A stretch of DNA of 64,000 bases from Carpediemonas membranifera BICM (GCA_019828565.1 JAHDYR010000062.1:297666-361665), one strand, 5' to 3'; shown: positions 1 through 64,000, counted from the first letter of the stretch. Translations and numbers: made by a program. The notes: generated by a model not told the origin, from the sequence alone.

Positions 1-2
1 CC

Positions 3-3000
3 ACGACGGCAACGCAGCCCAGCAAGCCGCGCAAGCCTTTCAGACCATGCAGGATCTGCCAGGGTAGCCACTATGACTGGGAGTGCCCCCAGAAGAAGGG
101 TCGCCACGATCAGGGCGGGCTGCGCCCGCACCCGAAGAAGGTCGACCCCCGCTCGCGCGAGGCTAACTTGGCAGTCAGCGAAGAAGCCGTCGTCGTCCAG
201 GCCATGATAAATGGCCATGAATACAACGTCTATGTCGACACTGGAGCATCGATCTCCTTCATTGGGAGCCAGGCTGTTTATGAGTTGATCCCAAAAGCCG
301 ACACGAAGATCATCCAGCTCGATAGCGAGTTAATGGTGAGAACAGCTAATGCTACAGTCCGGTGCTCTAGTGCCGTGAGAATGCAGCTGTGTATACCGTC
401 CATCAGCGACTGGCCAGTAGAGTTCACAACTTTGTTCGTCATTCTCCCGGGCCTAAAGGATAAGGTCATCATGGGATGCAGCACGCTCCGAGAACTGGGA
501 CTCCTGAACGACGAAGAACTCCATATCAGATTTAAGCAGCCCGAAGAGGCAGAGAACGATACGGCCACGGAGCCCTTCACTCCAGAGTACATGGCCGCAC
601 TAGCAACGTCTGACAAGAGCGAACTGGAGAAGATCACGCTCGTTGATGACGACGATGGGCGAATCAAAGCGCTGTGCGAAGAGTTCAGCGAGATCTTCGA
701 CAGAGAGCTGCCCAGAGAAGGCAGCGCCCTGCCAAGAGCACGAGTACCGCTCGACGAGTCGGTGCCGTTCCACCGACACCTCAAAGCACGGCCCCTGAAG
801 CCGGGTGTGAGAGAGCGGGTCCAAGAGGAACTAAGAAGTCTCGAGAGCAAGGGCCTGATCCAAGACGCCTCGGGGCCGTATGCCTCTCCGGTGGTAGCAG
901 TCCTCACAGGACATAAGGGCTCGTCCAAGCTACGTCTGTGTGGAGACTACTCGGAGATTAACAAGGCGACGGTCCGCGACCGATATCCGCTCCCCGACAT
1001 CCGTTCCTTCATCACAGAAGCAGCAGGATCCACAAGATTCGGTTGCATGGACCTCAGAGAGGGGTATCACCAGATACTGATGGAGCCAGAGGACATACCG
1101 AAGACGGCTATCATCACACCAGATGGCTACAAGGAGTACACCCGCCTGCCCTTCGGCCTCACCAACGCGCCCGCACATTTCCAGAGAGCCATGGATTCTG
1201 CCTTTGCTCCACTGAGACAGCGGGGCGTGAGTGCCTATCTCGACGACATTCGAGTACACGCAGGGTCGACAGACGAGTTCATCGAGCGTCTTCGGGCGTC
1301 CTTCGAGACTTGTCGTCAATATAGACTCCGACTGAAAGCCGAGAAGTGCATCTTCGGGGCCCGGTCCGTTGAGATTGTGGGCTATATATGCGACAAGGAT
1401 GGATACAGACTGTCTCACCAACGTGTAGAAGCAGTTAAGAACATCAGACGTCCCAGAACACTGAAAGAGCTGCAGACAACGCTCGGATCGTTTAACTACG
1501 TCTCAAAGTTTGTGCACGACTCCTCTCGGATGCTTCGACCACTTCAGAACCTTAAGAAAGGTGGCAATAGGGACATTGAAGGTCGCTGGGATGCACGCTG
1601 CCAAGAAGCGTTCGACAACTTCAAGGAGAAGCTCTCGGCGACAACAAGCTTAGCCTTCCCGGACCTGACCAAGAAGTGGACGCTTCACACCGACGCCTCC
1701 AACGAAGGGTTCGGAGGTATGCTCACACAACGATCAGAGGACGGAGCCGAAGAGCTCGTCAGCCTCTTCTCGGGCACATTTACCGAGACGCAAAGCAGAT
1801 GGAGCACATATGAGCAGGAGCTCTACGCTATCCTGTACGCCGTGACGCGCCCGGACCTGACGGCCCTGTTCAAGATCCATCCGCACTTTAAGGTCATGTC
1901 GGATCACCGCAACCTAGTTTACCTCAATAACAAGAAGTATGTGAACGACAAGATCCTAAGGTGGTCCTTGATACTTTCGGATTACCATTTTACCGTTTCA
2001 CACGTCGCAGGATCGTCCAACGTTGTGGCTGATCATCTTTCCAGAATATCCAACACATTGCTGGTTGCTTTGGAGAATACAGCCAATAGCTTCACACAAC
2101 TGATCAAAGACACGCAAGAACGTGACTTCTCAGACGAGGAGCGCGAACAGTACAAGAACATTCAGCACGACGGGATAATCACGGTGGAAGGTATTCCCGT
2201 GATCCCGCAGGCCTCGGCAGAGCTTAAGCGACGTATACTGAAGCACGCTCATCGCTGGCATGAAGGCCGAGACAAGACAATACAGAAGGCCAAGGAGATT
2301 GGCATTTGGGCCGGCCTGGCGAGTGACGCTAGCAACACCGTCAAGACGTGCCCCGTCTGCGCAAAGACGCGGATTAGACAATACATCCAGGACAACAAGA
2401 TCTTCAGAACCACGAGCACGACGCCCTGGAGGTCCATCGCGATCGACACGATCGGTCCGATTAGCATGGACTCCGAAGGCAACCGATACATCTATGTCAT
2501 CACCGACTTATGCACACGGTACACCGAGCTTATGCCATCACACGCCAACGACGCAGAGAGCGCCACCAAGGCCCTGTGGCAGAGTGTCCTGAGACACGGT
2601 ATCCCGCAGTATATCAAGTCCGACAACGGCGTCGAATACACCAACAAGCTCGTGGAGGGCCTAGTAGAGACACTTAAGACCCACCACCAATATACCCTCC
2701 CCTACAGCCCGGAGTCCAACGGAGTTGTTGAACGTCGCAACGGAGAGGTCATGAGACACATTCGATGGATGGTGTTGGCAATGGACAGTTTTGATCATTG
2801 GTCTCACGTCTTGCCGCTAGCACAACACATTTTGAACAACACTACGCACTCAGATACGGGATTCTCCCCCAATGAGCTCATCTATGGCCGGCGCAACGAC
2901 ATCGGCCGGGTTCAGCTAGGCGACGTGATGACGTCGAATGAGCCGGAGGGGGAGGTAAGGAATGCCGCGGACTACCTGAGAGCGCTTCGTGATCTGCAAC

Positions 3001-3470
3001 AGCTCGCTGACGAGACATTAGTTGACGAGGGCTCAGAGGACTTCCGCAAGTTCAAGGAAAAGGTCATCGAGCCTGGAATGCTGGTTTTCAAGAGACCAGT
3101 GACGAAGAACAAGCTACACGGACTGCTTGGGCCCTACAAGGTCCTGGCCCAGAAAGGTAAGGCCGTGGAACTCGAGTCGGTCCTTGAACAACGCAGAGAG
3201 GTTGTCCACAGGTCCAAGCTCGCACCGTGCCCGGCTATAGAGCTGACTCAAGCCCGACAGATGCGGGCGTCAGACGACGAGTTATACGTCGCTGAAGAGA
3301 TTGTCAAGCATCGCGCGAGGACGCACGAGCTGCTGATCAGATGGGAGGGCTATAAGATCCCCACCTGGGAGAAGTACTCCACAGCTAACAAGCACCTGGG
3401 CATCGTCCAGGACTACCTCCGTCGGCATCGCCTACGATGGCGCCCCGTTCAGTTTGAGAACAATCCCTGA
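3..3470 (+). CDS. E1 Gag-Pol polyprotein (5'-truncated by window): zinc knuckle, protease, RT, RNase H, integrase, chromodomain
   Basis: The frame is open from base 3. Motifs: CRICQGSHYDWEC knuckle, VDTGA protease, LPFGL and YLDD RT, TDAS RNase H, H..H..CPVC plus SDNG and VERRN integrase, and a C-terminal YVAEEIVKH..LIRWEGY..TWE chromodomain. Confidence 0.95.
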   Translation, partial: TTATQPSKPRKPFRPCRICQGSHYDWECPQKKGRHDQGGLRPHPKKVDPRSREANLAVSEEAVVVQAMINGHEYNVYVDTGASISFIGSQAVYELIPKADTKIIQLDSELMVRTANATVRCSSAVRMQLCIPSISDWPVEFTTLFVILPGLKDKVIMGCSTLRELGLLNDEELHIRFKQPEEAENDTATEPFTPEYMAALATSDKSELEKITLVDDDDGRIKALCEEFSEIFDRELPREGSALPRARVPLDESVPFHRHLKARPLKPGVRERVQEELRSLESKGLIQDASGPYASPVVAVLTGHKGSSKLRLCGDYSEINKATVRDRYPLPDIRSFITEAAGSTRFGCMDLREGYHQILMEPEDIPKTAIITPDGYKEYTRLPFGLTNAPAHFQRAMDSAFAPLRQRGVSAYLDDIRVHAGSTDEFIERLRASFETCRQYRLRLKAEKCIFGARSVEIVGYICDKDGYRLSHQRVEAVKNIRRPRTLKELQTTLGSFNYVSKFVHDSSRMLRPLQNLKKGGNRDIEGRWDARCQEAFDNFKEKLSATTSLAFPDLTKKWTLHTDASNEGFGGMLTQRSEDGAEELVSLFSGTFTETQSRWSTYEQELYAILYAVTRPDLTALFKIHPHFKVMSDHRNLVYLNNKKYVNDKILRWSLILSDYHFTVSHVAGSSNVVADHLSRISNTLLVALENTANSFTQLIKDTQERDFSDEEREQYKNIQHDGIITVEGIPVIPQASAELKRRILKHAHRWHEGRDKTIQKAKEIGIWAGLASDASNTVKTCPVCAKTRIRQYIQDNKIFRTTSTTPWRSIAIDTIGPISMDSEGNRYIYVITDLCTRYTELMPSHANDAESATKALWQSVLRHGIPQYIKSDNGVEYTNKLVEGLVETLKTHHQYTLPYSPESNGVVERRNGEVMRHIRWMVLAMDSFDHWSHVLPLAQHILNNTTHSDTGFSPNELIYGRRNDIGRVQLGDVMTSNEPEGEVRNAADYLRALRDLQQLADETLVDEGSEDFRKFKEKVIEPGMLVFKRPVTKNKLHGLLGPYKVLAQKGKAVELESVLEQRREVVHRSKLAPCPAIELTQARQMRASDDELYVAEEIVKHRARTHELLIRWEGYKIPTWEKYSTANKHLGIVQDYLRRHRLRWRPVQFENNP

Positions 3471-3490
3471 GAAGGAGAGAGGGGGTAGGA

Positions 3491-3547
3491 TGTCACGGGG
3501 CTACTCATATATTTATGGTCTACGTACCATTCTTTGTAAATCACACA
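3491..3547 (+). repeat. E1 3' LTR (~57 bp; right end uncertain, 3545 or 3547)
   Basis: Starts TGTCAC directly after the PPT, with the same GGGGGTAGGA|TGTCA junction as E5, and ends ...TCACACA. The partner LTR is not in the window. Confidence 0.65.
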
Positions 3548-4251
3548 CTCGTCAATCGTTTTGCCCTTAACTGGGTCAACGTGCTAGGGCTAGGACGGCG
3601 GGCATAGCCTTTTCCAGAGGCTGGTCCTCGATGAGCTCTTGGATGCGGTACATGGCCTTGGGGTTGCTCTTAAAGGCACGCGTATACGCCTCCTTGAGGT
3701 TGTCCTCGTTGAGGGACTTCCCATCGAACAGGGACAAGAGGAGAGTGAACTTCCGATTGACGCGTGCGACCTGTACCGTGTCGAAGCTGTTGGCTCTTAG
3801 ACGGAACAGCTGGAGGCGTGAGGTCTTGGTTCTGGGTTGCAGGGCTTGTCCGAGCCGCTTGAGAGTTCTCTGATCCTTCAGATCGCGGATGTTCTTCCTT
3901 GAGGCTACTAGGGGAGTGTGATCGTCGTCTTCGTCCTGCGTAGTGGATAGGATCGTGGCAATGAGGTCTTGTACCGAGCTATCAATCAAGTCTGAGATAT
4001 CCCGATGGCCTCCGTAAGCGCGATAGTCGCGGAAGGCCTCGGCGAAAGTGATGAGAGCCTCAACTGACGGAACCGTTAGTAGAGGAGGTATAAGGCGTTT
4101 CTTATCGTTCATGGCTTGAATTTCTAGAAATGTAGTCCGTTAGGGACAAGAAAGCTTTACAGGGAAAAGAGACGACACCAAATGTGTCGACAGAAACCTG
4201 AAGACTATGTAAATAATGTTACTATGTAAATATTGGGTAAGACCCACGACA
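3548..4251 (-). mobile_element. 5' part of Gypsy element E2 (5' LTR ~4131-4251 plus gag), interrupted by E1
   Basis: On the minus strand a TGTCG...CTACA segment of 121 bp ends 18 bp before the gag ATG. The palindrome ATTTCTAGAAAT sits at the LTR/leader junction, as in the other elements. Confidence 0.75.
3576..4112 (-). CDS. E2 Gag N-terminal domain (disrupted)
   Basis: Clearly homologous to the E3 gag (PPLL..P, F.DYRA.GG.RDI..LIDS, RLG.AL.P, VARVN.KF, MYRI, AMP.VLAL.R). Confidence 0.85.
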   Translation of the reverse strand: MNDKKRLIPPLLTVPSVEALITFAEAFRDYRAYGGHRDISDLIDSSVQDLIATILSTTQDEDDDHTPLVASRKNIRDLKDQRTLKRLGQALQPRTKTSRLQLFRLRANSFDTVQVARVNRKFTLLLSLFDGKSLNEDNLKEAYTRAFKSNPKAMYRIQELIEDQPLEKAMPAVLALAR

Positions 4252-4653
4252 GGCCTGCACACGGGAGACCATCTCGGACAGCTGGGGTTCGGCCTCGACG
4301 GGGTCGTTAGGCGCGGTAGCCTCGGCCTGCACGGGTGCCTCCGTCTCCTCGGGCGTAGGGTGAGGCTCATCATCCTCAGCGGCGGCGTCATCAGCTTCGT
4401 CGGCGCTGGATCCGGCGTCCTCGGTGCTGGGCGCAGGCGGCAAGTCTCCAGCAGGAGCAGACGGTGAGGTAGCATCGTCGGATGTGACAGAGGCGGGCGC
4501 GGGAGCGAACACGGCACGGTAGGTACGTTGCCGGTTCGGAAGCTGGTCTTCTTGCACATGCTTGTCGAGAAGCCGCTTGAACGCGGTCCGAGCGCGTGAC
4601 GTAGTGAAAAACGGCAGCAAATGCCTTACTAGCTCGTCAAAGTTGCTCATTCG
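4252..4653 (-). CDS. Antisense accessory ORF of putative outer LTR element E0 (acidic/Pro-rich), truncated by E2
   Basis: The ORF from MSNFDELV is open until the E2 LTR boundary at 4251. Its position mirrors the antisense ORF in the 3' region of E3. Confidence 0.5.
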
Positions 4654-5419
4654 TGTAGATCGCTCTGTCACTCGAAGTGACAGCACGCGATCAATGGAAA
4701 ACAAAGAAGAAGAACAAAACGGAGCGGATCTACAGGCCAATAGGCACACAATTGACGCGGATGATGTTGATTACTTATGGCGGGTGGCTTAAGGCCAAGC
4801 TCGCATGGCGAAGAGGCAAGGAAAATTACAGAAGCCAGAACTCGCGATTGAGACCTCGTTGAGGCCTCTAGAGGCCTTTTTTGGGCCTTTGATGTTGTTA
4901 TTATCTATGAATGCAGCTCCTGGAGCTGATAATGGTGGTTAATTGCAAAGTGGCCAAGGATTTACGTCCCTGATTTACGCTCATGTAAGTTTTCCAATTG
5001 AGACTGGAAACGCCCAGGACAGTGTGTGAGACACACTTGGCTGTTGCGAAGTGGCACAAGTGGCCGTTTAGTCGGAGATAGCGACTAGAGATTTTAGACA
5101 GAGTTGGTGTGAGTTACCCACTAACTTAGCAGCGCTGCAGATCATGATAACTCTTGCTTGATTGCTTGATAGCTCTTGACCCGAAGGCTGCAAGGATGTG
5201 CGCCGGTGCTAGCCACACCGGGTTGGGCGATGCTTGGCCGCTGACCCTAGTAGCACATGCCTCGCGAGCATGGAGGGGTAGAGAGGTGCACTTACACAGG
5301 ACACGACACATGCAAGGACAGTAGACCCGACGGGGTCCAGGAGAAATGACGATAACCCAGCGGGCAGTCCGGTCGACTGCCGATGGGTCCCCATGATGCT
5401 CGCCGAGCATGTGGGCCAG

Positions 5420-5531
5420 TGTGGTGGTCATAGACCACACTAATCATTTATACAGTTTAAGCCATTTATTGGCACAAGGGTTTTCTCTTCTTCTTTCCCT
5501 ATAAAAGCATTCTCCGCATTAGCGAGGCACA
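5420..5531 (+). repeat. E3 5' LTR (112 bp)
   Basis: Identical to 33284-33395. Confidence 0.95.
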
Positions 5532-5551
5532 TTAACGTTAATTCCCCTCAA

Positions 5552-7246
5552 ATGCTGAAGAAATCCGATCCCCCGTTGCTGAAGTCGCCAGATCTGAACG
5601 AACTGTTCATCTTTGTGGACAAGTTCAACGATTACCGCGCCTTAGGGGGCAAGCGAGACATTGAGAAGCTAATCGACAGCGAGGTTCGGGAGATGGTGAC
5701 AGCAATCCTACCAGCGGACGATCTTGACGACGCGGAGGAAGAGATCCCTCTCCTCCTTAATCAACATCATCGTGCCGCTCGCTCCAGAGCCCAGAAGGAC
5801 CTCAAGATCATCAAGCGCCTAGGACGCGCTCTCAGACCTACTCAAGAAGTCAACAAGCTCCGTCTCTTTAGAATCACCGCCAAGGACTTCTCCCCTATCG
5901 AAGTTGCTCGAGTCAACAAGAAGTTCCGTATTACCATGGCAGTCGTCCAACCCGAGTTCCCCCTCGAGACACTACGCGACATATACGTTCGTTGTTTCAA
6001 GTTCGGATCCAACCAGACGATGTACCGCATCAAGGGAGGTGATCCAGGACATGTCGCTAGAAGATGCCATGCCGCGCGTTCTAGCCCTATCCAGAACAGT
6101 CCAAGAGAGCACCGCGATCGCCAACGCGTTCCAGGACAAGCCGTCCAACGCCGAGCACCACCACACGAGCCGTAACTCCCACCGACGCAACGATCGCAAG
6201 CCTCAGTCACGTCCCACCGAAGACCGTTCGCATGCTACCAGACCTGAACACGCGTCGACTAAGCCTATCGACAAGAAGGGCAGACGTGATCATTCACAGT
6301 TCACTTGCTATAACTGTGGTGGTAAGGGTCACGCCGTCTACGAGTGTAAGAAGCCCAAGAACAAGTGTCAGAAGTGCGGGAAGAGCGGACACCTTGACAG
6401 GTTCTGTAAATCCCCACAGTACTTGTCCTTGTTCTCGATGACTTCACACAAACGCAAAGATAGCCTACCTCTGCGCAAAGTTAAGGTCGAGGGTCGAGAC
6501 GTCGTTGCCTTGATTGATTCGGGAGCCAACTGCTCCACTATATCCCCCAAGCTGACCAAGGGTATGACGCGAATATCAGATGAAGAGCGAAGCGTGCGTA
6601 CAGCCAAGGGAACTATACAGTCCCAAGGTTCCGTGCAAGGGAACATCAAACTCATGCCGTCAGCCTTTACACCTAAGGCAGTGTCCTTCAAGCCGGAGTT
6701 GATTGTGCTAGATACTGAGTTCGACGTCGTCCTGGGGTACCCCCACCTTGTCGAGCTGGGAATCCTCCCCGACGTGAACGTAGAGTCAGGGGAAGACTCG
6801 GACGAAGTCCAGGTCCCCGAAGCTTTCAAGCACAACGCTGCCATCTTTAGTCTATCCGACCAGTCGACCAAGAGTCAAGCCGAACTGATCAAGAGGTTCT
6901 CCGATCTATTCCAAGACCTGGACGAACCTAGCAGGCTAGAGCCGTACGACCTCGTTCTGAAGGACGATCGGGTCGTGAACGCCAGACCTTACTATGTACC
7001 CCCAGCGAAGATACACGTCGTGAGAGAGCACATCGACACGCTGCTAGCCAAGAAATATATCGAGGCCTGTCAGTCACAATACGCTTCCCCAGCTATGACT
7101 GTGCCTAAGAAGGGAGGCAAGTCGCGTTTCGTAGTCGATTTCCGCCGTATTAACGAGCTTACTGAGCCGTTCGACTACCCCATCCCTCGTATCGACGAGG
7201 TGCTGTCACAGCTCGCAGGACAGAAGATCTTCGCGACTCTAGACCT
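5552..7246 (+). pseudogene. E3 gag-protease-RT N-terminal half, interrupted by the DNA transposon; one +1 break at ~6034-6036
   Basis: Gag, two CCHC knuckles (CYNCGGKGHAVYEC, CQKCGKSGHLDRFC), LIDSGA protease and RT up to FATLDL. Removing one G from AAG-G-GAG restores the alignment to E2 gag. Confidence 0.92.
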
Positions 7247-7296
7247 CATACTGTAAGAATGGCTAGAGTCTCCCGGGAGATACTCTGGAGATACTC
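7247..7296 (+). repeat. Left TIR CATACTGTAAGAATGGCTAGAGTCTCCCGGGAGATACTCTGGAGATACTC
   Basis: Reverse complement of 24779-24828 (49/50 identical). Contains an internal GGAGATACTC direct repeat. Confidence 0.97.
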
Positions 7297-7582
7297 ATGT
7301 GTCAACGCTGGTCAAACCTCGCGATCCAGGCGATCTCAGGCACCTCCAGAACATCTAGAAGGTAGTTATAGAAGCATAAAAGACATGTCTGGCGTCTTGA
7401 AGTATCACATGGTGTCAGTGTTGATAAAAGAGGATAACGCATTTTATGTTGTAAATGTGAAGTGCTCGTTCGAACATGGGATCTTAACAGCGGTGTTTTA
7501 TAGCTAATAGCAATGCCCTCTGAAGTTTTCAGCCTCCAGTATCTTCTACTTCCGTATGAATTAATGATTGAATCAAGAGATT

Positions 7583-7689
7583 GAGAAAATGAAGACTTCC
7601 CCACAAAAACCAAACATGGGGGGATAATCCATGGGGGTCAAGTACTATCCGTACATACTCAGGTTCTGTGGGGAAGTCTTCATTTTCTC
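7583..7689. repeat. Internal 23-bp perfect inverted repeat with 61-bp spacer
   Basis: GAGAAAATGAAGACTTCCCCACA (7583-7605) versus TGTGGGGAAGTCTTCATTTTCTC (7667-7689). Confidence 0.9.
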
Positions 7690-8204
7690 GCATTCGAAAA
7701 TCTGCAAAATTTTATCAACGATGAGATGGTCTTGGAAGATTGTGCTAACAACAGAGGTGTAACTAGATCAACAAAGGATCATGGAACATTTGGTTTGTCC
7801 TAACGCCCGAAACAGTGCCCAAAGAGCTCGTGACACAGGTGAACGCCAGAAAGAAATGAAGTTGCTCAGAGTGTACACCATATTGTCCTAGTTCCAATAC
7901 TTTTTACCATTTTCTTCCAGCTGCTTTCGTTGGCGAGTTTCATTTTTTCTTACCGTTACTTCCGCAGTATCTTGCAAGATTCAGGGGGAAATTCAAATTC
8001 ACTTTTCCTTTGAGGGCAAAGCAGAATTGCGCAATAACGCATCAATGGGTATGAGAAGCATAGAATACGTATAAAACTCAGTGTAGTTGCTGCTCACAAC
8101 TTTTTGGAGGAAACAGAGCAGCGGAAGCCCCAAACCAAAAATCTTTCACAAACTCTTGTGAAACTTGTGAAATGTGAAAGTGACTTCAGCAAAAATTCCT
8201 GAGC

Positions 8205-10757
8205 ATGCACATTGTCATACAGACCTTCATTGGCACTGTCTACGACAATACTGGCCCTCCAAGGACTGCAGAGCGTATGAACTACATTCTCGCTCATACA
8301 TACCTCTCCCTTGTTGGTATTGGCGGAAATACACAGGATCGAGGCCGCCAGCGCCGAGAATTCCGTGAACTCATCTTGGAAATGGCTAACCAGGGCCTAT
8401 TTGCGGACATGGAGGTCGATCCGAGATTTTTCGCCGACCCGCACGACTCTCGACCCTTCTTGCGTGCAGTACGTTCCCATAGAGGAGTCGCCCCGACCTT
8501 CGATGTCTTCGTACGTGACCACGCGCGTATTGCTGTCACCCACGAACGCTTGCGGAGACAGCACGAGGTCTCAACTGAGGAAACTGACAACTACAAGCAG
8601 ATTTTTGGAGCTTGTTTCTATCCTGATGTACATCAAGTCGGGTTGTAACGCAACCCATGAGCTCTTTAAGCTCATCCGTAGTCTTTCTGCGCGACTTCAT
8701 ATGCCAATCATCTCCAGCAAGGCTGCTGATATCTTCGTGAAGCAGTTGCAGGTCAATATCACCAAGATCAACGGCCTGGTTGCAGCGCTGACTAGACCAG
8801 AGGTTGCTTTCTTGGGTCATCTCGTCCCTGTGGAGTCTGTCACAGTCAACACGACCTGGCGGTGGGGCAGAAATGGCACAAAGTCGAGACTCGAGTGCAC
8901 CAATCGCCTAACGGTGGACGAGGGGTGTCGATATCCAGCCCCTGACGGACGCGGAGAACGTCATTGACTTCAAGTGGGAGAAGCCAATGCTTGATCTTCA
9001 CTACGAGACGAGCGATGAGGCCACAAGTCATCGCCCTGAGCTCAAGCAGACCCAGGGAGTCACCCTCGGCAAGCGGCTCAACAGCTCCACATGGGACAAG
9101 GTTGATCGAGTCTGGTTTGATGCCGTTCGTTACCTCAAGCAAGCTGTTCGCCACCCGGAATGGCTCGTGTCGGACCAGCCCAACTACGTTCGATGCAAGA
9201 ACGCCCTTGGCAACAGGGTTGGAGTCACGTTTAGCCCCATGAAGATCCTACTATGGCTTGACGGGTGGAAAGAGGGTTCTGCTGCCTTCAAGCTCCGCAT
9301 CTACGACCCCACAGGCTTCACATTCCCCAACAAGATTACTCCACCTTTCCGTATAGTCGAGTATATGGGTAGCGAGGGTGATTTGTTGATGGAAGAGTCT
9401 CTTTCTCGCGTCGAGAAGGAGATTGAGCGCCTATACACGAGTCAGATACCCATCAGAGACACTGGTGAGGTCACAATCTTCGACCATGTCATCGTCATGG
9501 GCGATCATGCCGCCCTCCGCCACATGCTGTCCAGAAAGTCGGGCCGGCCCAACTATCCACACCCTTGCAACACGATTTACCACAAAAGTAAGGCGCTCCA
9601 CCCGATAGCAGGACGCCATCGTCTCACCATCAAGGACAACCTGGACGATAAGACAGCATACCAGGCTGAAGTCGACGACCCGAACCGAGTTCAAGATGTA
9701 CTTGCAATCTATGGCGATTTCACCAATGAACGCATGGTATTCGAGAATTGTAGTGTCATCCCTCTTGAGAAGATCGTCATATGCCCTCCATTCATGCACG
9801 ACTCGCACCGTTTACTCGAGCAGGTTGCCCATATCTGTGGTTCTTTCAAGAAGCATCCCACCACCCGCGGGTCCCGCGAGGAGATCATCCAGAATAAGCT
9901 CCTCAACCTCAAGCTTGGCCGTATGTCGTCCATGCGAAGCATCGATAGGACCGTAGGTTGTAACTAGCAGTCGTCCGCACGTGTAAGGATGGCTGCCACG
10001 ACCCAAGAGGACTACGTTGCTCTCCCTGAGTGCATTCAAGATATCATTCGGCTCATTGGCTACCTCCAGGCCATGTACTACTCGTCCGAACCTGTGACTG
10101 ACGCGGCTGTCGCGTTTCACTTCATGGCTGCCGCAGTGGCCCACCTCATTCACGTCACGATTGCGTTCATTCCTAACAAGGATAAGACTTCCATATCCCT
10201 GCTATCAAGCAGCGAAGCGAAGACGAAGGAGAAACCGTGCGCTGAGAACCTCTACAGCATCAGCAGACTCACGACGCAGCCCCTGTGCCACAAGCATCTC
10301 AAGGTGCCGCTGTTCTATATCCTAGAGGAGTACTTTGAGCGAGAGTTCATCAAGAACCAGGAGGTAGCAGCCAAGTTGCACAGGAAGGCAGTCCTTGAGG
10401 GCATTTGCTTGATCGAGCAGACAACTCTCGCGTGTTCCTTCCTGACGGGCATGCGTTCTTTTTGGTCGGCAGGACTACTCTGTCCCCCAGCTCCAGCGAC
10501 TCAAGTGTGTGCGAGTTCACGACTGCTGTAAGGATGCGAAGCATTGGTTTGGTGTCCGCACACTGACCACCGTGACATTCGAGCCAACTCGTGAGATGAT
10601 CCAGACCTTTCAGGAGACTGTTGATGAAGTGTGGGAGTTTGTAGAAGAGCATACGACGCTGACGTGGGGTGAGGAGGGCACGATGTCATGCAGTCTGGCG
10701 GACCATGGCATAGAGTTAGTTTGCTGCCTGTGTGGAGAGTGTAGCAGACAGAATTGA
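8205..10757 (+). CDS. Putative CMC/EnSpm(CACTA)-like DDE transposase, ~850 aa when joined across three +1 breaks and one in-frame TAG
   Basis: Five successive ORFs join through single extra bases in homopolymers (8602-8606, 8922-8925, 10459-10463) and a TAG at 9965-9967. Ordered motifs LWLDGW, VIVMGDHAAL, PFMHD and EEYFEREF resemble the D / D.xA / MH / fER pattern of CMC transposases. Confidence 0.6.
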
Positions 10758-10819
10758 GGCATCCGCGTGATATAAAAGTGATGTAAGATGGTTCCGTGAT
10801 AAATTCATTCATTTTTCAT

Positions 10820-10861
10820 ATGTGCCACTTTTTTTTTCATGAATGGCACATTTCACATTTC
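10820..10861. promoter_or_regulatory. Hairpin-like motif shared (inverted) with 20405-20437
   Basis: ATGTGCCAC-T9-CATGAATGGCACATTT is the reverse complement of AAATGTGCCATTCATG-A9-TGGCACAT apart from one base. Both copies lie just upstream of cargo genes. Confidence 0.6.
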
Positions 10862-10886
10862 GCAGGTTTCACAAAAGTTTGTGAAA

Positions 10887-11844
10887 ATGAACCAAACGGG
10901 GAAAGAATCTTGGACAGAGGATACTCTTGCAGCCCATAAGGCTTATATACAGTACGTAAGACTTTCTGATAAGTCAGACATCATCCCCAGTGTCCGTACG
11001 TTTTTTAAGCAGGACGTTGCCACGAGAGGAGTTGATGACATCGATCATCGCTTCTTCATGTTTGTTCACCCAGTGTTGCCCAGGTATTTACCCAGATTGG
11101 TTGCGATTCGTGACTGCAAGACTGATTCCATCATTTCGGCCTTGTTGCTCACGAAGGAGTCATACAACACCGAAGCTACTGATGAAACCCCTTCCGAGCT
11201 GCGCCAGGACTTATATGTTGTGGTTATTCGCACGGCATTCTATGCCAGGGGCAATGGTCTCGCCACGATTCTTCTTTCGGTTGCCTCTGCCGGACAGAGG
11301 ATCCGCCTGCAGTGGGTAAGTTCTCTTGTGCCAGCCTACCAGCGTATGGGGATGTCCATCTCCAAGCAAAAAGTCCACGATGGAGTACCTGGATGATGCG
11401 AAACTGGTGACCATGGAGGCAACATACGGCCCGAACAAGTGGACGAAGCTCGGTGAGAGTCTCGTTGCTTGCCATGGATATGCCATGAAGTCCTGGAGGG
11501 CTCCCCCGTCCGTCGACTACGGTACGGCTTTCACTTCTGTGGACCAGGTCCAGCCTCCCCCAAAGAGAACCCAAGCCACCCAACCCACCCTGCCCACCAA
11601 GCCCTCGGACAAGCTCAACCGCTACATTAAGCGTCTGAGGAAGAGTGTTACCCCGCACCCGACGCGCAAGAAGCAACGTGAGATAATCATCGCCCTTTAC
11701 GACAGCAACCGAAGGGATTTGGTCCAAAAGATCGTGGATAAGAGATCAAAGATGCGTAAGGATTACCAGAAAGAGAACTATTTCGAGGAAGAGTGGTACC
11801 ATCTGCTGTCTGAGAAGGAAGATGAGGAAGAGAATGAAGATTAA
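10887..11844 (+). CDS. GNAT-family acetyltransferase with basic/acidic C-terminal extension (+1 break at 11368-11372)
   Basis: GNAT motif A LYVVVIRTAFYARGNGLATILL and motif B LVPAYQRMGM. Joins ORF 11326-11844 by removing one A from an A5 run. Confidence 0.7.
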
Positions 11845-11864
11845 ATGAAGAAGCAGTCGATTTA

Positions 11865-12551
11865 TTACTCATTTGAGTTGACGTTAGCTGCGTGGAAGAG
11901 CAGGAGGCTCGCGTAAACGGGTATACGCAGAACATCACGAGCCTCTGCAGCGGCACGGGCAGCGTTCCTCTTCTCAATCACAGCGGCGAGGTCCTTGAAG
12001 GTCTTCGAGTGCTTCTTGAGGACAAGCTGCGGACGCTCGAAGATGAGCTTAGAGTCCTTGCGGCACACACTCTCCAGAAGGACCTCTCTGACCTTGTCGA
12101 CAGAGATACCAAGCCTCTGGGCGACGAAGGCGTAAGCGCGGGGGCGGACCGACTGAGGGATGCCGTGGAACAGCTCGCGGTACTCACGGACAGTTGCCAA
12201 GAGAGGGCTGCCATGGTCGACCTCATCTCCTTCGGCGTCCAGGCTGATGAGGGCCCTGAAGCGCTTCTCCTTGGCCTCAGAAGACTCGCCCTTGTACTGC
12301 GCCATGATCTGCTCAATGCTATCGAGAGAACGGAACTCCGCTTCATCCCTAAGATCCTCCGGAACGAATGTGGGGAGGTCATTGGGGCGTCTGTCAACCA
12401 CCTCATTGCAAATGCGGTTTCCGGTGGCGACATCGGCAGCGGAGATGCTTCCAGCAGCGTGCTCCTTCTCTAAGTAAGTAGAAATCATTTCCACAGCGTT
12501 TAGACGCTTTCTGCCCTTGCTCTTAGCAGTATTACTCCGTTTCGGAGGCAT
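11865..12551 (-). CDS. Hypothetical transposon cargo protein (basic NLS-like N-terminus, helical)
   Basis: 228-aa ATG ORF with coding-like composition, convergent with the GNAT gene; no family recognised. Confidence 0.7.
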   Translation of the reverse strand: MPPKRSNTAKSKGRKRLNAVEMISTYLEKEHAAGSISAADVATGNRICNEVVDRRPNDLPTFVPEDLRDEAEFRSLDSIEQIMAQYKGESSEAKEKRFRALISLDAEGDEVDHGSPLLATVREYRELFHGIPQSVRPRAYAFVAQRLGISVDKVREVLLESVCRKDSKLIFERPQLVLKKHSKTFKDLAAVIEKRNAARAAAEARDVLRIPVYASLLLFHAANVNSNE

Positions 12552-12881
12552 AACGTTTCTTCAAGGTGCACTTTATGCTCGCAACGAAATTAGAAAACCA
12601 AACGAAGAAAGGAGAAGAGTATCGATCCTCAAACGCTGGCAAGCATGTGTATATCACTAAAACAACATCATGAGAGCTCTGTGGCCTCGAATGGCCTGTA
12701 ATAGAACCTAAACAACATCAACAATTGTAACTCGTCGAGGAAGCGTTGAGATGAACTATAAACGCGGGAATGGATCAAACAATGGATTTAAGAGTGGCAT
12801 ACAAGGCCAGAATACCGCAATTATCGTCCGTTGATCCACGTGACCTCCATCTTGGTCGGTATCCAGAGAAAGCCCTTCAGA

Positions 12882-12942
12882 TGTCATAAGGCATCCACGT
12901 CCGCAGTTTATGTAAATGTTCCAATCTCTTCGCCCCGGCACA
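12882..12942 (+). repeat. E5 5' LTR (61 bp)
   Basis: Identical to 17403-17463; TGT...ACA ends. Confidence 0.96.
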
Positions 12943-12958
12943 GTGATCACTTTCCGAA

Positions 12959-15900
12959 ATGAATAATTGGATTCCGCCATCACTATCGGACTTCTCTAGA
13001 GAGTCCGTTCGCGCGTTCAAACGCGCCCTCACGTTCGCGCAGAAGCATGCTCCTACCACAACCGTCATAACGGCTTACGAGTGCCTCACCGAGGATCAAG
13101 TCAGTCATGTCCGATTTGTCCGCAACGTCGACGTCGAAGCACTCAACGACGCAGAACTTCTCGCCGAAATCACCGCTCTTTCTTTCCCGAGAACCCTTGA
13201 GAAAACCATCCAAGAAATCCGGGCCCTCACGCAGGACCGAACCAAGTCCACGATCGAGGCCGTATCTCGTCTCATGGCTGAGACCGAGGAGCTGCGCTCC
13301 CACGCCCATGCCCTTCTCAACGCCGAGCTCGGCGCCAAGCCAGAGCCCGAGCCCGCCGAGGTGGATGAAGACGAGGCCGCCCTCAGCAAGGTCATCACCC
13401 AGAAGCCAGACAGCACGCCGAGTGAGCAGGACACCCCGAGAAAAGCCAGCCCCACCCGCGGACTCGATAAGATCATCGCCAAAGCTTTTATCGCCGCCCT
13501 TCGCCCGGTCTCACTTGCCAACCGTATTCAGCAAAAGTGGGACCTCTCTGGCGCCCGGGACATCGATAGCTTATTTGTGCACACGCGCGAGCTCATACTG
13601 CACGCCATTGACGCCCGTGAAGTCCTCGGAAGCGTGATTCAAGACATATCCATCACATCCTCCAGCACGAGCTCCATCACGAGCTCCAGCACTGGCCCGA
13701 AACATAGCCAGAACGCCAACACCAGATCCCGCCGCGAGCGCCGGCGCCCTCCTCCATACGCGTGCTCCTGTGGAGGCATGCACTGGAAGGCTGATTGCCC
13801 GCACCGCGGCAGCACGCCCGGACAGCCCCAGGCTACCAAAGGCCACCCCGCCGCGGCCCGCGACGCCAGACCGGCACCTCAGCCGCAACGCCAGCCCCAA
13901 GCGGCCAACAAACCGGCTCAGCCACAGCCGGCACCAGCTGCTCAGAAGCAGCAGCAAAAGTCATCCCAGCAGCCACAGCCTCGCCCCGACGAGAGACGCG
14001 CTGGGAACATGGTGCTCCGGGACAGATCCAAGCTGATCAACTCTCGTCCAGGAGTCCACGAAGTCGAAGTCGCACACAATGCTTGTGATGATGCCTTTAT
14101 CGAAGAAGTTGCCGCTTCAACTGCATTCTCAGTTAAGGGAGCTGTGAATGACCAAGAACAGGTGATATTGATCGATAGCGGCTCCGCAATCACGATCATC
14201 TCCACAACCTCCGTTAAGACGCTCCAACTCGTCACACATGAGCTTGAAAAGCCATTTACTGTTCAGTCCGTTACCAATGAGCCCATCCTCATCACTCACT
14301 ACGTCCAAGCGCGGATCACGTTGCCCAGCACATCTGGAAACGTCATCGTCGATCTCATCCTCTACATCATGACGCGCGCCACTGAACGTGTGCTCATTGG
14401 ATGCGACGTGCTTCGCGCGCTCGGTTATCTCTCCGAGAGTGGCCTCCACATCCCACTTCTTCCGGATTCACGCCCGGAGGACGCCACCGATGGCCTCCCA
14501 CTCCACAAGTACCTCGACGCCCCCGTCGAGGCCGTCTCCTCAAGCGAGTTTCACACCGACGCGTGTGAGATACACGAGCTCTCCACCAAGGCCCAGACCG
14601 ACGAGCTACATTCGATCCTCCGTCGGTTCGATCACCTATTCGACCCCGTCATAAGCAAACAGCCGTGCTCGTTTGCCCCTATGCGCATCCCGCTTTACGA
14701 CAACGCCCCTCCGATCCGTCTTCGCCCGCGCAACCTACACCCGAAGAAGCTGGAGTGGCTGTTGCCATACGTCGAGCGCCTGCGCCAGGACGAGATCACA
14801 CAGCCCTCTGAGGGGCCTTACGCAAGCCCCATCGTCCTGGTCGCAAAGGGCGACGCCTACCGTCTCTGTATCGACTACGGCCGCCTCAACTCTTGGACAG
14901 TACCCGACCGGCACCCGATCCCCAACATGCGAGAACTCCTCAACCTCGCGTCGGGCTGCACACGCTTTGCGACGCTAGACCTGACGTCGGGCTACTGGCA
15001 GGTGGCCATGCACCCAGACGACGTGCCTAAGACGGCCTTCACCGCCCCGGGCGTCTACGAGGAATTCCTCAGGATGCCGTTCGGCCTTTGCAACGCGCCT
15101 TCTCACTTCCAGCGGGAGATCGAAGGCATGCTCGCCCCACTGTTGTACAAGGGCGCCAACCCCTACATCGACGACATATTCATCTACGCCCGTGACGATG
15201 ACTCCTTCCTACGCATTCTCCGCGACCTGCTCACACGCGCGGACGCTGCAGGCGTTCAGTTCAGCGCCAAGAAGGGAGTCTTCGGCACCACCAGCGCCAA
15301 GATTGTCGGCTTTACGGTCGACCAGGCCGGAGTACACGTCGACCCAGCCAGGACCCAAGCCCTACGCGATCTACCTGCACCCACCAACGTCCACGAGCTT
15401 CGCGTAGTCCTCGGACAGTTCCAGTACCTCGCATCATTCGTTCCCCATACACGACACGAGTACATGAGACCTCTCAACGATCTTCTGCAAAAGGACCGTC
15501 TGTGGGAATGGACAGCGGAGCACGACGCCGCTTTCGACGGCCTGAAGACCCTGTTCACTGACGATCTCTTTATCGCACATCCGGACGCCGACGCCGACTG
15601 GACGCTCGAGACAGACGCTAGCAACATCGGAGCAGGCGGCGTACTATGGCAGACAAAGGACGATAAGACACAGGTCCTCGCCTACTTCTCTCACACATTC
15701 ACGTCAACCCAGTCGCGCTGGGCCACGTGTGAGCAGGAGCTATTTGCCATTGTCTTTTGCCTTACACACCCGACCCTGTCACCCCTCCTACGCCTGAAGA
15801 GGTTCCTCCTACGGACCGACCACCGTAATCTTATTTACATGATCGCCAAGTCATCCGAGAACGACAAGATCAACCGGTGGAGACTGACATTAGCAGACTA

Positions 15901-17410
15901 CAAGTTCGATGTCGAGCACGTTCCCGGCCTACAGAACGCAGTCGCAGACGCGCTGAGCCGCTGCGGTCACTCGACCTCGCCCACTGTCGCAGCCATCACG
16001 ACTGACTCCCGCTACCATGACACACTCATCAAACACCAGACAGACGACTCTACCGTCTCCAAGCTGACCGTAGACAGCGACGGTCTTCGCCGCAAGGACG
16101 GCCTCGTCGTCATCCCTACTTCAACCGTGTGCAGACCCCTCCGAAAGGAGCTGATACAGATCGCCCACAGAGGACACCACGGCGCCAAGGCTACCATCGA
16201 ACGCCTGAGAGCAGACGGCTATACCTGGACAGGCTGCACAACAGATGTCGAGGAGTTCATCGCCTCATGTGACGAGTGCCAGAAAGCTCGCCTACGCAAC
16301 TTCGCCGAGGCAGAGCTCCGCACAACAGCAGTGTACAAACCGTTCCACACTGTCGCAGTGGATACTATTGGTCCAATCCCGGCAGACGCAGTCGGCTCCA
16401 GATACATCACAGTTATGGTCGATATGTTTACTCGCTACACTGAGTTGGCCGCGACGGACGAGAACACAGCTGATGCAGCGTCAGAGGCCCTCTGGCGCCA
16501 GGTGATTACCCGTCATGGGACTCCCCTGTTCATCAAGTCCGACAACGGGCCTGAGTTCACCGGCAACGTCGTCAAGGCCCTGCTCGAAAGCGCGGACATC
16601 ACCCAGCAATTCACCCTCCCCTACCACCCTCAGTCGAATGGGCTGGTAGAGCGTCGTAACGCGGAGGTCATGAAGCATCTTCGCTGTTTGATCCTCCAAT
16701 TCGACAAGTTCTCCCGTTGGAGCGACCTCCTTCCGGTAGTTCAGCTGCTGCTGAACGCAACCACCTGCAGCGCCACTGGGGTCACACCCCACGCCATGCT
16801 GTATGGAGACCAACTCGACCCCAGCTCCACAGTCGCTAGAATCCTCCGACCGAGCGACAATGACTCGCCCCTTGCCTCAGCCTCAGCCTACATCACTTTA
16901 CTTCGAGCCCACCTCTCCAAGTTGACCTCTAGGGCGGCCGAGAAGCAGCGCGAGACTGTAGACAAGCGCCTCGCCAAGGCCAACGCCGACCGCCAGCCGA
17001 CTAGCTTCAAGGAAGGCGACCTCGTCCTGCTCAACCGGACGAAGACCCCAAAGCTGCATGGCTTCGCCGGCCCGTTCAAGATTCTCGCCATCAAGGACAA
17101 CAACACCCTTCAGCTGGTCGACCTTTTCGAGAGCGCCCCCTTCATGGCTCACGTAGACCAGGTCCTTCCTTTCAACACCAAGTCGGGGCTCAGCCGCCTG
17201 AAGAACCTCGCCGCCTCCGACGAGCAGACGTACGTCGTGCAAGGCATCGAGAAGCACCGTCGCCGCAACGGCACACTGCAGCTCCTCGTCTGCTGGGAGG
17301 GCGACTACGATCCCACATGGGAACCCGCTGACGGGCTCCGCCACGTCACTGCGGCACGTGACTACCTCAAGTCCCACAAGCTCAAGCTTAAGGGGGGTAG
17401 GATGTCATAA
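12959..17410 (+). CDS. E5 single-ORF Gag-Pol with chromodomain (1483 aa)
   Basis: CSCGGMHWKADC knuckle, LIDSGS protease, MPFGL and YIDD RT, TDAS RNase H, HHCC + SDNG + VERRN integrase, and YVVQGIEKH..CWEGDY.PTWEP chromodomain. Confidence 0.97.
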   Translation: MNNWIPPSLSDFSRESVRAFKRALTFAQKHAPTTTVITAYECLTEDQVSHVRFVRNVDVEALNDAELLAEITALSFPRTLEKTIQEIRALTQDRTKSTIEAVSRLMAETEELRSHAHALLNAELGAKPEPEPAEVDEDEAALSKVITQKPDSTPSEQDTPRKASPTRGLDKIIAKAFIAALRPVSLANRIQQKWDLSGARDIDSLFVHTRELILHAIDAREVLGSVIQDISITSSSTSSITSSSTGPKHSQNANTRSRRERRRPPPYACSCGGMHWKADCPHRGSTPGQPQATKGHPAAARDARPAPQPQRQPQAANKPAQPQPAPAAQKQQQKSSQQPQPRPDERRAGNMVLRDRSKLINSRPGVHEVEVAHNACDDAFIEEVAASTAFSVKGAVNDQEQVILIDSGSAITIISTTSVKTLQLVTHELEKPFTVQSVTNEPILITHYVQARITLPSTSGNVIVDLILYIMTRATERVLIGCDVLRALGYLSESGLHIPLLPDSRPEDATDGLPLHKYLDAPVEAVSSSEFHTDACEIHELSTKAQTDELHSILRRFDHLFDPVISKQPCSFAPMRIPLYDNAPPIRLRPRNLHPKKLEWLLPYVERLRQDEITQPSEGPYASPIVLVAKGDAYRLCIDYGRLNSWTVPDRHPIPNMRELLNLASGCTRFATLDLTSGYWQVAMHPDDVPKTAFTAPGVYEEFLRMPFGLCNAPSHFQREIEGMLAPLLYKGANPYIDDIFIYARDDDSFLRILRDLLTRADAAGVQFSAKKGVFGTTSAKIVGFTVDQAGVHVDPARTQALRDLPAPTNVHELRVVLGQFQYLASFVPHTRHEYMRPLNDLLQKDRLWEWTAEHDAAFDGLKTLFTDDLFIAHPDADADWTLETDASNIGAGGVLWQTKDDKTQVLAYFSHTFTSTQSRWATCEQELFAIVFCLTHPTLSPLLRLKRFLLRTDHRNLIYMIAKSSENDKINRWRLTLADYKFDVEHVPGLQNAVADALSRCGHSTSPTVAAITTDSRYHDTLIKHQTDDSTVSKLTVDSDGLRRKDGLVVIPTSTVCRPLRKELIQIAHRGHHGAKATIERLRADGYTWTGCTTDVEEFIASCDECQKARLRNFAEAELRTTAVYKPFHTVAVDTIGPIPADAVGSRYITVMVDMFTRYTELAATDENTADAASEALWRQVITRHGTPLFIKSDNGPEFTGNVVKALLESADITQQFTLPYHPQSNGLVERRNAEVMKHLRCLILQFDKFSRWSDLLPVVQLLLNATTCSATGVTPHAMLYGDQLDPSSTVARILRPSDNDSPLASASAYITLLRAHLSKLTSRAAEKQRETVDKRLAKANADRQPTSFKEGDLVLLNRTKTPKLHGFAGPFKILAIKDNNTLQLVDLFESAPFMAHVDQVLPFNTKSGLSRLKNLAASDEQTYVVQGIEKHRRRNGTLQLLVCWEGDYDPTWEPADGLRHVTAARDYLKSHKLKLKGGRMS

Positions 17411-17463
17411 GGCATCCACGTCCGCAGTTTATGTAAATGTTCCAATCTCTTCGCCCCGGCACA
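17403..17463 (+). repeat. E5 3' LTR (61 bp)
   Basis: Identical to the 5' LTR; contains the pol stop codon. Confidence 0.96.
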
Positions 17464-17666
17464 CAGACGCTCGCAACACAACATTTAGAAGACTTATCGT
17501 GAATGGCTCCTTCCATGATGGACCTTCACCTGGACATGCCATCTCTGACATGTCCAATGGTCTCCATTGAGCTCGCATTCATCCCTCTGAGCATCCGCCC
17601 CATGGTCCAATCAGATGCCCAATCAAAATTCTGCACCGAAGTGCCCCGAGGACCTCCTCTGAGTTC

Positions 17667-17833
17667 ATAAGGCTCTCAGAGCCTTATACACCAATTCGAA
17701 ATCGTGTATAAGGCTCTCAGAGCCTAATGAATCTCCCGCGCGCCGTTGCCTACTGATACTGGTCATTTTTCCGCATGGTTTATTAGGCTCTCAGAGCCTT
17801 ATGAATTTTTTCATTAGGTCCTGAGAGCCTTAT
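17667..17833. repeat. Four copies of a 21-bp near-palindrome ATAAGGCTCTCAGAGCCTTAT
   Basis: Copies at 17667-17687, 17708-17728, 17782-17802 and 17813-17833. The last ends 4 bp before the ATG at 17838. Confidence 0.9.
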
Positions 17834-17837
17834 AATC

Positions 17838-19213
17838 ATGCAATCGGTTTTCGACTTCTACATGCTCTTGAAGCGTTCGAAAACGTTTGGTAAGCAGTTC
17901 TTTATCTTCTATGACAGCGCTGAGATCAGTCAGGCCTCATCAAACGCGCAGGAGATGATCAAGTGCTCACTTCTTCGTAAGTTCCTTCTGCCCGATGACA
18001 AGATCCTCACCGCCCTTCTTCGTGATCGTAAGTACTTTCCCCCATACCTTTTTACACAGATATTGGCTGGAAAACGCTTCGCAAGCTCTTCAGGTCGCCT
18101 CACCTTATCCTGCACCTAAGAGAAACTGCCGAGGCTCAGCTTGAGCTGATCACGACATCGGCTGAGCTGAAGAAGGTCATGGGAGATCATGCCTACGACA
18201 GCCTTGTCCAGAAGGTCCGCCGAGAAGTGTCTTCGGATCACGAGCACGACGTTGGAGGTAAGTACTCCAAATAACTCCTGCTTATTCAGTCCTTTCGCTG
18301 CTCCGTGAGCGCATAATGCGCAAGGTGAAGCCAGGAAGGTCGGGGGTCGTCCGTTCGTTCAAGAACAACGCCGAGCCTGAGCTGTCGGACCCGGTCGACG
18401 TGCAGTTCGACCGGATAAGGCACCTGGACGCGCTTCTGATGGACTCTCCCGTCCACAGAAGTACCCTGAGTGGCACATCGCGCCTCCTGCGCCGCCATCT
18501 TGCCGTGGAACACAACGGTGCGATCCGTGATTTGAAGAGGGAGCTTTGGCGAGCCCGGGCCAAGATTGAAAAGCTCGAGACGGAGAAGCTTGTGCCCTTG
18601 AAGAAGGAGGCTGAGGTCATAGACCTGGATCGGGAGGCTTTGGTGGCCGCAGACCCCAAAGATGACGTCCAGACCATCATGGAGAAGACCGCTAAGAAGT
18701 TTAAGAACGATACAAGCTCTCTGAAGCGGTCTGAGGTGCCTGGGGATGGCTCATGCATTCTCAGCGCCATGCATCTCATCAGGACTGGGTCCCAGCCTAC
18801 TGTTGGTGAGAAGCTTCAGCTGTACGAGGACATCCGATCCTTCTGTGAGGGCAAGGGGGTTCGAGGGCGACCCGTTCTCTGAGATGCCTGGCTCCCCTTT
18901 CCCCTGGGCAGACCATGAGGCCATCCAGGCCAGTGTAGAGCTGAGTCACACTCCGGTAATCATCACCCAGATCGACGAGGACCTTACCTGCCTCTGGGTC
19001 CACAAAGGTTGGGAAGATTCAGAGTTCTTGCCCATCCAGGATGCGACGCTGGACAAGATCTTAGGTCTTTGTGAGAGCATGAAGCTCACTCAGTTCATCG
19101 TCATCGAGAATCGTCATGCCTGTGTCTACAGTCTTCCGGACCGCAAGCGCAAGGCAGCTGCCGCAGAGCCCGAGAAGCGTGCTACTCGTCCGGAGGATGT
19201 CACCCGCTCATAA
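17838..19213 (+). CDS. Spliced gene: coiled-coil plus OTU-like cysteine protease (deubiquitinase)
   Basis: Two 32-nt GTAAGT...CAG introns (18028-18059, 18258-18289) splice into one frame; there is a +1 break in G5 at 18855-18859. OTU motifs VPGDGSCILSA, WADHEAIQA and ENRHACVY. Confidence 0.75.
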
Positions 19214-19286
19214 ATGATTGATTGAATTGATATCTCTTCAAGTTTATTCACTCTTGCCTTGAGTCATGCGCGCAGTGTGGAAGCGC

Positions 19287-20247
19287 TTACGGGCGGGGTT
19301 GGACTTGGTCTTCCGCTTGCGGGGCTGCGGCTTGACCTGCAGTATTTTTGAACTGCTCCACCTTTCGAGCGAGGTAGTGAGGGTCATCTATGGCGAGACT
19401 CTTGAAGCGAGCAACCGGGTGCTCCTCTTCATCGGCCTCAAAGTAGGTCTCGCCATAATCGATGCGCAAGAACTCGCCGCGAACGATGTTGGCAGTGGCC
19501 CTGACCGATATCACTGGCAGGCCATCCACCAAGACGTCCACGAACTCACAGTTGACATCGTCAGGGCTGTGGTTAATCAGGTGGACACCCGCTGCGGCCG
19601 ACATGGCATCGACGGCGACCTGACTGTCAGCGAATGACATGCTGTGTAATGGTAATGGAATATGCGAAACAAACACCATCTGGCCGTTGTTGCTGGCCGT
19701 CTCAGCATCGGGAATCAGCTTCCCGAGAGTATATGCCGAGACATGTGCCAGCTGAGATATCCTCAGTGGCAATCATGCCTCGGCCGACGCTCTGCGTCCG
19801 ATTGAGGGCCGGATGGTCGGGCTCCTGGGTCAGACGGGGGTCGCAACGGGTCTCGGATGAGATCCAGGCCGGAGCAGGAATGGCCTGAAGGCTTATCTCA
19901 TCCGAAATCAGCCGCTTGACGTCCTGCAGGTCTGAACCCGGGTAAACATGCGTCCACCTAGGGTGGACGTGCATGACGGACCCCTCGACGGAGTCCTCCT
20001 CGGCTTCAGACGAGCTGGATGAATGGGAAGGCGACTCGGGAGGCGGAGGAGGAGGAGAATCTTGCTCCTTACCATCCTCGGGCGACTCGGGAGGCGGAGG
20101 AGGAGGTGATGCTGCCGTTACAGTCGTTTCCGCAGGACGTTGATCCTGCGGAGAAGCAGATGACTCAAAAGTCTTGTTGGGTGGATTTTGAGTCCTTCTC
20201 TTACCTACCGGTTGCTGCTTCCTTGCGGGCATCTTTCTTCTCGCCAT
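19287..20247 (-). CDS. SET-domain lysine methyltransferase with basic/Pro-rich N-terminus (+1 break near 19727; possible 33-nt intron 19642-19674)
   Basis: GRGMIATEDISAGTCLGIY, AVDA, LINHSP..NC and VRATANIVRGEFLRIDYGETYF are the canonical SET motifs. Confidence 0.85.
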
Positions 20248-20442
20248 ATCTTCGTTCTCTTTTTTTTTCTCGCAACTCCCGATCCGAAGAACAGGCGCAT
20301 CGCTGATCAGATCCGAACAATACTGCAGTAGCATGCATAAATAGTGTAGCAATGAAGGTATACCTCTTTACTTGGATCAAAAGCTTGTCCTTTGCTTCAA
20401 ATCAAAATGTGCCATTCATGAAAAAAAAATGGCACATTGCAA

Positions 20443-21297
20443 ATGGACGAGAAATACGGAGAATTCGGCACGCGACGCATCAGTAAGGACCAAGAAGTCT
20501 TTGAATGTGTCTGTGGTAAGGTTCAGCTCAGGCGTGGACATCGCGGGATCGGTTTCAAGTCTTCTTCCTCTCACGAGTGTCCTTTTACAACAGAGAAGTT
20601 GATTAACCGACGGGTGCTAATCACCATCGAGCCGCTGCATGGTTTCGAGACCCCGACTCAGCCCTACCCCGTCTTCCGCGTGGAAAGTCTTGCCAACTCA
20701 TCTGGCTATCATTTCAAGCTCAAGACGGCTCTAGAGCTCGTTGATGATGAGTGGCTGACTGCCGTTGCCCGCACCTTTAAGTCTACGTCCCATCTGGCCG
20801 AGGTACTTGAGGAGTTGGCGTCGCAGTACTCTAACTTCGACACTTACTGGGTGATATCGGGTCATTCTGATACAGAAACGTCGCGTATGATCATTGATAC
20901 GTCTACGAACGAGTTTCTGTATCACCATGATCTGGTCCAGCTCATCCTCAGGTCATTCGAGAGCCCTTCCTTGGTGAGATCGACGCGTGTGCGTCTGATT
21001 TACTTTGCCACCTGCTCCGGACTCGACAGATCTGAGGAGTCTCAGCTGTGCAGTGCTATTTCGACAGCCAAGTACAAGAACACATGCATTATCCTCACTC
21101 CTGAGAAGGTTCTGGCGCATGAGCTTGTTCTCCAGGACGCCTATTGGCTCTACCGCGTGACATGCCTCGACAATCCTCTTTTTCTTTCTGACGAAGTACT
21201 TCTCTGGCTATCGTTTCGCGCCTGGCTCAGCAGGAAGACGGATTATAGCCAATGGTTCCTTGTCATTTCCCAACGAGGCCAGGGTCATCATGTCTGA
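20443..21297 (+). CDS. Putative caspase/CHAT-fold (clan CD) peptidase-like protein
   Basis: Hydrophobic strand followed by SGHS (YWVISGHSD) and a second strand followed by C (LIYFATCSG) suggest a His-Cys dyad. N-terminal CxC...HxC. Confidence 0.5.
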   Translation: MDEKYGEFGTRRISKDQEVFECVCGKVQLRRGHRGIGFKSSSSHECPFTTEKLINRRVLITIEPLHGFETPTQPYPVFRVESLANSSGYHFKLKTALELVDDEWLTAVARTFKSTSHLAEVLEELASQYSNFDTYWVISGHSDTETSRMIIDTSTNEFLYHHDLVQLILRSFESPSLVRSTRVRLIYFATCSGLDRSEESQLCSAISTAKYKNTCIILTPEKVLAHELVLQDAYWLYRVTCLDNPLFLSDEVLLWLSFRAWLSRKTDYSQWFLVISQRGQGHHV

Positions 21298-21491
21298 GAC
21301 TAGCTATGCCCGGCCCATTCCTCTTCCTGAAATGCAAGACATCGTTTCTGATGTCAACGAGTATGACCCGTTAAGAACCGACCAGAGAAGACTTATGAAT
21401 GATCGATACATAAGCATGATGACCCGTGCGCTTGAGAGAGACGTGTAGTAAACAGATATATATACAATTTATGATCATCTCTCACTAAACA

Positions 21492-22712
21492 CTAAACAAT
21501 CGGTCTCATGCCCTCTACTCGCTTATAGACAACCTTACATTTGCTGCAGAGGGGAACGATGTACAACTTGCCATCAATGGTGTACTGCACTTCCTCAGAG
21601 CAATGCTCACAGTACCACCAGTGACAGCCTCGGCAGCAAAGAAGAGTAGAAGCCTGTTCTTCTGCTTTCTTCGTGTTCTTGGATCTTAGGCCCTTTTTGC
21701 ACGCCTGGCACTTGTTGCTAGAGCCGGTAATATAGCACGCGGGACAGTAGTCCTTCTTGCCCTTCGTCCTGACACATTGCTCGTGCAGGAAACCTTTGCA
21801 AGCACAGCATCTCCTGAACGTAGTGCCGTCTGGATTGAAGAACCACTCGGGGGTACCACACACAAGACATCCAAATAGCATTTTGCGCTGATGAAGGCTA
21901 AGGAAAGTCGTCTTACATGTCTCGGGTTCGGTAGGCGGGTCTCTCACACGGGTCTCTGAGACAACGTCGTTGATCAGGACCTTAATACGGTCAACAACAG
22001 CATCGGACACGTTGTTAGACACCTGCTGCAGATCGTCGTCACCAAGCCTGGGTCGCTTGGCTTCCTCGTCGTCAAAGACGATCTTCTTCCGAACCGGCAC
22101 CGATCGATCTGTCGTTGACTGAGGTGTGTCTGCTTCATCACCAACACCAAGTGAAGACAGTTGCGTAGTCGACCGTATCGGTGGGATCTCTGCCTTGATC
22201 ATCGTAGTCGGGGTCGATTTGACCGTTGCCTTTTGCTTGACAGGCTTATATCTCACCCGGTTGATCACAGGCAAGTTCTCAAGGCTGATTGAGTCGGAAA
22301 CATCGTTCAGTCCAGCATCTGAGAGAACTTCTGAGAGCATCTGGCGGAACTCGGCATGGCAGGGCTGACTACGGACAGCAATGTGCTGCATGACAGAGCC
22401 ATTGTACTCCGCAGAGGGTCTAACTGCTGTTATAAACGTAGTAACGCCGACAACAGTCGTCCGCCTGACCTGTTCCCGGAGTTCAATTGACTTGAACCCA
22501 GGGCATTCGGCGACCCTGCGCTGGACCTCCAGAAGTACCTTATGGATGTCGCGTGCACTCAAGCCGAGGTCAGTTGCCTCGTCGTCCTCAAATACTGAAG
22601 AAACAACGGCTGTAACAAATGAACGACGGAGATTTGCGAGCTTACTGTTGCCATACTGTCTGATGGGGGGCGTAGCAGCAATAGGTTCTGGTACAGACAC
22701 TTCTGAATTCAT
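21492..22712 (-). CDS. Tandem PHD/Cys-rich zinc-finger protein
   Basis: CLVC...CCAC..LHEQC...YCPAC (C4HC3 PHD pattern), followed by a second finger CQAC...CRGC..YCEHC...CSKC. Confidence 0.8.
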   Translation of the reverse strand: MNSEVSVPEPIAATPPIRQYGNSKLANLRRSFVTAVVSSVFEDDEATDLGLSARDIHKVLLEVQRRVAECPGFKSIELREQVRRTTVVGVTTFITAVRPSAEYNGSVMQHIAVRSQPCHAEFRQMLSEVLSDAGLNDVSDSISLENLPVINRVRYKPVKQKATVKSTPTTMIKAEIPPIRSTTQLSSLGVGDEADTPQSTTDRSVPVRKKIVFDDEEAKRPRLGDDDLQQVSNNVSDAVVDRIKVLINDVVSETRVRDPPTEPETCKTTFLSLHQRKMLFGCLVCGTPEWFFNPDGTTFRRCCACKGFLHEQCVRTKGKKDYCPACYITGSSNKCQACKKGLRSKNTKKAEEQASTLLCCRGCHWWYCEHCSEEVQYTIDGKLYIVPLCSKCKVVYKRVEGMRPIV

Positions 22713-23138
22713 GAGAATTTCTATCCAAGCTGTTTACGTTGTTACATTTGTCTATTTACGTAGACTCCTGGCATTGACAATACCTAAAACTGCGACATTT
22801 GTCGATCATGATTCGAGCAACTAGCCACCAAAAGGTAGAAACGGTAACGTCAGGGCTCGTGGAAGTTGCCAAAGTACAAGATTCTTACAAAATAATCCGA
22901 AAAACTGCTCAGGGCTTGCGAAAGGAAGAAGAAATCAACAAAAGGGTGAATGACACAGAGTTTCTGCTGCAAGAGATACGCGATTTGTTTATAGATGCCA
23001 TACAGACGATGAGGGACAAGTAAAAATGACATTCACTAGCTTTGCTTCTCATTTCACATATTCTTGTGAAATATTGTGAGAACCAAACTAAATGACGCAT
23101 TCCAAAAGGATTTTTGATTCATTCAAAGGAAAGTTGGA

Positions 23139-23609
23139 ATGCCTTGTACTATATGCCGCGCAACAGGCCATCACGCCGGAACCTGCCCGCTTGTTACCCT
23201 TAAAAACAAGCTAGATGGTGGGTGTAGCATTTTGGGGACAATGCGAGACATACTGACGGCGAATGGGACAGCGAAGCGCCTTCCGGTTGAGAGAATCGCT
23301 TCATGGGCGGTTCAAGTTATCCTCGACAAGGCAGATATGACTGAGATTCCAATGGGCCTTTCGCATCGCGAATACAGCCGTTCATCATCCCAGTCATCCG
23401 GGTCCTTCATCTCTGTATCATCACCACCGGCTCTTCCAGTCGACGCAAGCTTCGTGCATGTTCCTGTGCCTACTGAAGCAGTAGCTGATCTCTATACGTG
23501 GCTACACAACAGGCGCCTGGCAGCTGGTCGCGTCAGTACTGTCTCAGCATCTCAGGCGCTGGATGCGTCTGGGTTGGACGGTACAGAGGAAGACGACGTG
23601 GAAGAATAA
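23139..23609 (+). CDS. Small CCHC zinc-knuckle protein with acidic tail
   Basis: N-terminal CTICRATGHHAGTC (CX2CX4HX4C). Confidence 0.7.
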   Translation: MPCTICRATGHHAGTCPLVTLKNKLDGGCSILGTMRDILTANGTAKRLPVERIASWAVQVILDKADMTEIPMGLSHREYSRSSSQSSGSFISVSSPPALPVDASFVHVPVPTEAVADLYTWLHNRRLAAGRVSTVSASQALDASGLDGTEEDDVEE

Positions 23610-23701
23610 ACCTTTGGTTGCACCTCTTGATCGTTTATTATCCTCAGTGTTGCCCATGGTCCGTGTATGGCGCCTTGGAGGTGATGACATAAACTGCACG
23701 T

Positions 23702-24706
23702 TTACCAATACCCCACTTTACGGAACAATGCGGGCAAGTTGACAAGTTCTGACACGCTATCGAAGGCTTCGGTGATGTATGGCAGGGCATCTTCCTTCCT
23801 GCCACGGTTTTTGATCACTTCTCTCTTCACACAGGCAAACACTGTCTCAATGGGGTTCAAAAAAGGAGCATAGCCAGGTAGAAAGAAGAAGGTTACTCCG
23901 TACTCCTTGCTCAGTGGCTCATACAGCTCAGCGCGTCCCGTCTTATGACTCCGTGCGTTATCGAGCACCATGACCTTGTGCTGACCGCGGATACGCTCTA
24001 AGAAGCGACGTAGAACAGTAAAGAAGTCGTCTGCGTTGTACGTTCCCTCGGTGATAGCCCGGTCTATGATCCCATTTACGCCGAGGAGGGCGCATACTGA
24101 AACGCGCTTGCCCACAACTTTCCCGCTGGCCCTGCTCACCGAGTCGCCCACGGCCATCCACCCCTTGGTTCGTGCCTGATGGGGGTCGAAGGAGGTCTCG
24201 TCTAAGAAGACAAGATCTTTGAACGCGTGCTGAGGGCGGATTACCGTGGCGTACTCGGCCCAGAACTCACCGATACGTGTGGGGTCGCTCTCATACCACA
24301 TCTTGAGGCCCAGCTTGTAGTTGTAGCGGTGCTTTTTGAGCCAGCGGCGGAGGTGAGATACGGAGGGAGGGTCTTCTACCCAGCCTGCTAGGATGCCTCG
24401 AAGATCAGCAGCAGTGAACTGTCTGTCTTTATCCTCGCACCTAGCAACAGCTCGCATTATCAACTTGTCGTGCTTCATAGTCGATTTGTGTTCCCGCTTC
24501 CGCTTCTTGATCGTTCCTTGGTGCGTATAGTACAACCGTTTCCAACGTGTGACTGTTGACCGGCTTATTATGCCGAGTTGCTTCATTATATCTTTCTCGG
24601 AGGCCCCTTGGTCCATCATAAGACCAAAACGTATTCGCGTCTCAATCCCATAGGCCATGAGAATCAATACAATTATGACGCATGAAGTCGAGAATGAATG
24701 CGTCAT
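23702..24706 (-). CDS. IS630-Tc1-mariner superfamily transposase, DD37E, intact (start may be 24658)
   Basis: N-terminal HTH (ISRSTVTRWKR), VFLDET, VLDNARSH and LPGYAPFLNPIE, with 37 residues between the second D and E. Confidence 0.93.
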   Translation of the reverse strand: MTHSFSTSCVIIVLILMAYGIETRIRFGLMMDQGASEKDIMKQLGIISRSTVTRWKRLYYTHQGTIKKRKREHKSTMKHDKLIMRAVARCEDKDRQFTAADLRGILAGWVEDPPSVSHLRRWLKKHRYNYKLGLKMWYESDPTRIGEFWAEYATVIRPQHAFKDLVFLDETSFDPHQARTKGWMAVGDSVSRASGKVVGKRVSVCALLGVNGIIDRAITEGTYNADDFFTVLRRFLERIRGQHKVMVLDNARSHKTGRAELYEPLSKEYGVTFFFLPGYAPFLNPIETVFACVKREVIKNRGRKEDALPYITEAFDSVSELVNLPALFRKVGYW

Positions 24707-24778
24707 TTATTCTGGCTTCGACAATATGTGAAATGTGAAACAGATTCTAGTGAATCTCATTTTTTCTTGCACTTTTTG

Positions 24779-24828
24779 GAGTATCTCCAGGGTATCTCCC
24801 GGGAGACTCTAGCCATTCTTACAGTATG
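24779..24828 (-). repeat. Right TIR
   Basis: Inverse of 7247-7296, followed by the CT duplication. Confidence 0.97.
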
Positions 24829-27072
24829 CTGTCGTCCGGGTACCACCAGATCCCTTTGACAGAACGATCAAGACCCCTGACTGCATTTACCACCGTACTA
24901 GGGCAGTATCAATACCGACGGATGCCTTTCGGGCTGCGCAACGCAGGAGCTCACTTCCAGAAGGCCATGGAGCGCGCCTTCGCCGGGCTCGTGGGCAGCT
25001 CATGTTACATTTACATCGACGATATTATTGTCTTCGGCAGCGACGAGGCCGAATATCTCGCGAACCTCGAAAGAGTCCTGGACCGTGCGCGTAAGGTCAA
25101 GCTCCAGCTCAATCGCGAGAAATGCCAATTCGGCAGGCAGGAGGTCGAGTTCTTAGGTTGGGTTGTCAATGATGGGCAGGTGAGAATCGCACCCAGCCGT
25201 GTAGACGACATCGCAAATCTCCAGATGCCGACATCCATCAAGGGCATGCAGGGCCTAGTAGGATTCCTCAACTATTTCCGGGATCACATCCCCCATTTTG
25301 CGGAAATCGGACACCCGTTAATCAAAGCTATGTCCGGTCACACAAGTCTCGGCCTGACCGCCCAGCAGGAGGCCCTCGATAAGCTCAAGCAGAGCCTTAC
25401 CTCCGCTGACGCCCTAGCAATTTTCGACGCCACGAAGGAGCATTCTATAATGACCGACGCCTCGGGAGTGGGGTACGGCGCAGTCCTATTGCAAGAGGGC
25501 AAGCCTGTCTGTTACATGTCGAAGGCCTTCAACGCCACACAGTCTCGTTGGTCAACGATTGAGAAGGAGGCGTACGCCATTGTGGCGGCCTTGCAGCGCT
25601 GGCGCAAGTTCCTTGCCTGGGGACCTTTCTCCATACTCACTGACCACCGAAACCTTACCTTCATGTACCGTAGCATCAACCCGAAAGTCAGGAGGTGGGC
25701 CGATGCCATTTCCGACTTGGACTTTGAGATTAAGCACGTCGCCGGCCTGGACAATGGAGCCGCAGATGGTCTGTCCCGTGTGTTTACTATGTTCACTCGC
25801 AAAGCTACGACCGATGAGATTGAAGAAGCACACACCACCGCCGGCGCCCATCTATCTCGACGACTAACGACCGAGAAGCTTAGAGCCGAAGGGTTGTCGG
25901 TGTCGAGAGCCGCAGTCGACCAGGTGATTGCAGCTTGCCCGGTGTGCCAAGTCCTCGAGAGACCCCACGTCGATACACCGGATGGTCTGCATACCGCCGT
26001 TGATGAACCGTTTAAGCGAGTAGCCATCGACACCTTAGGTCCGTTCCCCAAGTCGCAGGGGTTCACGCACATCTCCGTCATCATAGATATGTGTAGTAGG
26101 TGGACCGAGTTGGTTCCAGTCACAGGTACGACTGCGCAAGCCGCAGTTACGGCGTTCGTTAATAACTGGGTCTTACGCTATGGCTGCCCCGAGGTCTTAC
26201 AGACTGACGGCGGGCCCGAGTTTAACAATCAGCTCATGAAGTCCCTGGCCGACGAGATGGGTTTCCACACCCATGTTACGACTCCACATCACCCGCAATC
26301 TAATGGCATCGTCGAACGGGCCAACAGTGGAGTTCTCAAAATCTTGAAGGCCAGAAAGTTCCATTTCCGGGACGCGGACTGGGTCAAGCACTTACCTGTC
26401 GCACAATTTATCGTCAATTCGACGCCCAGGATACCCACTCACCTCTCACCATCCGAGATCATACTAGGTGTCAACATCAGGATCCCGAACGAGATCATCA
26501 TCTGCACCCACTCGACTAGCGCCAGAATACAGGACAGACGCGCGGCGGCTGGCCAAGCCATCCAGCTAGCGAAGGCTAGAATTCAGGCAATGAGAGAGGA
26601 CGCTCTCGCAAACGCCGCATCGTCACGTCAGGAGTTACTGTGCCGGTTCGTGTTGGTCAAGTACCCAGCCAGACCTCCCAACAAGCTGATGCCAGGATGG
26701 CGAGGGCCCATGCGACGGGTCAGTGCGGTTAAGCAAGATGGCGTGACGGTCGCCTATGAAGTTCAGGACCTCAACCAGGGAAGCCAAGGCAAGATATTGA
26801 AGGTCGACGCCCCGCGCGTACGCAGATTTAACCCTGGCAATCTATCCGAGCGAGAGATCAAGGACTTGGCCGCCACGGCGAACGATGAGTGGGAAGTGGA
26901 CCGTATTTCCAAATCGCGAGGGAACGGAACACGAACCAAACGCGAATACCGCGTTCACTGGTCTGGTTTCGAGGACGAGGAGGCGACATGGCAGGATTGG
27001 GACTCCGTCAAGGACCTGGAAGCATTAGATATATATTTGAAGTCTGACCAAGCCAAACTGGACGGTCTATAA
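24829..27072 (+). pseudogene. E3 pol C-terminal half: RT, RNase H, integrase, chromodomain
   Basis: LSSGYHQ, MPFGL, YIDD, TDAS, TDGG/VERAN, WRGP and WEVDRI..YRVHWSGF..ATW. Direct continuation of 5552-7246. Confidence 0.95.
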
Positions 27073-27133
27073 ATCTTCACCACATCTAATCGCTCCAGCG
27101 TCAAGTCATCAGATTTATTCGTCGTCCGACTCC

Positions 27134-27227
27134 TGTGGTACCCAAACAATTGAGAGAGTGAAATTTAGAAGCAGGTTTGAGATCATTGACCAAATAAGAC
27201 TGATCATTAAATGAGGTCGTCATGACA
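27134..27227 (-). repeat. E4 3' LTR (94 bp)
   Basis: Identical to 31385-31478. Confidence 0.96.
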
Positions 27228-27536
27228 CTTCCCCCCATGATCCCAAACCGTCCACAAGCTCAAACGTGCCTCCCAACCGTCAGCAAAAATTCTAACGGTT
27301 CAAGTCCGGCGAAATGCAAAACCCGCCAGACCGACTCCAGTGAAGTCAAAAACGCAATTGAGCACAATAGTCTGAAGAACGCTGTTCTAAACGAACAAAT
27401 AGCGGACAGAATGGTGTAGAACATAAGAAATAACCAATATCAGTAACTAGATTCCAACGTTCTGCTCTTCCCCCCCTAGGCTGCGGTCACCAACTGGGCA
27501 AAACCCCAAAATGGCTTTTTGATGAGCCGTTGGTTA

Positions 27537-30500
27537 TTAGCGCTGCCTATAGGAAGCTAATTTCCTTTGACCTCGGAGTTTTCTGCGCAAACTCGGTTTG
27601 TCTGCGAGGTACTCCTCAAACGCCCTAAGTTCATCAAGGTCGGCGTTGAAGCGTTCCCATGTCGCCTCTTCCTCGAGGTACCCCTCCCACAGCACATGTA
27701 GGTGAAGGACGCCGTCCTCAAATTTGTGAGAGTCGATCGCTTCTACGACATATTCGTCAACTCTCTGGGCCGCGAGCCGTGTCAACTCAGCCCTTGTCGC
27801 GTCAGACTCAAAATGTCTTAGACGCTCGGCATGGACCTTAGCCACTACGCCTGTCGTCAGGTTCTCCACGTAGTAAACGTTCGGCGACTCTGCGGGTCCC
27901 TGGCACCACATTGGCCCAGCCAGCTTCGTGCGGCGGCCGACAGTGGTCGTTACCAGCACTGGCTTGTTCGATAGGGCCACGTGTGATGCTTCTGATGGTG
28001 TTTGTTGTTGCAGCGCCTGGTCTTGGATGACTCTCTGTAGTTCTAGGCTGCGCTTGAAGGCCTCAAATGGCATCTTGCTCTCATTGCTCATGATCTCTTC
28101 TGGTCTTACGACCACGTCTTGGTTATAAAGCAAATTCAGTGGCGATAGGCCTGTCCTGGCCACAGATGTTGAATTAATGATGTACTGAGCCAAAGGTAGT
28201 AGCCGCGTCCATCTAAACTCCTGCAGATCGAGCATTAGCGTCTCTAGATGCCTCTTAACCTCGGCGTTGACCCTCTCAACTATTCCTTGAGAACCCGGGC
28301 GGTAAGGCGTGCCGACGTGATGTTGCGACCCGAGCCTTTCCATTAGAGCGTCAATCAGCTTATTTCTATACTGGCTGCCCCCGTCGCTGTGAATCACCCG
28401 GGGAATTCCGTAGTGACCCACCCAGGCCAAAATTGCCCCTGCCGCGGCATCTGCGTCCGTCGAACGCGTGGGGACCAGCATAGTTAGCTTCGAGTACGTG
28501 TCAATTAACACGCACACGTACCGCAGACCCTCGCTCTCCGCGATGGGTCCGATCGTGTCTACCTGCACGACATCAAACGGCAGGCGACCTGCCGTACGGT
28601 GGCACAAGTGTTGGACGGGCTTGGCCGTCTTGCGCGTGACCTGGCACACAGGACACGACTGGACAAACTCCTCTGCGTCCTTATACATGCCCCTCCACCT
28701 CCTACCGAGCGATATAAGCTTGTTCACCGTCGCTCTCGCTCCGAGATGGCCGTGTATGCCTCCGTGAACCTCGGAGATCCACGTGGCGTGATCATCTGCC
28801 TCGACTGTTGCACCGCATAGGCGAGATAGCGCGTCGGCAGCACCGTTCGCTTGACCAGGCACGTGTACGACGGAATAGTCGAACCTTTCCAGTGCCATGC
28901 GCCATCTAGTTACCTTAGCGTTCGTGCTTGTCGCGATATACAGCAAATTCCGGTGGTCCGTTCTCACAGTAAACGGCCTGCCTACTAGGAACCGCTCGGC
29001 CTTGATCATAGCGTAATAAATGCCGAAGCCTTCCTTTTCATAGGTGCTCCACCTTCTTTGAACATCCGATAGTGTCTTGGAATAGAAAGCAATCGGACGC
29101 TCCTCCCCGTCTTCGATCTGTAACAAAACTGCCCCGACAGCGTAGTCACTCGCGTCGGTTTGTAGGATTAATTGGCAGCCACGCTTGGGGTGACTTAACA
29201 TGTTGTTCTGAGATAGGGTCGCTTTGATGTCGACTAGGGCATCTTGTTGGGCCTTCTCCCAACGGAACTCTTCCTTGGCTCTCGTCAGAGCCAGGACTGG
29301 CTCCATCATATTGCCGTAGTTCGGAATCATATGGCTAAAATAGTTCGTGAACCCGAGTAAGGTTCTGACTCCGGCAACATCTCTCGGGCTGGTTAGGCGG
29401 TCGATGCCTTCTAGGCGGTCAGGCGCGATTCGCTTGCCGTCGCCATTCACAAGCCAGCCCAAGTATTCTATTTCTGTCAGTCCGAACTCAGACTTGGACA
29501 GATTCAGCTTCAACTTGGCCGAGTTGAGCTTTCTCAAGACATAGTCCAGATTGTCGAGGTACTCTCTCTGGTTCTCTCCGAATATTACTATGTCGTCTAC
29601 ATATGCGAGACACCGTGTCCACAGTGCATCGCCTAGTACGGATTCGAGGGTCTTCTGACAGAAGGCTGCGGCCCCTTTGAGTCCGAAAGCTAAACGCTTG
29701 TACTGGTACTTACGCTTCCCAACTGTAAACGCCGTTAGTCTGCGTGAGCTCTTGGTCATAGGAATCTGGTGAAAGGCCTTGCTTAGGTCCAGCTTAGCGA
29801 AGAGGGTCTTACCCTCTAGTCTTGCTACCAGATCGTCAATGATAGGGAGGTCGTGATCGAAGTCCTCCGTCGCGTCGTTAAGGCGCCGAAAGTCCAAGCA
29901 GAGCCTGCGGGTGCGATCGCGCTTCCATACAAGCACCGTAGGATTGTTATAGTTGCTCGTAGACTCCTCAATCACATTCAGATCCTCCAGCTGCGCCGTC
30001 TGGCGCTGCATATCCTCTCTTTCTTCAGCCGAGACGTGGTATGGAGGGATGTTGATAACCTTCTGGTTTGTAAGAACCAGTTCGAAGGGTGGAACGTCTG
30101 CTGGCTGCGAAATGTCGCCGAGAACGTCTTTGTACTTGCTTAGGATGGTATTAGTCTCTTCAGGGAAGCTACGTATCTGTAGTTCGTGCTCCGCTTCAGC
30201 AAGGGTAAATAACGTCTCGTCTACTTCATCTTCATCAAGCTCCGCGAAGTGTGGCTCTCCAGAATTCTCCATCGTCGGCTTGACGATCGTGATTAGCCCC
30301 AACGCACTTAATGTCGATATTCCCATAACTAATGTCGGCTTCAGCCCGGGTAGCACCCGCAAATTGAGAGCAGCTTGAGTTCTCCGCCCAGTAGATGGCA
30401 ACACTCCAAAATCTGCACTCAACTTAACAATGCCGGGTGAGTTGTAAATCGTACCAGTGGCCAGCTTAACCTTAGCATGGTCGGGCTCGACGACTAGGCC

Positions 30501-31373
30501 GAGCTCTTTGACGAGGGATTGGGATATAAAGTCGGCAGAGGCCCCTGTGTCATAAAGGAACGCCAACACTCTCCCCAGGATGCCCACCTCGCCAATGGGT
30601 CTGTTGTCGCGGTCCTCCGCGACCAAAGCATTAAGATGAACGTACTTCTGCCCCTTTACTCCCTCACGCTCGTCACGCTTACGCTTCCAACACGTATCAG
30701 CAGTGTGACCCTTGCGCTGGCAGTACTCACAAGCAGTTTCCGACTTCTCCTTAGCCTTAGTCATCGTTGCGGAGGTCGCACTCTCTCGCTCCACACGCTG
30801 GTGCTCTCTGCGAGCCTTCTCTGCTTCCGTGGCCTGGATGAATGCCTCGGCGATCGTCTCGTCAAGCGTCTTCGCCTTCTTAGCATTCACTCGCTCCTTC
30901 AAGCGACCGTACCTGATGCCAGCAACAAAGGCATCGACGATGAGCTTCTCCGTGGGCCGAACCTTACAACAGTTACGAACTTGACGCTTATACGCCAGGG
31001 CATACGCGGCCATGTTGTCAATGAGGTTACCCTCAGAGCCGCACGACAAGTCCTTAAAGCGATCTAAAGCGTCCACCTCATCCAGAGGCTGCATCAGCTC
31101 GTCTACCATGGTGATAAAGGCCTCGTTGAGTTCAGAGGTATCGGCCGGCTCTTCATCCGGCGTTTCATTAGCGTACTCAAGGAACCCCTCAAGTTCAGGG
31201 ATTCGGATCTTAAGAACCTCTAGGACCTGCGTTTCGATTAGGTCAAAGGCAACGATCGGATCGGCTTCACGGGCAGCATACTGCTCGTAGTCTTGACGGA
31301 AAGTATACCACGACTTGGTGGTGGCCTTTCGCAGGAACGGGGCGTTGTTGAGTTTTGTTTCAGGTAAATGCAT
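27537..31373 (-). CDS. E4 single-ORF Gag-Pol with chromodomain
   Basis: ATG at 31373 (the ORF-track start lies inside the LTR). CEYCQRKGHTADTC, YDTGAS, YVDD, TDAS, HHCC, SDGG/VERVN and YVVEAI..VLWEGY..ATWE. Confidence 0.96.
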   Translation of the reverse strand: MHLPETKLNNAPFLRKATTKSWYTFRQDYEQYAAREADPIVAFDLIETQVLEVLKIRIPELEGFLEYANETPDEEPADTSELNEAFITMVDELMQPLDEVDALDRFKDLSCGSEGNLIDNMAAYALAYKRQVRNCCKVRPTEKLIVDAFVAGIRYGRLKERVNAKKAKTLDETIAEAFIQATEAEKARREHQRVERESATSATMTKAKEKSETACEYCQRKGHTADTCWKRKRDEREGVKGQKYVHLNALVAEDRDNRPIGEVGILGRVLAFLYDTGASADFISQSLVKELGLVVEPDHAKVKLATGTIYNSPGIVKLSADFGVLPSTGRRTQAALNLRVLPGLKPTLVMGISTLSALGLITIVKPTMENSGEPHFAELDEDEVDETLFTLAEAEHELQIRSFPEETNTILSKYKDVLGDISQPADVPPFELVLTNQKVINIPPYHVSAEEREDMQRQTAQLEDLNVIEESTSNYNNPTVLVWKRDRTRRLCLDFRRLNDATEDFDHDLPIIDDLVARLEGKTLFAKLDLSKAFHQIPMTKSSRRLTAFTVGKRKYQYKRLAFGLKGAAAFCQKTLESVLGDALWTRCLAYVDDIVIFGENQREYLDNLDYVLRKLNSAKLKLNLSKSEFGLTEIEYLGWLVNGDGKRIAPDRLEGIDRLTSPRDVAGVRTLLGFTNYFSHMIPNYGNMMEPVLALTRAKEEFRWEKAQQDALVDIKATLSQNNMLSHPKRGCQLILQTDASDYAVGAVLLQIEDGEERPIAFYSKTLSDVQRRWSTYEKEGFGIYYAMIKAERFLVGRPFTVRTDHRNLLYIATSTNAKVTRWRMALERFDYSVVHVPGQANGAADALSRLCGATVEADDHATWISEVHGGIHGHLGARATVNKLISLGRRWRGMYKDAEEFVQSCPVCQVTRKTAKPVQHLCHRTAGRLPFDVVQVDTIGPIAESEGLRYVCVLIDTYSKLTMLVPTRSTDADAAAGAILAWVGHYGIPRVIHSDGGSQYRNKLIDALMERLGSQHHVGTPYRPGSQGIVERVNAEVKRHLETLMLDLQEFRWTRLLPLAQYIINSTSVARTGLSPLNLLYNQDVVVRPEEIMSNESKMPFEAFKRSLELQRVIQDQALQQQTPSEASHVALSNKPVLVTTTVGRRTKLAGPMWCQGPAESPNVYYVENLTTGVVAKVHAERLRHFESDATRAELTRLAAQRVDEYVVEAIDSHKFEDGVLHLHVLWEGYLEEEATWERFNADLDELRAFEEYLADKPSLRRKLRGQRKLASYRQR

Positions 31374-31384
31374 GCAGTAATTAC

Positions 31385-31478
31385 TGTGGTACCCAAACAA
31401 TTGAGAGAGTGAAATTTAGAAGCAGGTTTGAGATCATTGACCAAATAAGACTGATCATTAAATGAGGTCGTCATGACA
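31385..31478 (-). repeat. E4 5' LTR (94 bp)
   Basis: Identical to 27134-27227. Confidence 0.96.
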
Positions 31479-32546
31479 ACTCCTCGGTATCGGTCAGCTC
31501 GACCAACCAAGACGCGTCAGCGTGGCGCTCAAGATCGTGCTCAGCAAGATAGTCGCGCACACAACGGACGAGACAGAGATCGGCGTTCAGCCAGACGATG
31601 CTGAGGCCTGAGTAACCCTCATACTGGAGTATGAGAGCGAAGGTCCCAGGTCCACGAGTCGTTTTCAGGAACTCATGGCGGACAACACACGTCACCGTGT
31701 AGTAACGGTCCGGGTCAGAGACCTGGAGAGGCTCCCAATGGATCTCGTCCCCGATGGCAGGCAGGTGACCATCGCGGCACAGCTCGTCGACCAGCATCGC
31801 CCAGAAAGCGATGGGTGCACCGATACCGCGGCTGATGCCAAAGAGCGCTACCCTGAAGTTGTCCGGCGAAAAGACGAGGATCATGAGCCGGTTGAGGTAA
31901 CCACGAGCCGTGGTATCAGATCCGACATTAGCAGCAGCGCGCACTGCGGCCACGAGCCCAGCTGAGTAACGCCCATTGCCAGTCAGGCTGATATCGCCAC
32001 TCTGAAGGGCGGCCGACACGATGTCCCCGTCAGTGAGGGTCGGGCGCAGACGGATCTTAAGGTGAGACACCACGCCAGCGAGAGCGAACTGACAGAAAGC
32101 CACGAGGCCGAGTACCTGCCGACACTTCACTACATCCATGTACACCGAAGCCTGATGAAGGTGTCCTTGCTCGATTGCGTCGAAGATGCGCTGAAGAGGC
32201 ATCTCGACGGAGTTGGTGTAGCCGGCTAGGCGCCGAGTGACCTCCGCTCGTATGTCGCGAGGTAGCTGGTGGGATGCGGTTGTCGGGCGAGTGATCCCGC
32301 TCCGCGGCCTGCACACGGTGTCTGAATGAGTATTCTGTTGATATTGGTTACTTACAAGTTCCCGGTGGCCAAACGCTTGCGTTGCGTACGGGTCTGAGCA
32401 CGAAGAGAACGACAGACGGCGGAATGAGCGGAAACAAGAGGCTTAGTGAGTTCCTCGTCACCAATTTCGGCGATTTTAGCGCGAATAGTATCCAGAATTA
32501 CTTCTACGGCGGCGTTGTCCGACATCAACTGAGTTGACGGCGACAT
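31479..32546 (-). CDS. E3 antisense accessory gene with C-terminal chromodomain-like region; last codons displaced to 27115-27128 by E4
   Basis: YYTVTCVVRH...LILQYEGYSGLSIVWL..DL..VRCVRDYL resembles the integrase chromodomains. Removing E4 gives ...ELTDTEESDDE-stop. A candidate first exon lies at 32356-32546 with a 34-nt GTAAGT..CAG intron (32322-32355). Confidence 0.6.
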
Positions 32547-33283
32547 ATTCTGCACTTTTGGAACAATCGGTTTCAGGACGAAACCTAGAGCAGTAATAGG
32601 ACGCCAAATCAAGCTAATTCATCTATTTACTAAGCGCTGTAGCCTATTAGCTCCATCGGAAGCCGATTGATGTTGTTAATGAAGTACGAGCGCGCCAGGA
32701 AAAATGAAAGGCCCAAAACTCGCCAACGAAGGCCTTTTGGAGCCTCTTAATGCCTTTTTCGGCGTCTGCGTAAGTTTCAGCGCAAATGGTACAGTACTTC
32801 TTCTTATTCTTCTAGACGCCGAGATCAACCCTCGAATTACTTAGAAGCATGCGTAACACGTAATATTTTTCGAGACACGGCCATATGAGGCCGTGGAGGG
32901 GCAGGGATAAGCCTCTATGAATACGGGCGAACCCTAGCCGTCCGTTTGACTGTCATTGACGTCGGTAAGTTCGGACCCTATATGCGGTTCATGAGGGCGG
33001 CGAAGCCCTGGTAAGACCATCTTAACACGTAACATAGCAATTGCTTACACAGTGGATCCACGTTATCATATACAGCTGTCGGGTTTTATTCCCATGTCAC
33101 CGTTGGTGATACCATAATTCCGTATCGGAAGACCGCGGGTCGGGCGTTGCCCACTCCACTGCCAATGGAGTAGACCGTTGCATAGCTTGGGTGGCACCAA
33201 ACTATAACACGGATGACCCTAGGCCAACCTAACCCCCGTAACTCGTTGAGTGTCATGCCTATTACCCAGGCATGGAGGGGCAG

Positions 33284-33395
33284 TGTGGTGGTCATAGACC
33301 ACACTAATCATTTATACAGTTTAAGCCATTTATTGGCACAAGGGTTTTCTCTTCTTCTTTCCCTATAAAAGCATTCTCCGCATTAGCGAGGCACA
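33284..33395 (+). repeat. E3 3' LTR (112 bp)
   Basis: Identical to 5420-5531. Confidence 0.95.
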
Positions 33396-33742
33396 CCAGA
33401 GCCTGCCTGGCGAGACAGAGGCAGGTAGTCTGGAGCTGACAGGCTGCTTATCAGCGGTAGGGTCGGCCTGGCCGAGCACGCGATGCCCCGCCAGCGACAT
33501 TGGTCGCGCCAGCGTCACTGACTAGTCATGCCGTGGTGGTCCGCAGGGCTTGGACCCGGCATGGAGGGGTAGTGATGTGATCAAGTCAATAATAGTCAAG
33601 TCAACGGAGGTTGATTAGTTCATTTAAACAGTTCTCTTCTAGGGACAACAAGACAGGTTGCAGCAGTTCCCATAAAGTACGATAATTACGTCAATGCATG
33701 TAAATGCTGCTTTGAAGGATTTCAAAGCAGCCGTTTGAAGAA

Positions 33743-34171
33743 ATGGAGAGTTATACGCCCGCTATGAAGGCCATAATCGAGGAGCTAAGTGATGGCGACG
33801 ACATTGCCGCCATCAATCGCGTTTTCCGACACGTCATTCGTAAGCGTGCTCGTCGACGCGTTGAATCTGCCGCCAACTCCAACGACGCGTCCCATCATCC
33901 CTCCATTGATGCTTCCACCACCGCTCCAGGCTCGACTGCCAACGATCTGGAGCCACAGCCCGATTCCTGCTATGTTCCGGCAACCGTCGTCGGAGATTCG
34001 CGGAATGCCGTAGGGCTTACAATGGCAAGACGAGCCAGTAAGGTGACTGCGCCAATACAGCGACCATCGAGCTCGTCAAGGCAGTCTCAGCCTGGCACGC
34101 CCCCGGCGGAGACAACACAGGCATCCGTCAGACCCTGGCAGATGCCCTTCGCGACCCTGGAACATCTCTGA
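33743..34171 (+). CDS. Hypothetical protein (may join 34195-34557)
   Basis: ATG ORF of 142 aa only; no motif recognised. Confidence 0.35.
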   Translation: MESYTPAMKAIIEELSDGDDIAAINRVFRHVIRKRARRRVESAANSNDASHHPSIDASTTAPGSTANDLEPQPDSCYVPATVVGDSRNAVGLTMARRASKVTAPIQRPSSSSRQSQPGTPPAETTQASVRPWQMPFATLEHL

Positions 34172-34465
34172 AACGGACAAACCTGGCCGTATTCGTGGCG
34201 CTAATACAAACTGCGACAATGCCCTCGCCGATCTCCCCCCAAAGAAAGAAACTCTGCCCCGCCCTACAAGGGAACTACACCTTCGACACCTTCTTCTCGA
34301 CCCCCGCCATGCTTGTACGGTATGTCTGCCTCATTGAGCGTGAAAAGACTCGCCTGACTGCAGCTGGCCAAATGATCACCAACGCAGTGAATAACCTGCG
34401 CAGAGAGCTCCTGGGTGCATCCATCTGGCGTGAGGCATATCACATTTATAAACAAAAACATGCAC

Positions 34466-37400
34466 CTACTCATCTCGTCCCTTCTTCAGCGCGGCCTTCA
34501 ATCCATGAAGATACGACCGCACCTTCTTGTCATCTGGCAGCGTGCTGTATCTCCTGAAATTGAGTATGCGCGCCCGTATCGACGTCATGGTCACCTGACT
34601 GATGTCGGCGTAAACGTCCAACGTCTCCCAGCCATTGTCCGCGAGGAGGGCGGGCACAAGATTCTCCTGAAGCTTCGAGCTCGGCAAGGCGTGCAGACGG
34701 ACCACAGTACGGAGTTTCTCAGTCGCGGCAACAACGCTTTCCTTGGCGAAAACCTTGAGAAACATCCCCTCAATCTGCTGAACATCTTGGGCGATCGACT
34801 TGGCGTCTGGTGCGGTAATGACTCGGGTTCGCGGCCCAGAGTCGAGCAGGATAACGCACATGGCAGCACACAGCCGAGCAAGAACAGCTTCCCCGAACCG
34901 GTCGGCCAGGGCAGCAGAGCAGAGCACGTCATCGGCCGCTTCGAGGACGGCAAGGCTGTGGTGAACGATGATCGCGGCAGTCATCTTGCCCTCGGGCACA
35001 GAGGGGTTGTACATCGCAATGAGGTCGGGTCGGAGATGGTAAAGGACAAGGCGGCCGGCAGAGGCTTCGATGGCTGCGTCAATCGCGTGTGAAGTCTCGG
35101 TGACCGCCTTGGATATGAAAGTAAGGGCTAGAGACACGCGGGGTCGCCCCTCTTCGACGAATGCACGCGATACATCTTCAGCGAGTGCATGCATGGGGTC
35201 GACAGTCTGTGGTTCCTCCTTTCTTACCTTACGGCCCCTAAGTTTCGCCCTCTTCCCCTTTTCGACCTCGGGGTCTTGGGGCTGGGTGGGCATGATCGCC
35301 TTGACCTCTGGCGGTGTCGCAGGTGAGTTATGGATCGAATCAAATCTCGCCCTGATACGCTCCTCGAGCTTTCCCAGGCTGTGCTTGTAAACGATCAACG
35401 AGTTAACGTTGTGTAGGTACGACCGGATGTCATTGATCGCCACCGTACTCTCAAACGGCGTGGCATCCACCACAACGCCCTTGCCCCTCGCCAGGTTGGG
35501 CGGGGTGACCCCGTCGGGCGTGCCCAAAGAGAAATCGGTCCACAGAGGCGACATCTTGGGCACAGGCCGGTCTGGGAAGGCGGATGACAGGGCGTTGAGG
35601 AAGGTGCGGGTGACATTCATGACGAGTCTGCCGAGTTGGTTGAGGAGGTGCTCGGCAAACTGTGACGGGTTCTCGTCATAGAGGACCTCGTCCACAGCTG
35701 AACTGATTAGCTCATAAATCTCGTTCACCGCACTATTCACGGTAAAAGATTCGGCCACATCCTCGATCTTGCAAGTGGTCGTGACGGGTGTCTGTGTCTC
35801 AATAGCCTTCTTGATGTAGGGACCAACCTTTTCTTCCATCTGTGACATCCAACTCGAATATGCTGAGGATAGCGTCGCCGTGACCGATGGGAGAGTGTTG
35901 TCAGGCATGCGGCCCTGCAACACGTGTACTAGACCGTCAAGTTTGGTCCCAATCATTCTCGCGTGTGGAAGGGAAACGGTCGTCATCGTCCAGTCAGATA
36001 TTGTCTTGGAGATCCGACTAATCACGCGATCCGAGTGCGATGTGAGTATGCGCGCAGTCACCCCAGGCAACACGCCCTCCAGTCTGGGGAGGAACATGTC
36101 GAGGTCCAGCTTGAGCTCCTGGGTCAGGTCGGTGCAGAGCGCCGCGAGCTCCTTGGCCTTGATGCCGCGGTTCCACTGGTCGAGGGCATCTCTACGCTCG
36201 CGGGCGGTTCGCTGGCCTCCGCCAACTTTGGTTCGGAAGTCGGGCGGGGGAGAGTTGTCGACGACTCGACCAGCAATCGACTCGAATAGTGTCAGATGGC
36301 CCTTGACAACAGCATCCATGGTTGAATCCCGGGCTGATTCGAGTAAATCTACGCTAAATTCGTCATGCGAGGCCCAAAGTCCTGATTGTGTGGACACGTA
36401 GCTGTCAATGAAGTCGCGCATGACCAAAAGCTCGGTGTGACGACACGCGATATCCGGCAAAATGTGGATTCCGGCAATAGCGAGTCCGGCAGTGCATCGG
36501 GGGCGGGTAAAGATTGTCTCAATCACCGAGATTGACTTGGATATGACCAACTTGACCCATTTCAGAGTGTAGTCTGACATAGCCTGAGGCTCAGACACTT
36601 CTTGGGCGATCACGGCCTGGAAGAGCTCGGTCGCGTCGGCGGGGGCCTCGAGGGCGACATGAAGGGCAGACAGCAGAGCAAAGAACTGGGCTGCGGCATC
36701 ACAGCCCGAGAACAACCGAGTCGCAAGCGTCGACTGAATCTCCTTGAACTCGTCATTTTGTATCTCGAGATCAGATGTAAGCAAAGCTTTGTACAGAGGC
36801 ACAATGACATCCACGGCGACACCAGCAGGTATAGGCAGCAGCTTGGACGGCGGGGCGGGCGGCGAGGGGTCCGACGCCATGGCCACGAGCACGTCGCCAG
36901 CCGCAGTTATGAGAGGCGCGAGAGACACCGTGAACCGCGGTATGAGCGCGCTTGCCTGAGCCACAGCCTGGCCGTGGTCGAGTGGCGGGTTGAGTACGGG
37001 CAGGAGCAGGGTGGAGACGACTGAGAGGTGGGGGACGAGTGGTTCGAGCAGTATTGGGTCCGACTGGCAGTGTTCGGTCAGCCCGGCGACAAGGAGGGCG
37101 ATCTGGCGCTGGATGCATGAGATGAGACCGGCTGGGTCGGAGGAGGTGATCTGGGTTATGTCGCCGCATGGTATGTCGCCTGTGTGCACGGCAAAGGGCG
37201 AGTGACGCAGTTTTAGGTCAAGTTTCGTGCCAGAGAGCGCCTGGTAGAGGCCAACAAGAGTGCGGAACGGCTGGGCGAGTGACATGACAGGCAAGGGTGG
37301 GCATAGCGACAGGAGCTCCGCGCTCTGCATGTGCTTTGCAGTTCCAAGCCCGAGGGCTACACGGAGTCGGGTCATGAGGATGTCGGGCTGCACAGCCTCG

Positions 37401-37813
37401 GGATCCCGCGCCTTTCTGACCGGGAGGTTGGCTGGGCGTGTGATGTAGGTCCCCAGAATGACTTCCCAAGCCAGGACCTTAGCCTGCTCGTCGCCGGAGT
37501 CTGGGTCCGTTTTGACGACAGGCATGAGCTCAGCTAGCTCAGGGAGGTCTGGGGGCGGAGGCAGGGGCTTCTTGGGCGGCGGTGGGGCGGAGGAGAGAGA
37601 CAGGTCGACCATATCCATCGTGGGGACGCCGTCGACGGCGTTGGGGTCGTTCGATGGGAACTCCATGGTGTCTGCAAGGGCGCTGATCCTATCGAAAAGA
37701 GCCTTGCCATACTTGCTGTACCGTTTCATCACGCCATAGTCCGATGTGTAGTTCTTGAAGGCTCCGTCCTCCAGGATGGTAGTTAGCTTCTTATAGACCT
37801 CTGATAGGTCCAT
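34466..37813 (-). CDS. MUN-domain / Unc-13-like (PATROL1/DUF810-like) vesicle tethering protein
   Basis: 1115-aa helical protein. C-terminal VILLDSGPRTRVITAPDAKSIAQDVQQIEGMF resembles the MHD2 motif of that family. Confidence 0.6.
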   Translation of the reverse strand: MDLSEVYKKLTTILEDGAFKNYTSDYGVMKRYSKYGKALFDRISALADTMEFPSNDPNAVDGVPTMDMVDLSLSSAPPPPKKPLPPPPDLPELAELMPVVKTDPDSGDEQAKVLAWEVILGTYITRPANLPVRKARDPEAVQPDILMTRLRVALGLGTAKHMQSAELLSLCPPLPVMSLAQPFRTLVGLYQALSGTKLDLKLRHSPFAVHTGDIPCGDITQITSSDPAGLISCIQRQIALLVAGLTEHCQSDPILLEPLVPHLSVVSTLLLPVLNPPLDHGQAVAQASALIPRFTVSLAPLITAAGDVLVAMASDPSPPAPPSKLLPIPAGVAVDVIVPLYKALLTSDLEIQNDEFKEIQSTLATRLFSGCDAAAQFFALLSALHVALEAPADATELFQAVIAQEVSEPQAMSDYTLKWVKLVISKSISVIETIFTRPRCTAGLAIAGIHILPDIACRHTELLVMRDFIDSYVSTQSGLWASHDEFSVDLLESARDSTMDAVVKGHLTLFESIAGRVVDNSPPPDFRTKVGGGQRTARERRDALDQWNRGIKAKELAALCTDLTQELKLDLDMFLPRLEGVLPGVTARILTSHSDRVISRISKTISDWTMTTVSLPHARMIGTKLDGLVHVLQGRMPDNTLPSVTATLSSAYSSWMSQMEEKVGPYIKKAIETQTPVTTTCKIEDVAESFTVNSAVNEIYELISSAVDEVLYDENPSQFAEHLLNQLGRLVMNVTRTFLNALSSAFPDRPVPKMSPLWTDFSLGTPDGVTPPNLARGKGVVVDATPFESTVAINDIRSYLHNVNSLIVYKHSLGKLEERIRARFDSIHNSPATPPEVKAIMPTQPQDPEVEKGKRAKLRGRKVRKEEPQTVDPMHALAEDVSRAFVEEGRPRVSLALTFISKAVTETSHAIDAAIEASAGRLVLYHLRPDLIAMYNPSVPEGKMTAAIIVHHSLAVLEAADDVLCSAALADRFGEAVLARLCAAMCVILLDSGPRTRVITAPDAKSIAQDVQQIEGMFLKVFAKESVVAATEKLRTVVRLHALPSSKLQENLVPALLADNGWETLDVYADISQVTMTSIRARILNFRRYSTLPDDKKVRSYLHGLKAALKKGRDE

Positions 37814-39573
37814 TGTTTTGATCCTGTGTAACCTTGTATGTTCTAAACGAGCCTATCGAGATCCATTGGGATGTTTGAATCTTGTGTTGCTGGATTGCGT
37901 TTCACCTCGACCCATCGAAAGTCGAGATGAGCAGCGGCTGAGAGCCTTGATAACAACGTGTAAGTCAGTGGAACCGCATTATTTCTTGCCGATTTGTTCC
38001 CCTCATCTCATTCGACAAGAATAGCTCCAGGTTGTCATGATGTTGTCCTGAATGTCAGTTTTATATATATATAAAAATAAGCAGCTTGACGGCCCATATC
38101 AGGGCGTCAGTCGCGGGGTTCCATGCGCAAGGGCGTATTCCCCGAGCGGAGTGGTGTTCATGGCGAGCACAACGAGTTCATAACTGATTCTCCTCTTATC
38201 CAAGCGATGCTTGAGTGACCAATAGGCGCACAGATGATAGTTGGTGTTCAGTAGCTGATGTTTGTTAGTTTAGATTGGCCTGGAAACACGGCTCCACACA
38301 GACAAGACTGGACAGACACTGAGTAAGAAAGAAGAGAGAGTTGCGCGTAAGCATGGTATAGTTGTATCCACATAGAATGTCATAAACACGGACCATAACA
38401 TCATCACTCGCGCAAATGAGACAAACCCTCATCACCAGACACAGTGACTCCGATTCGACTGTGGCACGAGGTTCCGGAGATTGACAAAAGTGGTTGAAAC
38501 TGAGACAAGACAACAGGGTGCAGAGTAGGCCACCCTGGTGTGTGAATTATGTGATACCATGATTCCAGCATCAATCCTCTGACAAACATGCTCGACCAAA
38601 CAGTCTGCAGAAGTCAACTGCGTGTGCTGGGTCATGTCATTGTTCGCTGGACGTCTGCTGAATTCGTCCAGACAGAATCTGGGACCAAGTCGCCTTCGAA
38701 AAACTGCTTGCCTGCTTCGGTGCCGAGCACCACATCTCGACCCCCACGAGGCAACGAACGTAGCCGAGCGCCATATCAGATAGTCCAACAGTCAACAAGC
38801 CATGACTCAAGCTGAATACACCTTCCGCCACTGGTCACAGGACCTCCCAGATCGCCGGCCATCCTCCGAATCCTGAAGAGCGAGGCAGAGGTCGATGACG
38901 ACTTTTCTCTCCGCCTGAGTATGCCAGTCGAAAGACGGGCTTGCTCTGGCGATGTCATCAGTCCTGTGGACTCCCGCGTTCTTCGCGGCCACGAGACAAC
39001 TGGCAGGGCTGGGGGTCATACGCTCTACTGACAGTGACGGGTGCCATTAAGTGTCTCTCGCCTCAGCTCAACACGCCGTCGAACTGGCCTAGTGGCTTGG
39101 ACGATGTGAAGGCTCTTGACGCCGACCACACACAGAAGAACTTGACTTGCCTCGTTGAGGAAATAATAGTCACCAAGCTCTCCGTAGGTGCCGCCGTCTC
39201 CCCTAACGTCGTTCGGTCGTTCATGATGGTCGACCCGACCTCTCTCGGGCGCTCGCGACGCAGCACATGCAGCAGCAGTGGATTTGGGCCTCCCACTAAG
39301 TATTCAATCTTGATGTATGGTGGAGCATTCTAGCTCGTGTAGAGCGCGATCAACGCTTGTTGGCAATTCCGACGACTCGTCGACAACTCACAGGACGGAG
39401 CGACGGAGGACCCCGACGAACTCCACAGCCCCCACCTGCTTCGCTAAGCTCAGGCTCGTGAAGCTCGGCTGCGCCTCGCCGCTCGCTAGACAGTTATCCA
39501 TTGACCCGTAAAAGTTTGCACCCCAGACCACATCACTCCAGTCTTGCAATAATCCGTTTACACATCAATCCAG

Positions 39574-42429
39574 TCAATGCGCAAGAGTCTCGACGATCGA
39601 CTGGGCCGCCGCCACAGCGCTCTGGTCTGCAGACCCGCTCGCCCGCACAGCCTCGACGGCCCCCTGCACGAGCGTCTCCACACCCACACCGTCCGTGAAG
39701 TCAACCACCTGCGGCCCGGCGAACGACAGTGCAACGTACGCCGCCTGGAAGCCGTCCTCGGGATCCTTCACCGTCATGTCACGCTGGGTCACCCGGCTGG
39801 TGCTGGCAGTCTTCCGGTAGTTGACCAAGGCGTGGCTGAGGGCAGGCAGCAGGAAGTGGTGCAGCTGCGCCCCGGGGGCAGACGCCGCGAGCTCACTGAG
39901 GCCGACGACGGCGTACTTCCACTGATACTGGTCCAGGTTCGTGGCCGCGAGCTTGCCGATGTTGGCGCACACAACGTTGGTGATGGCCATGGCGCTGAAG
40001 CCTTGCTGTATGCCTTCGAGAATCCCCACGAAAGCTCCTGGCCCGACGCGGTGGACGGCGAGGCACAGCATGGCGCTGAAGTTGGCCATGTAGACGGGCG
40101 TGGCCTTCTTCTGGGCCCGCTGGAAGAGCAGTTTAACGAGCCTCGTCCCCCGGTCGGGCGAGACCACCACCTCGACGGGCGCGGCCGCCACGAACGTTTG
40201 TACGAGCTCGATGCCGTAGAACTCGGTCTTGACGGACAGCACAAGCTTCTTGACGATCTCAAAGACCTTGGCAAAGATCTCCTCGGACGCGAATGCGGCG
40301 GGCTCCTTCCTGACGTAGACCTGGATGACCTTGGCGAGGGCGGGGATGTTTCCCCGCTCGAGCCAGAGGGACTCGGATGCAGTGATGGCCGCCAGCACCG
40401 CCTGGTAGCGCTCAGTGACGGTGGGGCGGCATGTGAGCATCTGGGCGATGAACTGGAACGCGTACGACTGGAACTCGACGACGTTCTCGGTCACAATGTA
40501 GTTAATTGATTCAAACACGGCCGCCTCGAGCTGGTCGAACGCCTCAGGGGCGTCAGCGGCGACTATTCTAGCGATGACGAGGGCGAGGGCCTCGAAAACG
40601 AGGTGGTTGAACATCGGCACGGTGGGGTCCTTGGCGATGCGGAGAACGATACCAGAGAGCGTGGCGTAGACGTCCTTGCTCACAGCGAGGGCGAGGGGGG
40701 CCGGTGCCTGGACCAGGAGACGTATGGCGAGCTTGAGCAGCTGGGAGCACGTGCCCCACTCATCCTCCCGGGTCAGGCGGGAGAAGACGACCGTGAAGGC
40801 CGGCATCACCCTGCCGCTGATTGATTCAAAGGGAATGACCGGCTGGCCGTCCTTCTGCATGCGGAGGAGATAATCGAGCGTGTATGCGGAGTACGCCGAG
40901 ACCACGTAGCAGTCGGCCTCCAGCTTCTCCCAGAGCTGTGTGATGCACGCGGTGATGTGTCTGGGCTGCAGATACGGCCTGAAGAACGCGATGAATTTGA
41001 TCGCCGCGGCCACGAGCATCGGGTCCTGGGCCGTGAGGGCCGGCACGACGTGCTGCTCGAGGAAGCCGTACAGCGTCGGCTCGTCACACCGGATGGAGGT
41101 GACGCCGCGCTTGAGGAGGAATCCGACGATGGAGATGGACGAGAAGAACTTGATGGCGAGGATCCTGCTGGCCTCCGTCACCGGTGTCGTCTGAAGGACG
41201 CTGTCCAGCTTCTCCACGGCCACGGCTAGCACGGGCTGCTCGAAGTGGATGCAGAGGGCCGACACGAGCTCCGAGGCGGCCCCAGCCCTGCTGTACTCGG
41301 CGTCCGAGAAGTGGTCGAGGTCCAGCTGCACGAACTGGCGGGGGTTCACCTCGAACTCGTCGACGTCCTCGTCTCTGACCGCGAGGGAGGGCAGGACCAC
41401 ACTCTCGACGATGGTGCGGAGGGTCTCGGGCTCTCTGAGTGTGTGGAAGTAGTAGGGGGACGTCGCGATCGACTGGACATACTGGATACAGGCGATCGCC
41501 AGGCTGTCGAGGGTCGCGGCGGCCGAGAGTGATTGCAGCAGAGTCCATATCAGCGGAGTGAACTTGCTGACGTAGTCCTTGAAGTCGCCCTCGTCAATGT
41601 GGGTCACACAGAAGCGTACGTTGCGGACGGTGGCCGTCTGTGCCTTGACCAGCATAGTCTTGTCCTCCGGGGCAGCAGACATGAAGTCGTTACGTGCCTC
41701 CAAGATAAATGCGAACATCTGGGTAAACGTCGGCAAGTTGTCCTCAAAAAACTCGGGGACCGTGTGCCAGTTGAGGGTCGACCAGATCTTCAGCAGATAC
41801 ATCACGCACCGCATAGCGAGTGGGCGATCGACCTCGTTCGGGGGCTGGGGAAGGGCCGTGAACAGAGCCTGCATGTGGGCCATCATGGGCTGGCAGAACT
41901 GGTCGAGGAGGGCACGGAGCTCGGGCACGAGCTGGTCGATGTCCTCGCCGTCTCTGAAGCGGGTCTTCGTGGCGACATGGATGAGGCGGAGAACCGCAGC
42001 GGCCTCGTGCAAGGCTGAGCGCTGCATGGCTGAGTTAAGCATGGAGATGCAGTTGTCGATGAAGCCCTGCCACACAGGATAGTCTGTGGTGAGGATAGTG
42101 CGCAGTGCGGCCATAAAGACGTTGCTGATGACGGGATGGCCCGACTTTTCGAAGTATACTTGCAATATTTGGAGGCGAATTTGCTCAGCGTTCTGCAGAC
42201 CGCGCTCCTCCTTATCGGGCCAAACGCGGTTCACCCAGTTCTTGAGGAGAAGTGAGGTTGAAAGCGTAGCCGCCTCATCATTGGCGAAATCTGAAGTGAC
42301 AAGGCGAATTAGCGCTTGTCCGAGCTCCGTGTTCGACAACAGAGAGCTAAGGTACTTCTCAGCCGCCTTGAACTCTTCCATGTTACCTTGTGGGTTGCAT
42401 ACACGCAGGATGGCGGACTTTAGCTCCAT
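39574..42429 (-). CDS. CSE1: Exportin-2 (importin-alpha re-exporter)
   Basis: IBN_N-like LKNWVNRVW, PEFFEDNL, DEFEVNPRQFVQLDL and W.ERGNIPAL; 951 aa. Confidence 0.92.
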   Translation of the reverse strand: MELKSAILRVCNPQGNMEEFKAAEKYLSSLLSNTELGQALIRLVTSDFANDEAATLSTSLLLKNWVNRVWPDKEERGLQNAEQIRLQILQVYFEKSGHPVISNVFMAALRTILTTDYPVWQGFIDNCISMLNSAMQRSALHEAAAVLRLIHVATKTRFRDGEDIDQLVPELRALLDQFCQPMMAHMQALFTALPQPPNEVDRPLAMRCVMYLLKIWSTLNWHTVPEFFEDNLPTFTQMFAFILEARNDFMSAAPEDKTMLVKAQTATVRNVRFCVTHIDEGDFKDYVSKFTPLIWTLLQSLSAAATLDSLAIACIQYVQSIATSPYYFHTLREPETLRTIVESVVLPSLAVRDEDVDEFEVNPRQFVQLDLDHFSDAEYSRAGAASELVSALCIHFEQPVLAVAVEKLDSVLQTTPVTEASRILAIKFFSSISIVGFLLKRGVTSIRCDEPTLYGFLEQHVVPALTAQDPMLVAAAIKFIAFFRPYLQPRHITACITQLWEKLEADCYVVSAYSAYTLDYLLRMQKDGQPVIPFESISGRVMPAFTVVFSRLTREDEWGTCSQLLKLAIRLLVQAPAPLALAVSKDVYATLSGIVLRIAKDPTVPMFNHLVFEALALVIARIVAADAPEAFDQLEAAVFESINYIVTENVVEFQSYAFQFIAQMLTCRPTVTERYQAVLAAITASESLWLERGNIPALAKVIQVYVRKEPAAFASEEIFAKVFEIVKKLVLSVKTEFYGIELVQTFVAAAPVEVVVSPDRGTRLVKLLFQRAQKKATPVYMANFSAMLCLAVHRVGPGAFVGILEGIQQGFSAMAITNVVCANIGKLAATNLDQYQWKYAVVGLSELAASAPGAQLHHFLLPALSHALVNYRKTASTSRVTQRDMTVKDPEDGFQAAYVALSFAGPQVVDFTDGVGVETLVQGAVEAVRASGSADQSAVAAAQSIVETLAH

Positions 42430-42715
42430 TTGCCACCGACTGCTTGGCTAAAGCTGCACATCCTCGGTCACGCCCACGGCCGTCGATAAAGCCAGCCGAC
42501 GGCACATTCATAGCCATGCCGGCAGTATCTGTATACATACCAGGCTCGGGGCGACCCGGGCGACGAACTTCAGACCGTCAAAGGATGAAGGAAAGACGAA
42601 GCTATGACAATGACGGCGAGAAGGCGTCCTCATCACAAGGTCAAAGATCCCGCCCAGGTCACCTCTGGTCACTGGTCGTGACAGCAGTAGTTTGGTTGTA
42701 TGCGTACCCTGACAT

Positions 42716-43642
42716 TTACCTCTCTTCGATGGTGATGTCACCCTTCTTCCCTCCGATGCCGCGGATCCGGAACTTCGCAGCATCGCTCCACCTGTCGAAC
42801 GAAGCAGACACAACCCGGCCGCCAACAACAGTGACAGTGATAGGCACACCACCACCTGACCCGACACAGCAACCACCGAAGAGGATCCATAAGATGACGG
42901 CAATGCCGATGACGACTGGGACTGGGACGTCATACAGGCCCACAAGCTTCAGGAGCTCGGTCACCCCGAGGTAGATGAGGTAACCAGCGAGCGGGCCGAC
43001 GATTGCGATGACCAAGAAGAAAAGTCCTATTACGACACCTACAACGATGAAGATCAGGGTCAGAAGGATACTGGACGTGAATGGCAGACCCTGGATGAAC
43101 GTAATAAATGCCGGGGTCAGGTAGAGTGCCAGCTGTCGAGTCGATTTGTTCATGAACGGCTTGAGTGTAGGTTCATGGACACCAAGGTAGATGTCGTGGG
43201 CCAAGAGGGCGAGGAAGCCGAGCACGGGGAAGACGTAGCAGAAGAGCACCGTGCTGACCAAGGCCAGGAGGAAGAAATTGACGAAGAACTGGACGACCTG
43301 GCACAGTATGAAGAGGACGACCGGGAGGTTGGCGAGGACCATGGCGAGGACGTTGTGTCTGCCGAGAGCTTCTTCCTCAAGTTTGAAGCTCCGCTGCAGT
43401 ATCACGTGGACACAGGTGAGCACGACGTGCATGACGACAGCGAAGAGCGTGTTGATGCCGACGATAGCCCAGTAGACGGGTTGTTCGAAAACTGAGCCAT
43501 TTTCGGGCGTACCGAAGTTATATTGCTTGAATGCACTCAATATGAAGGGAATGAGGATGCCGCCGTAGAAGAACGGAGCGGACATGGCCGTGGGGATGTT
43601 GACAGCGGACCACAGCTGCTGGAACTTGATCAGGTTAGCCAT
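42716..43642 (-). CDS. Multi-pass membrane protein, unknown function
   Basis: 308 aa with about 7-8 hydrophobic segments. Confidence 0.75.
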   Translation of the reverse strand: MANLIKFQQLWSAVNIPTAMSAPFFYGGILIPFILSAFKQYNFGTPENGSVFEQPVYWAIVGINTLFAVVMHVVLTCVHVILQRSFKLEEEALGRHNVLAMVLANLPVVLFILCQVVQFFVNFFLLALVSTVLFCYVFPVLGFLALLAHDIYLGVHEPTLKPFMNKSTRQLALYLTPAFITFIQGLPFTSSILLTLIFIVVGVVIGLFFLVIAIVGPLAGYLIYLGVTELLKLVGLYDVPVPVVIGIAVILWILFGGCCVGSGGGVPITVTVVGGRVVSASFDRWSDAAKFRIRGIGGKKGDITIEER

Positions 43643-43929
43643 TTCTGTGTTTTAGAGTGATTGACACGAAAAAGTGCCGTTTTTTTCACTCAATGGGGGC
43701 TTTTGTCACGATGTCGGATGGTCTTAATTGAGACTCAATTTAAGAATCTTAAACTGCGAAATTATAAAATGGCAATACCAGTCTCAATCCACGATGGACA
43801 CTATGCTGTGGGTCCAGGTCAAGGGTATCCCAGTGCCCGGTCCCTTGCTCCCGTATGAACGAAATCACGAAACAAGCCAATCCCCCCGCCGGCGTTTATA
43901 ACATAGTAAGCTGCCTATAGCACATGGCG

Positions 43930-44664
43930 TTACTTCCTGATCATCTCCAGCTCGATAGAGCTCATACTGATGCCTCGCTTCGGCCCGAGGTCGACCTCAA
44001 GCCCACTCTGTTGAACGGCGAATGAAATGTCGCACTGGGACTCAGGACTCATCGTCGAGAGCTCAGAGTCGAACAGTGGGTCGTCAATGCAGTCCCAGCC
44101 GAGGCTGCCGTTCGACTCCGTGAGTGCGAGGGCAGGGAGGAAGGGACAGCCGTCGGTCTCGGGCAGAGAGCCGAGACGGCCGACGTCGGGAAGAGAGAAG
44201 GCCGATGCGTGCGCGTCATCGGCCATGAGGTCTTCAGCGAGTGAGGAGGGGATATGGTGGAGCGCCGCAACCCCGGCGTTCTCGTCGTTCAATGCTCCGA
44301 ACTGGATGGACTGCGTCGAAGGGAATACGGGCGCATTGGGCTGCTTGGTCAGGCTCAGAGACGAGCGGCGCCCCTTGTTTCGCAGGATTCCGGTGATCGG
44401 GGACGTCTTTGTGGAGAGGCCGGCAGATGACGATCGCCGGCCCTTCGTACGGCCGCGGAGCTTGTTGCGGTTACGTGTACGAGCGGATTGGGTCTTGGGA
44501 GTGTATGTTCCGTCATCATCGGTGTCAATCACGTCGCTTTCGAGCACTAGATCCTCCAGCAGCTCGGTGACGTCCGTTTGGGCAGATTTTGGAGTACGCT
44601 GGCGCTTAGGACGCTTTGGCGGTAGCTCTGCTGCCGGGGAAGTTGTTGTTAAAGACGTGGACAT
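43930..44664 (-). CDS. Hypothetical low-complexity protein with basic clusters
   Basis: ATG ORF from MSTSLTT, co-oriented with its neighbours. Confidence 0.6.
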   Translation of the reverse strand: MSTSLTTTSPAAELPPKRPKRQRTPKSAQTDVTELLEDLVLESDVIDTDDDGTYTPKTQSARTRNRNKLRGRTKGRRSSSAGLSTKTSPITGILRNKGRRSSLSLTKQPNAPVFPSTQSIQFGALNDENAGVAALHHIPSSLAEDLMADDAHASAFSLPDVGRLGSLPETDGCPFLPALALTESNGSLGWDCIDDPLFDSELSTMSPESQCDISFAVQQSGLEVDLGPKRGISMSSIELEMIRK

Positions 44665-44947
44665 GGTGATATAATAGTGGTGATTTCTTCGCGACCCGCC
44701 ACGACTCTGCGTGAATCTTTCAATATTTGTGAGATATGACTGCACATGTGATGGCGATATGCTTACCGTGGTAGGCGCGATATGGCAGGTATCCCTTGAA
44801 AACTAGGGGTATTTTCGACGTCTAGATGGCAACATCAGGGAGATAACATTTCAATCTCAGAGATTTAGTCGATCTCATAACCCCACACAGATATCGGAGT
44901 ACCCACCATTTATAATAGCATGCGTTAAATAACATCACTATCGCCAG

Positions 44948-46738
44948 CTACATCTGCGCGACAAACTCGTCGATCTCCGGTGTCAATAACTCCGATCGCC
45001 CAAGCACCTTGCCCGCCCGATCTGACACAGTGAAGACCAGCATCCCGACGACACCATCGCCGGACCCCACCGCGACCCTGACCTCGAGCACTGTGTCAAT
45101 GCCCGGCAAAAGCACGCTGATCGGCAGGAGCGGGTCCTTGATGGCCAGCGGAGGCCTGGCGGTGGCCATGCCGTCCGGGCCGTGGCACACGGTGCACAGG
45201 CTGAGTCCCCTGAGCGGCTTCCGGGCAGACACATGGACCCTAACGAGGAACGATGGTCCAAATCCCTCAATAGTCGTCCGGAGCCCAACCTGCGGCTTGA
45301 CCCCCGCCATGGTGTCCTCGGTCTGCTTCCTGGCCTTCACCCTCGTGCTGAGTGCCGCCAGCTTGAGCTGGAGCAGGTCTGTCTGGAACCCAAAGTACAT
45401 CTTGCTGGCAGCCTCGAGGTCTTTTTCCCGCGTGTAGGCGGATCTGAGTGCAGTCGTGTCGTCAATGATGCCGAGGGGCACATCCTGCGGATCAGATTCC
45501 ACGATCGACCCCATGGATCCGAGATCCGCAGATCTGTGCAGGATCTTGATATCTAGGGCCCCCGTATCTGTCACAGATACCAAGCAGTGGCTCTCCCGGG
45601 CAAAAGGCACCATCCGAATCCCCTTGACGGGGTTGGCCAGCTGCATGGTCGCGATGGGCTCGGCCCCTCTGAACATGCGCACCTCGCCTGACGCGAGGCA
45701 GAGCAGGAAGCCCTCCACCGATGCGGCGTCGAAGTGCTCTATGGCCACGATTGGGGCGGCCGTCTTGTACTGAGCCTCCCGCCGACCCCGGGCACTGTAG
45801 ACCGACAGCGTGCTGTCCGCGGTGGCGACGAAGATCTTGTTCCTGATCCGCACGACGTCTACAATGTCTGCCTCAGCTCTAATTACATTGGCGGAGATGC
45901 CCTGCTCCGTAATAGAGTAAATCGCCCGGTCCCTGCAAGGCACGGTCACACGGAACGCCACGGCCCTCGTCCCCGTCACGTGGAGCCGTATGGGCACCGA
46001 CTTCAGCTTGTAGTGGATGTCTGTCTCTCGGCAGGATGGCCCGAGGAGGTAAACGTCGCCACCCTCTGTCGCCACGATGATCTGCCCGAGCGGCTCGTGT
46101 TCGTTGATGGTGGCCGGGAGGACCGTGATGGCCGTGATCACTGGGACGGACCGGGCGATGCCGTCGGGATGGGCTGTGACAATCCCGCGGCGACTGTTGT
46201 CAAGGGTTTGGCCGTCGGGCACGGCGTCGAACATCGTCGTGGTGTCGGTTGCGTGCTGGGGCGCAGTAAGCATGCTCTCGCCCTGCGGCGAGATGCTGGA
46301 GCCCGAGTTGCGGAGGTCGACGAGCTCCTGACAGCCCTCGAGCATCGTCAGGCCCCCGCCGACGAGACGGCGCCAGATGTCCTGCTCTTGTTCGGTGGGC
46401 TGGAACGGGGGCAGACAGAACTTGGAGTGGGGCTTCAGAACGCCTTTGACGGGCTTGTATACGAAGATGGCCGTCCCCGCTGCGATGGCGATGGCCAAGG
46501 AGCGGGACTTGTCCACGCCCTCGAGCCTGAATGAGACTACACCGGACGGGGTTCCCAGAATTTCGTGCTCAGCAACAACTTTGGCGCCGCGGTATACCCG
46601 AAGCGTCCTATTGCGGCTGGCGATAAGAAGGCGGTGATCCCCGTCGCCATACAAGTCTGCGGACTCAATACAGGACGAGATGGCATCTAGGTTTTCAATA
46701 GGATCATAGAATGCGTCCAGGAATGGAGTCATCCGCAC
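44948..46738 (-). CDS. BBS1: BBSome subunit BBS1
   Basis: N-terminal FLDAFYDP..N....SCIESADLYGDGDHRLLIA, KPHSKFCLP, FARESHCL and GALDIKIL.R.A motifs. Confidence 0.9.
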   Translation of the reverse strand: MRMTPFLDAFYDPIENLDAISSCIESADLYGDGDHRLLIASRNRTLRVYRGAKVVAEHEILGTPSGVVSFRLEGVDKSRSLAIAIAAGTAIFVYKPVKGVLKPHSKFCLPPFQPTEQEQDIWRRLVGGGLTMLEGCQELVDLRNSGSSISPQGESMLTAPQHATDTTTMFDAVPDGQTLDNSRRGIVTAHPDGIARSVPVITAITVLPATINEHEPLGQIIVATEGGDVYLLGPSCRETDIHYKLKSVPIRLHVTGTRAVAFRVTVPCRDRAIYSITEQGISANVIRAEADIVDVVRIRNKIFVATADSTLSVYSARGRREAQYKTAAPIVAIEHFDAASVEGFLLCLASGEVRMFRGAEPIATMQLANPVKGIRMVPFARESHCLVSVTDTGALDIKILHRSADLGSMGSIVESDPQDVPLGIIDDTTALRSAYTREKDLEAASKMYFGFQTDLLQLKLAALSTRVKARKQTEDTMAGVKPQVGLRTTIEGFGPSFLVRVHVSARKPLRGLSLCTVCHGPDGMATARPPLAIKDPLLPISVLLPGIDTVLEVRVAVGSGDGVVGMLVFTVSDRAGKVLGRSELLTPEIDEFVAQM

Positions 46739-47036
46739 GCTTCTTGTGGAACAGACGCGATTGGAGCTGAAAGGATGGTGCAGAATATGTCAGAGGACGT
46801 GTGCCCCAGCCCAGGTGCAATACTGCTTGGCTGCGTGGTGCATGATGTGAACCTAGGCTGGGCTTAGGGTTAGGGGTTGAACACCCATGAAAATTGAGTT
46901 TGAGATTTCTTAGAGTTGCTAGTGCTCAATATAACCACACGACGGCAGCGTGACTGTGATGGTTGACAGGTGGTCTAGGCCTAACCTACAATTTCTTCCG
47001 CTGGTCCTGACTATCAGTTTTTATTCACTAACTCGC

Positions 47037-48885
47037 TCACTTCCTGAGCCAGCAGACGCCGTAGCGGCCCAGCTTGACCATACCATCACCATTCACTGCG
47101 TTCTTAGCGAAAAGCACTATGCCCTTCGCCTCCACGCTGACTTCGCCCACGCTGTAGTTCATGAGGCACACGCTGCCCCCCCTTTCCACCATCAGCACGT
47201 GGCCACCGACCTGCTTGAGTTCAGCGCGGCCTGTAAGGTTGCCGCGGGTGGCGATGAGCTGCTTGAGAGTCCCGTAGCAGAACGCTGTCCATGAGTCCGG
47301 GTCAGCGCGCTCAGACCTGACCTGCCCCCAGTCGATGGAGGCGCGGCACAGGTAGCGGCTATCGACCTCGGCCTCAGGGGTGACTGGGCTATTGCCCATC
47401 CCGAACTCATCGCCCATGTAAATCATGGGAATGCCGGGCAGCGAGAGCTGGACTGCAATGGCGAGGGTCCACCAGTCGCGGTCGTTCTTGAGGAGGCAGG
47501 CCAGACGAGCAGAGATGCCTTCGACGATCTCCCGCCCCTCGCTGTCTTCGGTTACCCGGAACTTCCACGAGGGGTCCTGTAGGAACACGGTGGTCACGTC
47601 GTCTCGGATCTGAGGGGTGACCGCGACCTTCTCGAGCGTCAGCTCGTCGTGGCACCGAAGCATAGCAACCCAGGTAGCATCGGGGCGGGCGAGGCCGGCG
47701 ACCTCGTTCCACGTGTCGATGAGGGTGGCAGGGCTCTGTGTGGCGAGAGCGTGCCACATTCGGGTCAAGGCGGGGAAGTTGTACGCCGCGTGGCACTCTG
47801 GGGGCGCACCGGGCTTGCCGAGGTACTTGGCGACCTCTTCGAACTCCTGGTTCGACTCGCAAAAGCAAGAGGAGAGCGTCGTCGGCCGGGCGGAGGGCGT
47901 CTGCGATGGCGCGCCACAGCTGGACGATGATGTGGGTCCCGGACTCGTTCTCACACACCCAGTCCCTCTCGTGCGTCTTCTGGCGGTCGACCTTCCACAG
48001 GTAGGGAAGGGCGTCGAGACGAAGCCCGCCTACACCAGCGTGTGCCCAGAAGGCGATGATCTTGACACTTTCGAGGAGTACAGCGGGGTTGTGGTAGTTC
48101 AGGTCAGGCTGCTCCGTCTTGAACCGGTGCAGATAGAAGTACGGCGTCTCGCCCACCCGAGCCCAGTTGGACGGCTCGAACGAGAAGATCCTACGGACAT
48201 TGGGCTCATCGTAGGCGGGGCTAGTGGGGTAGCCGGGGCCCCTGTGTGTAGTCCAGATGAAGAAGTTGAAGGGGTGGGCCGGATCGGCGGGGAGGGGAGT
48301 GCCCTCAGTGACGTGGGCGTTGATGGCCGCAACAGCAGTCTCAAACCACTCGTGCTGCACAGAGCAGTGGTTCAGTGCCACGTCAAAGAGTACACGCATA
48401 CCCCGCTCCCGTGCGGCGGCGAGGAAGGCGGTGAAGGTCTCGGTGTTCCCCTCCTTGTCGCCAGGGTCGCGGAAGAGAGAGGGGCGGATGCGGGTATAGT
48501 CCTTGATGTCAAAGCCGCCGTCTGCACCGCCGTCGTCGAGGATAGGGAGCAGGTGAAGCAGGCTGACGCCCATCTCGGGTAGGGTGGAGTCCTCGGCGTC
48601 GAGGAGCTCCTTGAGGCCGTCAAACGTGCCACAGAACTTATCCACGTACATGGAGTAGCCAACAGCCGTCTTGTACCATGCATTCTCCTCAGAAGTGCCC
48701 TCTGCGGCCTCTACTATGCCTGACTTCTTCACTTCGTCGATAATCTTGGCAAGGAACGACGTCTTGACGTCATCAGAGAAGTCAGGGCAATCTTTGTACA
48801 AGTTGTTGTAGAAGTTCGTTACTTTGCTGACCAATTCGTCCGTTCCCGTCATGATGGGCGAACTTCTTGTGTTTTTCGACTCCAT
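47037..48885 (-). CDS. treS: GH13 trehalose synthase/amylosucrase-like enzyme (one +1 break at 47861-47864)
   Basis: DGGFDIKDY, LNHCSVQHEWF, YLHRF..QPDLNY, catalytic LRLDALPYLWK, CESNQ, LRCHDELTLE and LPGIPMIYMGDE. Confidence 0.85.
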
Positions 48886-49931
48886 TCAACGATCGTCAAC
48901 GCGAATCTGCAGATAAAATCTGGAACCATCACACCCAAGGAACCTGATTTACGTGCGGGGTGACTGGGGTTGCGCAATACATTGCCCCGCATGTAAAAAC
49001 GGACAATGTCGGCGACTGGCGCAAGACTGTGAACAAGTCATACGAGTGAAGCGAGTAATCAAGTATTCAGGCCTTAATAGCTAGGCGTGCTTGTCCGGCC
49101 TGGTCCTTCCAGCAGGAAGGTCTCAATGCAGAGGGCAGAGTTGGCATGCTGAATTTCAGACGAAAATGACCCCCCATGGGTGTGACTCACAGATGGGGCC
49201 CCACGCCGCGGGTTGCCCTCCCGCATACACTCGCCAACCCCAGCAGCTGCGGGGGTCGTCCAAGTGCATCATCTAGGCTCAATGTCCTAGGTCCATCTGA
49301 TGTCGCGCGGCAGTCTCACAGTCTGCGCGCTCCTAGCTAGAAGCCGGGTTCCGCGCCGTACAAAGTGGCGCGGATGTCCCGGTGTGCAGCAAGGGCCGAG
49401 GCCAATGCATTGCCACGGGTCCGAAGACGCCGTGGTGCACAGCTAGGATGTAACATCATATGATGGTGGCGGGCTTACCTTGTTGCCGCTCCAGGGTCCC
49501 GTCGGCGCACCTGATTGATGTTGTTTAGTTCGGCACTATAGAGTGGCTTACACATGCTCTAAGTGACAGGTTGGAATCTATCCACGTAGATAGAACAATA
49601 AGCACGAATTCGGCGCCATGAATCAGGAGTTCTCCTCCCATGCTTTGTCCTCGCGATTTTGCATGAAAAAAAGGCGCCTGAAAGACGGGTCAAGGATCGT
49701 TGTAGCAGTCTAGAATCGTGGTCGGGAAGAAGCTGTGCCGCCCGTGGTAATAATTGATGGCCCTTGATCTCGAAAGGGACTTTTGACTTCCGTTGATTCT
49801 CGTGTCACTAGAAAATCGGAAAAGTCAGAAGGGAAAGTTTGAGTTCTATGCCAGGCTCTGGTGCGACTGAGTCGAGTTCTGCTCTTGGTCCAGGCTCTTT
49901 CCGATGCGCACTTTAGGCGCAACAAATTGTA

Positions 49932-51719
49932 ATGACGACCGAAGAGAAGAAGAGCGAGAAGTTCACAAGTGATATCCAGCACGCTCTCTTGCTTACCAAG
50001 CTCGAGGCTCAGGACAAGACGATTCACGCTCAAATGGAGGAACTTGCAGAGGCTCACGGTTTAATCGCCGAGCTTGAGGCCATGATTGAGTCCAATCCGA
50101 GCATTCTAATCGGACAAGAGACGGTGCTATCTGAGCTTGATCGCCTGGCTACTGCCAATGCCACCCTTCGCGACGAAATTCGTGAACTGAAAGACGAGCT
50201 TCAGCATTCCAAACGCACCATCCGGGACGCCAACAGAATCACCGCTCGCTCCCTGAAGCAACAGGAGATGGAGTTCAACGAGGTTGTTTCCCAGCTGAAA
50301 CGCACCCATCAGCAGGAACTCGTGCTTCTGAAGAAGGACTACAACAGCGCCCTGTCCGAGGCCAAGCACGACATGGCGATCCTCAAGCAGGAGAACAAGG
50401 CCAGATCCCGCCAGTTCGGCGCCATGACAATGGTTTCTCCAATAATCAGCCCCCGTCTCCGCAAAAGGTCCGGCTCTGCCTCTGCCACCGCACGCCCGAG
50501 GATCCGCACCCCCAGAGCTGAGGAAATGTCTCCGGAGACACCCCTGGTGAGCTACCAGCCCGACCCCGAGACTGGGATGTACTCCATTGGCCCCATTCCC
50601 GAGACGGCCGAGCCCCAGTCCCCTCTGGTACACTCAACCGAGCTGGACAGCGTAGAGCCCGAGGAAGCCAGAAAGCCTGAAGCCACGACAGAACCCGTGG
50701 CCGATGAGGTTGAGGACGACTCCTCCAAGTCCACCCAGCTCGCAGTCGAGGAGGAGGTCGAGGTTGTCGACGAACCGATGCTTCATCCGCCCCACGGCCT
50801 GACGCCATCCCACAGCAGCATGAACATCCGCTCCCAGGCCGAGGCTGAGGCAGACGCTGGTGTACCCACCCCGGTTGCTGAGGGTGCCGAGCCCGAGGTC
50901 GACCGGTCGCCCTCTCCGATCCCCTCTCTCACCCCCTCCGTCGAGCCCGATGAGCCCGAGCTGCACGCTCAGGCCTCGGTCGGTCGACTGAGCACGGTGT
51001 CGTCGCTCAAGAGCCTCGTAGGCGACATCAGCCCGCGGATGTCTGTCGAGCCTGGCCGGGACGAGACTGTGCCAGTCGACGACAAGCCCACTCAGCACTC
51101 CCCTCTTGCTGGTGACGCCGCTGGGGCTGAACCCGAGGTCGAGCCCGAGGCAGAAGCTGTCAAAGAAACCGCTCCCATCGAGGAGCCCGCCGCTGAACCC
51201 GAAGTCGAAGAGATCCAGCCTGCTGAAGTCAAACCTGATGAGGTCAAGGCTGAGGAACCCGCCCCGGAAGAACCCGCCCCCGAGGAGCCCGAGACGGCCC
51301 ACACCCCTGGTCCCGCGCCCCCGCAGCTTGAGCCGAGCCCAGTTAACTCGGCCGAGGTCACACCCAGCTTCCACACGGTGGATCACAGAGAGGAGAGCGT
51401 CGGACCCGTCGGTGAGGCCATCGCTGAGAACCGCGAGGGCGACGAGCAGCTTGCCGTGGATGTCCCTGAAAGTGCAGATGAGACTGCGACTGATGTGACG
51501 ATCTCAAGATCTGCCTCTGTATCTACTATATCCGGGAAGAAGAAGCACCGGAGCAAGAGCAGAGAGGGTCATGTCCATAAGAAGGACAAGAAGGAGAAGA
51601 AGTCGAAGGATGGCAAGGAGACCAAGGAAGAAAAGAAGGCTCGGAAGGAAAAGAAGAGAGAGAAGAAGGAGAAGAAGAGCAAGAAGGACAAGAAGGGGGC
51701 TGTCGCGGATGCTGAGTAG
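49932..51719 (+). CDS. Coiled-coil protein with long acidic Pro/Glu region and Lys/Glu tail
   Basis: 595-aa ORF with heptad-rich N-terminus and KKEKK tail. Confidence 0.8.
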   Translation: MTTEEKKSEKFTSDIQHALLLTKLEAQDKTIHAQMEELAEAHGLIAELEAMIESNPSILIGQETVLSELDRLATANATLRDEIRELKDELQHSKRTIRDANRITARSLKQQEMEFNEVVSQLKRTHQQELVLLKKDYNSALSEAKHDMAILKQENKARSRQFGAMTMVSPIISPRLRKRSGSASATARPRIRTPRAEEMSPETPLVSYQPDPETGMYSIGPIPETAEPQSPLVHSTELDSVEPEEARKPEATTEPVADEVEDDSSKSTQLAVEEEVEVVDEPMLHPPHGLTPSHSSMNIRSQAEAEADAGVPTPVAEGAEPEVDRSPSPIPSLTPSVEPDEPELHAQASVGRLSTVSSLKSLVGDISPRMSVEPGRDETVPVDDKPTQHSPLAGDAAGAEPEVEPEAEAVKETAPIEEPAAEPEVEEIQPAEVKPDEVKAEEPAPEEPAPEEPETAHTPGPAPPQLEPSPVNSAEVTPSFHTVDHREESVGPVGEAIAENREGDEQLAVDVPESADETATDVTISRSASVSTISGKKKHRSKSREGHVHKKDKKEKKSKDGKETKEEKKARKEKKREKKEKKSKKDKKGAVADAE

Positions 51720-52426
51720 TGCTGTATAAAGTAACGTGTTATTCGGCTGATGATCAGCTCGATGGTCTGACGGCAATCAATCAACAAGATTATTCAAGAT
51801 TATTCACACTTGGCTCAACACTGGAACAGAAAGACCAAGTCCGGTCGGCGCCCGTGTGAGTTCGGTTGATCGTCGTCAGCAATCAGTCGACCGGTGCATG
51901 AGTTCATTCTTCTTTTCTTCTTGTCTATCTAATCTTATCTAATCTTGGTGTTGCGGGTCGGCACCTGATCATTTATTGCGGATGGGCGACTTCGGATCTG
52001 GACGGGAGTGCAGTGAACCGCGAAGCCAAGCAGGAAGAATCCAAGGATCCACTTCTTCAAGCGGAGACGATGTGAGGTGGCTGTCACTGACCGAGGCTTT
52101 TTTTCACAACGCAGGCCACGACCTGTCGAAGACGCTCAATGCCAGATGGCCGGTTTGTACCCTGAGCCTGGCTTGACGTTCGTCAACCTGCACCTGATGT
52201 AGATTCGGAGTAATTGGCCGGCTTTGTATTTGGCGATTCTGTTAGCGCTGAACTGAACTCAATCGGATCGTCAAGCTTATCCTATTGTGTGAAGCGCGTT
52301 CCGATTTTCTATATCTAACCGACCTCGTCAAGTCGACCATGGAATTACCTTACCATAAAAATTCGACGAGAGATTCGACTTTAGCCTGCCGAAAATGAAT
52401 AAATAAACTAAAATCTTTACCACGCA

Positions 52427-55400
52427 TCACTGCGCCCACGGCGCCTTAGTATCCTTGATGGGCCTTGCCCTCATTAGCTTGATCTCGGCGTCCGGCCCCA
52501 CCATCAGCATCGAGGGCCAAACACCGTTCCTGTACACCCAGCCCGGGGCCCCAGGGTCGTCGCACGCGTACCCGTCATATGTATCAGTCACCACAAGGTC
52601 CTGCGCATACCGCGGGGTGACAGGTGTGCTCTCCTCACGCCGATTGAGCTGGGCAGCGTCGATGTCGACCCGCACTGAGTGATGCTGCCGGTCGAGTACG
52701 ACGCACCACCGCCCCTTGCCGCCCCTCAGCTCGGCGGGCTCTCTGTGACGGGGCAGGTAGGCCCGCACCATTGGCAGGGAAAGGTTTGACAGGGCAGTCT
52801 TGAGATCATCGGGGATGGCTTCAGTGGCGACGTACATGTCTTTGAGCACGGGCAGGCGGGGGACGGTGATGTAGTAGAGCCCTACGTTCGGGTCAGGTCG
52901 GTCAGAGAGCGGCCGGGACCCCATAAGTCTCTTGTGGAGCGACCGACTCTCCTGCCTCAGCTCGGACTTGGCCTTTGTAAATGTCATGGGCTCTGTAAAC
53001 CACGAGGGGAGGCCCGTGCCGGGTGTCCAGGGTGCGAGTGACCGATAGAGACCATACGAGAGGGCTGGCCGGGCGGTGAACTGGGCCTGGAGCTTGTGGT
53101 GGACGTAACAGAAGCCCAGGGCGACCCTGAACGACGTGTCTTCGGAGGGGAACCCCTGAGAGTCAACGCTCTTGCCCTTGGTCGGCCGCATGAGCATTGC
53201 CTTGGGGCCAAGAGAGTTAGCGAAGAAGTACCGAAGATGATGCACGGTCCAGCCCGGCGTCATGGGGTGGACGTGCTTGCATATCTGCCTCGACATGACA
53301 AAAGGGATGGTGTACTTGTCATCAACCTTTTCCTCGGGGATAAACTGCCCGTCGACGAAGTCAAGCGACGGATATCTGTCGAGGAAGCCGCATACCTCGG
53401 GTCTTTCGAACTCGACGACCGACTGCTGTGACCCTGGAAGGTCGCGTGCATCCTTGGGGCACGTCGAGCCCGGCGCCCAGCCCTGGAAAGCAGCCGAGTC
53501 GAGCACACGGTCAGTGCGGCCAGACTTGCCGATGCGGGACCGTATGAGGCAAATATTGAAGGCCATCATCGCAGTTTCTCTCATGCCGCGGACATTGAGT
53601 GTGAGCGGATTGCCCTTCTTGATGTTTGTGAGGACCACGTCGCCCGGGTAAAGCTGCTCGGCGATGGTGCCGCATACAAGGGTACAGTGCATACGCTCGA
53701 TGACCAGCGGTGTGACGGGCACGATAAAGGCGACGGGCGGTTGGTCTTCGTGGATGGTCTCTACGGCCGCAACGACGCCTTCGACAGCAGTGGTCTGGCC
53801 CTCGACGATGGGCAGCGCGCTGTCAAACTCGGCTGTGTCAATCGCACCCTCTGAATCGGTCTGCAGCTTGAGGATGTCACCGGGTTTGATTGGCAGGGGA
53901 GAGGAGATTTGGGCGATCGGATACGTAGTGCCCAGGCCGTTAGGGAGCACGATATCGGCATGCTGGGAGCTGAGTCCGCGGACAATGCATGTGGTGATGC
54001 TTTCCCGAGGCAACACGACCCATGCGAGCGGGTGGACGTCAGCCTTAACCGAGTACAGCTGGCCTGACACGAAACCAGCGGGGTTAGGCCTGGCAGAGGG
54101 CACAGGGGCGACCTCGAATGCCACTGCGAGGGAGGTGAGGTCGGAAACCTGCAGCGCCTCCGCAGTGGCTGCGACAGTGGGGCCGCGCCACATGACGATG
54201 ACGGGGCCGTCTGCTGTGGTGGTTCGGATGAAGGCGAGGCCGAGTCCGACTGCGCAATGGACTACGATGCCGCGGTGGACACCCTTGTCGGTGATACGGA
54301 GGCAGGCGCGGCGGGGCGGGTCGAACGTCGCCTGGCGATGCTGGTGCTTGGCCGGAGCAGGCTTGGCGGGCTGCGTCTGCTTCACGGGCTTGGCCTTCTT
54401 GGGCTTGACGAGCTGCACGTGGTGGACGATATGGTAGACCTCCCCTGACTCTCTTATGAAGAAGTGCCGGCCGTGCACCTGATACGAGAGCCTTGCACCC
54501 ACGTCAAACTGCTTGTCGTCAGACCTGAAGCTGACCACCGTCGGGCCACTGCGGGGTCCCACGGATCCAGTGACGATGTAGTGCACCCTCTGCCTGTCTT
54601 CCTTACCCACGTCAACCACAACACCCTCGAACTTGACGCCGTCCATGTCTGCCAGCTTCCACAGCACAACGGGTTCTCTGTGGTTGTACGAGCCGACTGT
54701 CGAGCCGTATCCGTCCCGCCCTATCCTGCGAACTTGGGCGCTTACCAGGGAGCCGGGCGGTATGGAGTCTGGGACAGAGACGCCGTTGATGCCGGGGAGG
54801 CCGTCCAGGGTGATGGGACGGCGGAGATAGAACCTGGTGGCGTCCGTGTCGTCGCGTTGGTGGCCCTTGGCGTTCGGCATGACAAAGACGATAGTCTCAG
54901 CCTCACCGGCCTCTGGGCGCCCGAGTACCTCGACAAGCTCGGCCTTTGAGGCGTATGGCAGGCCAGCCATCGGGGTGACACTGAGTGAGCATAGCACGCC
55001 GAGAGAGAGGGCGGGGGCGACCGCCGAGGGGACGGTGGCGAAGGCCGTGTACCAGGTCTCGGGCTCGGTCGAGTAGGGACCGATGGCACCGGTGCTGGGC
55101 AGCGGGGAAGTGGTGCAGGTGAACATGGCGACGTGGACTCCGCCCGCACGCTCGCGGCTGAGGAATCTGACCGCACCGATCGTCGTCTGGCCTGGGGAAC
55201 CGGGCTGGGCTGGGGCGCCCAGCGTCTGGACCGGCACGGGGGCCGGAGCTGGGGCAGGGGCAGCGGGCTGAGTGGTCGGCTCGGGGGTGGGCTCGGGCGT
55301 GACTTCGGCAGGCTCGGCGGCCTCCTCCTCGACCACCTCGGGTCGGACAGGCAGCGGAGGCGAGGGCATCATGGGCACCATCGGCTCGAGCTGCAGCTCG

Positions 55401-56011
55401 TCCATCTCGCCAAGCATCGGCGCTGCCATGAGATCGAGGCCGGGCGGCAGGTCCGGCATCTCGGGCTCGTCGGGAATGATCCCTGGCGGGGCTGGGGGCA
55501 TCGTAGGGAACGAGTCGATGGCTGAGAAGTCAATCATGCTGTCCATGCCTCCCATGTCGTGGCCGTGGAGGTTGCTCATGTCGAGCTCGAGCTCGGGACC
55601 GGGGACGTGGCTAAAGTTCATGCCGAGGCCGAACTCGCGGAAAAGCTCGGTGTCTGTGGTGTCCGGCAGTGTGGTGTCCGGAAGTGTGGTGTTAGGAAGT
55701 TCTGCGACATTGTCGGTGTCCTCAACAAGCTGCACACGGACCTTCATGCGGGTTGCGGGAGTATTGAGGTCGAGATCCTCGAGAACGAGCTCAAAGTCGC
55801 TTTCCGACGCGGTGGTAACCCAGAACTCTTCCGCAGGATCATAAATCTCCAGAAGGCCGATGGAAAAGCTTCTGGGATCGTTCGAAACGGGAGAGATTTC
55901 GAGTATGACATTCCTCAGGTCCTCCAGCGTCTCAGGACGATCAATCATCCGTAGGACGTTCTTTTTACCATCTGGCAAGATGAACGTGAAGGATCCCTTA
56001 AGCTTAGACAT
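52427..56011 (-). CDS. Large hypothetical protein (possible PB1-like N-terminus, Pro-rich linker, repeated beta-rich/OB-like units)
   Basis: 1194-aa ORF. Domain guesses come from pattern only. Confidence 0.75.
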   Translation of the reverse strand: MSKLKGSFTFILPDGKKNVLRMIDRPETLEDLRNVILEISPVSNDPRSFSIGLLEIYDPAEEFWVTTASESDFELVLEDLDLNTPATRMKVRVQLVEDTDNVAELPNTTLPDTTLPDTTDTELFREFGLGMNFSHVPGPELELDMSNLHGHDMGGMDSMIDFSAIDSFPTMPPAPPGIIPDEPEMPDLPPGLDLMAAPMLGEMDELQLEPMVPMMPSPPLPVRPEVVEEEAAEPAEVTPEPTPEPTTQPAAPAPAPAPVPVQTLGAPAQPGSPGQTTIGAVRFLSRERAGGVHVAMFTCTTSPLPSTGAIGPYSTEPETWYTAFATVPSAVAPALSLGVLCSLSVTPMAGLPYASKAELVEVLGRPEAGEAETIVFVMPNAKGHQRDDTDATRFYLRRPITLDGLPGINGVSVPDSIPPGSLVSAQVRRIGRDGYGSTVGSYNHREPVVLWKLADMDGVKFEGVVVDVGKEDRQRVHYIVTGSVGPRSGPTVVSFRSDDKQFDVGARLSYQVHGRHFFIRESGEVYHIVHHVQLVKPKKAKPVKQTQPAKPAPAKHQHRQATFDPPRRACLRITDKGVHRGIVVHCAVGLGLAFIRTTTADGPVIVMWRGPTVAATAEALQVSDLTSLAVAFEVAPVPSARPNPAGFVSGQLYSVKADVHPLAWVVLPRESITTCIVRGLSSQHADIVLPNGLGTTYPIAQISSPLPIKPGDILKLQTDSEGAIDTAEFDSALPIVEGQTTAVEGVVAAVETIHEDQPPVAFIVPVTPLVIERMHCTLVCGTIAEQLYPGDVVLTNIKKGNPLTLNVRGMRETAMMAFNICLIRSRIGKSGRTDRVLDSAAFQGWAPGSTCPKDARDLPGSQQSVVEFERPEVCGFLDRYPSLDFVDGQFIPEEKVDDKYTIPFVMSRQICKHVHPMTPGWTVHHLRYFFANSLGPKAMLMRPTKGKSVDSQGFPSEDTSFRVALGFCYVHHKLQAQFTARPALSYGLYRSLAPWTPGTGLPSWFTEPMTFTKAKSELRQESRSLHKRLMGSRPLSDRPDPNVGLYYITVPRLPVLKDMYVATEAIPDDLKTALSNLSLPMVRAYLPRHREPAELRGGKGRWCVVLDRQHHSVRVDIDAAQLNRREESTPVTPRYAQDLVVTDTYDGYACDDPGAPGWVYRNGVWPSMLMVGPDAEIKLMRARPIKDTKAPWAQ

Positions 56012-56315
56012 CGCTAAAGGGCTTCACGGCCAGTTGATTTCGAACTGAAGACAATTATGTAGACTCGGAGGTAAATACGTAAATGGCGGGAAATCTGAGA
56101 CTCGCATGGCACGGGGCATTTGACCAGCATGATTGGACTTCGTCGAGATCAGCGCCGCGGGGCAGGGCCTGTGGGTGTCCTTCTGCCCTCCCTACAAGCT
56201 ACGTTGCAAGGGTCTTCATGGCATGGGTGGTAAGGACAACCACTGGACTTGTCAGTCGTCAGTCGTTTATGAACACTCTCAACATATCACCGTTGTATCA
56301 TGTAGCACAACGCCC

Positions 56316-57977
56316 TCAGCTCTGGCCACATAGTCCTACCGACGCTGCCATCACCTCGTATGAGTCCCGGTCCCTGTTGGCCGACTCCCGCACCAGCACC
56401 AGCCCCAGCCGGCCCAGCTCGGCCAGGGACTCGTAAATTTGGTCCTGGGGCACGCCGTTCTCAGTCATGCGGGCTATGAGGGGCAGGGCAGTATCCCTGT
56501 CCTTGACCCCGCCCAGGGTGAGGCAATGCCAGGCCGTGGCGACGCAGGGGAACTGACGGAAGCCGAGGACGCCGGGCACCTCGGACCTACGGCCGGCGGG
56601 GGCGTAGAGCTCGGCCACGACGCTCTCTGTGGGCAGCCCGTCGGTAACAGGCGGGGCGGGCAGGAGCAGCAGCCGGGCGACAGTGGTGGCATGCCGCAGG
56701 ATGGGGGTCAGACACTCGGCAAGGTGCTTCCGGGAGGCGCGACCATCGGAATCGCCGCTGAGCACCGCCTCGACCTTGCTCTGCACTGTGTGAGGCAGGA
56801 GCAGCCGTGCGTCCTGGTAGAACTCGGCCACGGTCGCCCTGAGATCATCAACGGGGACCATGCCGGCAGACCCGGACACGAGTGCCCCCACGTCCCCTGC
56901 TGGGTCCGACAGGAGGTAGTAGAAGACGTCTGGGGCATCAAACTTCTCCTTGAGGCGGGGATAGGCTCTGAGGACTCCCGACACGACGGGCCTGAGCAGG
57001 TCGACCAGTCGGCCCGCGTTCCTCAGTCGGCCAACGCTGGACTCGACCTCCGCCTTGGCACACGGGCACCCGGCCTGCAGACCCTGCCCGTGGTCGCGGT
57101 CGGTGTACGGGGCAGGCTCGGCGTCGAATGAAGGCGGGGCCTGGAAGCTGAAGACGACGTCCAGGCGGCGGATCAGGCCGAAGGTAAGCAGACGGCGGAG
57201 CTTGCTGATGATGGGGGCGCCCTGCTCGTACAGCTTGACGAGCTCGGTAACCTGGCGGTGTGAGACCTTGGCGTATGGGCTCAGATTGGCCAAGAGATCG
57301 CCCAGGGCTGAGGAAGAAACGACCGGGGCTGGTATGCAGCACTGGATGACCCAGCTCGGCCTCTGCTGTGTCCTGAGATGCTCTGGGACGACCGTGACCA
57401 CTCTCAGCGGCAGGGTCTTGATGACATCGTAGTAAAGCTCCAAGGACGCGACATGCGGGTCGACCACAATGACCACAGCGAGCGGGTCCATCCTACTAGC
57501 GGAATCCTGGTCGCTGAACCATGCCCCGGGCCGCACAGCCTGCCTGCCCTTGACGAGGGCGTGGAGGTGGGCGGGTGACTCGCACTGGCGGCCGTCGAGA
57601 CCAAGAGCGGTCGCCATGGTGCTGTATACAGACTCCATGGTGTACTGTGGCGAGAGTACGGCCGAGTGTGGCACGTGGCGGCGGGTGGCGTCGGCGAGGG
57701 CCTGGCAGTGAGCAGTGTGAAATGACATGACGACGGAGGCCGATCGGGCCGGGAGATCAGTGGGCACAGACTGCGCTGAGGTCATTGGGAGCAGCTTTTG
57801 GACGGTGGTTGCCAGGGATGCGGCGAGCTCGATGATTTGAACTGAAATCAGCGACTCAACGGGAGCTACGACCTCATCGACCATAGAGCCGATTGCACTC
57901 ATGTGTTTCGCAAAGATGGCGTCATTAAACTTCCATTCGATGCTGTGTGCTCTTTCGAGCTCAGCGTCAAGGTTCAT
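56316..57977 (-). CDS. ORC3: Divergent origin recognition complex subunit 3-like protein
   Basis: Collinear resemblance to ORC3 blocks as I recall them: AVVIVVDPHVASLELYYDVIKTL, YAKVSHRQVTELVKLY, PCVATAW and ESLAELGRLGLV. Confidence 0.55.
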   Translation of the reverse strand: MNLDAELERAHSIEWKFNDAIFAKHMSAIGSMVDEVVAPVESLISVQIIELAASLATTVQKLLPMTSAQSVPTDLPARSASVVMSFHTAHCQALADATRRHVPHSAVLSPQYTMESVYSTMATALGLDGRQCESPAHLHALVKGRQAVRPGAWFSDQDSASRMDPLAVVIVVDPHVASLELYYDVIKTLPLRVVTVVPEHLRTQQRPSWVIQCCIPAPVVSSSALGDLLANLSPYAKVSHRQVTELVKLYEQGAPIISKLRRLLTFGLIRRLDVVFSFQAPPSFDAEPAPYTDRDHGQGLQAGCPCAKAEVESSVGRLRNAGRLVDLLRPVVSGVLRAYPRLKEKFDAPDVFYYLLSDPAGDVGALVSGSAGMVPVDDLRATVAEFYQDARLLLPHTVQSKVEAVLSGDSDGRASRKHLAECLTPILRHATTVARLLLLPAPPVTDGLPTESVVAELYAPAGRRSEVPGVLGFRQFPCVATAWHCLTLGGVKDRDTALPLIARMTENGVPQDQIYESLAELGRLGLVLVRESANRDRDSYEVMAASVGLCGQS

Positions 57978-58037
57978 TGCTGGCGACTCTCCAACTCAAG
58001 CTCTGCAGCGCCACCAACAAACCACAGACCCGGAGCT

Positions 58038-59075
58038 CTACAACCCGTTTATGATGTCTACCTTGACCCCTGAGAGTTTGATCTCGTCCCGCCCCTTTTT
58101 GGCAACGCGCACCTTAGGCTTCGGAGAAGGAGGCTTCGGCCGCCGCGACAAGAAGTCCATAGCCGCGGGTACTGGGAGCTTGGCCGGCGTGCCCTGTGGC
58201 TTCGGCCGCTCCTCATCAGCCACCTCCTCAGCCTGCACCGTGGATCGCCCAGACTTCGCAGTCATGGCCCGGATGATCCTTTCCGCAGCAGACTGGGGCG
58301 GGTTGATTAATAGATCGTACTCTGGTCTCTTGGGCAGGGTCTTGTCCAGCACAGTCACGTCCAGTGGATCGGATGGGTCAATTGTGCGGCCAAACGCCAC
58401 AGTGTGCTCCTTGACATCGCCTAGCAGCCTGGTCGCCCGAGCCCGCTCGACTGGGGTGACTGGGATGAAGTCGAGTATGTCGAGGGCGGGGAAGGCGTCA
58501 ATAACTGCAAGGCGGTATGGTCGGGCGGGGGTGAACGGGTTTCCCATGAGGACGAGCGTCCGGAGACTGCTGAGGTGGCGGATCGCATCGAGAGTCTCCT
58601 CGAAGTCCGTGAGCTGGTTGTCCTCGAGGTTGAGCTCCTCGAGGAACTTCATGTGGCGGATACTGCTGCCACGGAGGGAAGAGATGCGGTTCTTTTGTAC
58701 AAATAGGCCCCGTAACCTGCGGAGCGTGTCTAGACCGGTGAGTTCGCTGATCTTGTTGTTGTTGAGGTATAGAACTTCGAGTTTGACGAACGGCTCGAAG
58801 TCTGCGATGCGGGTGATACCACATCCTTTCATATATAGCTCAAGGACATCACTTGGAAGCCCGGTGATCCTTCCTATTGGATCGGAGGGAACATCGGGTT
58901 CCGGTTCTGGCTCCTGCTCCGGTTCTGATTCTTGATTGGATGCTACGGATTCTTCTTCATTGTGAGTATTCTCTTCATCTTCTTGATTATCGTTGACATT
59001 TTCAATTACGCCCTCCTGCGGGGGAACAGGCTCGTTGGCTGGATCGGCCATATTGTGCAGTTTAACAATGTGCAT
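58038..59075 (-). CDS. SDS22-like leucine-rich repeat protein with LRRcap
   Basis: LEVLYLNNNKI, LEELNLEDNQL and LVLMGNPF...YRLAVI..FPALDILD. Confidence 0.9.
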   Translation of the reverse strand: MHIVKLHNMADPANEPVPPQEGVIENVNDNQEDEENTHNEEESVASNQESEPEQEPEPEPDVPSDPIGRITGLPSDVLELYMKGCGITRIADFEPFVKLEVLYLNNNKISELTGLDTLRRLRGLFVQKNRISSLRGSSIRHMKFLEELNLEDNQLTDFEETLDAIRHLSSLRTLVLMGNPFTPARPYRLAVIDAFPALDILDFIPVTPVERARATRLLGDVKEHTVAFGRTIDPSDPLDVTVLDKTLPKRPEYDLLINPPQSAAERIIRAMTAKSGRSTVQAEEVADEERPKPQGTPAKLPVPAAMDFLSRRPKPPSPKPKVRVAKKGRDEIKLSGVKVDIINGL

Positions 59076-59686
59076 TTTATGCGCGGGTCATTGTGGTATT
59101 TAGAGGTTTATGTGGAGGATTCATGTAAAGGTGACTTTAGCTGTCGACCCCCCTGGGATGAACTCCAGAGGACTGAACAGGTTCAGTCTGACGGCCCACC
59201 TGTCGTACACCAGAAGGGTAGCGGACATGAGGGCGTCGGCGATGGTAAGAGCGACGGTTCTGGGTGGGATCTTGGTTCTCGCTCCAGTAGAAACTAGGAA
59301 TGCGGCAGCTTTGGACGCGCACATTGGGATGTTGGAGCCATCCGGCCGCGGATTGATCACAGTTGGTTTGACGCGCTAGTGCTTGTACTGTTCCTCCTTG
59401 AACTTGACTTCCTTGTCCACCGGCATGGTGTTACCGACCGTGACATCGATCACCAGTGGGGTATCTTTAGACTCAACAATTCTAATCCTGCGCAGCACAG
59501 TCATGATAAGTCGCTACTATAGGCGTATGTACTCGTCTGTGGTCCCAATGCCCCGCTTTCCATTGCTCCAGTTAGCGTCCACTCCACCGGGTGGCCTTTG
59601 TTCAAGTCACTTCAGTCTCAGCCCTTTGCCGTCAGACATCGCGTGTGTCTAGCGGCCAGTCATCCCTCTGATCAGCCCGACCCGCC

Positions 59687-60120
59687 TCACTGGGGCCACA
59701 GCAGGGCAAGGAGCCCCTTGCTCCACTGGTCGGTTGGAACCACAGTTGACTGCTCTGCTCCGGGTAGCCTGGACGCTATCTCCACAGCGAGGAGGTGCTT
59801 GCACATGAACTCCGTCTTGGTCTCGACGACTTGCTGGGCGTGGGCGCGACACGAGCATGAGTTGGGAAGGATGACGTGGGATGAATTCGCCGTGCTGGCA
59901 ACTGTGTGGTAGTAGCACCCGTTAGCAGTGGATATCCGGGACACAAGGCCGCTCTCGATGATTTGCAGGGACTCTTTAAGAGATTGTGGGAAAAGCAGAT
60001 TCAACCTGGATAAAACGCAGCATTTGAAGGTACATACGTTGTCATAGTCTCAATCGTGATGTCCTTATCGAGTTCAATGCTCTGTAGAGCGTGTTCGAAG
60101 ATTACCTCGAACATGCCCAT
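59687..60120 (-). CDS. ZSWIM7: SWIM zinc-finger Shu-complex protein SWS1/ZSWIM7 (2 exons)
   Basis: CSC...MCKHLLAV SWIM motif. A 32-nt intron (60006-60037, GTATGT..CAG) joins the two ORFs in frame. Confidence 0.8.
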
Positions 60121-60214
60121 CTCCGCCACAACCCAAAGACTTGCCCAAGACTTTATGAGCTCCAAGAAGAAGAAGAAGACAAGCTGCCGACAACAAATGC
60201 TATAATACACGCGT

Positions 60215-61066
60215 CTATACCCTTCCGGCCTCCTCTATCATCCGCTCAGCCATTCTTCTGTTGTACGCCCGGTCCGGATTTGTCCCTCTGCCCCTCGACC
60301 CGTCGATCGCCGCCGCCTTGTCCAGCGCAACAATGGCTGTCCGGAGGGACTTCACATCAGACTCAGTGGCCGGACTCTTCCGCATAGTCTGTATAAATAG
60401 GGCGGCCAGTGCATACCGGTCCCAGAGCACTGAGTCGTTGGGCGCAGAGATGGCAAGTCGGGCAGAAATCCGCAGCGCTTGGTCCATAAACTGGGCCGGG
60501 TTCTGTGGGGCGGCCAGGGATGGGTGGACTTGAATGGACTTGTTCCAGGCGTAGAGGCGGCGGAGGACGACAGTGTAAAGGGACTGATGACGCGGGTCCG
60601 ACGAGAGACGCAGCAGGCGCTCGATGCAGGAGTGCGCCATGTAGATATCCCCGGCGTTGAGCGAGGACTGGGTCAAGTAGTAGAGCGAGTCGGCGTGTGT
60701 GGCATCGAGGCGGATTGCGTTGGACAGGTTGGCGTCTGCCTCAGGGTTATGGTCATCAGTACTCATGACCAAGGCTTTCCCTATCAGAAAGCTGTGTTCT
60801 ATCTGCTCCTCACGAGTGCTTGGCGCCATGTCCCGGAGAATGAGCTGAATTTCATCGTTCTTGGCGTAGAGCACATCAGCCCGGTCACTTTCGAAGTATG
60901 ACTCGTTGTAGTCCTCTAGCTCATCGATTTTCACCCGGATGTCCGCGAACATCTCGAGGTGTTGCACTTTGGCCGATTTCATCCAAGTCCTACGGTTAAA
61001 CTGCACCCCTCCCAGCCAGCCCAGTGGAGCAGACTCACAAGTCCTCTCTATGCTTCCTCTAGCCAT
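60215..61066 (-). CDS. TTC5: TTC5-like TPR protein (start may be further downstream)
   Basis: DEL..Y.ESYFE, GKAL....HNPEA...LSNAIRLD, GD...AHSC, VVLRRL and NPDRAYNR match the TTC5 TPR region. Confidence 0.8.
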   Translation of the reverse strand: MARGSIERTCESAPLGWLGGVQFNRRTWMKSAKVQHLEMFADIRVKIDELEDYNESYFESDRADVLYAKNDEIQLILRDMAPSTREEQIEHSFLIGKALVMSTDDHNPEADANLSNAIRLDATHADSLYYLTQSSLNAGDIYMAHSCIERLLRLSSDPRHQSLYTVVLRRLYAWNKSIQVHPSLAAPQNPAQFMDQALRISARLAISAPNDSVLWDRYALAALFIQTMRKSPATESDVKSLRTAIVALDKAAAIDGSRGRGTNPDRAYNRRMAERMIEEAGRV

Positions 61067-61228
61067 GGAGCGGGCCAGCTAAAACAGCCTTACTTCCGCC
61101 ACGTATGAAAGGTAACCCCCCAAAGTCGGGAGCACGCCCACTCACTTTCAGCCTGCACATTAGATTCATATTTAGTCCAGATCAAGGCTATATATACAAA
61201 TATTGCCACTACTATTGCATACATGAGC

Positions 61229-61804
61229 TTAGCTAAGGCTCTCGCCATTTGGCGATGTGGGCGAGAACGTCGGCGAAAACGTGTGGTCAACCGAGCGGGG
61301 GAGCTGATGCAGCTCATACAGCGACGGCAGACGTCTCAGGCTACCCGGCCCAGTGCTGGGTGAGGCGCACGAGAACACGGACATGGCCTCCTGCCCGAGG
61401 CCATCGGCAGTCATCACGCCGAAGATGGTTCCATTCATCGAGGCGCTAGAGGAGCTATCGTCAGGCCTAGGGGAGTACTGCGGGCCGTACGAGAATATCA
61501 GGCTGGCTGCGTTTGGCATGTCCTCTCCGTTGCCGCGGTCGCCAGGACGGTTCCATGAAAAATTGTTGATGTTTGTGATCGCTTCGTCAATTGAGCGGGT
61601 TTCCACTGTCGGAGACGTTGTTTGCTCCACATTGATGCTTGCAGGAAGACCAACAGGCGACATGTCGAAGATAGGAACCCCAACTTCTTCTCTGTCTCGG
61701 CCGATTGTATTGACAATGTAAAATGGCTTGTCGTGGTCATTGTCGTCTTGGTCTTCTTCTGGGATGCAGTGTATTGCTTTCAAAGGGTGGTTATTATTGC
61801 TCAT
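61229..61804 (-). CDS. Hypothetical Ser/Pro-rich protein (may extend to TM segment at 61090-61240)
   Basis: 191-aa ATG ORF. An overlapping frame carries a hydrophobic helix. Confidence 0.45.
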   Translation of the reverse strand: MSNNNHPLKAIHCIPEEDQDDNDHDKPFYIVNTIGRDREEVGVPIFDMSPVGLPASINVEQTTSPTVETRSIDEAITNINNFSWNRPGDRGNGEDMPNAASLIFSYGPQYSPRPDDSSSSASMNGTIFGVMTADGLGQEAMSVFSCASPSTGPGSLRRLPSLYELHQLPRSVDHTFSPTFSPTSPNGESLS

Positions 61805-62579
61805 TCGGTTCTGGCGAAACGCAGGATAACGTTAGTCATTTCAGTTTATGTGCATGGCCTGCCAGTGGCTCTCTTGCTGCTCATTTGCTTCGAACAAAAG
61901 GCAATACCCTTGTTCTGCGCAATACTGCCTTGTTTCCTTCCATCCTCCTCTCCTCTTATGTCGGCCTGGAGATCGTTTTCTTCGGGATCATCATACGATC
62001 GTTGTCAAACAAGATGGGCAGTGTCGTCGTCGATGACAAGCTCCACTGAGCACTACACGCGACCCAAGACCAGGGCTGTAAAATCTTCATAGTAAAAGAT
62101 CGTGGTGGCAAGGCTCGTGGCCCGACCCGGAAGAGCAGAAGAGTTTCGACCGGGGACTTGGCTGGCGGACTCCATTTCCCAGCTGGAATTGTAACGGCAG
62201 CGGTTGTGAAATCTTTCACGGCGACTTTGACTCACGTTGACTTGTCGACTTTGGCGGCTCGGACCCTGGGCAGATTGAATGCGTTTGCATCGAAGATGCG
62301 CCTTACACAATGTACGTGGGCAAGCAAACCGTCAATTTCCGCTTGGCTATGCAGGGTGGTTAATGATAAGAGATTCATTTCAGACAGCACGCAGTGGGTT
62401 GGCCGTCGACAAGTTGGGTTCCATCGATCCTAAGGATTGCAAGTTCCCCACGCAGTGGACAAATTCCCTGATGGTATTCTCGGTCTTTCTCTCTACAACG
62501 CGAAGAATCCAGATTGGTTGCCGAGCAGAAATGAAGAATAAATGTGTCCATAAATAAACGCAATTCCTGATCGATTTAA

Positions 62580-63851
62580 TTAATGGGCGTAGGGGTTGAA
62601 GCCGGGCTCCTTGGAGTGGATGAGGTAGTTGCACAGGCCCTCCCCGAGGACCTCGTGGAGGAACTCAGAGGCGTCCAGGATACGGGCGCACTCGGCCAGA
62701 GAGGTGGGGAGGAGCTCAATGCCCATCTCCTTGCGCTGCTCGGGGGTCAGCTCAGTCTCGGGGTCGACGTTGCACTCCGGGGGAACGGCGATGTCATCCT
62801 CGATGCCCTTGAGGCCAGCGGCGAGCATGACGGCGGCGAGAAGGTGGGGAGAGCCAGAGGCGTCGCCGGCACGGAACTCGCAGCGGGCAGACTCCGGCTT
62901 GGAGATAGCGGGGACGCGGACAAGGGCGTTGCGGTTAGAGCCAGCCCACATGCTCCAGACGGGGGCCTCGTGGCCGGGCTTCAGACGGTCAAAAGTCTGC
63001 TCGTCCATGCCAAAGACGGCAGTGATCTCGCGGGCGTACTTGACGAGACCAGCGACGTACTTCTTGCCGAGGGGGGAGAGCTCCTTGGGATGGTCAAAGT
63101 TGGCAAAGAGGTTCTCGCCAGTCTTGAGGTCGTGGAGACGCTGGTGCTGGTGGAGGCCGTTGCCAGCCTTGTCGGAGCCAAGGGGCTTAGGCATGAAGTT
63201 GGCCTCGATGCCCTGCTGGTCAGCGAGGAGACGGATGAGCCACATGGCGGTGCACGTGTCGTCGGCGTTCTTGAGAGCGGGGGTGAGGTTGAGCTCGATC
63301 TCGTTCTGGCCGGCAGCGCACTCGTGGTGGGCGCGGCGGACCTTCATGCCGGCCTCGTCGAGGTGACGGCACACCTGGCGGCGGAGGGGGCCAGCCTTGT
63401 CGTCGGGGGCGACGGAGAGGTAGTGGCCGTCGTCAAGGGGCTCGCCGTTCTTGAGGTAGAACCACTCGAGCTCTGACATGAAGAAGGGCTCGAAGCCCAT
63501 CTTGTGGGCCTTCTCAATCTGCTCGCGGAGGATGGAGCGGACGCAGCCAGAGGCGCGGGTGCCATCGGTGTTGTGGACGTCGCAGAAGACCTTGGTCATG
63601 GGGCCTTCGCCGTCGATGTTGATGGTCTGGAGAGTGCTCTGGTCCGCCATGAGGTGGACGTCAGAGTTGGTGACAGTGGCATAGCCGGGGATGGAGCTGC
63701 CATCAACGCCAAGGCCGTTCTTAAAATTGCCGGGAACCTCACGGACGTGCTCCTCCATGGAGTGGAGCTTGCCGAGGATGTTGGAGCACAGGAACTGGAC
63801 GTAAGGGACGTTCTCAAGCTTCTGGGTAAAAAAGGAGGAGGAGCGGCTCAT
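62580..63851 (-). CDS. glnA: Glutamine synthetase type I family
   Basis: DGSSI.G, ELEWF, HHE.A.GQNEI, FMPKP, GNGLHQH, RL.PGHEAP, NR.A.VRVP and R.EFR..D; strong codon bias. Confidence 0.93.
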   Translation of the reverse strand: MSRSSSFFTQKLENVPYVQFLCSNILGKLHSMEEHVREVPGNFKNGLGVDGSSIPGYATVTNSDVHLMADQSTLQTINIDGEGPMTKVFCDVHNTDGTRASGCVRSILREQIEKAHKMGFEPFFMSELEWFYLKNGEPLDDGHYLSVAPDDKAGPLRRQVCRHLDEAGMKVRRAHHECAAGQNEIELNLTPALKNADDTCTAMWLIRLLADQQGIEANFMPKPLGSDKAGNGLHQHQRLHDLKTGENLFANFDHPKELSPLGKKYVAGLVKYAREITAVFGMDEQTFDRLKPGHEAPVWSMWAGSNRNALVRVPAISKPESARCEFRAGDASGSPHLLAAVMLAAGLKGIEDDIAVPPECNVDPETELTPEQRKEMGIELLPTSLAECARILDASEFLHEVLGEGLCNYLIHSKEPGFNPYAH

Positions 63852-64000
63852 TTGCAAGTGCCTGAATGCGTACCTTCTGGACTTCAGGGCTCAGTTGGGA
63901 CATAGACGTTGGAATTGAACGATGGAAAGTTCTGCCGCCAGGTTTGACCATTCCTGACTGACTGAATCGGACTTTGAGATCATAAGAAATCAAGCTACAA

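Follow-up and report, generated by a model that had tools for sequence, protein, structure and literature searches.

The window analysed here is a stretch of 64,000 nucleotides from the genome of Carpediemonas membranifera, and the features of the part studied are collected in Table 1. A sequence-only reading of this DNA had proposed that a reading frame of 553 residues encodes a cryptic and highly divergent relative of ORC3, which belongs to the origin recognition complex (ORC), the assembly that defines the places at which DNA replication begins. We confirmed the reading frame, which runs from ATG to stop on the minus strand, and all the sequence blocks that had been quoted were found in its translation. 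These are AVVIVVDP at residues 167-174 with LELYYDVI following at 179-186, AKVSHRQVTELVKLY at 236-250, and towards the C-terminus PCVATAWHC (477-485) and LAELGRLGLV (518-527). In addition, AVVIVVDPHVASLELYYDVI is similar to the 'VVVILKDMESF...VLQDFI' region of human ORC3, a resemblance that we regard as a lead only.

Table 1. Features at and around the ORC3-like gene, in positions of the window
Feature	Position	Strand	Basis
Complete CDS, ORC3-like protein	56316-57977	-	ORF list: ATG to stop, 553 aa, stop codon included
Alternative start M26	57900-57902	-	Start of the paralogue in its NCBI model
N-terminal helical extension, residues 3-59 (predicted)	57801-57971	-	AlphaFold2 secondary structure; least constrained part of the protein
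AAA+-like domain (RecA-like plus lid), residues ~60-300, predicted, catalytically dead	57078-57800	-	ORC3_N clusters; Atlas model; no Walker motifs
Walker-B-like strand AVVIVVDPH, residues 166-174	57456-57482	-	Regular-expression scan and predicted strand 167-172
All-helical middle region, residues ~301-460 (predicted)	56598-57077	-	Helices 305-457 in both AlphaFold2 runs
C-terminal winged-helix domain, residues ~461-553 (predicted)	56319-56597	-	Pfam TrmB; secondary structure; Atlas model
DNA common to both copies	56300-57997	.	CDS plus ~16-20 nt per side
Leucine-rich-repeat gene	58038-59075	-	Pfam LRR_4/LRR_9
1194-aa orphan ORF	52427-56011	-	No Pfam match

The gene is preceded, at a distance of 60 nt, by a leucine-rich-repeat gene and followed, after about 300 nt, by an orphan reading frame, all three being on the minus strand. 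Low-complexity sequence rich in Pro, Ala and Glu occurs close to the N-terminus of the orphan. Just upstream of the leucine-rich-repeat gene, at window positions 59092-59500, we find a dispersed repeat that is present in at least 40 copies in the assembly, on many contigs and at 95-99% identity. Most of these copies are shortened internally, at points that vary, but share one terminal piece of 34 nt; in this the repeat resembles non-autonomous transposable elements. No Rfam family matches the repeat. In the public run records described below its depth is 300-1240, as against about 17 over the flanking genes.

Two copies of the gene

The closest protein in the databases is J8273_5407 from C. 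membranifera itself, a hypothetical protein of 528 aa that is 97% identical to the translated reading frame, without indels, and was its sole relative in a word-index search of 5.8 billion clustered proteins; the lineage supposed in the sequence-only reading was therefore correct. It is the product of a second copy of the gene, located on another contig (C26:832127-833785) of the same assembly, which comprises 24.2 Mb in 69 contigs. The NCBI model of this paralogue begins at the residue corresponding to M26 of the 553-aa reading frame, and the choice between M1 and M26 as the true start codon remains undecided. Nowhere in the gene do the copies diverge more densely than in codons 1-25 (M1 to H25; window 57900-57977), where 9 nucleotides and 3 amino acids differ.

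The two copies are 96.6% identical in DNA. They differ at 56 positions, of which 36 are synonymous and 20 non-synonymous, with 0 indels, giving a dN of 0.0165, a dS of 0.0887 and a dN/dS of 0.185; the deficit of non-synonymous changes against neutrality has a binomial p of 1.9e-9. Since a second copy exists with this ratio and this deficit, we conclude that the reading frame is a real gene and not a chance ORF, and that the pair is under purifying selection. Among the 19 amino-acid differences, six fall within residues 1-60. The synonymous divergence is unevenly spread, with a dS of 0.205 in the first 150 codons compared to about 0.05 in the remainder, a pattern that could have arisen by gene conversion across the 3' three quarters of the gene.

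When 18 kb of the window were compared with 20 kb of C26 by blastn, a single match of 1699 nt at 96.1% was obtained, and the genes adjoining the ORC3-like gene were not found duplicated at C26. Because the similarity ends only some 16-20 nt beyond the coding sequence, the neighbours are unduplicated and the first 150 codons have four times the dS of the rest, the arrangement suggests duplication of a single gene, possibly mRNA-mediated, or gene conversion afterwards.

Contigs from two public run records cover the ORC3-like gene. Every one of the 27 variant letters in them is the letter of the paralogue, so that both copies were present in the sequenced sample. The two run records (2017 and 2021) gave identical contigs and identical depths over window positions 55000-60000, and are therefore probably a single data set filed twice. 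Their contigs sum to 10.2 Mb against a genome of 24.2 Mb, the read depth drops four- to five-fold across the intergenic stretch 56033-56275, and there is a seven-fold difference in depth among neighbouring genes. On these grounds the run records look more like a transcriptome than like DNA, and the figures fit such an origin. The records are not filed as RNA and contigs cannot show expression; transcription of the gene is not shown by them.

Predicted domains and the lack of catalytic motifs

Two sources of predicted structure were available for the protein, and they differ in what can be taken from them. AlphaFold2, run on an alignment of two sequences, reached a pLDDT of only 34 over the full length and of 46 in a run on residues 296-553. 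The models are poor because the two near-identical copies provide no alignment depth, and only their secondary structure was used. A Foldseek search of the PDB with the full-length AlphaFold2 model returned unrelated chains at a TM of about 0.1, which is uninformative and was not counted against ORC3. The AlphaFold and Foldseek comparison that had been put forward as a check on the sequence-only reading yielded a secondary structure of low confidence; the models were too poor for the fold comparison and its TM values are meaningless.

The second source, the ESMFold model of the ESM Atlas, has a pLDDT of 0.60 and a pTM of 0.52. In this model residues 1-300 align with AAA_22 / Orc1-like AAA+ clusters at a TM of 0.50-0.55 by both normalisations, over 202-238 residues, and residues 316-551 align with an archaeal Cdc6 lid plus winged-helix (WHD) cluster at a TM of 0.47 by target. 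Absence of an AAA+-like plus winged-helix architecture would have refuted the earlier proposal; what the Atlas model presents is an AAA+ fold, after which come a lid and a winged helix resembling those of Cdc6. In this prediction the N-terminal part has the RecA-like or AAA+-like fold expected of ORC3, with the reservations that the mean pLDDT is 0.60 and that the AlphaFold2 model, at a pLDDT of 34, offers no confirmation.

In the AlphaFold2 secondary structure, which is of low confidence, a long helix occupies residues 3-59; an N-terminal helix had also been named in the sequence-only reading. Further on it contains a beta-alpha-beta core, with predicted strands at residues 167-172, 192-196, 209-214 and 272-277. 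A regular-expression scan of the whole protein found no [AG]xxxxGK[ST], no GK[ST] and no hhhhD[DE]. A single hhhhD motif is present, VIVVDP at residue 169, and in this Walker-B-like strand D-P replaces D-E/D. The residues of ATP binding and hydrolysis are thus absent, there being no Walker A and no canonical Walker B.

About 150 residues in the middle of the protein are predicted to be all-helical, and it is here, at residues ~366-436, that the AlphaFold2 pLDDT is highest (58-78). We infer that this region corresponds in position to the insertion domain of ORC3, a large helical domain that holds the ORC6-binding site and an MCM2 tether (PMC12759066). Neither its fold nor the presence of ORC6-binding helices could be assessed. 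The ORC3 clusters matched in the Atlas search described below carry this domain (PF19675, ORC3_ins).

At the C-terminus, the Pfam TrmB winged helix is matched at residues 507-533 below threshold (E = 0.068 for this copy and 0.015 for the paralogue), and at E = 0.0095 when the C-terminal piece is searched in isolation. Residues 477-544 show a helix-helix-helix-strand-strand pattern in two AlphaFold2 runs. Each of these lines is weak alone, as is the match to the Cdc6 lid plus winged-helix cluster, but they are mutually consistent, and their agreement leads us to take the expectation of a C-terminal winged helix as met, in prediction.

Similarity to ORC3

Searches by sequence did not identify the protein. 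Pfam gave no match to ORC3_N (PF07034) or to ORC_WH_C (PF18137) at E <= 10 with the whole protein, with four separate pieces of it or with the paralogue. Among PDB chain sequences we found nothing relevant to the whole protein, to residues 1-300, to a profile of residues 296-553 or to the winged-helix piece. The paralogue alone was recovered both by exhaustive HMMER against 1.84 billion representatives and by a profile word search at E <= 10, and a scan of metagenome contigs gave no relative. Six-frame Pfam searches of the genome with ORC3_N and ORC_WH_C produced no first-pass candidates and are uninformative. The missing ORC3_N match reflects a limit of detection and is not a structural feature. 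It remains the case that no alignment-based method and no confident structure confirms the assignment to ORC3.

The assignment comes from a feature search of the ESM Atlas. With the whole protein as query, ORC3 accounted for 27 of the 30 nearest clusters; the best had a score of 0.96 with 208-211 of 256 features in common, and the ORC3 clusters came from arthropods, basidiomycetes and apicomplexans. ORC5 (0.81) and ORC4 (0.78) came next. With residues 1-300 alone, ORC3_N clusters were retrieved at 0.91-0.96 and with 188-213 common features, the top cluster reaching 0.96 with 213/256; ascomycetes, plants, chordates, basidiomycetes and apicomplexans were represented among them. By the calibration of this search, about one shuffled protein in 100 attains 0.95, and at least 170 common features are typical of members of the same family. 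The calibration has not been measured for parts of proteins, and the search yields neither an alignment nor an E-value.

With ORC3 families nearest to the whole protein as well as to residues 1-300, the suggestion of a divergent ORC3-like gene is supported, and unrelated best matches, which would have overturned it, did not occur. That the closest relatives are ORC3 and not other ORC/Cdc6 paralogues is an expectation met by embedding similarity only, without an alignment or a tree. We consider it likely, with some room left for doubt, that the gene is a homologue of ORC3, namely an extremely diverged orthologue.

The kind of protein is a known one (ORC3), and this one is outside all current profile definitions, shorter and duplicated. 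Like ORC3 (PF07034 ORC3_N, PF19675 ORC3_ins, PF18137 ORC_WH_C), to which it is nearest by language-model features, it is predicted to run from an AAA+-like domain through a helical region to a winged helix; the order described for ORC3 is AAA+, insertion, winged helix (PMC12759066, PMC5291709). It also shares the lack of motifs for ATP binding or hydrolysis; Orc2 and Orc3 have been termed 'AAA+-like', being without hydrolysis residues (PMC5291709). Unlike ORC3, it is detected by none of the Pfam ORC3 profiles, has 553 aa where the proteins of model organisms have 616-734 aa (711 aa in human, Q9UBD5; 616 aa in yeast, P54790), and is encoded by two dispersed copies. Among metamonads Orc3 has been listed for Trichomonas only (PMC8516963, supplement). 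The Orc3 of Trichomonas vaginalis (TVAG_256270, 441 aa; same supplement) is likewise reduced and likewise unrecognised by the ORC3_N profile; however, it still matches ORC_WH_C, whereas the Carpediemonas protein matches neither.

Proposed role of the protein and the reported absence of ORC

Carpediemonas species have been described as the only known eukaryotes without ORC and Cdc6, and Dmc1-dependent, origin-independent replication has been proposed for them (Salas-Leiva et al. 2021; PMC8516963). In that work Orc1-6 and Cdc6 were found absent in searches with Pfam (including PF07034 and PF18137), with eggNOG-derived and metamonad-specific HMMs, by tBLASTn and by six-frame HMMER. Our own null results by sequence search agree with this. 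The absence was still cited as fact in November 2025 (PMC12759066), and our literature search found no paper that revisits it. The novelty anticipated in the sequence-only reading, which hinged on the species having no annotated ORC3, stands: the gene is listed as 'hypothetical protein', and according to the paper on the genome Orc1-6 and Cdc6 are absent.

Candidate partners in the genome were considered and rejected. The sole match to Cdc6_C (PF09079; E = 0.24, C5:218028-218147) is spurious and falls in an ORF of 377 aa (locus positions 1333-2466, plus strand) that by eye looks like a serpin. Seven AAA_16 matches, considered as possible Orc5/Orc4 partners, are by eye RFC, proteasome Rpt, RarA, katanin/Vps4-type ATPase and guanylate kinase.

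We favour, with less assurance than the homology itself, a diverged ORC3 orthologue that also acts in a diverged ORC; ORC assembly and origin licensing are here inferred. The protein would then be a catalytically inactive, AAA+-like scaffold subunit of the complex. It would have kept the ORC3 layout, in which a RecA-like domain and lid without ATPase motifs are followed by a helical region and then by the winged helix. If the ORC structures known from other eukaryotes are a guide, the protein may lie between Orc5-like and Orc2-like subunits in an open ring encircling origin DNA, and might from that position contribute to the loading of MCM2-7. As an ORC3 it would be expected to form a lobe with ORC2, to contact ORC5 and to bind ORC6.

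A true descendant of ORC3 could also have ceased to work in ORC and persist as a relic with another job, the other subunits being truly lost. Such a job may be in the binding of chromatin or heterochromatin, at the centrosome or in cytokinesis, or in the recombination-based replication proposed for Carpediemonas. ORC subunits are indeed known in non-replicative roles (discussed in PMC8516963), and the many HMM strategies of the same paper found no Orc1-6 or Cdc6. Our six-frame Pfam search of the genome with ORC2, ORC4_C, ORC5_C and ORC5_lid had no candidates in its first pass, and, with the Cdc6_C match rejected, no ORC2, ORC4, ORC5 or Cdc6 candidate is at hand. This last result says little, since the first pass gave no ORC-family candidate at all and missing partners therefore carry little information. 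The published silence is weakened too: the ORC3-like gene was itself missed by those HMM searches, and their failure to find the other subunits thus carries little weight. Furthermore, ORC3 is a scaffold without an activity of its own in the solved ORC structures (PMC5291709), which makes a stand-alone role less natural. We regard a relic of this kind as unlikely, and do not rule it out.

The protein may instead have another origin, as a further ORC/Cdc6 paralogue or a STAND/AAA_22-type ATPase whose AAA+ plus winged-helix sequence has degenerated and merely resembles ORC3 to a language model. By structure, the Atlas model does have generic neighbours (AAA_22/TniB, NB-ARC, ClpX and Orc1-like AAA), with no ORC3 cluster among them, and ORC5 and ORC4 clusters occur in the feature lists too, at about 0.8 (ORC4 at 0.78-0.81). 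In the predicted N-terminal fold and in the Cdc6-type lid plus winged helix, the protein is also similar to archaeal Orc1/Cdc6 and to bacterial AAA_22/Orc1-like ATPases. Those proteins, however, are active enzymes with the Walker A and B motifs that it lacks, and their feature similarity is far lower (<=0.83). Indeed, no family other than ORC3 exceeds 0.83 for residues 1-300, with 117-138 features in common, which leaves a large gap to the ORC3 values given above, and this gap is seen in the whole protein and in the N-terminal half alike. A helical region between AAA+ and winged helix is, in addition, a trait of ORC3 (PMC12759066, PMC5291709). An origin outside ORC3 is thus distinctly unlikely in our view.

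Least credible, and in our judgement very unlikely, is a lineage-specific orphan of unrelated fold that the embedding search, together with an ESMFold model of modest quality, would have wrongly assigned to ORC3: no database searched holds a sequence relative beyond the species, AlphaFold2 was unable to fold the protein and the Atlas search itself describes its matches as leads to test, but a chance first match of at least 0.95 arises for only about 1 in 100 shuffled proteins, a chance landing on the very family already named from the sequence is much less likely still, and two independent indications of fold, AAA+ (TM 0.50-0.55) and winged helix (Pfam and secondary structure), fit ORC3.

For a diverged ORC3 orthologue, the question is how far it bears on the complex as a whole. 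The sequence-only reading had held that ORC would be divergent rather than lost. For one diverged subunit this is supported; a single subunit does not show a whole ORC. The reported loss of ORC may in part be a failure of detection. That Carpediemonas keeps a complete and extremely diverged ORC, made up of a duplicated Orc3 together with Orc5-, Orc4-, Orc2- and Orc1/Cdc6-like proteins invisible to HMMs, is a tentative proposal to which we would give somewhat less than even chances. If it is true, the status of 'only eukaryote without ORC and Cdc6' would be a detection artefact, origin-independent and recombination-driven replication would be unnecessary, and other fornicates listed without Orc3 may conceal one.

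The gene is of interest for its bearing on whether, as has been claimed, replication proceeds without ORC in a free-living eukaryote, and as a conserved, duplicated ORC3-like gene it offers a concrete handle for testing the reported absence. More generally, where profile HMMs suggest that a fast-evolving protist lacks a protein, language-model and structure-based searches should be used as a second check. If the protein works alone, it would be an unusual example of a scaffold subunit that has survived the loss of the ORC to which it belonged; if it is part of a diverged ORC, a prominent exception to universal eukaryotic origin licensing would disappear.
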